Below are positions 1 to 64,000 of a DNA stretch of 64,000 bases, piece by piece; the stretch's first letter is position 1; each line of letters starts with the position of its first letter. A model generated the notes under the pieces. It saw nothing but the letters and a program-made list of their open reading frames with translations, did not search any database and was not told the origin of the DNA. Source of the stretch: Octopus vulgaris (taxonomy: Eukaryota); contig OX597818.1 of the NCBI GenBank assembly GCA_951406725.2, forward strand, positions 116,436,001 to 116,500,000, written 5' to 3'. Made by a program: the position numbers and the translations under genes.

Positions 1-185
1 GACGTGTCATACACATTGCCGAGATTTAACGCTTTCGTTGAAAATAAACATTTGCAAGATCGGTTAACTTATTTTGAAACCGAATACAAAAAAAAAAACT
101 CCTTTGAAAACACGAGTATCATTTAGTGTATAAAATTATTTGTGTTTACAATAGGTTTCGGGTGTCTTAGGTGAAAGCATTCATC

Positions 186-1286
<1,101 letters not shown>

Positions 1287-1288
<2 letters not shown>

Positions 1289-1461
1289 GGGAGAGTTTAC
1301 GAAAAATCAAAAGACGAAGACAGGTGGTGCACAAAACAAACAGATGTATTAGTATAACGCTCAGGCATAGAAAACGTATTTTACGTTTCGAGCCTACACT
1401 CTTCTACAGAAAGGAACACAGAAAAAATAAGGAGAGAAACAACGAGAGAAAAAAAGTGTGT
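1287..1461 (-). mobile_element. Short non-autonomous repeat (family H1) carrying an HHR-like motif
   Basis: Reverse complement aligns with 27655-27823, 45250-45441 and 31060-31160; contains cttt-CTGTAGA-A-GAGT-gtag-GCTC-GAAAC-GTA. Confidence 0.8.
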
Positions 1462-1566
1462 ATACATACATATATATATGCATGTATATATGTATATATG
1501 TATGTATATATATGTATATATATGTATGTATATATATATATATGTATATATATATGTATATATATG

Positions 1567-1600
<34 letters not shown>

Positions 1601-1625
1601 ACATTCAAAGACATATTTTTTACAA

Positions 1626-1663
<38 letters not shown>

Positions 1664-1804
1664 CATAGATACAAATATATATTTATATATGTGTATATAT
1701 ACATATATATATGTTTACATGCATATATATATATATATGTGTGTGTGCGTGTGCGTGTGTCTGGGTGTGTATGTGCGTCTGCATATCCATGTGTGCGTAT
1801 ATCA

Positions 1805-1892
<88 letters not shown>
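1458..1892. repeat. (TA)n/(TG)n compound microsatellite
   Basis: Direct reading. Confidence 0.9.
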
Positions 1893-1894
<2 letters not shown>

Positions 1895-2229
1895 ATTATT
1901 GTTCTGTTCCATGATAGTAAGCTGAAAAAAAAAGAAAAGCAGTCCATTTGGTGAAAGATAATCATTATCTAATAGATACAATACATGTCTATATGACCCA
2001 CTAAAGGTTTCATATGTTGAGAAATCCCATCATGTACAAACTGCATATCATAACAGACAATATTTAGCTCGTCATGATATGTGGGTTGTTCTTCATGTGT
2101 ATGTTTCAGGTATTTGTCAACATACAAAACTCTTAGTAGCGCTTAAAAACATGTACTATGTTCATTAAATAGTATATATATATGGTTCATGAGATAGACG
2201 GAAGATGGAAGATACGAGAATTTTCATTA

Positions 2230-2337
2230 ATCACTACAATTGTTTCCACCCATGTAGCATCGATCCCTCAAGAGTAGTATAATTAACAACGGATTTTTTG
2301 GAGGATCCTGCGGTGTAGATGTGTTTCGTCGGATGAT
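2230..2337 (-). ncRNA. Degenerate type-I hammerhead-like motif with long stem II
   Basis: Minus strand AUCAU-CCGACGA-...-GAAAC-AAUU-GUA-GUGAU; stem I AUCAU/GUGAU; palindromic stem III ACAAUUGU; core U4 is C. Confidence 0.45.
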
Positions 2338-2722
2338 AATTACATATAGCTCTTTAAAATAGTATTTCTCGATTCAGAGAAAGAAAGACGCTTTTGTAAT
2401 TTTTTGTTGAACAACCTGCAGAGAAAATTTGTTCATAGTGGTCAAATATTCGTGCTGAAACATTAGCTCGTTCTCTCTATAACACCGACATTACTTTTAC
2501 CGGTTTACTGTTTGACACACGTCATATGTCGAAGTGAATATAGAGCAGCGTGAGATGGAATGTATTACTGAAGAACACAGCACACCACCTGGTGTAGTAA
2601 TATATATATATATAGATATATATATATATATATATATATAAATATATATATAATATATACATACATACATACATACATACATACATAATACATACATATA
2701 TATATATATATATATATGTCAG

Positions 2723-2958
2723 GGCGGCCAGCTGGCACAATGGTTAGCACGCCGGGAGAAACACTTAGCGGTATTTCATCTACCGTTACATTCTGAGTTC
2801 AGTTCAAATTCTGCCGATGTGGACTTTACCTTTCATCCTCTCGGGGTCGATGAAATAAATACCAGTTACGCACTGGAGTCGATGTAATCGACTTAATCCC
2901 TTTGTCTGTCCTTGTTTGTTACCTCTATATTTAGCACCATGTGGGCAATCAAGAAACA
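2723..2958 (+). mobile_element. tRNA-derived SINE family A, near full length
   Basis: Head GGCGGCCAGCTGGC..GTTAGC, B-box-like GAGTTCAAATTC, core GACTTT.CCTTTCATCCT.TCGGGGTCGAT; more than 15 copies in the window. Confidence 0.9.
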
Positions 2959-3117
2959 AATATATATATATATATATATATTTATTTATTTATTTAAAAT
3001 GTGAATGAGAAACAACGCAAACATGTTCCGTGTTTAATACATGACAGATTTAAATATTATGTAGAACTCTAGCTTCACGCCTGCTTTTCGATAAACTAAT
3101 AATTTATTGCTTATATA

Positions 3118-3680
3118 TTGGATTGTCCAGAAAGTTCGTGACGATTTTTAATAGAAAGAAAAAGGTCAATAAATACTTGCCATTACATTTTTAATCAACC
3201 AAATACGAACCATTTTGTTGCACAATGCATCTCCATCTTTCCTTTAACTTGAAAATACCCTCTTCCCAGAAATGAGATGGTTTCATGGCAAAGAATTAAT
3301 CAAGGTATCTTTTTACGTCATCCAAGGAATTGAAAATTTTACCCTTAAGACTATTCTGGAGAGACCTGAATAAGTGGAAATCCGAAGAAGCAATATCTGG
3401 TGAATATGGAGGGTGGGGTAACACATCCCAGCTGAGCTGCAGCAATTTTTGTCTGGTTCCCAAAGCATCAAGTGCCGAAAAGGAACTTTCTTATCTTCCA
3501 TTTTAAAGGGTTACAAAATTAACACAGGTTATAAGAACATAAACCTTCCATGAAAAGATAGCTTAAACTGTGCTCTAAATGGAGGTGTAGTAAAATCCTA
3601 TTTTATGGACTCAACCATGTTCTAAAATAAGTCGAAAGGTAAGCTACTATAAATCAGCACGAACTTTCCGGACAACCCAA
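3118..3680 (-). mobile_element. Internally deleted mariner transposon
   Basis: TIRs TTGGATTGTCCAGAAAGTTCGTG / CACGAACTTTCCGGACAACCCAA with TA on both flanks; minus strand MEDKKVPFRHLMLW joined to WDVLPHPPYSPDIASSDFHLFRSL (mariner YSPDLAP-type motif). Confidence 0.92.
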
Positions 3681-5301
3681 TACTTGTAGAGAATCATTGC
3701 CGTCACTGGTATCCTTACATTATCTTTACATTAATTGCATTACCGTTAAATATTAAGTTGATTAAATAAAATATAGCATGAAACAGCCTGTTGGTGAAAA
3801 ACAAATATGAGTTTGGATTAACTTGGAAGATATTGTGAGGGTCTTAGTTGTTATTAGAAACAAGAGTACACGAATAATCCGGTATCTGGTTGCCGAGAAT
3901 AGATTGCTGTAATGAGAAGACAAAATATAATATGTGCATTAGGATTATTTAACGTATATTTATAATAAATTATTGTTTTTAATATAGAATTAATCAAAAA
4001 AATGATCTAGTTTCGTATATGACATCAATATAGACTGCATAAAATTTCAAAAGAGATGGTGATTCAATATATAAAGAATCTGTCCTTGTGAGTGGTTTTG
4101 TAATTGAAATCAGGTATTAAATTCCAAAATAATTAGGTTGATTGTAGATATTAATCGAAAAATGCGATCTTGCACACGCTATCAATGAAGATATGTATTT
4201 TATAATGACGGATGCAATATTCATTCAATGAAGGTATTTCATGTTCTCATAAGGTGTGAATGACGTATGTACATACTCGCATATTTCCATCGTCAAACTT
4301 ACATTTTCTTTCGGATACTCAAGAATTTCATAAACGGCATGCAACTTTGTGTCCAATGAATAATTTAATTAATTCTTATTACAATGGTATAGAGATGGTA
4401 CATACTAGGATGTTTAAGGCATTCCTTACTTGTAGTTAAATTGTTTGAATATACTAAGTGCAGGTTTATATTGTGTCCTAAAGCTCCGAGAAATCGCATA
4501 TATATTAAATTATAATTAAAAAGGAGTATTTCGTCTAAAATAAAATGCAATAATATTTACAAAATTATAATGAGAGTTTAAAATATGGCATTTCTTTTGA
4601 AACATTCGAGTGAAATATTAAGTTATAGTTGTGGAATGTATTAAACTAAAGCAAAGTGTAGGTAAGTCTTTTACAGTAAATCTGGTATATTGAACGGAAA
4701 AGTTTACCAATCATCCTATCTAAAACAATATATGTCATGAGATATTAGAATACCACATTCATAACTAACTGTGAAATGTACTGAAAATATAGCAAAATAT
4801 TTATGTCATTCTTCGGTTGATCGGAAAAACAGAGACAAACATGATAAAAACTAACAGATAGTCACATATTTTGAAATAATTGTAAACACAGATCTTCATG
4901 GCTTATAGAAAATAAAAACAGCAGCAAAGCAAAGTTCAATATAATACTAATATTAATATCAATGGTTTTTACTTCCTATGTGATAAAAGAGAGCAGTGCT
5001 GTTTGAATTTCGATTTAAACAGGATAAAATATACACATATCATATGATCACAACTATGTCTAAATTTTCGAAATAAATCAAAATATTTTAATTTAATATT
5101 TATGAAAGGAAGACAATCAAATGCAACAGTGTGCACTCTGGCAGAGGCATTAGAAAGTGTGCTAATTGGAGTTAAGATGGTTGTCTGGATCAGATTAACA
5201 ATGATTTGACTACCACCGTCGACTCACCACCAGGTAGCCGTTACTCTTCAGAGCCGAAACTGTCATTGTGTATGTGTGGGTATGCATGTACGCATACGTG
5301 T

Positions 5302-5396
5302 ATACATACATACATACATACATACATACAAACATACATACATACATACATACATACATACATACATACATACATACATACATACATACACACACA
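5302..5396. repeat. (TACA)n microsatellite
   Basis: Direct reading. Confidence 0.95.
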
Positions 5397-5943
5397 ATGT
5401 TCTTCCTACAAGTAAGATGAAATGCTTTATGTTCACCGCCCGCAAACATCTTTGCCAGTACAAACACGGCTTCCAGTTCGATAATAAAAAAAATTCCGAG
5501 TTGTATATATACCGTACAAGTTTCAAATCATTAGCCTAGAAAATCGGTGCAGTTCTGTGATCTAATAAGGGAGTGTATTCTTTGGGCTATAGAAAACTTG
5601 CAACTTTTCCCACTGAATGTTTGGTCTACTTCTTTCTACGATGTTCCATTCAATACTGTCAAGTATGGTGCCGCTCTTCAAATTCCAGATACAGCTTGCT
5701 AGGTTTGTGCAATTCCTTTCCTATGTCTACGTGTTTGAAAGGAGGCTGGTAGTTGCGGTATTTTAAAAAAATTACTGTTGCACTGGCCAATATATAATTT
5801 TCTCTTCCCTTGTTTGTCGGAACGGAGCCTAGCTCGGCTTCATCGAGGACCGAAGTTTACTTACGGTAGCTATATCTAGGAGGTTACTTCAAATGCAACT
5901 ATATTTTTTACCCACCCTACATGTAGATGTATATGTGTGTATA

Positions 5944-5948
5944 CACAC

Positions 5949-6029
<81 letters not shown>

Positions 6030-6049
6030 TATATATATATATATATATA
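5944..6049. repeat. (CA)n(TA)n microsatellite
   Basis: Direct reading. Confidence 0.95.
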
Positions 6050-6263
6050 AATCACTAAATTTTGTACGACTTCTCCAACTCTCTCTCTCTCCCTCTCTCA
6101 CAATTCTTTGCCTTTCTTACTTTGCACTTCACTATATCCCTGTCTCTCTTTTTTTCTTGCCACTCCTAGATTCTTCTGTCTATGCATTCTCTCTCGCTCT
6201 CTCTCTTTTCCCCCTCCTTAAATCCTTTGTTCCTCTTTTTCTCTCTCTCCTCTTCTCACGTGA

Positions 6264-6409
6264 CCGAGGTCGACTTTGCCTTTCATCATTTCGGGGTCGA
6301 TAAATTAAGTACCAGTTACGCACTGGGGTCGATGTAATCGACTTAATCCGTTTGTCTGTCCTTGTTTGTCCCCTCTATGTTTAGCCCCTTGTGGGCAATA
6401 AAGAAACAA
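6264..6409 (+). mobile_element. SINE family A, 5'-truncated
   Basis: Matches core and tail of 2723-2958. Confidence 0.88.
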
Positions 6410-6587
6410 ATATTCTTCCATCTGCCGTAAGGCTTAATTCCCAACACGCCAGCTGAATTCAATTCGTCTCCAGTCGAAAGACGCCTGTTGTTATGCCCTG
6501 TTGTTGTTGTTATTATTATTATTATTATTATCATTATTATTATTGTTTTTTTTGTATTAATTTTGTATTTATAGATAGGAGTGGGCG

Positions 6588-6693
6588 AGTCGATTAGACT
6601 GACCTCTGTAAGCAACTGGTACTTAATTTATCGACCCCCGAAAGGATGAAAGGCAAAGTTGGCCTCAGCGAAATTTGAACTCAGAACGTAAAG
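6588..6693 (-). mobile_element. SINE family A fragment
   Basis: Reverse complement of the family A core. Confidence 0.85.
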
Positions 6694-7706
6694 TCTTATA
6701 TCACTATCATGTCTATGGAGGAGTCTTAAACCTGACTCGACGTGTCTCGTGACATAATTGAAACCCATTTCAATCTCGAAGTAGTCAAGACCTTTCAACA
6801 GTTTTCATACATATTCATAGCTAACCTTTGTTTTACTTTCGATTCCCATAAATAAAGAAGAATTTCCATGTGATTTAGAACTAAGTTACCATAATTCCCG
6901 AGACGCAGATTCATGTGATATCCAAAAGCAATCATTGAAAATGCTTGACTGGTGTGGAAAATATTTTTATAAAAATGACAAGTCTCTAAATTTCTAAAAT
7001 CTAATCTAGTTATTAGGTCTTATCTTAAAAAAATTTTATTTGTTCGCAAAATTTTGAAAATGGTACAACAAATTTCTGCGCCTTTTTTGTCTGTTACATG
7101 TATCATCTGTCTTTTCAATAAAAATAGAGACAGATAAAATAGACTTTTAAAGAAAAAATAAAATGTTGCAAAACTATTTAAGATAAAAAATATATTTTAA
7201 AGAAATTTTAAAAACTGTAATCTGAAGAAGTGGCAAATAAGAAATACAAATATGGCTTCATTGGATTTTGTGATATTAACATTGAAAGATTTATGCAGAA
7301 TTTTAGAAATGATCATTGAAAATGAAGCTGGAATGAAAGTCAATTAATTTCAAATGATAATAGACTATCGGGGTTTCTGAATTTAAGTAGGATTCTAAGA
7401 CATAAAACAGCAAATAAATAAAATTGTCAAGCAAACTTGCCAATTTAAAATTGCGGAAATTCTCCAAGAGTGAGAGGGACAGAATAGAGATTATTGGCAA
7501 TTGATAAATAATAAGTTGAAGAAAATTCTAATAATGAGCAAGTCAAATGTACTTCAGGAAATTCAAAGGATTAAACTGATCGTGAGGACGCATCCAGATG
7601 CTTATGAACTGTTTACTACAGCAAACAAAATGTTCCAAGCGTGTTTTGAAGTGGTATTGGAAATGCCAATGCATTACGTGTTAAGATTTGAACGGTAGCA
7701 TCAAGA

Positions 7707-7910
7707 TTGAAAATGCCAATGAAAATTGATAGAATTACTTATTATTTTTCAAATGTCTTGCTCTTGTCGAAAATAAGGAATAATTACCAAGGATATGGGA
7801 AAACATTATTTATGGGACAAAAATATGACGAAAAGCTGAAACGAATCAACGTTTCGATAACAGCAGTACAGAGACACATGGAATGCTGGAATGCACAAAA
7901 CTTTGGATAA
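7707..7910 (+). pseudogene. Possible highly decayed hAT (Charlie/SPIN-like) transposase fragment
   Basis: LFMGQKYDEKLKRINVSITAVQRHM resembles the hAT G.K....L..I.LS..TV.RRI segment; no other motif recognised. Confidence 0.3.
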
Positions 7911-9654
7911 CGGAAAACTTTTGAAAATTAAACAGTCGGCTTTAGTTTCGTGTTAACAGTGAAAGTATAAAGTATACATTTATGAAGCTACGTGCCTACA
8001 GCTATAATATTTTATAACATCGCTTTCCAATATGTTTTAATCCATTTCATAACACTTACGAAATTTCGTCTTCTGTAGCAACATGTTCTGATTGGAATTT
8101 CATAGACAGAAAACTTCTACAATGCCCTCGTATCTTTTTATTAGCTGATTAAATTCTAATTAGATCAAATATGAGTGTAGTTCTCATATAGTCTGCTGGA
8201 AATGGAGAAAGATTTCGCCTAGTGTATGGCCGTTAAATTTTCTATAATATTAGATGTAATATTACTTGTTTAAGCATTTAGTAATAAAAACCATCTACCT
8301 CTATAAAATATCCCAGTTTAATAAACTAGAGACATAAAAAGTAGTTATATGCACATTTTATAAAAATACATAGAAATTCAGATGCATCATTATCTAGGTA
8401 TAGGAGATATTGAAATAACAGTTAATTGAAAGAGCGAATATATAAATACTTAAGTATTAATAATATACATATGTATTATTAGGGAGGCATATGCGAGACT
8501 TATTGGCATATAAAGAGAGAAAAAAACGATATAATATTGTAGTCATAAAAAATTCAGTTATATAAACATGCCAAAAATAACAACGTAGCTCTGTAAAATG
8601 GTAACATATGAAAAATATGGAAATTTTAAATGAAGATTGATGACATTATAAGCATACATTGTCGTACGGCGACGAAAAGTATAATGAGAGCTATAAAATG
8701 ATCTCGTAAAATTGTATGTGCATCAAGAGATATAGAAATACAAGAATTTAGGTATAGAAAAGTGTATTGGTATATAAAAAATGTATCCATGCAATCAACG
8801 AAATATTGCCATGGTTCGGTGGCTGATCTCAATTATTTGCTTCATACCATCTCTGGTTCTATGGTAGAAACTTCTAATTTTAAAGTACTAAACTTCTATC
8901 ACAATTTCAAGTTAGATCTTGCTCTAAGCACCACCTTAATAACGAAACATTTTTTCCTTAGGTTTTGATTATATTCAAAATTATTTAAAGCAAATCCTGC
9001 ATATTCCAACGGAAATATGGTAACAAAAACATTAATAAGTTTTGAAAATGCAACAAAAATGTAATCTATACCTGATGATATTTATCCACTTACGACGACC
9101 AGATCTGCATGATGAAACGTCTATATGTGCAGAGCTTATCCCAAAGCAATGGAAATTCCTAATCTTTCATTGCTTGTGAGGATTCTTATATTGATCTCTC
9201 CATTAATCTCTTTGAAATGTGTTCAAGGTACAACCGACTGCATTACTCTTATGGAAAAGAACTATGAACGTTGTTGAATATTTAAACAGCCTGCCACTGG
9301 ATCTTTATCCTCGCTTCATTCGAGACTGTAGCTCCATCAAATGCGCAACCCATGAAAGACGTCGATTTTCAAACATTGCGATCAAATCTGTTTATTGTTT
9401 AGAAAATCCTGCAGTTCTCCTTGTCATAAAGAATAACTTCGTATTGAAACCCCGGTTCTTATGCAGAACGTATTTGTACGTGATGTTTGTGAGTAGCGAG
9501 ATGCAACCGTTTCACAAAAAGCTAACAGGATGACTCAAAATGACTTAAATGGGACATATGAAAAGATACGATGGTTGAGCGATAACAAGTTAACGCTCAG
9601 GCATTCACGGAGCTATAAGTGACAACTCCAATTGTGAATGTTTGTGAGACTGAT

Positions 9655-9990
9655 TGTTGTTGTCATCCTTTTGTCTCAGGAGACAACGGAGTTGCGCATA
9701 AACTAATCCAGCCTGGCTTTTACATTTTATGTCCTTTCCAGTTTCCTCTCCAGTTTTGCGCAGGCCTGGGCTAGATGCAAGAAAATCCTAGGTAGCCCAA
9801 TCGTCAGGATTCCTCTCTCAATCTTGCTGATGTAGTCTAAAGGAGTGCAGAGCATTACGTTTGGCACCAGCTTGGTTGCAGGTGTGTTGATTCAAACACT
9901 AAACCGCCTATGGGGCTCCACCCCAGATTTCTTTGAAGGTTGTCTCCTTTCCGTAACCCTGGATAGGGGTCCATACCGGGTACTGTCAGC
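9655..9990 (-). mobile_element. RTE-type LINE or SINE-related remnant
   Basis: GC-richer block with AGACAACGGAGTTGCGC and TTTGGCACCAGCTTGGTTGCAGG segments resembling RTE-associated UTRs, next to a short (TTG)n. Confidence 0.5.
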
Positions 9991-10640
9991 CGGAGCCAGC
10001 TGAGCCCGGGACTCGTGCTCAGGCGAGAGGGAATACACTGCTAATAAATGCATCCGAATTCCTATGCATACATATAGATTGCTGGATCAAATGAAACCAT
10101 AAGTATTTCAAACGGATCGTGAGTTCATTTAAGTTGTTTAGGTAGGCGACATTGATGCTGGCCTGTGTGGATTTGCCTCTCCCATTGTCAAGTTGGAAGC
10201 CCTAAAGATTTTCTTTCACTATTCTCATTTAGTATGGAGACTAATAGAAACCGCAGAAAAATATAAAAGGAAAAAATCACGAAGGCGATAGAAAACAGTA
10301 AAGTTTCATAGACATTCTATCTGAAACAATGATATCGTTATATCAGCTGAATCCAGCGTTTATATTAGATATGCTTGGAGCAGATATGAACTGTTATTCA
10401 ACATTAACAAGATCAACAGTATGTAGCATATATGACCATATTTCAAATTTTTCTCCGATTGCAGATTCAGGTGTATTTACCTTTACAAAACATTGCATTG
10501 CACCGTACAGTTTAAAACAACTGAGAGTCCGAGCAAATTAAAATTTACTATGAAATTAAGCTCATGGGTTTGCTGAACACAAATCCTATTTATAATCATT
10601 TTGTGCATTGATCCCTCTAGTATGAACGGAAATTTCAATT

Positions 10641-10986
10641 ATAGGATCCAGTGGCTAAAGAAATCATGAAGAGGAATCACGTCCGGTTTCGGCCCCTACT
10701 TTTCTACCGTTTTCGACGTGGCGGGCCTCCATCATTTCGGACGTGTCTTCAGCTCTGTTGTTGAGTGGATTTCTTCTTTCTACTTCTTTCTTCTGTTCTC
10801 TGGCCTCTTTGATGCAGCGTCAACGAATGTCAGCGGGCGACTGACCATCCTGCTAAGTTTCCCTTTAAATACTCGCCGATAGGCTCCAGCAGCCAGCACC
10901 AACTAGTTGTCACGTGACACTGTCTAAACTTCAACTGACCAATGGAGAGTAAAGGCGCGTAATCTTAGCCCGCACCCTCTCTAAAC
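10641..10986 (-). mobile_element. ~340-bp dispersed repeat (LTR/pseudo-LTR-like), copy 1
   Basis: Reverse complement aligns along its length with 53836-54177. Confidence 0.8.
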
Positions 10987-11592
10987 CTGCCTTCCAACAG
11001 TGTCGTGTTAGTTTTAGTTCCAGCAGCCAGAGCCGACCAACTGTAGAACAAATTAGCAGGAGTTATACAAAGTCACAAATTCAAATGTTCCTAGTTTCTC
11101 CTTGCAATTTTCTGGTTTTGATCTCTACTAAAGTAACAGATCAATTCTTTCTTAAGTATGTCTTAAATATTAATAAAACATATTTCAGAAAAAAATATCA
11201 CTAACACCTTTATAAAGTTCACAAATCTTACTTGATATTTGAAATAAATGTCAAGCTTCGTCTGAAAGTATATTAAAGTAGATATTTTTTCTACAGAAAT
11301 TATAAGAAAAAAACATATTGTGGATTTTAGTACGCCCATATTTTCATGGGAAGCAGCAACTTAAAAGTAGTTTTAAGAACGGATGAAAAGGTATAACGAG
11401 GTAAGCAATAAACTGCGATTTTGTTAGAGTGATTTGAATATACATTTTTGGTTTCACAACTGAGCTAAACAATTGGTATTATCTCTAGCTTTAATCGGCG
11501 TTTAAAACCATTCATCCATCCATCCAAACATACATACATACATACATACATGCATACATACATACATACATACATGCATACATACATACATA

Positions 11593-11809
11593 CTTCCGGT
11601 CTTTCAAAATGTGACCTCGTGTGTACCGTTGGCGATTTGTTTTCCTCTGTCTTCCCTTATCTGGATCTTTCCTTCTCCTATGTTTCCGACGAAGAGCTCC
11701 GCTCGAAGCGTTACGCCCTCCTTCTTTCCTTCTCTCCTGAGCGTCCAATAATACTATATTTGTTCCATGTCCTCGCGTTGTTGTGTTTTTTGTGCTTTCT
11801 TGTGTGGAT

Positions 11810-11813
<4 letters not shown>
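11593..11813 (+). mobile_element. Short repeat related to family H1 with a decayed HHR-like motif at 11682-11716
   Basis: gttt-CCGACGA-A-GAGC-tcc-GCTC-GAAGC-GTT; downstream TCCTGAGCG..AATA shared with H1; followed by (TA)n. Confidence 0.6.
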
Positions 11814-11844
<31 letters not shown>

Positions 11845-11845
11845 A

Positions 11846-12420
11846 TAAAAAATAAAGGGTAAAATTAATCAATTAGTTAGTAATTAATAATTCCACCAAG
11901 TAGTATTCGGCATGTTAAAAGGACCATTATCGGTAAGCTTAAACAATATTTTTTTTTATAATTATGAGTATAATTATAATTAGGGTTCAGCAAAAAAATT
12001 TGCTTAACAACATACCGAACTTTAGAAATAGCAGCCAATAAAACTTAACTATTTCTTTTACTATAAGAAGCAACTCCCGGACAACCTACGTAGGCATAGA
12101 AGAAAAAACAACGAAAATTCGCTCAGTATTTGATTACCTGTGGACGCGTTTCTGAGTTAGATAGATATGAAAATGCAAAATTCACATTTTCATTCGACCA
12201 TTCCCTTCATCAGCACAAGATTTCAAACTTTTGAATTTGAGAGCACTGAAAAAATTAAACATACCTATCTGATTCGAGTAACATCAGAAAAACAATATCC
12301 AATGACCAGTACCAACGAATTCAAAACATACGAATGAGGGCTCGTATTCTCCCTCACCCACCCACGTGTGTTGTCGAGTAAAAAATTCTGCAGAAAAAAA
12401 CTGTAGTATATTATCAGGGA
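11846..12420 (-). mobile_element. Penelope-like terminal-repeat remnant
   Basis: Contains the HHR at 12138-12218; 11975-12060 is similar to 40730-40810. Confidence 0.5.
12138..12218 (-). ncRNA. Type-I hammerhead ribozyme motif with extended stem II
   Basis: UUGUG-CUGAUGA-A-[..AUGAAAAUGUGAA-UU-UUGCAUUUUCAU..]-GAAAC-GC-GUC-CACAG: intact core boxes, 5-bp stem I, palindromic ACGCGU stem III. Confidence 0.7.
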
Positions 12421-12452
12421 GAGAATTATATTATCAATAATAATAAAGGGTA

Positions 12453-12986
12453 TTAGTGGTATTTCGTCTGCCGTTACGTTCTGAGTTCAAATTCCGCCGA
12501 GGACGGCTTTGCCTTTCATCGTTTCGGGGTCGATAAATTAAGGACCAGTTACGCACTGGGGTCGATATAATCGCCTTAATCTGTCTGTCTGTCCTTGTTT
12601 GTCTCCTCCGTGTTTAGATCCTTGTGGGTAGTAAAGAAATAGGTATTTCGTCTGTCATTACGGTCTGAGTTCAAATTCCACCGACGTCGACTTTGCTTTT
12701 CATCCTTTCGGGGCCGATAAATTAAGTACCAATTGCCTACTAGTGTCGATCTAATCGACTGGCCTCTTCCTCCAAAATTTCGGGCCTTGTGTCTTGAGTA
12801 GAAAAAGAATACTTTGCGGCATTTCGTCCATCTCTACGTTTTGAGTTCAAATTCCACCGAGGTCGATTTTTGCCTTTCATCCTTTCGGCCTCGATAAAAC
12901 AGGTACCAGGTGAGCACTGGGGCCGATATAATCGATTTACCACATCCCCTGAATTTGCTGGCCTTATGCCAAAATTTGAAACCAAT
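12453..12986 (+). mobile_element. Three head-to-tail 5'-truncated SINE A copies (about 12453-12641, 12642-12810, 12815-12986)
   Basis: Core GG(T/C)ATTTCGTC..GAGTTCAAATTCC..TTTCATC repeated three times. Confidence 0.88.
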
Positions 12987-13272
12987 TTAACACTGGTTTA
13001 AATGGCCTTTATGTTTCGGCTACATAAGCCAATATTTTATAGCCGTTGTGTCTTTAGGAAATATGGAGATTCCATTCTTCCTATTTGTTTACTCTATGAA
13101 AGCTGTGTGATGCATGTGTTATCGGTGGAGAGATATACTAAAATCCTGAAGAACTGATATTATTTAATCTTAGTCCGGTGAATTCGACAGGAACGGAACA
13201 ATTATAAGAACGGAACAGTTGTAAGAATCATCAATCAGTTATGTTGTTGTCCTCTCCCATCCTAGCGTAATC

Positions 13273-13478
13273 TCTTTTACTTGTTTCAGTCATTTGACTG
13301 TGGCCATGCTGGAGTACCGCCTTTAGCCGAGCAAATCGACCCCAGGACTTACTCTTTGTAAGCCTAGTACTTATTCTATTGGTTTCCATTGCCGAACCAC
13401 TAAGTTACGGGGACGTAAACACACCAACATCGGTTGTCAAGCGATGTTGGGGGGACAAATACAGACGCACAAGCACAA

Positions 13479-13517
<39 letters not shown>

Positions 13518-13683
13518 CGACAGGCTTCTTTCAGTTTCCGTCTACCAAATCCACTCACAAGGCTTTGATTGGCCCGAGGCTATAGTAGAAGACACTTGCC
13601 CAAGGTGCCACGCACTGGGACTGAACCCGGAATTATGTGGTTGGTAAGCAAGCTACCTACCACACAGCCACTCCTGCGCCTAT
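13273..13683 (-). mobile_element. tRNA-derived SINE family B (CORE-like) with internal microsatellite, full length
   Basis: Minus strand GGCGCAGGAGTGGCTGTGTGGTAGGTAG..GGTTCAGTCCC..CCTTGGGCAAGTGTCTT; matches 22916-23287 and 39049-39388. Confidence 0.9.
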
Positions 13684-13704
13684 AGTAGCAACAATTTTAC
13701 AGTT

Positions 13705-14046
<342 letters not shown>

Positions 14047-14559
14047 ATGTTTTTGTAAACAAAATTCCAGTACATACATTTGTAAATTTTCTTGATAAGA
14101 ATAGTTACATCTTTAAGTAATTTTATTACTTCTAATATTTTTTGCAAGTAATTCATAATATCTCTCCCACTGAAGGACTATTCTCAAATGCGTTTCTTTA
14201 GGCTTAATCTGTACATCCAATTGTAGAGGACGTGATATTTCATTTTTATGCATTTTTCCATGTTATTTGAAGAGGCAAAGTTGGCGTTAGTTTTGTAGTA
14301 GAGAAAAAAATATCAGTAATAAAATCTCATATCTCTTATAATTCCATACAGGAAAAGTTAACTTTCTCCAGTGTTTATTCAAGTGGTAATTCATTCCAAG
14401 AAAATAATAGTAAAAGAAAAAAATTCTTTTAAAAAATGAAAAGTAAGAAAGCTGTTTTCGTTGTTTAAAGTAGTGTGTAATCTAATGTAAACATTCCACT
14501 TATTCATGATAAACAGTAATACGCAGTGTCTCCAACACACCATTATAACAAACCGAGCC

Positions 14560-14590
<31 letters not shown>

Positions 14591-15507
14591 CCTACATATA
14601 TATATACACACATATACATATATATACCTATATATACTTATATAGGTATATATAGTATATGTATATGTATATGTATATATATACATATATATATACATAT
14701 ACATATATACCTACATATACATATATATATATATATACGTACATGTATATATGTGTGCACACATATATTATATGTTTGTATGTATCTATACATAAATATA
14801 TATATATGGTTCATTCATCGAAATTTCATTTGTCCGAAGCACAATGGCCGAAAGCATATTCGTGGAAAATTATTCGTACAACGACCTATTCATGGAAAGA
14901 AGGGAAAGAAACACAACAAAGAAACACATTATAACTTAATACCAATCTTGTGCTGAAGCATTTTATGGTAATTCTAAAACTTTATGCATAGATTACTTTT
15001 AAAATTAAATTAATTCTATCATTTGCGTGTGTATCTTTATGTATGTGGGTATTTTTCTATGTATCTGTGTTCGTTACGAAGGACATCCAATACAGAAAAG
15101 ACATTATATTTCTAAGTGATAAACTATAGTTTTTCTATAAAATTCGAAGACAGCCTTTTAAATTGAGACGTTGCGTATACGAATACGCCTCTGTAAACAA
15201 TGCGATCGCATAGTTTTTATAGAACAGTGATTCACAAACATGTCTTGTCTATGGGCCACTTTACTGGACCTCCATAGCAATTATCTGTATGTAAAAAAAA
15301 ATTCTACATTTACATAATTAAATATTATTAGGAATTGTATAAAAGAAATTAATGAACCCTGGTTGAGAGCCCCGGATTTGTATACGAAACACTGTAACTT
15401 GCAGCACTGGCTTTGAATTCTGTTTTATCTCTTGAAATGAGAATACTACACTGAGAGCTGAAAAATGTAAGGCACTATATTGATTTGTTAAGCCTTAATA
15501 TGTTGTG

Positions 15508-15808
15508 TGTTCCTTCTCGAGCCATGCCTGGCTCATAAGGGCTGGTTTCCTGTTTTCCTTGGCGTACAGGATTCCCCACCTAGACGGGACGCCGGTCCGT
15601 CGCAGGTGAGCTGCGAGATGCATGGGGAAAGAGTGAGAGAAGGTTGTGGCGAAAGAGTCAGCAGAAGTTCGCCATTAACTTCTGCCGGAGCCGCGTGGAG
15701 CTTAGGTGCTTTGCTCATAAACACACACATTGCTCGGTCTGAAATTCGAACCGGCTATCCCTCGACTGCGAGTCCGCTGCTCTAACCACTAGGCCATATG
15801 CTTCCACA
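15508..15808 (-). mobile_element. tRNA-derived SINE family C
   Basis: Reverse complement of 20343-20641; A box TGGCCTAGTGG and B box GGTTCGAAT. Confidence 0.9.
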
Positions 15809-16469
15809 AGCCTTAATATACCTTCTTGTTTATCATGGTTGCAGAACTAAATTCTGTGTCCGAGTAATTAAGATAAACATTTTATTGTCTTCAAATCTGT
15901 TCATGTAAAAAGAAAAGCCGCAATAAATACTATCCAGAGATGCCAGCAATCACAAAGTATATGAGTGGAAAAAGAAAAGTAAATCTACCAACTGGTATAT
16001 CTAATTGTCTGGTACTATTTTATCAGAAGAGGAGACAAGTTTAACAAGGCTCTAGTACCAAAAACTATTTTATTCTATGCTCTACAACTTTATAGTGAAA
16101 CCAGTTGTTCTGGTCTTTGGCAGGAGACCAGCATAGTCCAGTGTACATCAGTATTTAATTGTTATTTAAATAGTGGGCATCGATTAGTTCTTTATTGTCT
16201 TTCTGGTGGACAATAATGATTTTGTGACTTGAAAGTGTGTTTTATGGCTATCACAAATAATGTTGTGAACTCGACGACAAATTGGCTGAGTTATAAATTA
16301 TCAATTTATTCTGAGTTATTGTACTAAAACATTCTAAATAACCATATTTCAAAATATTATTACAGTTTATTCAAACATCAATAAATGTTTGAATTTTATC
16401 TGTTTTATTTCTAAAACACCTTCTGATAAATATTAAAATTTTCACGAATATTCGAAATTCACTGAACAT

Positions 16470-16504
<35 letters not shown>

Positions 16505-16508
<4 letters not shown>

Positions 16509-16627
16509 CGTGATCACCGTGACCGACCAGGCTATCAGATGTTGCTACACATCGCTGGTCACAATGCGCTTTGCATTGTTTTAGCCTTCAAGTGACGCCA
16601 CCCCGCTGGCTAAGCGAGTAGGCCAAT
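16505..16627. mobile_element. Short LINE-end-like repeat inserted within (TA)n
   Basis: GACGCCACCCCGCTGGCTAAGC..AGGCCAA recurs at about 52700-52732; internal hairpin; probably an RTE-type 3' end. Confidence 0.55.
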
Positions 16628-16734
16628 ATATATATATATATATAATAAAATAATAATAATTTGAGGGAATATTATTCCTAACTTACAGGGAAAATTTCAA
16701 TTTAGAAATACTAAATCAAATTTCACAAAATATA

Positions 16735-16773
<39 letters not shown>

Positions 16774-16930
16774 GAAAAAACACCTTTTATCAATTCAAAA
16801 TGAAACAATTAAATTACACCATCTAGAAAATTACATATAATAGAAATATTAAAAATAAAATAACAATAATATACCGATGATTAAGTAAATTGCAAAATAA
16901 TAATAATATATATATATACATACATATATA

Positions 16931-17700
16931 TTAGTTTGATGCAAAAAAGGGGTGAAGAATTTTATTTTTATTTTTCAGGGGGACACACTCCTATTTTATT
17001 AATATTTTATTAATTATTTTATTAATATTTTATTAATAAGAAAGCATTGAATACGAAATTTGGGGTTGTAAAAGAGAAAATGAGAGGTTGCTACCAAGCT
17101 TTAAAAATAAATGTATATTAGTTTGTGCTGGAAAATGTTGTTTTGGTGATGTTTTCTCCGGAACCGGTTTGATATGTACCTAGTTAACCTGGTTTGAAAA
17201 AAAAAACGATGACAATCTAGGGTATAGTACGTAGTGAGATACAGCGTATAGAGCGTTAATTTTATTTTATGTGGCAGTTTCCCCAGTAGGTATATCATAA
17301 CCACTTATGTAAGCTTATTTTGACTTTTGTGAAGCAAGTGTAATGCTTGCTTGTTTTTGTTTGAGAGTGACGACCTGTAACTTTTAACAATTTGAAGAAG
17401 GCATTGTTTCTGCTCTTCATCATGTGTTGTCAGTTTGTTGTATTCCTTTATCAGTCGTACACCTCTTTCCGCAATGTCGTTTACCATTTTGAGCCCGCAT
17501 GCGATATCTCTTGCATTCGCATAACTTTCATCATCATTCCAGTCTTCAGCATCTTTTTCGAGAAAAGTGCAAGGCACCTCTAGGGTTTCAAAGAATCTTT
17601 ATGTGTTGGCAATAACAAAATCCTGCAGTTGTTTCTCCCCAGCTGATTCACAATTTATTGATGCTCGTTAGCTCGGTTTTGTGTCAACTGGTTTCTACAG
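16931..17700 (-). mobile_element. DNA transposon 3' remnant with transposase C-terminus (hAT/hATm-like)
   Basis: ORF 17305-17577: LKMVNDIAERGVRLIKEYNKLTTHDEEQKQCLLQIV matches the V.ND.AERGV..I..YN...T.DEEQ.Q.LLQ.V pattern of such transposases; upstream region frameshifted. Confidence 0.7.
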
Positions 17701-18757
17701 AATAGTATGTATGTATGTATGTATGTATAAGCGACAAAAGGAGTATTTCAAATTAGCAAACCGTATATAATATTAACATGCGTACGTCAATGAAAGCCTG
17801 CTAATCTGCAATTTCTGTCTCGATGTAGGATGTCTTGGAGACTTATAGCGTTGAAAAAGCGAAATATATCATTAATAGACCAAATTTGTTAAACTGCCGT
17901 GGTGTAATTGCTAAGTACCTATTTCTGTTTTTCTGGGCAAAGAGAGAAGGAAATATTCACAAGCAACGGCATACTAAAACAAATTCAGCAATGTAGATAA
18001 GTTGAGTATGATATACATATTACTATTTAGAACTAGTACTACCTCTACCTCTCATAACAAATTTCAACCTCCCGGCTAGCTCCAAATTTTCGACCAGTTC
18101 TTTGTATATCATTTATTAGTAGCCAATGATCAGAAGTTAATTAAACTGAATTTCTCTGAAAGAAAGAAAATGTTAGGCCAGTTTTCGAGTGAAATTCAGT
18201 TTAAAATCTATTTTCGACCACTTTCATTCATTTCTTTATTAAATTGCAAAGAAATTAAGGATTGGTGATTTCGCAAACTACTTCTTAAATTATTAATAAT
18301 TTTTGGCTTATTCTAAATGACCCAATAAGCTATTTGATTAAATTTCAATTCAGTGTTACTGAGAAATCTCATATAGTTTGTTATATCATCACCTAATCTT
18401 TGACCCATTTGGAGAGAACATGTAGGGGCTGTAGAAGTGTTTTAGTTAAAGTGAAATATTTCAACACAATTTGAACGGTGAAATTAAATCAATATAGGAC
18501 AGAATTGTATTAATTTTCTAATATTTCTCTTTTTCAGCAAACTTATCAAAATTCTCCACTAAATCCCGTTGCAACTTATAATCTCTTAATTCCTCCAAAG
18601 TCATCTTAAAGAATTGTGATACGTAAAATCGTGTAAGCAAAAGGAAGTCTGCCGAAGGCAAATCTGTGTAGAAGAAACCAAACATTTCCTTATCTCACAT
18701 TTTACGTTGCGTTACTATATTATAATATACTACCTTATATACATCGTTATGTATGCA

Positions 18758-19240
<483 letters not shown>

Positions 19241-19462
19241 ACAGAAATAATCAATATTATGCAGAAAACACTTATGATATTCAGTGCTTTATAAAACATA
19301 CACGCGTTTCAATAGCTATTTATTGCGGAACACCGATGCGGTGCCTTGTAATTATGTATAATGTTTCTACAACTGTTGTATAATTATTGCAGTATTTTGA
19401 TGAAACACGTGTATGTTCTACAAAGCTCTGACCATGTGTTTCCTGTATATTATTATTTCTGT
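19241..19462. repeat. Imperfect ~220-bp fold-back (inverted repeat)
   Basis: GCTTTATAAAACATACACGCGTTTCA pairs with TGAAACACGTGTATGTTCTACAAAGC; arms extend to ACAGAAATAA / TTATTTCTGT. Confidence 0.75.
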
Positions 19463-19661
19463 GGTGTACTTAGCAGAAAGCAATTTTATCTGAGACCGTG
19501 TGTTGAAACTATAATGATTGCACCAAAGAAATCAGATTAACCATTCAAACACACAGAAATACTTTTCACTTCACTTAAGCACTTATCATTTCGTGTCAAC
19601 ATTTTCGTCGCACTAACAGCGACTGCTTCCTATCATAATTCCACTGCATTTATTTTTTGCC

Positions 19662-19996
19662 ATGTATGTATGTATGTATGTATGTATGTATGTATGTATG
19701 TATGTATGTATGTATGTATGTATGTATGTGTGTGTATGTATGTATGTATGTATGTATGTATGTGTGTATGTATGTATGTATGTGTGTATGTATGTATGTA
19801 TATATGTATGTATGTGTGTGTGTATGTATGTATGTATGTATGTATGTATGTATGTATGTATGTATGTATGTATGTATGTCTGTGTATGTATGTATGTATG
19901 TGTGGGTGTGCGTATGTATGTATGTACGTATGTATGTATGTATGTATGTATGTATGTATGTATGTATGTATGTATGTATGTGTATGTCTGTCTATC
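19662..19996. repeat. (TGTA)n microsatellite
   Basis: Direct reading. Confidence 0.95.
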
Positions 19997-20342
19997 TAAT
20001 GATTCGTTAATATCAACCAATTAAATGAAAATAATCAACACCTCCATTAGTAGTAGTACAAAGGCCAAAATTAGTTCTCCTAAGAAGTTTAAGGGTTAAG
20101 CGTAAAATATTTTTAAAATGTCAGTTCCTTTATTTTTCATAAAACAGCATTACGGCTGTCTGCAATCGATACTGAATCATTTTGTAAACTTGAATCGTTT
20201 TATGCACCACATTTCAAGGCATGAAAACAGAACATATGGATATACGTACGTATGAAACTGTTATTAAAAATGAATATTGATTTAGGCGTTACCGTACACA
20301 ATTTGGCGTGTAAGAAAAGTACTTTACACTATACTAGAACAG

Positions 20343-20641
20343 GTGGAGGCACATGGCCTAGTGGTTAGAGCAGCGGACTCGCGGTCGAAGGATCGCGGGT
20401 TCGAATCTCAGACCCGGCGCTGTGTGTGTTTATGAGCGAAACACCTAAGCTCCATGCGGCTCCGGCAGAAGGTAATGACGAACTTCTGCTGACTCTTTCG
20501 CCACAACTTTCTCTCACTCTTTCCTCCTGCATCTCGCAGCTCAGTGCGACGGACCGGCGTCTCGTCCAGGTGGGGAACCTATACGCCAAGCAAACCGGGA
20601 GACTAGCCCTTATGAACCAGGCATGGCTCGAGAAGGAACAC
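20343..20641 (+). mobile_element. tRNA-derived SINE family C, full length
   Basis: A box TGGCCTAGTGG, tRNA-like GGACTCGCGGTC, B box GGTTCGAATCT, tail GGCTCGAGAAGGAAC. Confidence 0.9.
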
Positions 20642-21152
20642 AGAACTGTTCTTTCTAAAGGACGAAACAACAACGAATACTAGAATAGAGGAGAGGTAGA
20701 TATCGTAGCAGTTTGATTAGAAACACCGAATAAAGTGATGGGAGATAACTGAGTGTCAAGAACATTGAATTATGATTTGATGAATGAAGTGTTAATTGAA
20801 CAACTTTGTTCGTATGCATTGTATTACGGTTAAAGGATACTGTGTTTCGTAATTTAATGAGTAACCTGATGTATAATATTATTGTACAGAGAATATCACT
20901 AATTGTTTAATTAGCTGTAGAATTACACGAATGGAAATTTGATGTTACAGATATTTACAAAATTATTTGTCCGTGATATTTTCTTCTTCAACACAACTGT
21001 CGCCAGTAAGAACGGGATTCGTATTAGTATCTTCCACGATGCCGTTTGTATATATGCAGAAACGATGCACTTTAGAAAAATGTGAAAAAGGGAAAATTAT
21101 TTTGGTTCTATCCTTCATTAAATTTAGATGGCTATTCGTACATAACAAGCTA

Positions 21153-21342
21153 CGGCGGCACTGCGGGTGAAATTCTTAGCGTCTTATCGTCCGTCTTCCC
21201 GTTCTGAGTTCAAATTCCGTCGAGTTCGAATTTTGTTTTTATCGTTTCTGTGTCGACAGAATAAGTACCATTTGAGGACTGAGGACAATGTAATCGAATG
21301 GTCAACTCTCCGTATTTGCTCGCCTTGTGCCAAAGTTTGAAT
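21153..21342 (+). mobile_element. SINE family A, diverged
   Basis: GTTCTGAGTTCAAATTCCG core and CCTTGTGCCAAAGTTTGAA tail. Confidence 0.75.
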
Positions 21343-21546
21343 CCTATATTAACATGACCTAGAGATTTTATCTCTTATTAGACATCGGTTTTCAAGTTCA
21401 CATTCATTCACAGATTTTGACGCTCCAACGAATTTGCCAAAGCACTTAAAAGATTTATATCTCTACGATAACAACTTACCAAGCATATAACGGAGTAATT
21501 ACGTTGCTTGATCCATCGTATTCCATAACAAACCCAATATTTAATA

Positions 21547-21667
21547 CAGTTCTATATTTAAGAGATGAGGAATTATTTACATTATTTACATATGGCGTAG
21601 TGGTTAAGAGCATGGGCTACTGACCCCGAGATTCCAATTTCGATTCCCGGCAGTGACCATAATAATG

Positions 21668-21700
<33 letters not shown>

Positions 21701-21849
21701 TTGAAAAATACCTTAGGAATGAGAACGCAGGTTCGGAATTTCCCCAAGACACCTGATGAAGGATAGGGGGGTATATCAGCCGAAACGTAGTGTTAACAAC
21801 AAAAAAGATGAGGACAAATATCCGTCAAATGTAAATAATGTAAATAATG
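21547..21849 (+). mobile_element. Composite element (family H2): inverted tail fragment + tRNA-like head + (TAA)n + HHR + tail
   Basis: A box TGGCGTAGTGG 21593-21603, decayed B box ATTTCGATTCC 21637-21647, HHR 21748-21794; related partial copies at 46030-46160 and 62180-62300. Confidence 0.75.
21748..21794 (+). ncRNA. Minimal type-I hammerhead ribozyme motif
   Basis: GACAC-CUGAUGA-A-GGAUAG..CAGCC-GAAAC-GUA-GUGUU; stem I GACAC/GUGUU; loopless palindromic ACGU stem III; stem II mutated in this copy. Confidence 0.75.
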
Positions 21850-22081
21850 CCAATATCTAGTGGTTTTCATGATGAAAAATTGTTTTCCATAAACACCCAA
21901 CAGGAGTCACAAACAGTTAAATATATCTTGTAAACTCTTGTGACAATCTTGTCATGTCCATTACTAAAGACCTTCAATATAACAACTTTGTGTGCTTTCC
22001 ATATGCTTAATGTCGGTTGAATTTTTCCACTATTTTCCTTTTCGAATTTTGGTATGTTCTTCAATTTTTTCGTCATTTTTG

Positions 22082-22136
<55 letters not shown>

Positions 22137-22915
22137 GTTACAAATATTATTACTTTCTAATTTGTACTTTCATTTCCACGAAATTTTCAAATTTTTATTT
22201 TTTATTTTTCTTGTTGTTTTCATTAAACGAAGTTTCTGTATTTTCGTGAATGCCGTATTTTAAGTCTTTCGAAATATTTGACCTTTACATTTCGATAAAC
22301 ACAAAAACAAACAACGATAAAAACATCTTGATTTTTAAATATTACTATTAAACCATACAAGATGATAAAACATTACTTCAACGAAATTGAGACACTTAAA
22401 ATAAAAACACTTCAAATCGTCTGCTCCATACTTATATAAACACACACACACACATACACACACACATACACACACACATACACACACATACACACACACA
22501 CACAAACACACACACATAAAGCACCTTCGTCTTAAAGTTCTAATATAGAATGTACACACGCAATGACAAATATACACATACACACATATATACGTTTCAC
22601 TTCGGTGACAAATGAAAAGAACCCGTCACTGCAGGGAAAGCCATCGGAGAGCTTTGGCTTCAGAGGCTAATACGGGAACGCGTCAGGGACACGTGTTGGG
22701 GACATCTCAGCTTTGGTTTGCTTGTCGGATGTTGTAAGGACAGAAGCAAATATTGATCAAAGGTCACATTGTAAGTAATACAGCCCAGCTCACCTATGAT
22801 ATATGCGTAGCAAAATGAAACATGTCGTAGACATTAATAGCGTTAACGAAGTAGAAAAATATATGGTTTACCTTCTCAGTTTGTGTCATTCACATGTATA
22901 ATAGTCTTATGTATA

Positions 22916-23287
22916 TAGGCGCAGGAGTGGCTGTGTGGTAAGTAGATTGCTAACCAACCACAGGGATCCGGGTTCAGTCCCACTGCGTGGTGCCTTGGGC
23001 ATCTGTCTTCTACTATAGTGGATTTGGTAGACGGAAACTGGAAGAATCCCACATTGTGTGTGTGTGCGTGTATGTGTGTATGTATGTTTCTGTGTCTGTG
23101 TTTGTGTGTTTGTACCCCTAGTATCACTTAAGAAACAATGTTGGTGTGTTTGCGTCCCAAGGTCGGCAAAAGAGACCGCTAGAATAAGTACTAGGCTTAC
23201 AAAGAAAAAGTCCTGGGGTCGATTTGTTCGACTAAACGTGGTGCTTCAGAATGGCTGCATTCAAATGACTGAAACAAATAAAAGAAT
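22916..23287 (+). mobile_element. SINE family B
   Basis: ATAGGCGCAGGAGTGGCTGTGTGGTAAG..CAAATGACTGAAACAA. Confidence 0.88.
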
Positions 23288-23322
23288 ATAATATTGTTGT
23301 TGTTGTTGTTATTGTTATTATT

Positions 23323-23458
23323 AAGGCGATGAGTTGGGAGAATCTTTAGCGCGCCGGACGAAATGCTTAGCGATATTTCACCCGTCGCTACCTTCTGAGT
23401 TCAAATTCAGCCGAGGTCGACTTTGCCTTTCATCGTTTCGAGGTCGATAGACTAAGTA
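23323..23458 (+). mobile_element. SINE family A, 3'-truncated
   Basis: Head and core match family A. Confidence 0.8.
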
Positions 23459-23469
23459 TAGTAGAATGG

Positions 23470-23645
<176 letters not shown>

Positions 23646-23877
23646 TTATATTTATCGTCTTTGCACAAGTTCTGATGCTGGAGATGTACTACGGTGCCAA
23701 TTTTCAAGCACCTTCCGGAATATTCGAGCGGTTCCAAGCAGTTCTGTTTTCTGCAAGTGCTTCACCCTTATTACAGCCCCTATTTGTTCCATCTACTTCT
23801 CAAGATTTTTACACAAATTTATTATTAATATTGTTTGTTGTTGTTGTTGTTTCTTGTTGTTTATTTTTGTTGTTGTT

Positions 23878-24085
23878 AAGGCGACAAGCTTGCCGAATCG
23901 TTAGTACACCGGTCAAAATTCTTAGCGATATTTCGGACGTTTCCACGTTCTGGGTTCAAATTCCGACCACGTTCAGGTTCGATACAATAAGTACCACTCT
24001 AGTACTGAGGGAGATATGTTGGTCTAAGTAAATGACTAGTTCCCTCCCCTGAAATTGCTGGCCTTGTATCAAAGTTTGAAACTAT
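23878..24085 (+). mobile_element. SINE family A, diverged
   Basis: Head, GTTCAAATTCCG and GCTGGCCTTGT..AAAGTTTGAAAC tail. Confidence 0.7.
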
Positions 24086-24566
24086 TATTCTTATTACTGT
24101 ACCACATAAGCTAAGCTAATTACGACTACGGCTCAGTTTTCTAGCAGATGACTCTGTTGTGATGGTTATTTTTGCTTAAGATATTCTGGTATTTGTCTTC
24201 TCTATTCCCTCGCTCTTTATCTCTAATTTCGTTCTTGATCTCACTTTCTCCTCTCCTCTATCTTTCTCTAAGATATATCTCTTTCTCCATCGCTCTCTTC
24301 CCCTCTCACTCTATCTATGTATCTATCTATTTATCCATAAATCTATCTCTCCTTCGGCTCTTTCTCTCTCTTTCGCCCTTTGTCTTTGTGGAAATTCAAT
24401 TCAGGTTTATCTGTTAGGGTTGCAATTCCCCAAGGCAACTAGAAATGTGCATTTGTCTATTAGCTCCATTGGCCTGTAACTTACGTCCTTCGGTGAACGG
24501 TATATCAATTTTGATCAGCTCCAGATTTAATGATCATTGTGGATGGCACGGATATATATTTATATT

Positions 24567-24614
<48 letters not shown>

Positions 24615-24793
24615 TATGCAGAAAACGAAGAACCTATTGCGTGTGTCGCCTACCTAAATTGTAAAATGGGAAAATATCCTGACAGACGATTTCAGTTATC
24701 TACATAACTATCCACAACAGATATACAATTTCTCTTTCTTAATAGATAAATTTCCTAACAAACAAGACTGCTATCATTCAATTAGTGTGTCCT

Positions 24794-24796
<3 letters not shown>

Positions 24797-24862
<66 letters not shown>

Positions 24863-24935
24863 ACATATGTATGTATATATTTATATATATATACATGTGT
24901 ATATGTATATATATACATGTACATGTATGTATATG

Positions 24936-24968
<33 letters not shown>

Positions 24969-24980
24969 GTACATGTATGC

Positions 24981-25018
<38 letters not shown>

Positions 25019-25089
25019 CACATTATATCAATGGTGCTATATATATCATATACCTTTAAATAAACAAATGTGTACGCATGTATATATTC

Positions 25090-25139
<50 letters not shown>

Positions 25140-25380
25140 GCTTATATAAGTATATTTATTACTTATACGGATATAGAAGATAATATTTGTATGTGAGTTT
25201 TTCGTGTGTACATATAGGTAAGTGCATATATACGTATATAAACATGTATGTATGTATATGTGTATATATACACACACACACACATATATATATATATATG
25301 CATATATACATTTATATATTAACATATGCATACATAAATATGTATCTTTAATATATATATAGATAGATAGATACACATAT
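24797..25380. repeat. Degenerate (TA)n/(TATG)n block
   Basis: Direct reading. Confidence 0.9.
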
Positions 25381-25689
25381 ATATTTACATACTCATATCT
25401 ATATCTATTTATTTATCTACCAACCTATCTATGTGAGTGTGTATATGTCTGAGTGTATGTGTCCTTGTTTATGTATATACAAACTCACACCACACGCCTA
25501 CATCCTCTGCATCGCCATAGACTTGTAATTGTTAGTACCTGTATCTCTTAGATATTCCACCATCCATTCTTAATTGAATATTTCCATTTATCATTTTCCT
25601 TTTTATTTCTGTTGAAAATATAATTTTTTTTTTGCTCTTTATTTTTTAAAAAATTATTTCATTCCCGTAAATGGCACCCCGCCTCATCA

Positions 25690-25740
25690 CACCACCCCAC
25701 CCCACCTCACTCCACCCCACCTCACCCCACCCCACACTAT
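25690..25740. repeat. (CCCCA)n-like repeat
   Basis: CACCCCACCCCACCTCACTCCACCCCACCTCACCCCACCCCAC. Confidence 0.8.
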
Positions 25741-26269
25741 ACCACGCTATTACTTCCTTCTCTATATCCTCGTATTCCTCCATAAACAGATTTAGCGAAT
25801 ATCGAATTTGCCAATAATTATATGTCAAACGATGAGATCAACGACTTGACTGCCTTGAAGACGTTTGCCAGTATATTTCTTTGGTTGTGATTTAATATAT
25901 GCCAAATTAACTGAAAAGGAACGTAGTATACAACTTTAATATGACATCTAATATAAGCAATAATCTTCAAGGGTATGTCGAGGAAAAAAGAAATGTCTAA
26001 TGTTCAGCTGTCACTATCATTATTTGATACTGTACGGCAGTAATTACTTTCTCATATGCTTTGACAGTATTTACGGCAATTATCTTATTGTTTACACGAA
26101 CGCACACACAAACACACACACAGACACAGACACACACACTCACACTCTCTCGCATGCACACGCACACACGCAAGCATGTACAGAGAGTCACATACTCATA
26201 CAGGCATATACATGCACATAAGCATACAGACAAATGCATACACTCCCACGAAAATAAGTGTGGGAGTAT

Positions 26270-26301
26270 ATATATGTAAATATGTAAGTATACATAAATA
26301 C

Positions 26302-26378
<77 letters not shown>

Positions 26379-26582
26379 ATATGCATATATATATATATAT
26401 ATGTATATAAACATACATATATATACATATATATACATGTTTATATTCACATATTTATGTATCTGGTCACGTATATATATATATAATTATATAAGTGTAT
26501 ATAAGTAAATGTATATACATACACACACATACATATATATATATACACATACTTCTATATATAGAAATATATGTATATATAC

Positions 26583-26627
<45 letters not shown>

Positions 26628-26641
26628 AATATATATATATA

Positions 26642-26682
<41 letters not shown>

Positions 26683-26720
26683 GTAAATAGATGTATATTT
26701 ATATACATGTATATATACTT
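26270..26720. repeat. Degenerate (TA)n block
   Basis: Direct reading. Confidence 0.9.
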
Positions 26721-27576
26721 ATATATACAACTATGTAACTACATATATTCATTCGTACACATACACACAAACACACCAACACACAAACAGACACACATAT
26801 ATATTCATACATTTCTGCATATATATATCTACAAATACACGCGCGCTCGCACACATGTATATAAGTACGTGTGTGTTTACAAAAATATGCGTTTGTGTAT
26901 TTGTAAGTTTGCGTGGGATATTTCTTTTATCTAATGTGCTTTTACGTGTTTATTTCCAGTCTGACATCCTATAATTGACTTTCTCCTATAGCTTCCACTT
27001 GAGTCTTCTGTAGTTGTTTCATATATTCTTTACATCGCCTGCCTGCGTCCGTTTATATCCTGTATGGACGGCTATATTACATATTGTATATATAAGTGTG
27101 TTTGCCTTTCTGAAAACGATATTTATATACTTCTGCCTATAACATATACATATCACTTGCTACATGCTACTCGCACAGAAGTACACATACGCCTGTTACG
27201 AAAATACTCAGAGACTTATACATCATATGTGTATGTATATATATATGGAGAAAAAAAGTCAAGATAGAAAATGCTAAAGTAATTTTATAAAAAACCCATT
27301 TCAGTACCCGTTTCAGTCATTGAGACTTTCTTAACTGTACGGAAAACAGATTTTGGAAAAATTAAAAGAAAAGTTTTTAAAAATTAAAAGAAAAGAATAT
27401 TTGCATAGTGTTCAAATGCAAGTGGCATTTTCCTTGTTTCTGCCTGTCTCTGTCTCACTTGTTTACTCTTGTGGGTTCGAGAAGAAGAAGAATGTGGGAG
27501 TGCCATGACAGTAGTATGTTAAATGGTCAACTGCCCACTGCGTATGGTAGTAGAATGGTCAAGTGACCATATATAT

Positions 27577-27607
<31 letters not shown>

Positions 27608-27654
27608 CATATATATATGCATATCTACACACACACACACACACATATCGTTAT

Positions 27655-27819
27655 CCACTACACACATTTTTTTCTCTCCTTGTTTTTTCTGTGTACCTTT
27701 CTGTAGAAGAGCGTAGGCTCGAAACGTAAAATACTTTTTCTATTCCTGAGCGTTATACTAATACATCTGTATATTTTGTACACCACCTGTCTTCGTCTTT
27801 TGTTTTTTTCGTAAACTTT

Positions 27820-27823
<4 letters not shown>
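27655..27823 (+). mobile_element. Family H1 repeat with HHR-like motif at 27697-27732
   Basis: cttt-CTGTAGA-A-GAGC-gtag-GCTC-GAAAC-GTA-aaat; 3' end abuts (TA)n. Confidence 0.8.
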
Positions 27824-27883
<60 letters not shown>

Positions 27884-30800
27884 TGAGAGAGAGAGAGTGA
27901 GAAAGAGAGAGAGGGAATGAAAGGATATCGAACCCGTTTTCAAATATAGATATTCTCGACTGAGCTCTCCCTCCCATAACAATGAATGTTTTTCAGCCAG
28001 CAGTTTTAAAGATTGCAAGTTCTCTATACCGAAACCTAACACCCGCCAAGGCAAGCGTCACCGTAAGGTCATTTGATATATAACTAAGCCGAAGCTCGTT
28101 GAATAACCTTCGCCACACCTCAACGGAATCTGGATGACTGTTTCTGATGCGTTCTTCCATACAGATGTGTCTATTCAGGTGACTTTTCAAAAGGTCCGTC
28201 GCTGAATACAAAGAAACTGACTGTATCCGTTCCATGTCATTCGAAACCACGAAAACCTTTATGCAACCAACTATAGGCAAATAACGAAATACATTCTAAC
28301 CGTACCAGGCGAAACCGAGTTTATTGATCAAGGGACCGTTTGAAAACTCACCTGACTAGACACAACACCACCGAAGGATCAAGCACAACTAGTCACTCAG
28401 AATCTCACTCGCGGGAGACCGAGGCATGATGAGTCGAAACGATAGTTGTCATTAAGAAAGAATCTCGCAAATTTCTTCTTTTTTTTTCTCTATTTTGTTA
28501 TAAACTCCACGGATACGTAGGAATTCCTGAAGTAAATCCAGTAACAATTTTAGGCACATCGTCAATGACATGAGGTACCCGCAGACAGTAAACGTGCTTT
28601 AATCAGCATACGACTAGGAGTATACCCAACTCTAAAATAATTACTTACATCTACTTATGTATGTGTATATACACATACATAAATATATATCAACAATCAT
28701 GTCTGTACACACACACACACACACACACACGCACGCACAAGCGCGCGCACACATTCACCTACATATATATATATATATTATGAAGTCGTTGTTTATGGTC
28801 GATCAGAGAATTACTATTGATTTCACTTTTATTATTGCACTTCGCAATACAAGCAGCTTATCCGGCCTGCTGCCCAAATGCACATAAGCTCTTTATTAAC
28901 TCAGATAGTTTTGATCAGTTTGGTGGTCAAAACAAAAACCCGAAATGAAAAGCATTTCCGAAAACGAAGCACCAGTTTAGGGAGTATGGACAGTCTATGA
29001 AGGTTTTCTGTTCAACAGTCCGAAATTGGGAAAGGCTACGTTTCTAAAATAAATTTTCTATCATGAGCACACCGATTAAAAGTTTCACTTTTTGAATTTA
29101 AGAAAGCATCCAGATCGTGCGAATTTTTACATATTTCTAAATATTTACTTATATTACAATAAAAGAAGTTCAAGCTCTCGGTATTAAATGTAGAATGCAT
29201 TCCAATCATTAAGAATTGAGTTGCGCAGATATTTTTATCAATTAAAATTGCACACAAGCTAGAAACAAAAAAAAAGCGAACCATCAACTATAAAGTCCAA
29301 CTTCCATGCCACTTAAATTAATACCCGTAGAGAGCGGATAGATACCTCACATTGTTTACTCAACTAACTACACTCTTTTCCCAATATAAAGCTAATATAA
29401 CTTCAGAGCTCTGCTACAGTTTTGGTATAAAATATGATGCTATAAATTGTCCGGCAGTGTCGTACTTTCCCGTTGCTTCCTTAACTCTCAAACATTGGGC
29501 GGTAGCTTCATAGATTCCACCGAATGTCGATATGTAACAAAAAAAGCTGAAGCGGGTTATGCTTTGTGGTCAGAATCATTTCAATTAAGAGAACACAAAT
29601 TCTGGAAACTCAAGTGAATCTATTTACTTTCTTCCATTGAAAATGCAGTGTATTTGTCATTTTTTTTCCAATGTATATATCAGTCCAAATACCCAACGTG
29701 GATATTATAGAATCAATACAATATAAATCTCAAAGACAATTGCTCTTAGTTTCCAAATTGGTGTTCATGTATGCTGAAGACTCACCGAGCAAAAAGGGTT
29801 CTTATTGTGTAAACAGTACGCATAATGCATTTCACGTTTCGAAAAAGTACGTGATACTACAGGACTGAAATGAATATAGAAACATATACAAAAGAAAACG
29901 ATCCACTTAAATGAACAAGATAACAATATCGTTTGTGTTGACTGCATTAGTGGATTTCTAAATTTCTAAAATTGCATATATTTGAGAAAAGAATAAAAGA
30001 AAAGTCTGATGCAACAATATTCCGCATAGATAATATAAACGCTAAACAATGCAAAAGGCAATTGAAATTTTCATTTGTGTATTTGATCACTTATATTATT
30101 TTCTTTCTTAGTATTGAACTGTTCATATATTATGTTTGCTCGACAGCTTAATTCTAGTATTTTTAGAATCAAATTATTAAATCAAATTGAATTTCTTTGA
30201 ATGTATTATATATATGGATGTAACGTTAATTTTTTTTTCAACATAACTTTTTAACTTAATCGTGTCATCAAATGATAATTGCTTGTAAACACAGAATTCC
30301 ATACAATGCCGTTTAGGCTACTGGTTTCTAGTTTTTAACTAGATTTAACTAATTTTGCTGCATATGAAACTGAGATAAAAATTGAATTTAGTATCATACG
30401 ATTATCAGAAAATAAATTGAATGACGTACAAACGAAACAGGAAATTCAAGTTTTAATTATTTATAACACAGTGTTTAATGAAGCAGCTTGAAAAATGAAA
30501 GTTATTTCTCTGTTTTTAGTTGAGTCGTTTCAAATTAGAATTTTGTCAGATTGGTCAATTGAAAAGATTTTGAAAGTGCCCTTGGGTATCTTGCAGTTTT
30601 CTGCTATAGATAAAACAAAAGTAAGAGACTCAATATGGATTAATTTCTGCGTGTGAGTGTCACTATAGTCGTGCGTATATGCGTGGTTGTTTCTATTTCA
30701 CACACTCTGATTCATATATAGCCACGGGCATTGTGTTATGTAGTTTATCAATTTGTATGCTTCTTTTTATTGTGCTTCAGTTTTAAAACTACTCCAGCTA

Positions 30801-31059
30801 GCTACGCGATAACAACTATGAATGTTTTGAATCGGCATCACTTAGCAGTAGTCTATTACTCTCTAAATATGGAATATAAATTCGTATTTTATTGCATAAG
30901 TCTGCTTGCAATATGAAATAATATTGCGTACTACAAGGTCTTTGGATGAAGTATATATAGCAGAATTCCAAAAATCTAATATATATATAAATACTATATA
31001 TATATATATATATACATATACATACATGCATATATATATATACATGATAGATCGGTAGC

Positions 31060-31160
31060 CACTACACACGTTTTTTTTCTCTCCTTGTTTCTTCCTGTGT
31101 TCCTTTCTGTAGAAGAGCGTAGGCTCGAAACATAAAAGACTTTTTCAATTCTTTCTTCTC
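31060..31160 (+). mobile_element. Family H1 repeat, 3'-truncated, HHR-like motif at 31103-31138
   Basis: CTTT-CTGTAGA-A-GAGC-gtag-GCTC-GAAAC-ATA-AAAG. Confidence 0.75.
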
Positions 31161-31585
31161 TCAAACAGTAGAACGGTTGTGTCGTCCTAATTATTCCTTT
31201 TGGCACTTATTCTTTATACCATGGTTCTTATTTGGTTAGGGACGACCGTGTTGCATTTAAAAGGAGACATTTCCGTGACCAACTCCTTTCGTACGGTCGT
31301 TCCTCTACAGTGTCAAGCGTATAGTATGAACTTAGTTTTAGACACGGGGTATAATTTCCATTCTTCATCGTAGATTTCTGTAGAGTTGTTCAGGATCAGT
31401 TTATAAGACAATCATATATCATGTTCCGTGAATTCAAGCATTTATTTGGATTTCATTAGCTTCGCACTTAGTTAAATTCAATATTGCTCTACGTAAGTGA
31501 GTTGTATAATTAATATTTCATTCGGATAATGCGATATAGTTTGTAAACAAATCCTTTAACTACGAAAGTGATGCTGTGAATGATG

Positions 31586-31693
<108 letters not shown>

Positions 31694-32467
31694 CTTTGTG
31701 TGTGTGTATGAGTGTGTGGTGTGTGATTATGCAGAAATGCATATCTATATTTGCGTCTTTGGGTGTTTACATACAGATATGCAAAATGTGTGTTTAATCT
31801 GACTGAAGTGTATTTTCCAAGTGGGTGTATGTGTACAAATGTGCTAGCGTATATCTGAGTATGCAAGTATGCAGTAATGTAAACGAGAATATGCATAGTT
31901 AGGTGTATACATATGCAATACGAATGCGAGAATTACTATATATTGGTCTTCATGCAAGTGTGTATCACAAGCGAATACATTTACCCATAAATGTGCATGA
32001 GCTTGTATAAGAATGCAAATGACTATTAGCTATGTGTGCACAATGAAACTCACACACATTGTTCACAATTATACGCTTACAATAGAACTGCGTAGTTTCT
32101 TCGCTACGTATGGGAGTATATGGGTATGCGTGAGAGCACGCAAGAACATTCTGTAATTAAAGCGTTTCTGCTTGTGTACGCCTGTGCGCTATCCTCCGCA
32201 GTTACGCTATCGGCTCACAAGTATGTTTCTAATTATCTCCCTTTATTTTATATTTTTAATTTTGCGTAAGGGGTCTCTATTTGTGGCGTGTCATGTCATG
32301 GCATGTCAAAATCCTATGAACTCGATATCTTGTACTGACAGATCTTGATAAATAGAGTTGTACATTTTGTACATCGCAATTTTCAACTGAAAAAACTTAT
32401 TTTTACAGCGTTTAATGACGTTAAGCTAATTACAAAACAGTAATTAATGCATAATCATTCATTCCAA

Positions 32468-32605
32468 CTCTCTCCTCCTCCTCTCTCTCCTTTCCCCCTC
32501 TCTCGTTTCCCTCTCTCTCCTTTCCCTCTCTCTCCTTTCCCCCTCTCTCCTTTTCCTCTCTCTCCTCCCCTCTCTCATTTCTCTCTCTCTCTCTCCCCTT
32601 TCTCC
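32468..32605. repeat. Polypyrimidine minisatellite, ~15-bp unit CTCTCTCCTTTCCC(C/T)
   Basis: About 6 imperfect units (translated as PLSPF repeats in the ORF track). Confidence 0.8.
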
Positions 32606-32691
32606 AACGCTAATTCTTCTTTGAGTGACTGTACACACAACTAGGAAAAAAATGGATATTCTAAGTTTAAATGTTCTCTCTTTCTCTCTGA

Positions 32692-32763
<72 letters not shown>

Positions 32764-33344
32764 TTATCTTTCTCTCCTATAATGATACTAATTATATCTA
32801 ATATCTGTTTAATTTGACATTCACATCAATCCTTTTATTCGAATGACAAAAATGCACTTAGCTTGGAAACCTATCATCCAGAAATCACCGATATTGTGTT
32901 CCTGTTCTACGAAATAGCAATTATTGCATACCGAATGCAAATATTTACGTCCATAAGGCTACGGCGTTAGTTTACAATATTTCATTGCCACAATCGTTTC
33001 ACTAATGAAGTCTTTGTTCAGTATGCATAGAACTAAAGACTTCCGTGACTGTCAAACTACCCTATTACCTTATACACCTTACTTTCACTTGACTCCTAAA
33101 CGAATGATCTCGTTGTCTCAGGTTTTACTGCTTCTTGTCTATTCCACAATGCTTCTCTATTCGTATCCTTTTTTGCCCAAGGGAAATGTCTTGTAACTAC
33201 GAGATATGCATTTACTACAAGTAACAATATTTGTTATCTTTGAATGTAAACTTGCTGCGTGTCGTAAACAACAGATAGTTTTTGTTTTATTCGTGTTGTT
33301 TTGTTGTACAACTTTCCCTTTGAATTGGGCACCTTTGACTACTA

Positions 33345-33346
<2 letters not shown>

Positions 33347-33425
<79 letters not shown>

Positions 33426-33470
33426 AACACACACACACATACCCATATATATATATATATATATATATAT
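33347..33470. repeat. (CA)n(TA)n microsatellite
   Basis: Direct reading. Confidence 0.95.
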
Positions 33471-33471
33471 A

Positions 33472-33720
33472 AGGCTTAGTGGTTAAGATGTTGCACTTAC
33501 GATTGCGAGATCGTGAGTTCGATTTCCAGACCGGGCGTCGCGTTGTCTTCTTGAGCAAAGCACTCCATTTCACGTTGCTCTGCGATCATTTTGACATCTG
33601 ACATATGACACCCGTTGCACCTGCACATGTAATGTCGATGTTATGGAAGGAGTGAGCTTATGTCTACACAAACATTTGATCACTATAAACAAGTCATGTG
33701 TGTGGTTGTTCAGTAAGAAA
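33472..33720 (+). mobile_element. tRNA-derived CORE-like SINE, diverged
   Basis: GGCTTAGTGGTTAAG A box, GAGTTCGATTT B box, TTCTTGAGCAAAGCACT CORE-like motif. Confidence 0.7.
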
Positions 33721-34258
33721 GTGTTGAATCCTCATACTTCATTTTGGGAGTTCTTTAGCATTATTTCCTTATTTCCTTTATTAAAATTTATTAGTTTCTA
33801 TCTAAAGCCTCTTTTCAGCGTTAGCTTGCATCGACTGCAGACAATATCTCCTTTCAACTCCTCTTGACTAATTTGATAATATGGTCATGGCCAACTAAGG
33901 CGGGAAAATTATATTCAGCTTCCAGTAACCAAGTCCCTGTTTGTGTGACTTATCTCAGTCGACTGTACACATCACAAATTTGTGGCCAACAACTTCAAAT
34001 AGTAAACACCCTACGATAACCTCATGTATTTGCCTATAGAATACTTTCTCTAGATAAGATCTAGATGAACCGATGATGCTTGCTCATGTCTTTATTGGGG
34101 GATCTTGGAAACCTTGACGAATCGAGTCCGTCAGTAAGGAAAGACTTGAAAGGTTTGCGAAGATTTTGACACCACATTCGTATTAGCTAGCCCTCAACAA
34201 TCCAGATGTGCGTCCAAAATGTCCCCAAGATCAGCCCTTTTATGACACCCTAGTATAT

Positions 34259-34378
34259 GCGGCAAGCTAGTTGAAGCGTTAGAACGCTGTGTAAAATGCT
34301 TAGTGGTATTTCGTCCGGCTCTGCGTTCTGAGTTCAAATCCCGTCGTAGTCGACTTTGCCTTACATTCCTTCGCGGTC
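34259..34378 (+). mobile_element. SINE family A 5' part
   Basis: GCGGCAAGCTAG.TGAAGCGTTAGAACGC subfamily head, shared with 36039. Confidence 0.8.
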
Positions 34379-34734
34379 TCTAATTTTGTGGCACCTTTAA
34401 TCTGCTTCTCCCCAAAGACCCCAACCGCTGTTTTAATGTCTTCCTTTTGTGCGGTTAAACACAGACGTCTTTTGCCAGAATGATTGGGGTGGAATGGATT
34501 TTGTGGAGGATGTTGTGTTTTTGCGAGTTTTTTCTACTGGAGCTGCACCTGTCTGTATTTTAGTGTTGTTCTTGTTGCTATTGCGGTTACTGCTACCTCT
34601 GCTTCCTCTGCAGCAGTTGCTGTCGCTGCTGATGTTGTTACAATTGCTGGTATTTTTATGGTTGTTCTCAGGCAAATTCTCTCTCATGTGACGTAGTGTT
34701 ACAGCAACTCCTCCTCATTGTTCTCTCCCCTCAC

Positions 34735-35083
34735 CTCCTCCTCCTCCTCCTCCTCCTCCTACTACTACTATTACTACTGCCGCTGAATGTACCACCACTA
34801 CTACCACCACTACTACCACCACCACCACCACCACCACCACCACCATCACAACCACCACCACCACCACTACCACGGCTACCGTATGCTGCTGCTGCTGCTA
34901 CTACTACCACTACCGCTAATTCCACCACCACCACCACCACCATCACCACCGCCGTCGCTGATACTACTACTGCAACTACTACCGCTGCTATTATTACCGC
35001 TGATTCTACCACCACCACCACCACAACCTTCACCGCCTCCGATACTTCTACTACTACTACTACTACTACTACTACTATTACTA
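34735..35083. repeat. Mosaic trinucleotide repeat (CTC/CTA/CCA/GCT/ACT)n
   Basis: Direct reading. Confidence 0.9.
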
Positions 35084-35499
35084 CTCATTTAAATTACTTT
35101 GAACTAATAATTGCACCAGCAATTTCTTATGTTGGCAAACGATCAGAAAATTTTAGATTGGTTACAATCTATTAAAAAAAACGATATTTTATTTATGTAA
35201 ATTTCATACAGCGTAACTCACTGATGTTTCAACGATATAAAATATATTGCCAGGGTTAAGCAAGTTAACATTTTCTTTGATACCTCGTCTTAATTCATTT
35301 AAGTGATGAGGGACAACGATAAAGATATGCTAAACTATGTTTCCCTCGTTCTGCTTCATTGAACATAGAGAACATAGAGAAGTTTTTGGAAACATATTAG
35401 GACAAGAAAATGTCAATAAAACAAAATTCAGTAAGATATATACGATTCTCGTTGAGATATAACATGTATATGTAGATATATATGTTACACATATATATC

Positions 35500-35703
35500 T
35501 TTTCTACTCTAGGCACAAGGCCAGAAATTTTCGGGGAGGGATGCAGTTGATTAGATCGACCCCAGTATGCAACTGGTACTTAATTGATCGACTCCGAAAG
35601 GTAAAGTCGACCTCGGCATAGTTTCAACTCAGAACAAAAAGACAGACGAAATACCACTAAGTATTTCGCCCGACGTGCTAACGTGTCTGCCAGCTCGCCG
35701 CCT
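35500..35703 (-). mobile_element. SINE family A, near full length
   Basis: Ends TCTGCCAGCTCGCCGCC, the reverse complement of the family head. Confidence 0.88.
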
Positions 35704-35788
35704 TGTGTTACACAGATATATATTATACCCATATAGGATATATGAATATGTGTAGACACTAACACACTCTCATACATACGTACCTACA

Positions 35789-35998
35789 CTAGGGGGTGGT
35801 GTTGAAAGGTTCCTGGCTTTGAGGAAAAGAAAATACAGGAGGATCATTTAATTATGAATTTATTCACCATATTCAGCTCACGGATACACACACTTATTGT
35901 AGCGGTCCTTCAGTCCTTTAAAGGAATTTGGTATATTGGACTTCTAATCAGGCCTTTGGCAATACTCTTAAAGCCAGAAACTTTTCAGTACACCCTAG
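35789..35998. mobile_element. Mariner-derived MITE
   Basis: Imperfect TIRs CTAGGGGGTGGTGTTGAAAGGTTCCTGGCTTT / AAAGCCAGAAACTTTTCAGTACACCCTAG followed by TA. Confidence 0.75.
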
Positions 35999-36038
35999 TA
36001 TATGCTAATGAGTATATTATAATTCCATGTAAGTAACG

Positions 36039-36250
36039 CGGCAAGCTAGCTGAAGCGTTAGAACGCAGTGCAAAATGCTTAGTGGCATTTCGTCCGTCTC
36101 TACGTTCTAAGTTCAAATTCCGTCGAAGTTAACTTTGTCTTACATCCGTTCGTGGTCAATAAAATAAGCACCAGTGAAGCCGTGGGGTCGATGGAATCGA
36201 CTAGCCCCCTCCTTCGAAACTGCTCGCTTTGCTCCAAATTTTGAAATCAA
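36039..36250 (+). mobile_element. SINE family A
   Basis: Head, core and CCAAATTTTGAAATCA tail. Confidence 0.8.
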
Positions 36251-36329
36251 TATTTCACACGTACGTGTGTAATATATCACTCCCATACACGCACATGCTA
36301 TTACCTCTAGATATTCTTGTTGCTTATTT

Positions 36330-36370
<41 letters not shown>

Positions 36371-36536
36371 TGTATACATACATATATAAATATGTGTGTG
36401 TGTATGTATGTATGTATGTATGTATGTATGTATGTATGTATGTATGTATGCATGTATGTATGTATATATATATATATATATTTGTAGACACACACATAGA
36501 TATATACGCACACACACAAACACATACACACTCATA

Positions 36537-36578
<42 letters not shown>

Positions 36579-37490
36579 TGTGTATGTGTTTGTATATACG
36601 CACATACACAAACACAAACAAACACATACACACTCATATATATATATGAGTGTGTATGTGTTTGTTTGTGTTTGTGTGTGTGCGTATATATCTATGTGTG
36701 TGTATACATATATATTATGTCTATTCTGCAGAAATTGGTGTAGGACTGCTACTATTAAATTTAGAATCGTAGGTAGATTATTCTTATCTGGCCATCTTCA
36801 GCTGCAGTGGTTTAGGCATTGTTATACTTAGCAGTGTTACTATTTATGCTAGATAGTGCAGATGTAGGAGAAATAATGGCTGTAACTCTTTGTAACACAA
36901 TGCAATAAAGTGTTTCCCGATGATCAGTTGCCGTTCGGATCCCATTGCACTCCTTGTAACATTCAACTCAGAGTTTCAACCAACCAGAATGATGAAGTCT
37001 ACGAAGGAACAAATGATAATTCATTGTCTCGCTGTAGACAGATAAGTATAAACACACGAGATAGTAGTTTTCTCTATCCAATCTAATTGGAAGCATGTAT
37101 TTCGTGGTGGTTATTTGCTCTTCAGCATCACAAACCAGAAATCAAATACCGGAAAACTGACATGAGACACAAATCTCTCTAATCGTATTAATTGTATTAT
37201 AACCGGTTGCACTAAATAACGGCACACCGCAAATAAAACAAAGAGTGAAAACATTAGGCATTGTTACTACTTCATATACTTTGTGGCAACTGAACGAGTA
37301 AATCGACCATTTCTTCAACCCAGTTTGGTGGATATTTGGGATTTATTAGCTTTAATATGAAAGTGATCAATAGACGTCAAAATCTGCAGAGTGGGTTGCT
37401 ACGTTTAACTTATCATACCTCACGATCTGCTTTCGTATCAGGTCATCACTTCCTATGATTTTTATTTGTCCAGTTGGTTACGATATGTAT

Positions 37491-37663
37491 TCTTCTTGTT
37501 CTTCTTCTTGTCCTTGTTCTTGTTCTTCTCCTTCTTGTTCTTCTTGCTCTTGTTCTTGTTCTTCTTGTTCTTCTTGTTCTTCTTGTTCTTCTTGTTCTTG
37601 TTCTTGTTCTTCTTGTTCTTCTTCTTCTTCTTCTTCTTCTTATTATTATTATTATCATTATTA

Positions 37664-37730
<67 letters not shown>

Positions 37731-37743
37731 CATTATTATTATT
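37491..37743. repeat. (TTC/TTG)n followed by (TTA)n
   Basis: Direct reading. Confidence 0.95.
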
Positions 37744-37777
37744 AATCCTTTTTGCCCCTTGTGGAGCATAGTATCTG

Positions 37778-37983
37778 TTCCCCACCTGGACGGAACGCCG
37801 GTCCGTCGCAGGTGAGCTGCACGACGCAGGAGGAAAGAGTGAGAGAAAGTTGTGGCGAAAGAGTCAGCAGAAGTTCGCCATCACCTTCTGCCGGAGCCGC
37901 GTGGAGATTAGGTGTTTCGCTCATAAACACACACATCGCCCGGTCTGAGATTCGAACCCGCGATCCTTCGACCGCGAATCCGC
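37778..37983 (-). mobile_element. SINE family C, partial
   Basis: Aligns to about 15575-15780. Confidence 0.88.
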
Positions 37984-39048
37984 GAGCCTCCACTGGTTAC
38001 AATATGTGGAAGAGACATATTGATGTTTGATGCAAGCGGCTATTCTCTTCACATAAATTCTTAGTCACGTGCCCCTGCAAAAACTCAGCGCTATCAGAAA
38101 GAATTCCTGCTGTCACTGTCGCTACGAATGCTTCATTTCATTTTGTCTTCTCCCTTCGCATTGTGTGATCCAATGAAATCGATATATTGTCTACACGCCT
38201 TCCATGAAGGGAGTATCTTTATCGCTTTATTGTTGTTAGCTTTTCAACTGAAGTACTGTTTTACAGCTTCTCCTGGCAAAGAAATATTTGCTTTCTGAAG
38301 CATACCTAAGAATTGTTAATGTAATAACAAAGACACGAGCCTAATATCATATATCTTTCTTATTTAACGTTGGAGTCATTATTTCTAATTTTACGACAGA
38401 AAAAGATCCATATTTCTGTATAATTGCAGAGATAGTTCGTGTGGAGTCGTTGTTAGCGAGAGGAGCGTAAGTAATTACCAATTAGTCGTATTTACCAAGT
38501 AACTAGCGGGATCGATACTGATATGAACTTGTCGAAAATTGCACTATACTGTGCTCATGTGTTCTAAATTCACAGCGAGACTAATTTCATGTGTGAGTGA
38601 CTGATTTTGTATCCATTTGATAAATAGCCAATGCTGTCATTTGGTAGAATCATGAACTGCATTCGCCATACGAAAGAGCTAGTTGAAGAAAATACAGCCA
38701 AACTCTCTTCAAACTACAAACAAATCTTAAATGACAACAAAGATTTACACACAAATCATTTTAGTACCGATAGAATGGGTATTACGATAAAAAGCTTCGT
38801 TGCTAGGTCCGGTCAATGTGGGCAAGCTGGAAGCTAAGGTCCACAGCATTGATATTATTCTAAGCCACGATAAGGTAAAAAGTGAAAGAAATATTGTGGT
38901 TATCTAATTAATGACTACAACAAATAGCAATTACAACCTTGATAAAATGTAAAAAAATTGAAAACTTTACAAAATAACATGGAAAACGGACACGTTAAAC
39001 GATGATGTTGTAACAAAATATTTGAACCCAATATTAAGATTTGGTATA

Positions 39049-39388
39049 CTCTTTTACTTGTTTCAGTCATTTGACTGTGGCCATGCTGGAGAACCGCCTT
39101 TAGTCGAGCAAATCGATCCCAGGACTTATTCTTTGTAAGCTTAATACTTATTCTATCGGCCTCTTTTTGCCGAACAGCTAAACGCACCAGCATCAGTTGT
39201 CTAGCGATATGGGGGGGGGGGGCAAAAACTGACACACAAACATATACACACACATACATATATGTATACTTTGGTTGGCTCGAGGCAATAGTAGAAGACA
39301 CTCGCCCAAGGTGCCACGCAGTGGGACTGAACTCGGAGCCATGTGTTCGTAAGCAAGCTACATACCAAACAGCCACTCCTACGCCTAT
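39049..39388 (-). mobile_element. SINE family B
   Basis: Aligns to 13273-13683 with internal deletions. Confidence 0.88.
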
Positions 39389-40904
39389 GAAATTTTGAGA
39401 ATTTCATGATTTTGAAAGTACAGTCGAATATAATTCGTCGACAGTATATATTGTAATTCGTCGTCACTTCATTAACAGTTATGCATTTACAACTTCGGTT
39501 CATATCTCAGTTTCTCTTGAATACTGTATCTACGACTGGCATTCGTGTTTTATCATCCTATGCTACACATTGAATTGTTTCTGTTTCACCCTACTCAAAT
39601 TTTTCGTATTTTTCACTAAAAATAGTTTTTGCTTTAATGATCTGATGTAAAGCAGTTAAATTTTAAGGAATATATTTTCAATAACCAGATTCTGAAATCT
39701 AATCCTAGTGTCCATTCTGGTATCAATAATCTAAAGGTGGGTAAATCGGCAAAGCCAATCTGCAGATTTCTTTACAGAGGCAATTCGGCCCACGCACTAG
39801 AGCGTCAGATATGCGCACTCCCAGTCAAGCAAAATAATGCGCTGAGTTGGAAGAGTTAATGTTTTATTTGAAATATTGTTAGATAGTTTCCTGGGTTACT
39901 CATTAAATTGCGAAAATATGGCGGTATTTCTTTTCGACCAGGCAATATTCTTTACCTGTATGACGGCAGTTATTGAATTTAGCTATTTCAGATTGCTAAA
40001 AACAATGTTTGGTTCATTTACAAAATTGGCAAAAAAGTTGATAGGCACACATGAACGACGCTGTTGATTTTCTTCTCAAAATGTAATCTTGTCGAATCTT
40101 TTACTTTGAACTCTAACTTGTCTTCTTCTAATTTCAATAGTATTTGTATTCTGTTTATACGCTTCCTTCACCGCCTTCACTAAATTACAGTCTTTGAGTT
40201 ATTCGACTTCTTTCTCGATTCTTTTGTTCCTTTTTGTGATTTCTTTCATCTTGTTTCAATTATTCTTATTTTTCTTTTGCCTCGAGCATTACATCTGTAT
40301 ACTCTTCTGTTTCATTTAGTATTATAACAACTTTCCTCAGCTCACAGCGGGTATTGATTTTATTCAATAATATTCATCTTCTTTCTGCAGTTCGAAGTCA
40401 TGCAGAGGGTTTTAACCGGGGAGTTATTCGTCGTTTTCGCTTTTAAACTTTTAACAAAAATTCATGTTGTGCATTTAGGAGAAGTAATTTACTGGGATCC
40501 GTGTTTGGGTTACTTATCATCAAGACATTACGAGTCAATCTCTAAAGTCTTTCATCAGAATCTTACTTGTGCGTTAAAAATTAACACTTCTGACACAGGA
40601 TTTAATTGAAGACATCCGACTATGCATACTTCTGTTAAATGTATGTATGTATGTATGTATGTATGTATGTATGTATGTATGTGTGTATGTATGTATGTGT
40701 GATTATATACAAATATTCTATAATTATAAACATAATTATAATCAGGGGTCAGCTAATTGCTTCGCCACGCACCGAATTTAGAAATAGGAGTTAAATACCT
40801 TTCAACCACTATATTGATCTCCCAGACATTAACACACTTTTTTTACATAGGCAAAAAGAAATTGATTAATTAATTTTACCCTATCATTATTACTGAAATA
40901 TATG

Positions 40905-41690
40905 TATATATTTCTCCCCACTTATGAAGAGAGGAAACTGACAAGAGCTTGGGTGTGTGGGCTGCCACCCGGTATAGAGCCCGAATGGATAGAAGACACT
41001 ATCCGTCGGGGTCTGGGTGGCAGCACTGCCAGTATCTTGAATGTCGGAATTCTCCCTGTGGCTGATTGGATGGGGGGTCAAAAGGAATTTTGACCCTATG
41101 GACCCAATCAGCCAATGATCTGGTTCTGCCAGGTTTTTTAACAATGGCCGGTTCCAGCTACCCAGTAGATCCTTGAGAGATGCCCCCCCCCCCAAATGTT
41201 ACCTGTGCCTGGAATTGGGCCATATAAAGAGAAACTATATCCGGGACCAAGCAAAGGTCCTGGAGCAGTTAATAGAAGAGCCCTCTGTTTCCCAATTGGA
41301 GGGTGAGAGGTAGAGAGTCGAGGGGTGGCAACCCCCTCGAAAAAGAAAGGAAAAAAAGAAAGAAGGTGGGTGACAGTGGTTGCCAACCTATGGATCCTGA
41401 GGCGGCGGGAGGGAAGGAAGGACTTCCTGACATGAAGGAGGAACTCCACCCTCCCGTCGTAATGGAGAAGAGAAAGAGGAGAAAGAAAAAGAATGGGACA
41501 TCACCGGCGGTTGATGGTGAACTGTCGGCATGCCCGGAAACTTTGTCGGTGGGAAGTGTACCACCGACAGAGGAAATTGAGGCCCCTCCCAGAAGGAAGA
41601 AATATGATTTTGTCATCTTCTTCCAGAAGAGTGGAGCAATGCAGATTTCTTCAAGGAATACCAGATAATACTCACTCAACGAGAACTCAC
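40905..41690 (+). pseudogene. Retrotransposon ORF1/gag-like fragment with zinc knuckle
   Basis: GC-rich island; RAWVCGLPPGI segment, then CYLCLELGHIKRNY (CX2CX4HX4C with last C changed to Y) at 41197-41238, then a basic low-complexity tail; frameshifts and stops. Confidence 0.7.
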
Positions 41691-41699
41691 TACTTGAAT

Positions 41700-41808
41700 G
41701 GACCCGAGGTTATAGTAGAAGACACTTGCCCAAGGTGCCAAGCAGTGGGACTTAACCCGGAACCATGTGGTTCGTAAGCAAGCTACTTACCACACAGCCA
41801 CTCCTATG
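41700..41808 (-). mobile_element. SINE family B 5' part
   Basis: TATAGTAGAAGACACTTGCCCAAGGTGCCA..CACACAGCCACTCCT. Confidence 0.85.
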
Positions 41809-42057
41809 CTTATATATATATATATTAAAACTGGAATTGAAATAATAAATTTATGAAAATATTAAAGACTCACCTGTACATCGACTGAAGTAATTTGATA
41901 TATAATTTACACAAAGCAGAATTAATTATTGAATTGATGGTGTATCTTAATTCATCTGGCGGGAAGATAGGGAAGCAGTAAGGGCCAAATTGATATCAGG
42001 TAAACTGAACGTAAAGTTAATAACTTTGTCTCTGAATTAGACACTTAACTCACATTA

Positions 42058-42134
<77 letters not shown>

Positions 42135-42187
42135 GTCTGTCTGCCTGTCTGTCTATCTGTCTGTCTGTCTGTCTGTATGTCTGTCTG

Positions 42188-42228
<41 letters not shown>

Positions 42229-42480
42229 ATATCTATCTATCTATCTATCTATCTGTCTGTCTGTGTGTGTGTTTGTCTGTCTGTCTGTCTCTCTCTCTCT
42301 CAGTCTGTCTGTCTGTCTGCCTATCTGTCTGCCTATCTGTTTGTTTGTCTCTCTGTCTGTTTATATGATATTTCACACACACACACACACGGACGTATAC
42401 ATACACACGCTCACATATGCAGACACACAGACACACGCACACACACGCACACACACGCACACACACGCTCACGCACAAAC
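42058..42480. repeat. (TCTA)n/(TCTG)n/(CA)n compound microsatellite
   Basis: Direct reading. Confidence 0.92.
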
Positions 42481-42713
42481 GCTCTGCCTATTTGTCTTCG
42501 TATCAAAACGCTGGCCTCTTCCTTTCCAATATATATTTATATTTATCTTGGCAATAAATCAACAATACTTTATTATTTATTTAGAACGCAATATATTGTA
42601 TTTATGTAATTGTAAAAGCATGTATAACTGCCAACTTGCATGTGTGCCTATATAAATATATGCAGAAATCCATGCAGGTATATAAGTACATATCTAAACT
42701 TGTATTGCTGTGT

Positions 42714-42879
42714 ATAGGCGCAGGTTTGGCTGTGTGGTAAGAAGCTTGCTTCTCAACCACATGGTTCCGTATTCAGTCCCACAGCATGGCACCTCGGGCA
42801 TGTGTCTCCTGCTATAGCTTCGAGCTGATGAAAGGCTTATGAGTATATTTGGTAAATGGAAACTGAAATAAGCCCGTTG
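42714..42879 (+). mobile_element. SINE family B 5' part, diverged
   Basis: TATAGGCGCAGG..TGGCTGTGTGGTAAG head. Confidence 0.8.
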
Positions 42880-42913
42880 TATATATATATATATTGATAA
42901 AAATGGTAAGACA

Positions 42914-43006
<93 letters not shown>

Positions 43007-43035
43007 ATCTCTATGTATCTCCTTCACACACTCTC

Positions 43036-43112
<77 letters not shown>

Positions 43113-44444
43113 ATATACGCCACTAAAGTGAACAAGGGCACTAATCAGCACCAGTATTGCTAGAAATAAGAGTCAAAACAATCTTAATGAGCTGATAAGG
43201 GAGACAATCTCCCTGTCATCGTATGTAGAGCTTGTTCCTCCTTGTCATCTCATTAAAATGGTGAGTTGGATATTAATTTGGCTGTCAAAACTTAATCACC
43301 TTTCCATTATTTACTCTCGCCCAGTATTTTTCAGCCGATTTTTAATCCTTGTCGTTTGAAGTTACAATCTCGCAGAGTGTGATGAACTTGCCATTCGTCT
43401 GAGTTGCCAGGAGAACCGTTAGAAATGAAATTCATTTTTTTCAATCAGTGCATATATTTTCCGAAACCGATCGATCAATCGATTGCGAAGAGCACAAGCT
43501 CATGCACGAGCATGTATGTTTTCCATCGGCTAACGAGACAGCAACGGAGACCGAGCTTCCATAAAGTGCCGGCGAGCGGGCGGGTAGACGAGGTCGCCGG
43601 AAGGCGAGGACGGGCGAAGTGATGACGATGTCGTCGAGACAGATGCGAGGATTCCAAGCGTGCGAAAGAGCGAACGAACCAGATGCTGTCGGTTATGTGT
43701 ACAGAAGTGACAGACAAGTACGCACCCGATGCAAAATATGAATTTACTTTTCACATTTCTCTTCGTTCTATTTTCTACCAGGTATTATATACTTTATAAC
43801 CTCTTTTATGCCTTTACTCTTTTACCTATGTATCTGTTGTGTGTTATCGGAAAACCACAAATGATAGTTATTCGTGTAAATTTAAGAGGATAAAACATCC
43901 TCCGTTCACGAACACATCACATAAGTTTCACCTATGTTAAATCACTGGCAACTTCAACCTCTCTGCCATTCGGCTTTTTAAGATGACTAACTGTCATTAT
44001 AGAAAGATTTAGCTGTTATTTCTAATAGGCAAGCATCCGTGTAGTGGCCATATTTAATTGCTCGATTTCTCTTTCGCAGTGTATAGCATCTGCTTACCTG
44101 CTTATACAAAATACTATTTGTTTAGCAAAGAATTGTCCAACTATATAATAATGTATGAAACAGTATCTAATTATTGTCGAAAATTTCCATGTCTAGACTA
44201 GTTATAAAATGATGGATTAGCTATTTTCAGCTGTTTCACTGTATTTCGGTATGTTAATGAATTAACTGATAGTATTTGAAAGATAGAATTTAATTAAATA
44301 CAACTTTCTAGAAAATTTTCGATGTAACAGTCGCTTTTTTGAAATTTAGTACATTACACGCAATATTAAAGTTTATTACTGAGTAAGATGAGATAATGGA
44401 AGCCCGTATACTATACGAACTATATTGTAATAATTTATAGTAAA

Positions 44445-44523
44445 AATAATCTATTTTAATAATTTATTATTAATAATCTATTTTAATAATTTATTATTAA
44501 TAATCTATTTTAATAATTTATTA
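44445..44523. repeat. 27-bp AT-rich tandem repeat, about 3 copies
   Basis: AATAATCTATTTTAATAATTTATTATT at 44445, 44472 and 44499. Confidence 0.85.
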
Positions 44524-44646
44524 GTTTGCATATTACTATCCTTCATCTGGTATCGTTGTTTTGTTTAGTTACAAGGTCAGACTTGGTGGTATAGATCCAC
44601 CATCTAATGCCTACATCATGTGTGCTTTTTTCAGTCATGATATATA

Positions 44647-45224
44647 CATAGACATGCAAGAAGTAAATAGACACCTTTAATTTTCAAAATTTCTGATCTA
44701 AGCGTCTTGAAATGTTGTCAGCAGTGTAGAATTTACAATATAATTATTCATTTTCATTCCAGGTGCCAGTATATTAAACATTTGCGAAGAATAACAATGC
44801 TACGCACAAAAAATTCAGTAGAACTGTCAGATTTTCAAAGAGGTCGTATTGTTGGGTAATCTGAGGCTGGTCTTAGCCAGCGAAAAATTGCCGACAATCT
44901 TGAAATTCCTCTTGCTACTGTTACTAGAATTATAGTGCAATTCAAAAGCTAAGGAAAAGAATCAACAGATTCTCGTTCCGGCCGACCTAGACCCTCGGAA
45001 AGGAAGCTTCGCTGTTTGAAATGAATTGTGGAAAATGAACCCAGTTCGAAGGCTTCTGGCATTGCAAAACAGCTAGAAGTTAGTCCAAGAACGTGTGTTA
45101 CGTAACTGCATAAGCTTGGGTATTATGGACGAGCAGCTAGAAGAAAACCTCTCCTTCAACCAATTAATATCAAATAAAAGATTTTGAAAATTCAAGGTGT
45201 CTATTTCCTTCTTGCATGTCTGTG
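44647..45224 (+). mobile_element. Internally deleted Tc1-like transposon
   Basis: ~44-bp TIRs CATAGACATGCAAGAAGTAAATAGACACC.. / ..GGTGTCTATTTCCTTCTTGCATGTCTGTG; pseudo-ORF from 44797 ELSDFQRGRIVG*..SQRKIA..RSGRPR..ARRKPLL with 5 stops; DDE domain deleted. Confidence 0.92.
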
Positions 45225-45249
45225 CATATATATATTCGCCTTGATTCGC

Positions 45250-45440
45250 TAGCTTCTGCACGCATTTTTTTCTCTCCTTGTTTCTCTCCGTGTTTCTTTT
45301 CTGTGACTCTTTCTGTTGAAGAGCGTAGGCTCGAAACGTAAAAGACTTGTTTTATTTATATTCCTGAGCGCCATACTAATACAATTGTTTGTTTGTATTC
45401 CACCTGCCTTCGTCTTTTGTTTATTTTCATAAAGCTTCCC

Positions 45441-45441
<1 letters not shown>
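45250..45441 (+). mobile_element. Family H1 repeat
   Basis: Aligns with 27655-27823; 3' end abuts (TA)n. Confidence 0.8.
45308..45345 (+). ncRNA. Minimal type-I hammerhead-like fold with CUGUUGA core variant
   Basis: UCUUU-CUGUUGA-A-GAGC-GUAG-GCUC-GAAAC-GUA-AAAGA: perfect stems I and II, palindromic ACGU stem III. Confidence 0.65.
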
Positions 45442-45492
<51 letters not shown>

Positions 45493-46029
45493 ATATTATT
45501 GTATGCATAGGTTATAAAACTGTAGTGTAATATACGACGAGGATTTCATTGTTCATTTCTAGCAATTCTAGAGACTAGATGGTGGTTATCTGGTTGACTG
45601 TATGGTGTCGTCGTAGTTTTGCCATACTTATTTCCCATTTGGTGGACTAACTGAAATTATTTTATCTAATTCATCTTTAGATATTATACTCATGATACCT
45701 ATTACTTAGTTGCACACTTCCATTATGTTCTACGATTTTTTTCAAATGGTGTAATGTTTTCATTAATCAATTAATGGAGTTACTTGAAACGGCCGTAAGG
45801 AATCGACACCCGTGCATCTTTGTTAGTCATTTATATTTTATTCACCTAACAAGGAATCTGCCATTCGGAAATACTCTAGAAAGTACCTTCATAAAAAGTA
45901 CAGATCAGAATTACCAAGAACGGATATATTCACTTAGCTGGGATGCGTTGTCTGCACACACTACAAGAATATCAGGTACAAACACCCCTACATAAAGCCT
46001 TGATATTCAATATTCAATTAATATTCAAT

Positions 46030-46160
46030 ATTTACATTATTTACATCTGACGGATAATTGTCCTCATCTTGTTTGTTGTTAACACAATGTTTCGGCTGAT
46101 ATCCAACAAATGTAAATAATGTAAATAATGTTCATATTTCCTCATCTCTTAAATATAGGA
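46030..46160. mobile_element. Family H2 fragment: minus-strand HHR 3' half joined to a plus-strand tail
   Basis: Reverse complement ATATCAGCCGAAACATTGTGTTAACAACAAACAAGATGAGGAC matches 21774-21815; followed by AATGTAAATAATGTAAATAATG..CCTCATCTCTTAAATATAG. Confidence 0.75.
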
Positions 46161-47144
46161 TCAGTTAATGTAGTTTGGGTGTACAGATTATACCAATCTA
46201 GTAAGGCAATTAATATACTTGAATTAGTATGCTGATGTGTTGAGTAAAGCACTAGCACAGTTTGGGCTACCTGGTGTAATCGGCACTCGGAGTATATTTC
46301 TTTTGGCTCTACTCCAGGAATTCTGAAGTGTTAGTTGATGTAATAATAAGTAAACAGATGGAATTGCAATAACTCTTTATTTTGTATAAAATAAAGAGAT
46401 ATACCAGTTCCATGTTCTGTTTACTTAATCGATTACACACACACGCACAGACATACATTCATACATTTATGAATCCTTATGTGTATATATATATCTGTTT
46501 GTCTGTCTCCCTCTCTCTCTATATATATATAAAGATATATCTGTATATATAAAGATATCTATATCTATCAATCAATCTATCTAACTGTCTATATATATAT
46601 ATATATATATATATAGGGAGAGAGAGAGAGAGAGAAAGAGAGGGGGAGAAAGAAATGGATATATATAAAATGAGAGTGACATATACATACACATATACAT
46701 GTGTCCATGTATGAGTGTGTGTGTGTGTGTGTGTGTGCATAGGTCTATATGTGCGCATATGTGTATATGCGTTCGTATGTTTGATATCGATGATTGATTT
46801 AACAGTAGCAAATTTTACACTCAGGAAGCGATTTAAAAGTCATAACCATCAATTTAACATTGAAATCTCTCCTCTTTATTATTCTATATCTTTTATCATC
46901 TCTTATGTATTGCTTAGTGACTGATTGCTGGTTACCATACATATATTAGTTTTGATAAACTATAAGTACGCTGTTATTAATGTACATCTCTTAATATGCC
47001 ATTGAAATATAATATTCGTGCTATTAATGATAATATCGTACGAGTATTTATATCTTCATTATAAAATCGAAGAACACATATGTTCTTACTTCGTGGTGAA
47101 TCTTACACTTTGAATGTATCTATCACCCTCTTTCTCCCTTCCCC

Positions 47145-47232
<88 letters not shown>

Positions 47233-47689
47233 TTGCGTGTGTGTGTGTGTGTGTGTGTGCGTTTGTATGTGTGTGTAAAACGTTAAGTAATGCGTGCGTT
47301 ACAAAAATATTATTTTCAGGATTAAACAAATAAGATAACAAACGGAAAATTAGACATACCTACATATGTATAATTAAGAATAAACGTGTAGTAAATAAAC
47401 AAACGAACATATGCTAAATACACAGAAAACACAGGAGGTCATCAACTCCTCATCAGCTATCGACCAGGGGGTCAAACGCAATTTCGGCCATAATCGACAA
47501 TATTGCTTCCACTATGGAGGCACCGGCGACAAACTTGCTGGGAATGGGATCAAAATATAACAAAACAAGACAAACTCGAGATGAGGCCGTCAATGGACGG
47601 ACGAAGGGCAAAAAAAACAAAAAAAACAAAACAAAACAAAACAAAACAGAATAAAGGCTTAGGGTCCGACGAAGACAACAATTAATGAT

Positions 47690-47713
47690 AATAATATTAA
47701 TAGTAATAATGAT

Positions 47714-47760
<47 letters not shown>

Positions 47761-47805
47761 TAGTGATGAAGAGTCAAAAGAATTAGAGAAACGGCGGAAG
47801 TTAAC

Positions 47806-47844
<39 letters not shown>

Positions 47845-47848
47845 TATA

Positions 47849-47889
<41 letters not shown>

Positions 47890-47942
47890 GGAGAGGGAGA
47901 GAGCCATGTCTATGAATGCATGTATGTATGTATGTATGTATG

Positions 47943-47990
<48 letters not shown>

Positions 47991-48107
47991 TATATACATA
48001 GTATATATATTTATGTATGTATGTATGTATATGTGTATGTATGCATGCATGTATGTATGTATGTATGCATGTATATCTATATGTATATATATATATATAC
48101 ATGTATA

Positions 48108-48168
<61 letters not shown>

Positions 48169-48200
48169 GTATATATATTTATTATGTATGTATGCTTATA
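47690..48200. repeat. (AAT)n, (TA)n, (CA)n, (TATG)n compound block
   Basis: Direct reading. Confidence 0.9.
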
Positions 48201-49170
48201 TATTTGTATGTATAAAAGTGCGCGTGTATTCATATTTGTTTTTATGTCGTGGGGAACAGCCTTACATTAATCTGGAGGATAAACCAATACTTTTTAAAGT
48301 GTATATTTTTATTATCCTTTCACGAGAAATCTGTTGACAGTGTCCTTTAAATTTTGGCCTCCATCATAATTCGAAGTCACTGTCAACAAAATTCTTGTAA
48401 AAGAATAATTGTGATATATTTATTTGACGTAAAGTATTGACTACAATTATCTGCTATTTCTAAATCTAGTTAGCATGTTGCGGTCTCAGTTACATAACAT
48501 CTTATGAGAGTATCGATAATATTTAAGTGCCCAGTTGTCTGACGCAGATATATATTATAGTTTTCCTCTAATCTTTTATACATTGGAGTTGCTTATGTTA
48601 TTTCATACCATGCGCACTGCAGATATCTCGTAGCTTGATTTTTCGGAATGATAGTTGCTATACATATATATGTACAAATATTGATAGTCTTCATGTTACG
48701 GCATATTTCCATATGTTCTTCAACGATATCGTCAATATCGTTTAACATGTGCTTAGTTGTTGCTTCCACTATTCTTGTTAAAAATAGCAAGTTATTGAAC
48801 AATACTTTAGCGGTATTGGAAAAGTTATTTCCAAATCGTGGTTGTAAATTGTTTACTAGATATCTATATATTCCACAGACGTTTCTGTCAGATACTTTCA
48901 GTTGGAGATATATGAGTTGAATGATACTGACAGCAGGTTTTATGCTTCTATGTTAGATATTGACTTGTGCTGAGTATCATTAGAAACGAACGTTATAGAA
49001 GGTGGTACAAAATGTGCGATCAGGAGTAGCCAATGTCTAACATGTTCCGGCATAAAATATTTAAAATTAGTATATACTTCGTACCAATAATTTTCAAGAA
49101 AGTCGAAGGAAGATTTTTATGGGGATTTTGATAGCCGAACCGCTAAGTTACGGGGACATAAACATAACCA

Positions 49171-49223
<53 letters not shown>

Positions 49224-49229
49224 CATATA

Positions 49230-49460
49230 TTATACAAAATCCGTTCTGTCTGTGTGTGTGTCTTCTAGTATCTCGGGCATCCTCCATCCAATTGTGCTCA
49301 AATTTGATATGTAGATACCGACGGTATCAGGGCGTTTATATGTCTTGAAAAAATTACAAAAATCGATTTCAAGTGAGAAAGCGATTGATAAAGCCGTGGG
49401 AGCGTGCATTTGTACGCGCAAGTAGATCAGCTGTTGCGATCGATACAACGCGTACACGAG
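49230..49460 (+). mobile_element. Possible Helitron/Helentron-type non-autonomous 5' fragment
   Basis: TATACAAAA..TGTCTGTGTGTGTG..CATCCAATTGTGCTCAAATTTGATATG pattern; lies between two pieces of a SINE B (49134-49172 and 49545-49707). Confidence 0.4.
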
Positions 49461-49544
49461 AAAAAGTCTATATTTATTTCTTCTTTTGCTGGTGTCTCAA
49501 ATTTAGGTTAAATCAGTGTTTCTCAAAGGGATGGCCTATAGGAC

Positions 49545-49707
49545 AGGTTTCTTTTCATTTTCCGTCTACCAAATCCACTCACAAGGCTTTGGTCGGCCCG
49601 AGGCTATAGTAGAAGACACTTGCCCAAGGTGCCACTCAGTTGAACTGAACCCGGAACCATGTGGTTGGTAAGCAAGCTACTTACCACACAACCATTCCTG
49701 CGCCTAT
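49545..49707 (-). mobile_element. SINE family B 5' part
   Basis: Aligns to about 13520-13683. Confidence 0.88.
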
Positions 49708-49869
49708 ATCAGGTAATATTTTCTCTTTATCTTTTACTTGTTTCAGTCATTGAATTGTGGCTATGCTGCGCAAGCCCTGAAGGGTTTTAGCCAAAAAAGT
49801 AATCCTTAGTGGTTATTTCTTTTTTTAAAGTCCCGTACTTTAAGGGCTTCATTTGCCTAAGTGTTAATC

Positions 49870-50155
49870 CTTTCTACTATAGGCACAAGGCATGAATTTT
49901 TTTAGGGGAGAGGGCCAGTCGATTAGATTGATCCTAGTACGCAACTCGTACTTAATTTATCGATCTCGAAAAGGATGAAAGGCAAAGTCGACCTCTCCGG
50001 AATTTGAACTCAGCGGAGAAATACCGCTGAGTTCAAATTCCGCCGAGGTCTGCTTTATCTTTCACCATTTCAGGGTCGGTTGTGCACTGGGTTCGATCTA
50101 ATCGACTGGCCACCTCCCCACAAATTTTGGGCATTGTACTTAGAGTAGAAAATAA
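49870..50155. mobile_element. Two SINE A 3' portions fused head-to-head as a palindrome
   Basis: Perfect 19-bp stem CGGAATTTGAACTCAGCGG / CCGCTGAGTTCAAATTCCG with a 7-nt loop; imperfect arms of about 140 bp. Confidence 0.85.
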
Positions 50156-51442
50156 TATTGAGGGTAAATAAGCAGCCTAACAGCTGTCGTTAGGCGGAAT
50201 GGGTGAGGATGGGGGAACAAACAGACCCAAACACACACACTAACACACACATACACACGCACATATACACAGAAAATCACGCATACACAAATATAGGCGA
50301 CGAGATTCCATAGAGTGGAAGGCAGTTAACAAGGGTGCCGCGCAATTAGACTGAATTCAAAGACAAGTGGTTTACCATCAGAAAGTATACGTATCCATTA
50401 AAGAACTTCTGCATGCAAATGCTTCATTCGTGAAAAGCCAACTACGGAAATGCCACACTGGAGACTTCCGTGTTTCTATTAAAGCAGCGGAACGAAATAC
50501 TGGGAGCATGAGAATAGAAGGAGCTATCTTAATTAACAGGCTCAACTCCCAATGCTATATATTCTTTTCTTGAGTTTACATACAGTCGTGGTTTGCCGTT
50601 GTGTTCTATTGGTTTACTTACCAAAGGCAGCAAAGAAATAGGTGACACTCTAACAGTTTCTCTACTAGACGAAATCCGCACTGTTTGACTGAACACCTGA
50701 TTTGTATTTACGAAGCCCTGTGAACAATGTTCAACGAACCAGTCAGCACATCTGATATCTAAACGGCTTCTCGAATTGCAAACAATATTTTATAAAACAA
50801 TAACGCCGGAGCCTGTCCAAAAATGTCTTTATTACTTCTACATCTGTAATATCCAAAGTCTTTAACGATTTTATTTGTCGTCCTTGGAATAAAGCAACAA
50901 TTTAGTACAGCATGTTAAATGCTATACTGTCATATATGGCTGCAAAAGGTGACCACTGAAAAAGCGGGATACGATGACAAACAGCAAGAGAGGACAACTA
51001 ATTTTAACATGACAATTATTAATCACTGAACAGAGTTGAATAGCGTACTGCACTATTAAATACTTCAGGTAAACAAAGCAACTGAAAATTCTGATGTGAC
51101 ACATAATATATTTAATTAAAATAAAAATCATATTGCAATAAATTGGTAATAAACAGCAACTTTGGCATAAGTTAAAAGTAATGAACATTTCGGATATTAA
51201 ACAAAAAAATAATAATAATAATAATAATAACGAACGGTAAGCTGGTAGCGTCATTGTAAATCTTCTATTATATATATACCGGATGCATATTGAAGATGGA
51301 GTTAGTACAAAGAGAGAACCACTCTGAAGTATTAGCAGCAGGAATGGGAAATGTTTAGAAAAAGCAAAACTGGTTATTGTAGTATAAAAATATGTGCAAA
51401 CAAAAGAAATGTCTTTTCTAATATATGAGGAAAGAATAAATT

Positions 51443-51474
<32 letters not shown>

Positions 51475-52229
51475 AACATTAAAAAAATGGTTTCGTACAA
51501 GGATAAACCGATAAAAATGATTAAACAAGGGAAATAAAAAGTGGAATCTGTATTACGAAATGAGAAACGCAGAGGGAATTCCTCGGTTGTCAACAACCGG
51601 CATCATTCGACAGGGAGAAAATAAGCAAGTTTTAAAGCCAACAATGGCAGACTGACTCTGTAATAGAAGTAGAGAGGAATGTCTAGCCACACAATGCTGT
51701 AAAAAGATAATGAAAACAAGGCTGATATCAAAGTCAGAATTTTCTGCTAGTTCAATGAGCCTATTGAAGACACCATTTCCAGTTACAAAGTCCTTACAAA
51801 GTCGAATTGTAACCAAAAACACGACCGAACCGATAGTAATTACCATTTCGGTACATGCTGACTCCTCTGCATAACAGAGGATAAGAAATAATATAATCGC
51901 GCTCTAAATTCAATATATAATAATGACCTGGCCATACTGAACCAGGACATGCGGACTGGCAAGATCAAGTCAAACATTCTAGATATAATTATTAACGATG
52001 GAAGCTAAAATTGAGGGTCATCTTGAATCTGTTTATTCAAATTGATGTGAAGAAAACCGTCAAAAATCTCTCAGAATTCAACCACCTTGACAAGGAAATA
52101 AGCAACACGGAGCGAGATAGTAACAATGGTAAAGATAATAAGTAGCATTCGAGGTACGCTAAACAGCCTAAAATCACATTGCGCAATTTAGAAAACACAG
52201 AACTTACATTCTTAGTTGCTTTCAATATA

Positions 52230-52405
52230 CCGTATTTTAACGTGTATAAGAAACCCATTTTTGTCAAAAATTACGTTAAAAAAATATGGGAGTTTCTTAT
52301 ACATGGATAGTATTATAATCTTTTACAAAACCTTTTTTAATCCCCCACCAAAAAAATTAGGAGGCTCCTTATGCACGAGGGTTCTTTATACACGTTAAAA
52401 TACAG
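52230..52405. mobile_element. Tc1/mariner-superfamily MITE with pogo/Tc2-like CCGTA terminus
   Basis: TA-CCGTATTTTAACGTGTATAA ... TTATACACGTTAAAATACAG-TA. Confidence 0.8.
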
Positions 52406-52744
52406 TAATTCATTGCACAAATCACAAACTTTAGACAGTCATCTAATTTCAAAACACACAACAAAATGTACACAATCTATACAAAATACTGTACACAACT
52501 TGTATTGCACTTGTTGTCCACCACACACGAACGAAATGAAGAAAGAACAGCATAGACTATAGAAACCCCAACACAAAGCAAAATCGCTTTCTATAAACTG
52601 CGTATGTTTATACATGAAATGGTTGTAATCCTTTAAAATTCTCTATCGGTGGTATTAATTTTTCCTATCTGGCGTCAGACAGTTCGGACTAAAAGTTTTG
52701 ACGCCACCCCGCTGGCTAAGCAGGCAGGCCAATATTCCTTCCTG

Positions 52745-52860
52745 ATTGAGCAACATGAAATAAAGTGTTTTGCTCAAGAATACAGCGCACCACCCAGTCT
52801 GGAGATCGAACCCGCGATCTAGCGACCATAGATGTAACAGTCCAAACACCATGCCACGCA
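52745..52860 (-). mobile_element. CORE-like tRNA SINE fragment
   Basis: AAGTGTTTTGCTCAAGAATACAGCGC..GATCGAACCC (reverse-complement B box). Confidence 0.7.
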
Positions 52861-52879
52861 CATTATGCTTATAAATTTT

Positions 52880-53103
52880 TCTTTACTACTCACAAGAGAC
52901 TACACAGAGGGAACAAACAAGGACAGACAAACGGATTAAGTCGATTACATCGACCCCAGTGCGTAACTGGTACTTAATTTATCGACCACGAAAGGATGAA
53001 AGGCAAAGTCGACCTCGGCGGAATTTGAACTCAGAACGAAACGGCAGACGAAATACGGCTACGCATTTCGCCCGGCGTGCTAACGTTTCTGCCAGCTCGC
53101 CAC
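52880..53103 (-). mobile_element. SINE family A, full length, close to consensus
   Basis: Reverse complement of 2723-2958. Confidence 0.92.
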
Positions 53104-53835
53104 CTTCTTATGCTTATAGATATGCTAGTATATTAGAGTCTTCCTTACCTTCATTTTTGCATTATTGGATTATATTTTTTGTAGTTCTTGCAAAAAATAT
53201 ACAGGCTCCATTCTTAGCTCAAACGTTAACATGATTTACATAAGTCGATGGATGGCTTATGTTAAACTAATTTTACTTTTCTTTAAAAAGAAATATTTAT
53301 CTCATCTTTCACTAGACATACATCTTATGTAAGTCACTTATTATTTAGATTTGTTTTTTGTTAAAAATAATATGAAACAGCATTTGTATTTTATTTTAAC
53401 TTTGTTTTTCGTATGTGTAAAAAAAAACTTTACTGACTTACTCATCAGATATCTTTAAAATGTGATTAAATAAGTGGATAATTTCGAAGCCTCTAAATAT
53501 GTTGCTTCACGAAATACAGTCGTCGAGGAAACACAATATTTTAGATACTGACTGGCGACGTCTTGATAATTTGACAAAATTAAGCGATGGGAATGGTGGT
53601 GCAGATTTCAAAATTTAATGAAAATATTAGAAAAGACACTTGTACAGAAAAATCTTTCCCTCTTCACTGACTAAAAAGATGGTAATTATTTCTTTCATCT
53701 AATAAGGAGAGTACAGGAGCCAGCTTCTATAAATGGCTGAAGCGGGAAGACCAAAAATGGCTTGAAAGTCATAACATGCCGGCAGTAAAATAACATCACT
53801 AGGTGAGACAAGCTGACTGACAGACGACGGTTTCG

Positions 53836-54177
53836 TTTAGAGAATGCGTGGGCTAAGACGACGTGCCTTCATTGGTCAGTTAAAGTTGAGACAGTATCAC
53901 GTGACAACTTGCTGGGGCTTCCTGCTGGAGCCTAGCAGCAGGTATTTAAAGGGAAAAAATTTGACAAGGCAGTGAATCGCCCGCTGACACTCGTTGACGC
54001 TACATCGAAGAGGCCAGAGAACAGAAGAAAGAAGAAGAAAGAAGACATACATCCAAAACCAGAGCTGAAGAAACCTCCGAAAGGGGGGGGGGGTGCCACG
54101 TCAAAACGGTAGAGGAGTAGGGGCCAAAACCGGACGTGGTTCCTCCTGATGATGTCTTGAGCTAACTGGATCCTATA
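53836..54177 (+). mobile_element. ~340-bp dispersed repeat (LTR/pseudo-LTR-like), copy 2
   Basis: Aligns to the reverse complement of 10641-10986; ATTGG, TCACGTGAC and TATTTAAAGGG motifs in order. Confidence 0.8.
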
Positions 54178-56878
54178 AAGGAGCTGCTGCGGTAGCAGAC
54201 CACGAAACACGGTTGAAATTCCTCAGTTAGAAAAGTATTCTTACTATAGGACTGCTACAAATATGATTGATACTCAATGGCAAAAATATGATTACATTCG
54301 TATCCTGGAAATGTGTTATCTTAAAATGCTACTGAAATATGTCTGCAATACAAAGCATATAATTTTGTTTTGTATCGAATCCTGTATATTCAAAGATACC
54401 GAGGAATTTTCGAGAAAAAATTAAATAAAGAAATTCGATGGCAGTAATTAGTCAAAAAGTTCATATGAGAGCTTCTGGCAATTGCTACGAATTAAATTAG
54501 ATTGTTTAAGTTTTGCATTTATTTCTGGTGCTGACAAAGATGTGCAAGAAGTGAGAGAGAAGATTATTGTTGCGCATCTTCCACCACACATAGATATATA
54601 CATAACATACACACACAGACATTTACACTCAATCGCATACATATACACATAAACATCGCACAAATACACACACATACATATGGGAATTAGGCTGCGAGAT
54701 AATTAAAACGTGGAAAAAATGATCTGTAATGGAATTGTAGAAAGGGCCCACGTTTTAATGAAGGTGAAAGGCATCGATGAGAAGGTCATACAAAGAAAGA
54801 GGAATGTGGTAACTAGCATGAGCTGGAAACAAAATGCAACACAACTTAAATATCTTAGATTGTTGACAGTATAGAATTTTCTAAATTTTGAATGAACAAA
54901 ATCTTTGCTCCGTAGTAAATAACATTATACGCAAGTTCATAGAGCTACGCCTATGTTTATGCGCATGTCCATACATACATCTGTGTCCTTATCCAAATTA
55001 CAGAGGTGCACACAAAGCGATTATCAAAACACACTATCTGCATTACCAGTGTGAATACATTTCTGAGCATGAGGTACGCACAATTATAAGAGATTCAGGA
55101 TGAAAGCCAAAATCTTTGAACTATGAACAAAAAGGGCTCCATCTAAATACTGAGTAAAGGTTTCTCCGATACTCTCATGATACTGCCATAAAAAACCCTC
55201 GTTACAGTGATTAACTAACATGATTTATAAGTAATCCAGATTATTGTAATTTAGTGAAGATGTTACGAGAGGTATTGAAGTATGCGAGGTAAAACGACAG
55301 CAAAACATTCGTGGATTGCTGAATAATTTAAGATTAAATTGATTGATTCAAATTATTCTTCGCGAGTGAGCTGGAGTGACTTGAATAATGGGACAATAAT
55401 ATTTTATTTGCCTTCTTTGTTAAGTTACATACAAGGCTAGGTTCTGGAAATATCCTCACAGATATAAAAAAGAAAAGTTTCCCTCATCTACAACTAATAT
55501 AATGCTACTTAATCTACGACTACCAAACTCGGAATAATATATCCTGTAGGAATAATCTCTCCTATAGTACAGCAGTGAAGGAGATTACTAACTGTTTAAT
55601 CCAATCTACGTACACATTTCAGTTTTTACAATGGATTACCAGTATCTTTTATCAGTTTGCGTGTGTAAAGTCACGCTCATTTAGGATACTTGCTCAGCTA
55701 TCGCCGATACGTTCTGTTCAGACATTCATCTCTGGCCTCCCGTGAGGAGGAAATCAATGGAGTTTGATTCCTGGAATTTTGAAACAAGTCTACCAAAAAA
55801 TTAAAAGGAAGAAAATATTTACTTAACGTAGCATTTTCTTTGCGAAACAACGAAAATCCAGAAGCTTAATATCTAGTGAAATATATCAGCTATATATGGT
55901 AAGCTCAGCAGAATAAAAACGAAAAAGGCTGTGTTTAAATAGTTTTGATTGAAAAATGATACCCCAAAATCTATGCATTTCTAAAATTCTGTTACAATCT
56001 GATTAATCTATGAAGGCAGTTTATGGAGAAGGATAGACGCCATTTCGTCTAAAGTTGGATGTCTTGTCATCTCATTTAAACTCCTAAGCGCAAGTAGATT
56101 GCAGAAAACAAAAACAAAAGTTGTTTCATTTTGGGTTTGCAGCGGCAGAAATGGAAGAAAAATATGTGTGTTTACTTTATAACCTCGAGTTATTTCCGTT
56201 ACCAGCAAATATAGTGTAAAAATACCACGGAGAATTAATACTTGTAGCTACGCAAGTGTTTATATAATAAGTACTTAATAAAATACTTCAGGAATAAACG
56301 ATTAGAAAAGGAAGCATTCAGCTTAAAGGCTCTCAATATATATACATGCATACATACAAACGCCCGCACGCCCGCACAGAAACACACACGGACACACACA
56401 CACACACACACACACACTTACAGATATATATATATATACATTGAGAGACAAACAGTAAATAGGGTATTCTATATAAACAAATAAGAAAATATGTCTTGTC
56501 ATAAGGGAGTCTTTGCTGTTTTTTCGAAATGAAAAGAAAGGAAAGCTAAAAGAATTATCAAACGATTTACGTTTCAGAAAGAGGAAAACAACATCGCGTC
56601 AAACTAGCAATTTCATATTTCTCTTCTAAATTATTCCATCTCTAAATATTGGTTTCAAATTTGGCGCAATGCCAGCATTTTAGGAGGAGGGATTAGGTTG
56701 ATTACTTCGAGTCTCGTCTGAGAAAAACCAAAGCACGTTCGGTTGGGGGCGGATGCTTGGGTTTGTTCAAAAGCTTCGTAGATCAGGGTCGATGAATTAA
56801 GTACTAGTTACGTACTGGGGTCTATCTAATCGACTGGCCCCTTCCCCACAATTTTGGGGTATGTGCTTAAGGTAGAAA

Positions 56879-57108
<230 letters not shown>

Positions 57109-57109
57109 T

Positions 57110-58384
57110 TGCCGCCATTTTATATTTATAATTTCACGCGTTCTCATTGTTTGTTTTTGATTTTGTCAACTACACAGTATTGTAGCGTCAGTTGCGCATC
57201 GTCAGTGAAAAAAAAAACAGCACCATGACGCAATTCAATCTGCCAGAAATTTGGAAACGATATGCTGTACTTCTTGGCATTCCCGCTGGAAGCTCCAATA
57301 CGAACGTTTCAGAGGCTTTGTGTGTCAATCGGAGGACAGTGCAGAGGATTCGAAAAAAGTTGGATGAGTCTAATTGGATGAGCTTAATTGTGATTACGAA
57401 GGCACGGCTGCTCAGAAAAAAACTCATTCTGATTGTTCTGATAAGAAAAGAACTCGTGAATTTGTTGGTGAGATCCAGGCCAGGATGGACAACGATCCCG
57501 CCAAATCAATCAGATATTTCGCTAAGGATAAGAGGGTGTTCGATTTCTACATTGGGGCGGTAGTGCATGACGACATTCGGTATTCCTCATACAATATGAG
57601 AAAGGGTCAAGTTTTATCGCAAGCCATCAAAGACAAGAGGAAAGACCGCACTACGAAGCTTTTGAACAAACCCAAGCATCCGCCCCCAACCGAACGTTCT
57701 TTGGTTTTCCTCAGACGAGAAACATTTCTGTCAGGATCAGAACACACAGAACAACCGTTGGCTTGCTGTGTACCCAAAATATGTACCCAAAATGATACAA
57801 ATCAAACATCTAGTCAACATCATGGTGTTTGGAGTGATCACTAGTGATGGCAACGTTATACCTCCATTCATTTTCCCACGCGGCCTCAGACACAACACTG
57901 AGGGCTAGATCAAGTGCTTGGAGGTCAAGAGGGTGGCTGCTGGAAACCGTATGTCTGGCAACGAGACTACACAGTTCCACGCAAACAGGAAAAATGCAGT
58001 CATGCCTGACAGATAATTTCTGCGACTACAGCACCCCTAACATATAGTCACCTAACTCCCCAGACTTCAACCCCCTTGCTTATTGTGTGTGGGGGCAGTT
58101 ACACGAGAGACCAACAAAGCTCCTTGTAACACTAAAGATGAAGGCAAAGATTACGGCAGCATTCACGAACTTAAACAAGGAGACCGTCAAGAAGAGTTGC
58201 AGAAGATTCGGGAGTCTTCCCGAGGCCGTGGTTGAAGGCAATGGCGATTTTATTGAATATGTTTACTCTTTCGTATTTCAAAATATTTTTATGTAATTTT
58301 TAGTAAATATATCTGTAAAAATAAGATGTCAATGTCATTTCCATTTTTGTGTAATTTAGACGATAATTTATTCACCGCACCCAG
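57110..58384 (+). mobile_element. Decayed Tc1/mariner-superfamily transposon, maT/DD37D-like; transposase pseudogene about 57225-58290
   Basis: [26 protein letters not shown] region, FSDEK, IMVFGVITSDG..PPFIF and SPNSPDFNPLAYCVWG motifs across frameshifts; probable 3' TIR TTATTCACCGCACCCAG; 5' TIR not seen. Confidence 0.88.
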
Positions 58385-58411
58385 TGCATACACACACACA
58401 TACACACACCC

Positions 58412-58445
<34 letters not shown>

Positions 58446-59978
58446 GAAACGAAAGCGAGCTACAAAGCTTGCATGCAGATTTGTAAAGAAAGCAATATAC
58501 GATCAAGAATAGGTTAATGACTTTATTTTAAGCGGTTATTGTGACTATAAATATGTTCTCGTTTTTCCGATTCTCGTGCAATCACATAAATGAAATAATG
58601 AATCCAGACACGGAAAAAATATTTCTTTTAAATATTGTATTTTCGTGCTATCAATCTGGAATCTTTTGATGTAGTGAGAACGTGATATATTATTGTATAA
58701 TACAGTCTGTTGTTCACACGCTAGTTTGTTTGATATACACCGACATAAAGATCGAAAATTTGATGCACGATAGCAAAGCTTTTTTAAAACGGTTTTTAGA
58801 TTGTGTGCCAATGCATTACGCATCTATTTGTCTTTTATCCAATAAGTAATCCTTGATACATTTGTCCTATTAAGAGGTATCAAAAACAGAATAAGACACC
58901 TGAATATGCATTTTCGTTTTAATTTGTTTCAAGAAAAAAAAGTATCGTGTATTTATGATGGAAACTTTATGAAATATTATTGTGTTATGCTCTGCTAAGC
59001 AAAGATCACAGCTTTTGTAAACACAGTTTATGAGATTTGCCGTATTGTATACACATATATGTGTTTCAAATTTTATATAATTTCATATTTTGCTTATGTT
59101 CCTATATTTCTTATATTCAATATAATGCTATCCTAACCTACGATCATGAAATTTAAAAAAAAGTTTCTAGCTTTCTTCTTATCATAAATTGCTATATTAC
59201 AAATTACGTAACGTTTCGGTATTAGTGGTGCAGTGAAGCTATGTATTGTATTAGTGTGAGGAGTTTTATTTTCTCATTGATAGACAAATATGTTCACAAA
59301 AATATTATTTTATTGTTGAGCACCTTTTGTACAATGAAAATAGAGTGAAAATTATCAACCATTCATCTCCATGTTAATAAAAAAATATACAAACTCCCAT
59401 CAGAAATTAAAATAATTAACGCTTTAATGAACAGACGGGAGATATAAAGAAAGAATTATACTAGAACGCATATTTTTCTACGAGAATTGTACATTTGAGA
59501 GACTAAAAAGCTAATATGGTTTCAAACCTCGGATGTGTATCTTTTAATGATTGGTGAAAATATCTGGTATGATCTGTTTCGTATTATCAAGGCAGAAGGA
59601 TTACTAAATCATATAGGTAGCTTTCAACTTTTTTACACGTCTTTATGCATATTCAAAACTTCCCATTCGTCTGTGGACAAAATAAGCTAATAATTAAATA
59701 ATAAAAATAAGCTCTGTTAAACCGACATTACTACGTATTCTATTAATAGTACCTTCTCACATTCGAAACCAAAATTTATAGCTTTTATAGGAAAATGAAT
59801 GCATTAGCAAATCGACCAAACTAAAACATAGAGTAGAATGGCTATGTCTTGTAAATCATATGACTTATATAAATAACTTTTTAGATGATCAAGTAATTGA
59901 GACAAGTAAACTCACAGAACGAAAAAGAAACGGTTCCTAACTACATATTGTTTCCAACAACACCCAACACACCAAACA

Positions 59979-60034
<56 letters not shown>

Positions 60035-60231
60035 TACACACACACGCACACACACACACACACGCACAAGCATTCAGATATCTAAGTTATCCTTGTGTCT
60101 GACAAAATCAACTATATATTTAAGTTGATATAATAGAGCTTTATCCCTTCGGTTTCTGAGTGAGTTCTGCTTAAAACCTTATCATTCGTCACCACTTCTA
60201 AAATTATTTGGTCAAAAGGTCTAAGATTTCT

Positions 60232-60445
60232 AGCTGGCAGAATCGTTAATCGTTAGTGCGCTGGGCAAAATGCTAAGCGGCATTTCATCCGTCTTTACAT
60301 TCCGAGTTCCAGAGCCTCCGAGGTAGACTTTTCCATCCGTCCTTTCGGGAATGACAAAATAAGAATCAATTGAGCGCTGCGATCAATGCAATTGATTTAG
60401 GCCTCCCATGAAGTTGCTGGCCTTGTGCCAAAATTTGAAACCGAT
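60232..60445 (+). mobile_element. SINE family A, diverged
   Basis: AGCTGGCAGAATCGTTA head, GCTGGCCTTGTGCCAAAATTTGAAACC tail. Confidence 0.8.
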
Positions 60446-60802
60446 ATTATACATACGAGGATCTATGCTGTAAAGACCGCCCTTACTAGACTTTGTTCCT
60501 GCTGAACCAAAGGTATTGCTAATGTATTATTGGATGCACAAATGGGAAGCTGTACGGTCATAAATATTTATAATATGAAAGGAGTTTAGAAATATTTCCC
60601 ACATCTCAGATCTTACAGAGATGATTGTTTGTGCCCCGTAAGTGGTCTCCATGAGAGAAATTTCAAAAATAATTTCAAGCATTTAAATTAACATTCAAGT
60701 CAACACCAGCGTTAGTATATTTGCATTTTATACACATTGCTTTAGACTTTAAACCTGGTGAATTATATATCGACATGTAACCGAATGAGATATTAATATT
60801 CA

Positions 60803-61198
60803 TTTCTACTCTGGACACAAGGCCCGAAATTTTATGGGAGGGGTGGCCAGTCGACTAGATCGACGCCAGTACGCAACTGATACTTAATTTATCGACCCCA
60901 AAAGGATGAAAGGCAAAGTCGACCTCGGCGGAATTTGAACTCCGAACGTAAAGACAGACGAAATACCGCTAAGCATTTCGCCCGGGCTTTCTAAGGTTTC
61001 TTATTTCTTTACTGCCCACAAGGAATTACAAACAGAGGGGACAAACAAGAACAGACAAACGGATTAGTCGAATATATCGACCCCAGTGCGTAACTAGTAC
61101 TTATTTAATCGACCCCGCCGGGCGAAAAGCTTAGCGGTATTTCGTCTGCCGCTACGTACTGAGTTCAAATTCCGCCGAGGTCGACTTTGCCTTTCATC
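60803..61198. mobile_element. SINE A cluster: minus copy 60803-60986, minus tail 61000-61112, plus head 61116-61198
   Basis: Direct alignment to family A. Confidence 0.88.
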
Positions 61199-61697
61199 TT
61201 GATTATTTAGCAACAAAAGCATAACAGCGAAATGAAAGACCAATTGGATTAGTGAATTCTTGGGAAAAAAAATCACAATAAACAAAATTTCTGCATATGA
61301 ACATCAACAAAGTCAAAATTAATCAGAACAGAGCGACCCACCCGGATTTCCCAAACAGAAGTATCGGCTTGCAAGTGAGATTCCAGACCAAAGATACTGA
61401 ACTATGAGCCAGTTTTCTCGTTACTGATCAGATTTATTATAAGTGCTTTTAAGCCGTCTGATTCTATCTGAATTAGTCTTTTCAACCATTGATTAGCTGT
61501 GATATAACAACTATCATTGCGTTGTGTTATTGCAACCACTGGCAAATTATTTCAGCCACAATTCTGTTTCCTCATTGTAGCTACCATTTACCTGCTACAA
61601 TGCAACATGGCGGTCATCTAAAAACCAATACTTTACTATTATCACCAATTTATTTCATTAATATATCCACAAAGTTTTATTCTTAAATTTAACATCT

Positions 61698-61908
61698 AGG
61701 CAGTGAGCTAGTAGAATCATTAGGACGCCAGACAAAATGCTCAGCGATATTTTATCCGACTTTACGCTCTAAGTTCACATTCCACTGAGGTCGGTGTTTC
61801 CTGTCTTCCTTTTGGGGTCCATAAAATAAGTACCAATCAACACTGGGGGCGAAGTAATCAACTAGCTCCTTCCACCAAAATATCAGGCCCTGTGCCTATA
61901 GTAGAGAG
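61698..61908 (+). mobile_element. SINE family A, diverged
   Basis: GGCAGTGAGCTAGTAGAATC head, GGCCCTGTGCCTATAGTAGA tail. Confidence 0.78.
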
Positions 61909-62179
61909 GATTATAACCCTTAACATTAAGACGCTTCGTAATATAACCACCACTGATTTCTGATATTGAAAATATTACACAGTCGTGTCATTAGAAAAGT
62001 TAAGATCTCGTTACATTTAAATTTGAACTCTTTTCAATGCAACTAAAAATTAAAGGTATGATAACACTCAAGATTACCGGTTTAATTATGACCTTGGCCA
62101 CCAGACTGATCTCGTTTTAAGTGTCTGATACGTCGGGTTACAGACAATGCTGATTTTCTTTAAAAAAAACCCACTTCTG

Positions 62180-62300
62180 AGTTCTATATTTGAGAGATGA
62201 GGAATTATGTAGATTTTGTTTGTTGTTAACACAACATTTTGGCTGATATACTCTCCAGCCTTCATCAGGTGTGTTGGGGAAATTTCGAACCGGGGTATTA
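62180..62300 (-). mobile_element. Family H2 fragment with HHR at 62228-62273
   Basis: Reverse complement CACAC-CUGAUGA-A-GGCUG-GAGAGUAUAU-CAGCC-AAAAU-GUU-GUGUU; stem II perfect, GAAAC box mutated. Confidence 0.75.
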
Positions 62301-62968
62301 TTATTATTTTTTTTCCTTCTTTCTTCAAATCTTCTTCCATTTCTCGCCGATTGTTTTCCGTACACCTAGGGCAGAGAAGCTCATTGTATGCATTCTCAGA
62401 TTACACACGCAAATTCACAGGTACAATATGTTTTTTTTTTAATTAATAAATAAATATATTCATGAATGGATGTTGTTTTCACAGCGATAATACTTTTCTC
62501 AGTACATGAGTCATTCCAGTTACTGCTATTTAAATTAAATTTATTTTATAAATTATTGCTTTGTGGACAATGTGTAATTTCTCACAAAGACATAATTGAC
62601 AATTGTTTGTCCCAGCTGAGTAGTGATTACGGAGGGGTCCTGTCAATGATAGACCTTATTCAATTTATCTTATAAATGATTGATTACAAATATTTTCCCA
62701 ACTTTTATTGTTTTCTTTGTATGATCTATTATTTAATTAGTTTATCTCCTTAAACGTCATTTAAATATACATTGGTTGCTCCATTTAACCCAGGAATTTC
62801 AATCAAGATATCTCGTAGATTCTTGACCTTAATTAAAAAACATTTCCGTAGAACCCACATGTATTATTAACTCTTCAACCCCACCAGAAAGACAAAATGT
62901 CAGTTAGACCTGCTTGGGCAATATCGCTTTTAATATCTCACGCAGCAATAGATGGTCACACACATACA

Positions 62969-63008
<40 letters not shown>

Positions 63009-64000
63009 CATACATCTACGTAGTTTCTAATGTATAACTCAGCCTGTACCAATCGAAATTCTCCCTACTGCTCACCAAGAGGATCCTGTTTCTCAAAAGC
63101 TGTGAAATATAGTGCTAGCTTCACACTTTTACAACGCACTACACAGACATGACAGTCGGTGATTGAAAGGAAGATATTCACAGCACATGCACTCCTTCAG
63201 GTGCAAGGATTGGGTAACCCCCACGCCCTTGTCTTATTTTACCTGGAGACTCTGTGACTTCCCAGCATCGATTGGACCACCATTGATAGGGCCCCTCTAC
63301 ACTCACTACTTAGCTGGAATACGCAATCTTCACGTGAAATTACACATACATCAACCCGCTTTGTCCATTAGCAAGAAGAACGACAAAATCTATTGTTTGC
63401 ACCAGAGATGCCTCTTGACATTTAAGCCACTGGCAGCCAACAATCCATATATACAACCTCAGCCTTGGCTTCTCCAACAACAAGGACACAGTATTTAACT
63501 CCTGCCGCCCATAGAAAGCTTAGCTACGTCCATGCTAACAATCCAACTTAGCACCACCAAATCTTAATCCAGCACCACAAGTTCTAGTTAATCCCTCGGA
63601 AAGGTTGTTGCAGCTACAGTATAAGTTGACCAGTAACTCGCGATAACACCCCATTCTGCCATGTGATGACACTAAATATACAATAGTGCAGACTACAGAC
63701 TTAGCGGCAACAGATACCTACAAGGTATTTGTACCGTGAGTTGATTATTAGAAGTGTCACATTTGGACTGCCATCTTCAATTAGCCTCATGTCCTCTTAG
63801 TCGATGTCCAGAGGCTTGACCAGTTACATTTATTCTACGAGCCTAGGTAACACGTTGCATGGAGCTGAGTCGAACATTCATTAAATAATATATGTGTGTA
63901 TGTATGCATGTTAAATATATGTATACATGTAAATATATGTGTGTGTGTGTGTGCATGTGTGTGTTAAGACTTAAATCTCGATTTCTGAGCCTTTCCCTAA

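Follow-up and report, generated by a model that had tools for sequence, protein, structure and literature searches.

A tRNA-headed hammerhead repeat of Octopus vulgaris belongs to the terminal repeat of a coding Penelope-type retrotransposon

The stretch at positions 21547-21849 of the window analyzed in the present study (64,000 nt of Octopus vulgaris, assembly GCA_951406725.2, contig OX597818.1, positions 116,436,001 to 116,500,000 of the forward strand) is a short, damaged, pLTR-only insertion of a very common coding retrotransposon of the Penelope type. It carries the Penelope footprint, i.e., an inverted arm and the pattern of one long and one short 3' end, together with a TSD that is tentative. 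We prefer, and regard as probable, the reading that an old autonomous element of the Penelope/Poseidon type inserted here head-to-head and with its pLTR only, and that its terminal repeat carries a captured tRNA-Arg-like head, which is a likely RNA polymerase III (Pol III) promoter. The anatomy of Penelope elements is itself already known; the new part is the tRNA-derived, promoter-like sequence in the terminal repeat of a coding element. The features of the window copy and of its two partial relatives are as follows, in window positions.

21534-21546, no strand: probable left copy of the TSD (tentative), a 10-nt match with one mismatch to 21850-21859, scoring 7, below the cut-off of 9
21547-21591, minus: inverted arm pointing outwards, formed by the final 45 nt of a pLTR that has the long 3' end (Penelope tail); identity to body positions 138-182 of the family, 97.8%
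21589-21658, plus: tRNA-Arg-like head covering family positions 4-73, with 84% identity to a head of the family
21593-21603, plus: A box, read from consensus boxes
21638-21647, plus: B box, its first G changed in the window copy
21659-21699, plus: (TAA)n spacer of variable length, read from the sequence and found in most family copies
21719-21849, plus: start of the ORF (approximately 44 codons, ATG at 21719), with the frame broken by a stop at codon 16 in the window copy; the same ATG opens the frame in locus L249
21748-21794, plus: minimal type-I hammerhead motif lying within the coding frame, with a damaged stem II and a cut predicted after 21789; architecture as in the available text of PMC4209133
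21748-21760, plus: hammerhead word GACAC-CUGAUGA-A, read from the sequence
21777-21794, plus: hammerhead word CAGCC-GAAAC-GUA-GUGUU, read from the sequence
21795-21849, plus: 3' part of the pLTR up to the short 3' end (body position 149), from alignment and the bimodal 3' ends of the family
21850-21862, no strand: probable right copy of the TSD (tentative), from the same repeat comparison as the left copy
46016-46158, no strand: second family insertion, with a minus-strand arm at 46016-46102 (body 73-158) placed head-to-head with a plus-strand arm at 46099-46158 (body 118-177)
62180-62296, minus: third family insertion, a single arm in which body 26-109 is joined to 146-181 (internal deletion)

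When the sequence was re-read, the inverted tail, the A box, the decayed B box, the (TAA)n spacer, and the hammerhead words of the preliminary description were each found at the place claimed for them, as were the two further partial copies with different lesions at 46016-46158 and 62180-62296. The window copy consists of a 45-nt long-end arm and an arm running from the head to the short end, with three bases at the joint common to both, and the RT + GIY-YIG ORF is absent from it. Regarding the hammerhead, the architecture originally proposed holds, whereas GUA, the triplet given there, is a rare variant of the family triplet GUU (present in 112 of the 113 unselected arms that have a letter at this place), and a C>A change plus a 1-nt insertion disrupts stem II of the window copy.

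The genome (2.8 Gb, 227 contigs) was searched with a 25-base ribozyme pattern and a 34-base head pattern, which gave 3,504 and 1,081 exact matches, respectively, while the reversed ribozyme pattern used as a control gave 0. Ribozyme-bearing arms number approximately 25,000, a rough estimate from the 19 of 135 arms not picked by ribozyme that fit the 25-base pattern. The body followed the head on the same strand in 24 of 29 head loci (30 fetched, one duplicate dropped) and did so across the ribozyme in 22, and a head lay upstream in 45 of 88 ribozyme arms. The source of these arms was the top of the list of ribozyme matches (its first 100 entries, which lie on contig C1 without exception). Of these, 10 were omitted as second arms of pairs or places already covered; two second arms were dropped from the remaining 90, and the loci L271 and L272 in this sample look like one duplicated locus.

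By pattern counts and linkage, the head, the (TAA)n spacer, the hammerhead motif, and the tail constitute one repeat family, which bears out the earlier reading of tRNA head, hammerhead, and tail as one composite; the refuting case named with it, a head that occurs with the hammerhead in the window copy only, was not observed. A chance nesting, in which a tRNA SINE came to lie beside a Penelope fragment at this one place, could be suspected from the window itself, where only one of the three family copies has a head. However, considering the number of head-pattern matches and the head-body linkage in 24 of 29 loci, 22 of them across the ribozyme, the probability of this explanation is negligible, and it was rejected.

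Two further observations concern the distribution and length of the copies. Among the matches listed, exact ribozyme matches were approximately six times denser in the first 4.7 Mb of contig C1 than at 5-82 Mb (30 vs 70). In the body, an AAT-AAT-GTA repeat at approximately 127-155 varied in length mostly by 9 nt (75 deletions of 9 and 11 of 18), and another site varied by 3 nt (55); the reading frame is kept by both kinds of change.

A common sequence upstream of the head, which was first seen at loci L030 and L049, extends up to 1.1 kb and codes for the end of a protein with RT and GIY-YIG domains. The end of this ORF lies directly upstream of the head in 1,042 junction matches with at most one mismatch (control, 0). 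A 147-aa RT piece had 5,020 candidates, 150 of which were scored; the RVT_1 match had an E value of 5.5e-10, and 985 homologues were present at E<=1e-20. The C-terminus aligned with homologues, one of which bears PF01541, and the GIY-YIG assignment is by this alignment, the Pfam GIY-YIG model itself giving no score on the decayed piece at L192.

On the other side of the unit, the tail continues into the ORF at L221 and L229, with 60 tail-ORF junction matches, and the ATG equivalent to window position 21719 opens a frame that passes through the ribozyme and tail into the RT ORF and is unbroken in L249. With the end of the ORF upstream of the head and its start within the unit, this unit represents the element's pLTR. 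Locus L229 has the tail, ORF, head, and body all in one orientation, i.e., a pLTR on both sides of the ORF, and the order of the element is head, (TAA)n, ATG, hammerhead, tail, the rest of the RT + GIY-YIG ORF (approximately 2.3 kb), stop codon, and head again. The copies have a median identity of approximately 91.5% to the family majority, and no intact ORF was found among the 150 copies scored, in which the longest open frame was 569 aa. Identity to a protein of Anolis sagrei was 40%, and inspection by eye gave no extra Cys motif for the stretch that links RT and EN.

The single ORF with RT and GIY-YIG, the pLTRs containing the first codons, the inverted arm and tail, and the short TSD of variable length are present at the family level, as in Penelope/Poseidon elements. 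The sequence accordingly reads as that of an old autonomous retrotransposon, probably of the Penelope/Poseidon type. A match of the tail to the terminal repeat of a Penelope-like element coding for GIY-YIG and RT had been named as a check, and it had been suggested that the unit was mobilized by a Penelope-like RT rather than by a LINE. The former is supported by the head-side and tail-side junction matches, and the latter by the RT + GIY-YIG ORF flanking the unit and by the inverted insertions of the Penelope type.

A separate Penelope partner was sought in 80 GIY-YIG loci, most of which were Neptune-like, and these had no ribozyme or tail in common with the unit except in stray copies; searches of this kind passed over the true ORF, whose GIY-YIG is a variant. 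Of 150 GIY-YIG matches that were scored, 16 contained an intact ORF of 781 aa and represent a young Penelope family of the Neptune-like kind (L104, L105), and no canonical hammerhead was found by descriptor within the 8 kb fetched at its loci. In a Neptune-like family, a hammerhead variant with a short palindromic helix III was noted (L064, 2376; L088, downstream of the ORF). A metagenome scan returned eight distant relatives with 34-45% identity, in the DNA of which no head with A and B boxes was seen, most of these sequences ending too soon to tell.

The hammerhead core (CUGANGA, GAAA, and UH) and helices I and II are present in the family majority. Among 135 unselected arms, each stem pair was formed in 89-97%, and 28 arms were fully intact; changes on both sides of a stem numbered only five, all from C-G to T-A, and neutral copies of one master cannot show covariation. 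The available text of PMC4209133 describes minimal hammerheads of PLEs with an extra base after position 9, and the octopus motif, as defined by its sequence, is alike in its helix I of 5 bp, its helix II of 6 bp, the extra base between 9 and 10.1, the palindromic 15.1-16.1, and its occurrence mostly as a lone motif in truncated PLEs, with nothing essential that differs. The family majority thus fits this architecture, in agreement with the minimal type-I hammerhead of the Penelope kind, including the extra base, that had been recognized in the window.

The further suggestion that the RNA is processed by its own ribozyme was not sustained as the main route, because only 18 of 245 arms not chosen by ribozyme have their 5' end at positions 88-97, the neighborhood of the predicted cut (90), an excess that is approximately 2-fold, not sharp, and located in a window picked post hoc. 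In the RNA reads of run X24, the pile-up of read ends anticipated at the predicted GUH cut site was not seen, and no joint from cut site to cut site was present among the joints listed, which came from a library not made for small circles. Judging from these sequences, ribozyme cleavage may be at most a minor route, with most copies running through uncut, and cutting by the hammerhead would require a dimer or the help of a protein. A second abundant repeat in the window (1409, minus; 27701, 31107, and 45313, plus) contains a motif resembling a hammerhead, in which the core is a variant one (CUGUAGA/CUGUUGA-A) and is accompanied by a GAGC/GCUC helix, GAAAC-GUA, and helix I CUUU/AAAG; this repeat is probably another Penelope-derived end.

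An inverted partner arm, with the 3' ends facing outwards, accompanied 49 of the 88 arms, as expected from the inverted insertion of the Penelope type that had been proposed. The 3' ends are bimodal, at approximately 176-182 (long) and 139-158 (short), and one long end was combined with one short end in 42 of the 49 pairs (P 7e-8), the two sites being approximately 31-34 nt apart. A TSD, mostly of 11-13 bp, was found in 23 of the 42 long and short pairs, compared with 0.8% after shuffling of the pairs. Next to the long end, the flanking sequence, read on the element strand, resembles the next bases of the template, TATTA (position -2, 32 of 42, P 1e-8), which reflects either pairing at priming or an AT-rich preference of the cut. 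The two arms of one insertion share derived changes at 0.74% vs 0.27% (maximum 0.43%) in shuffles, a 2.7-fold difference over 85 pairs, and, therefore, paired arms often come from one source.

The 3' ends of the family are not LINE-like; the long end is fixed and has no A tail, and the short end is a second fixed end, for which reasons mobilization by poly-A through a LINE was rejected. Head-to-head pairs dominate, with a few tandems seen (L019 and L060) and left uncounted, and the head-to-tail tandem model of retrozymes was rejected on this prevalence. According to the available parts of the respective papers, Pen2a of Adineta has a 31-bp optional tail, a pLTR with the first codons, and a TSD (PMC3846280), and the Penelope tail occurs at one end only (PMC8557442). 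In Poseidon of the anole, two internal RT starts bound the tail, both target strands are cut and extended, the main template is uncut RNA, and the ribozyme is active only with protein (available text of PMC11167929). At five of our loci (L251, L252, L260, L248, and L254), a pLTR followed by 40-234 nt from the beginning of the ORF runs into a new head, which it meets at position 1 or close to it, a structure suggestive of template jumping from the 5' end of an RNA.

Regarding the head, the family sequence aligns end to end with a tRNA-Arg(TCG) gene of this genome, the best of 25 distinct tRNAs sampled (z 7.8), and the A and B boxes are intact in the family majority. ARAGORN found no tRNA in the window or in any of the 29 head loci, Rfam returned neither a tRNA nor a hammerhead match for the repeat, and a generic tRNA pattern search had no match; the tRNA-like head and the hammerhead were identified from consensus boxes and base pairing. 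The 5' ends of the 88 arms were distributed over the body (18), the spacer (25), head positions 6-75 (8), head positions 1-5 (25), and the ORF (12). Among the 37 arms that reach head positions 1-5, 25 stop there vs eight ends in the preceding 70 nt (P 6e-39), and only three of the 12 arms that pass the head start end within the next 320 nt. Locus L257 starts at head position 1, and a clean ORF end directly before the upstream pLTR was present at 0 of 30 pLTR-ORF junction loci.

T4 runs are absent from the 2,320 nt of the sense strand of the majority sequence, which loses T4 runs made by mutation, vs expectations of 4.0 from shuffled bases (P 0.012), 2.7 from 752 codons shuffled synonymously (P 0.035), and 2.0 from shuffled dinucleotides (P 0.12, not significant). 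As a comparison, three Neptune-like ORFs of this genome contain 9, 8, and 1 such runs, one LINE-like ORF contains 2, and the eight distant relatives contain 50 in 9.8 kb. It is because 25 of 37 arms stop at the head start, the A and B boxes are kept, and no T4 run occurs that the captured tRNA-Arg-like head is considered likely to have served as an internal promoter of Pol III. In the RNA reads of run X24, which is of a related label (10,677 and 9,141 reads aligned), both strands were alike, the signal tracked genomic copy number, and no sign of a dedicated transcript was seen; given a library of unstated strandedness, this carries little weight regarding transcription. Elsewhere in the window, two copies of another tRNA-headed repeat, 88% alike, lie at 20347-20640 (plus) and approximately 15607-15820 (minus); its A-box region is 87% like the head of the Penelope family over 31 nt, and it is a possible relative of the head donor.

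The preliminary description explained the unit as a non-autonomous SINE/retrozyme hybrid, i.e., a separate lineage with its own tRNA promoter that is processed by the hammerhead and copied in trans by a Penelope, which we now consider highly improbable. The unit has the tRNA-derived head with A and B boxes of a SINE, every head-start copy carries the promoter boxes and both RT start sites, and 76 of the 88 ribozyme arms do not reach the ORF end; the body divergence of head-start copies is 4.5% vs 6.0%, in sets picked by different patterns, and the slight excess of 5' ends near the cut site, 2-fold in its post hoc window, also points in this direction. However, the unit is not a non-coding sequence separate from its partner, but follows the stop codon of the ORF, holds its start, and is its own 5' end. 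Head-start (n=70) and ORF-linked (n=37) copies have the same majority, with the two-allele site at 30/70 vs 16/37, and no diagnostic or private allele separated ORF-free from ORF-linked copies in this small sample; the ORF-linked set differs only by more gaps and changes and was chosen by another pattern. The ratio of head-start to ORF-linked arms, 25:12, needs no separate amplification if either pLTR of one RNA can be primed, most arms pass the ribozyme uncut, and pLTR-only copies are without the downstream RNA that anole Poseidon needs past the RT start sites (available text of PMC11167929).

An explanation closer to the preferred one, which we still regard as unlikely, retains the same Penelope and considers the head to be a passenger, namely, a SINE head in the 3' UTR of the master, with transcription by Pol II or read-through and with starts that come from cDNA fold-back or RNA cutting. 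A 12-nt palindrome spans the junction between the ORF end and head, inspection by eye assigned approximately 17 of the 25 head-start junctions to fold-back palindromes, and the pLTRs of rotifer Penelopes likewise show palindromes at the 5' end, beside promoter motifs of the TATA/Inr (Pol II) type (available text of PMC3846280), and so the pile-up at the head start could come from self-priming; the loss of T4 reaches only P 0.12 by dinucleotide shuffle. On the other hand, approximately eight of the 25 head-start copies join other sequence without fold-back, and a 5-bp hairpin is unlikely to halt 68% of passing enzymes. The boxes are intact even though the tRNA fold is lost, which speaks against structure-guided cutting, and T4 is absent from the majority sequence of the head, body, and ORF alike.

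Under the preferred reading of an autonomous Penelope with a promoter-like head, the transcript would start at or a few bases before the head, and the RNA would have the order pLTR-ORF-pLTR. Considering the TSDs, the enzyme of the element may cut both target strands approximately 12 nt apart. The asymmetry in 42 of 49 pairs, taken together with the anole data, suggests that cDNA would be primed from both ends, one at each of the two internal start sites (long and short). Priming would be aided by pairing of 3-5 nt or by an AT-rich cut preference, and the two cDNAs would join head to head. Priming on the first pLTR would give a complete-looking "SINE" of 260-300 nt, as in the window copy, and priming on the second pLTR would give 5'-truncated ORF copies, the template being mostly uncut RNA.

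An uncapped Pol III RNA of 2.6 kb is a poor mRNA, and Pol II read-through from host genes could have supplied the protein. A bolder version, which we put forward tentatively and with considerable doubt, is that Pol III reads the whole 2.6-kb element, hence the lack of T4; the promoter, being internal, would then free the element from the dependence of Penelope on an upstream tandem copy, the uncapped RNA, with its hammerhead within the first codons, would give the protein, and first-pLTR priming would shed tens of thousands of promoter-bearing units.

In the available texts on Poseidon of Anolis carolinensis (PMC11167929) and Pen2a of Adineta (PMC3846280), the octopus element has its likeness in one ORF coding for RT plus GIY-YIG at the C-terminus, a pLTR with a hammerhead and the first codons, an optional tail of 30-40 bp between two RT starts, an inverted 5' arm, a short TSD, and uncut RNA as the main template. 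It differs from both in that its ORF starts upstream of the ribozyme, the entire motif being coding. Pen2a has a putative TATA/Inr promoter (PMC3846280), whereas a tRNA-derived head with A and B boxes stands at the front of the octopus pLTR, and priming in anole Poseidon is reported to occur without homology (PMC11167929), whereas the octopus long-end flank fits a continuation of the template over 5 nt.

The Sm-alpha and Sj-alpha repeats of schistosomes, in the accessible text of PMC6765202, similarly combine a Pol III-type promoter and then a hammerhead in one short repeat; however, Sm-alpha is non-coding and tandem, and its active ribozyme cuts multimers, whereas the octopus unit is the terminal part of a coding element and is in most cases head-to-head and uncut. 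The TRIMp3 elements Cassandra, Helenus, and Ajax (available text of PMC10886601) also have a Pol III promoter derived from a small RNA in the terminal repeat, with the boxes kept and the structure lost, but are short non-autonomous LTR elements, in contrast to the octopus repeat, which is part of the very element that codes for the protein. Animal non-LTR retrozymes (PMC7229834; bioRxiv 10.64898/2026.07.22.740005, both in their available text) are likewise short hammerhead units related to PLE pLTRs; unlike the octopus unit, they are tandem, non-coding, and present as circular RNA. The available text of these two sources makes no mention of a tRNA head, with 0 matches for tRNA in the preprint, and that of PMC13282606 makes no mention of a hammerhead or ribozyme.

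No paper on a tRNA-headed Penelope pLTR was found in the literature, Repbase, Dfam, and subscription papers being outside the search. Ohshima and Okada reportedly described tRNA-derived retroposons of octopus in 1994, with the families OK, OR1, and OR2, and the present repeat is possibly, on our assumption, the tRNA-derived SINE described there.

Pol III promoters are known in short non-coding retroelements, such as SINEs, Cassandra, and Helenus, and the available text of PMC10886601 argues that the autonomous, coding partners of TRIMp3 must use Pol II. If the proposed role of the head is true, a Penelope that codes for protein and yet has a tRNA promoter in the terminal repeat would depart from this rule, and would show how SINE-like passengers of Penelope arise, by a direct route from Penelope elements. 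Caution is warranted with abundant "SINEs" of such genomes, since the end of a Penelope can be wrongly filed as one. Moreover, the ribozyme-bearing arms, at an estimated 25,000 or so, document in nature how priming proceeds from two sides at two fixed sites, which has so far been shown only in vitro and for one element.

Other repeats surround the insertion in the window. A decayed fragment of another very common repeat lies at 21200-21312, just 5' of the window copy, and two overlapping frames at 57186-57844 (plus) resemble a decayed transposase of the Tc1/mariner type.
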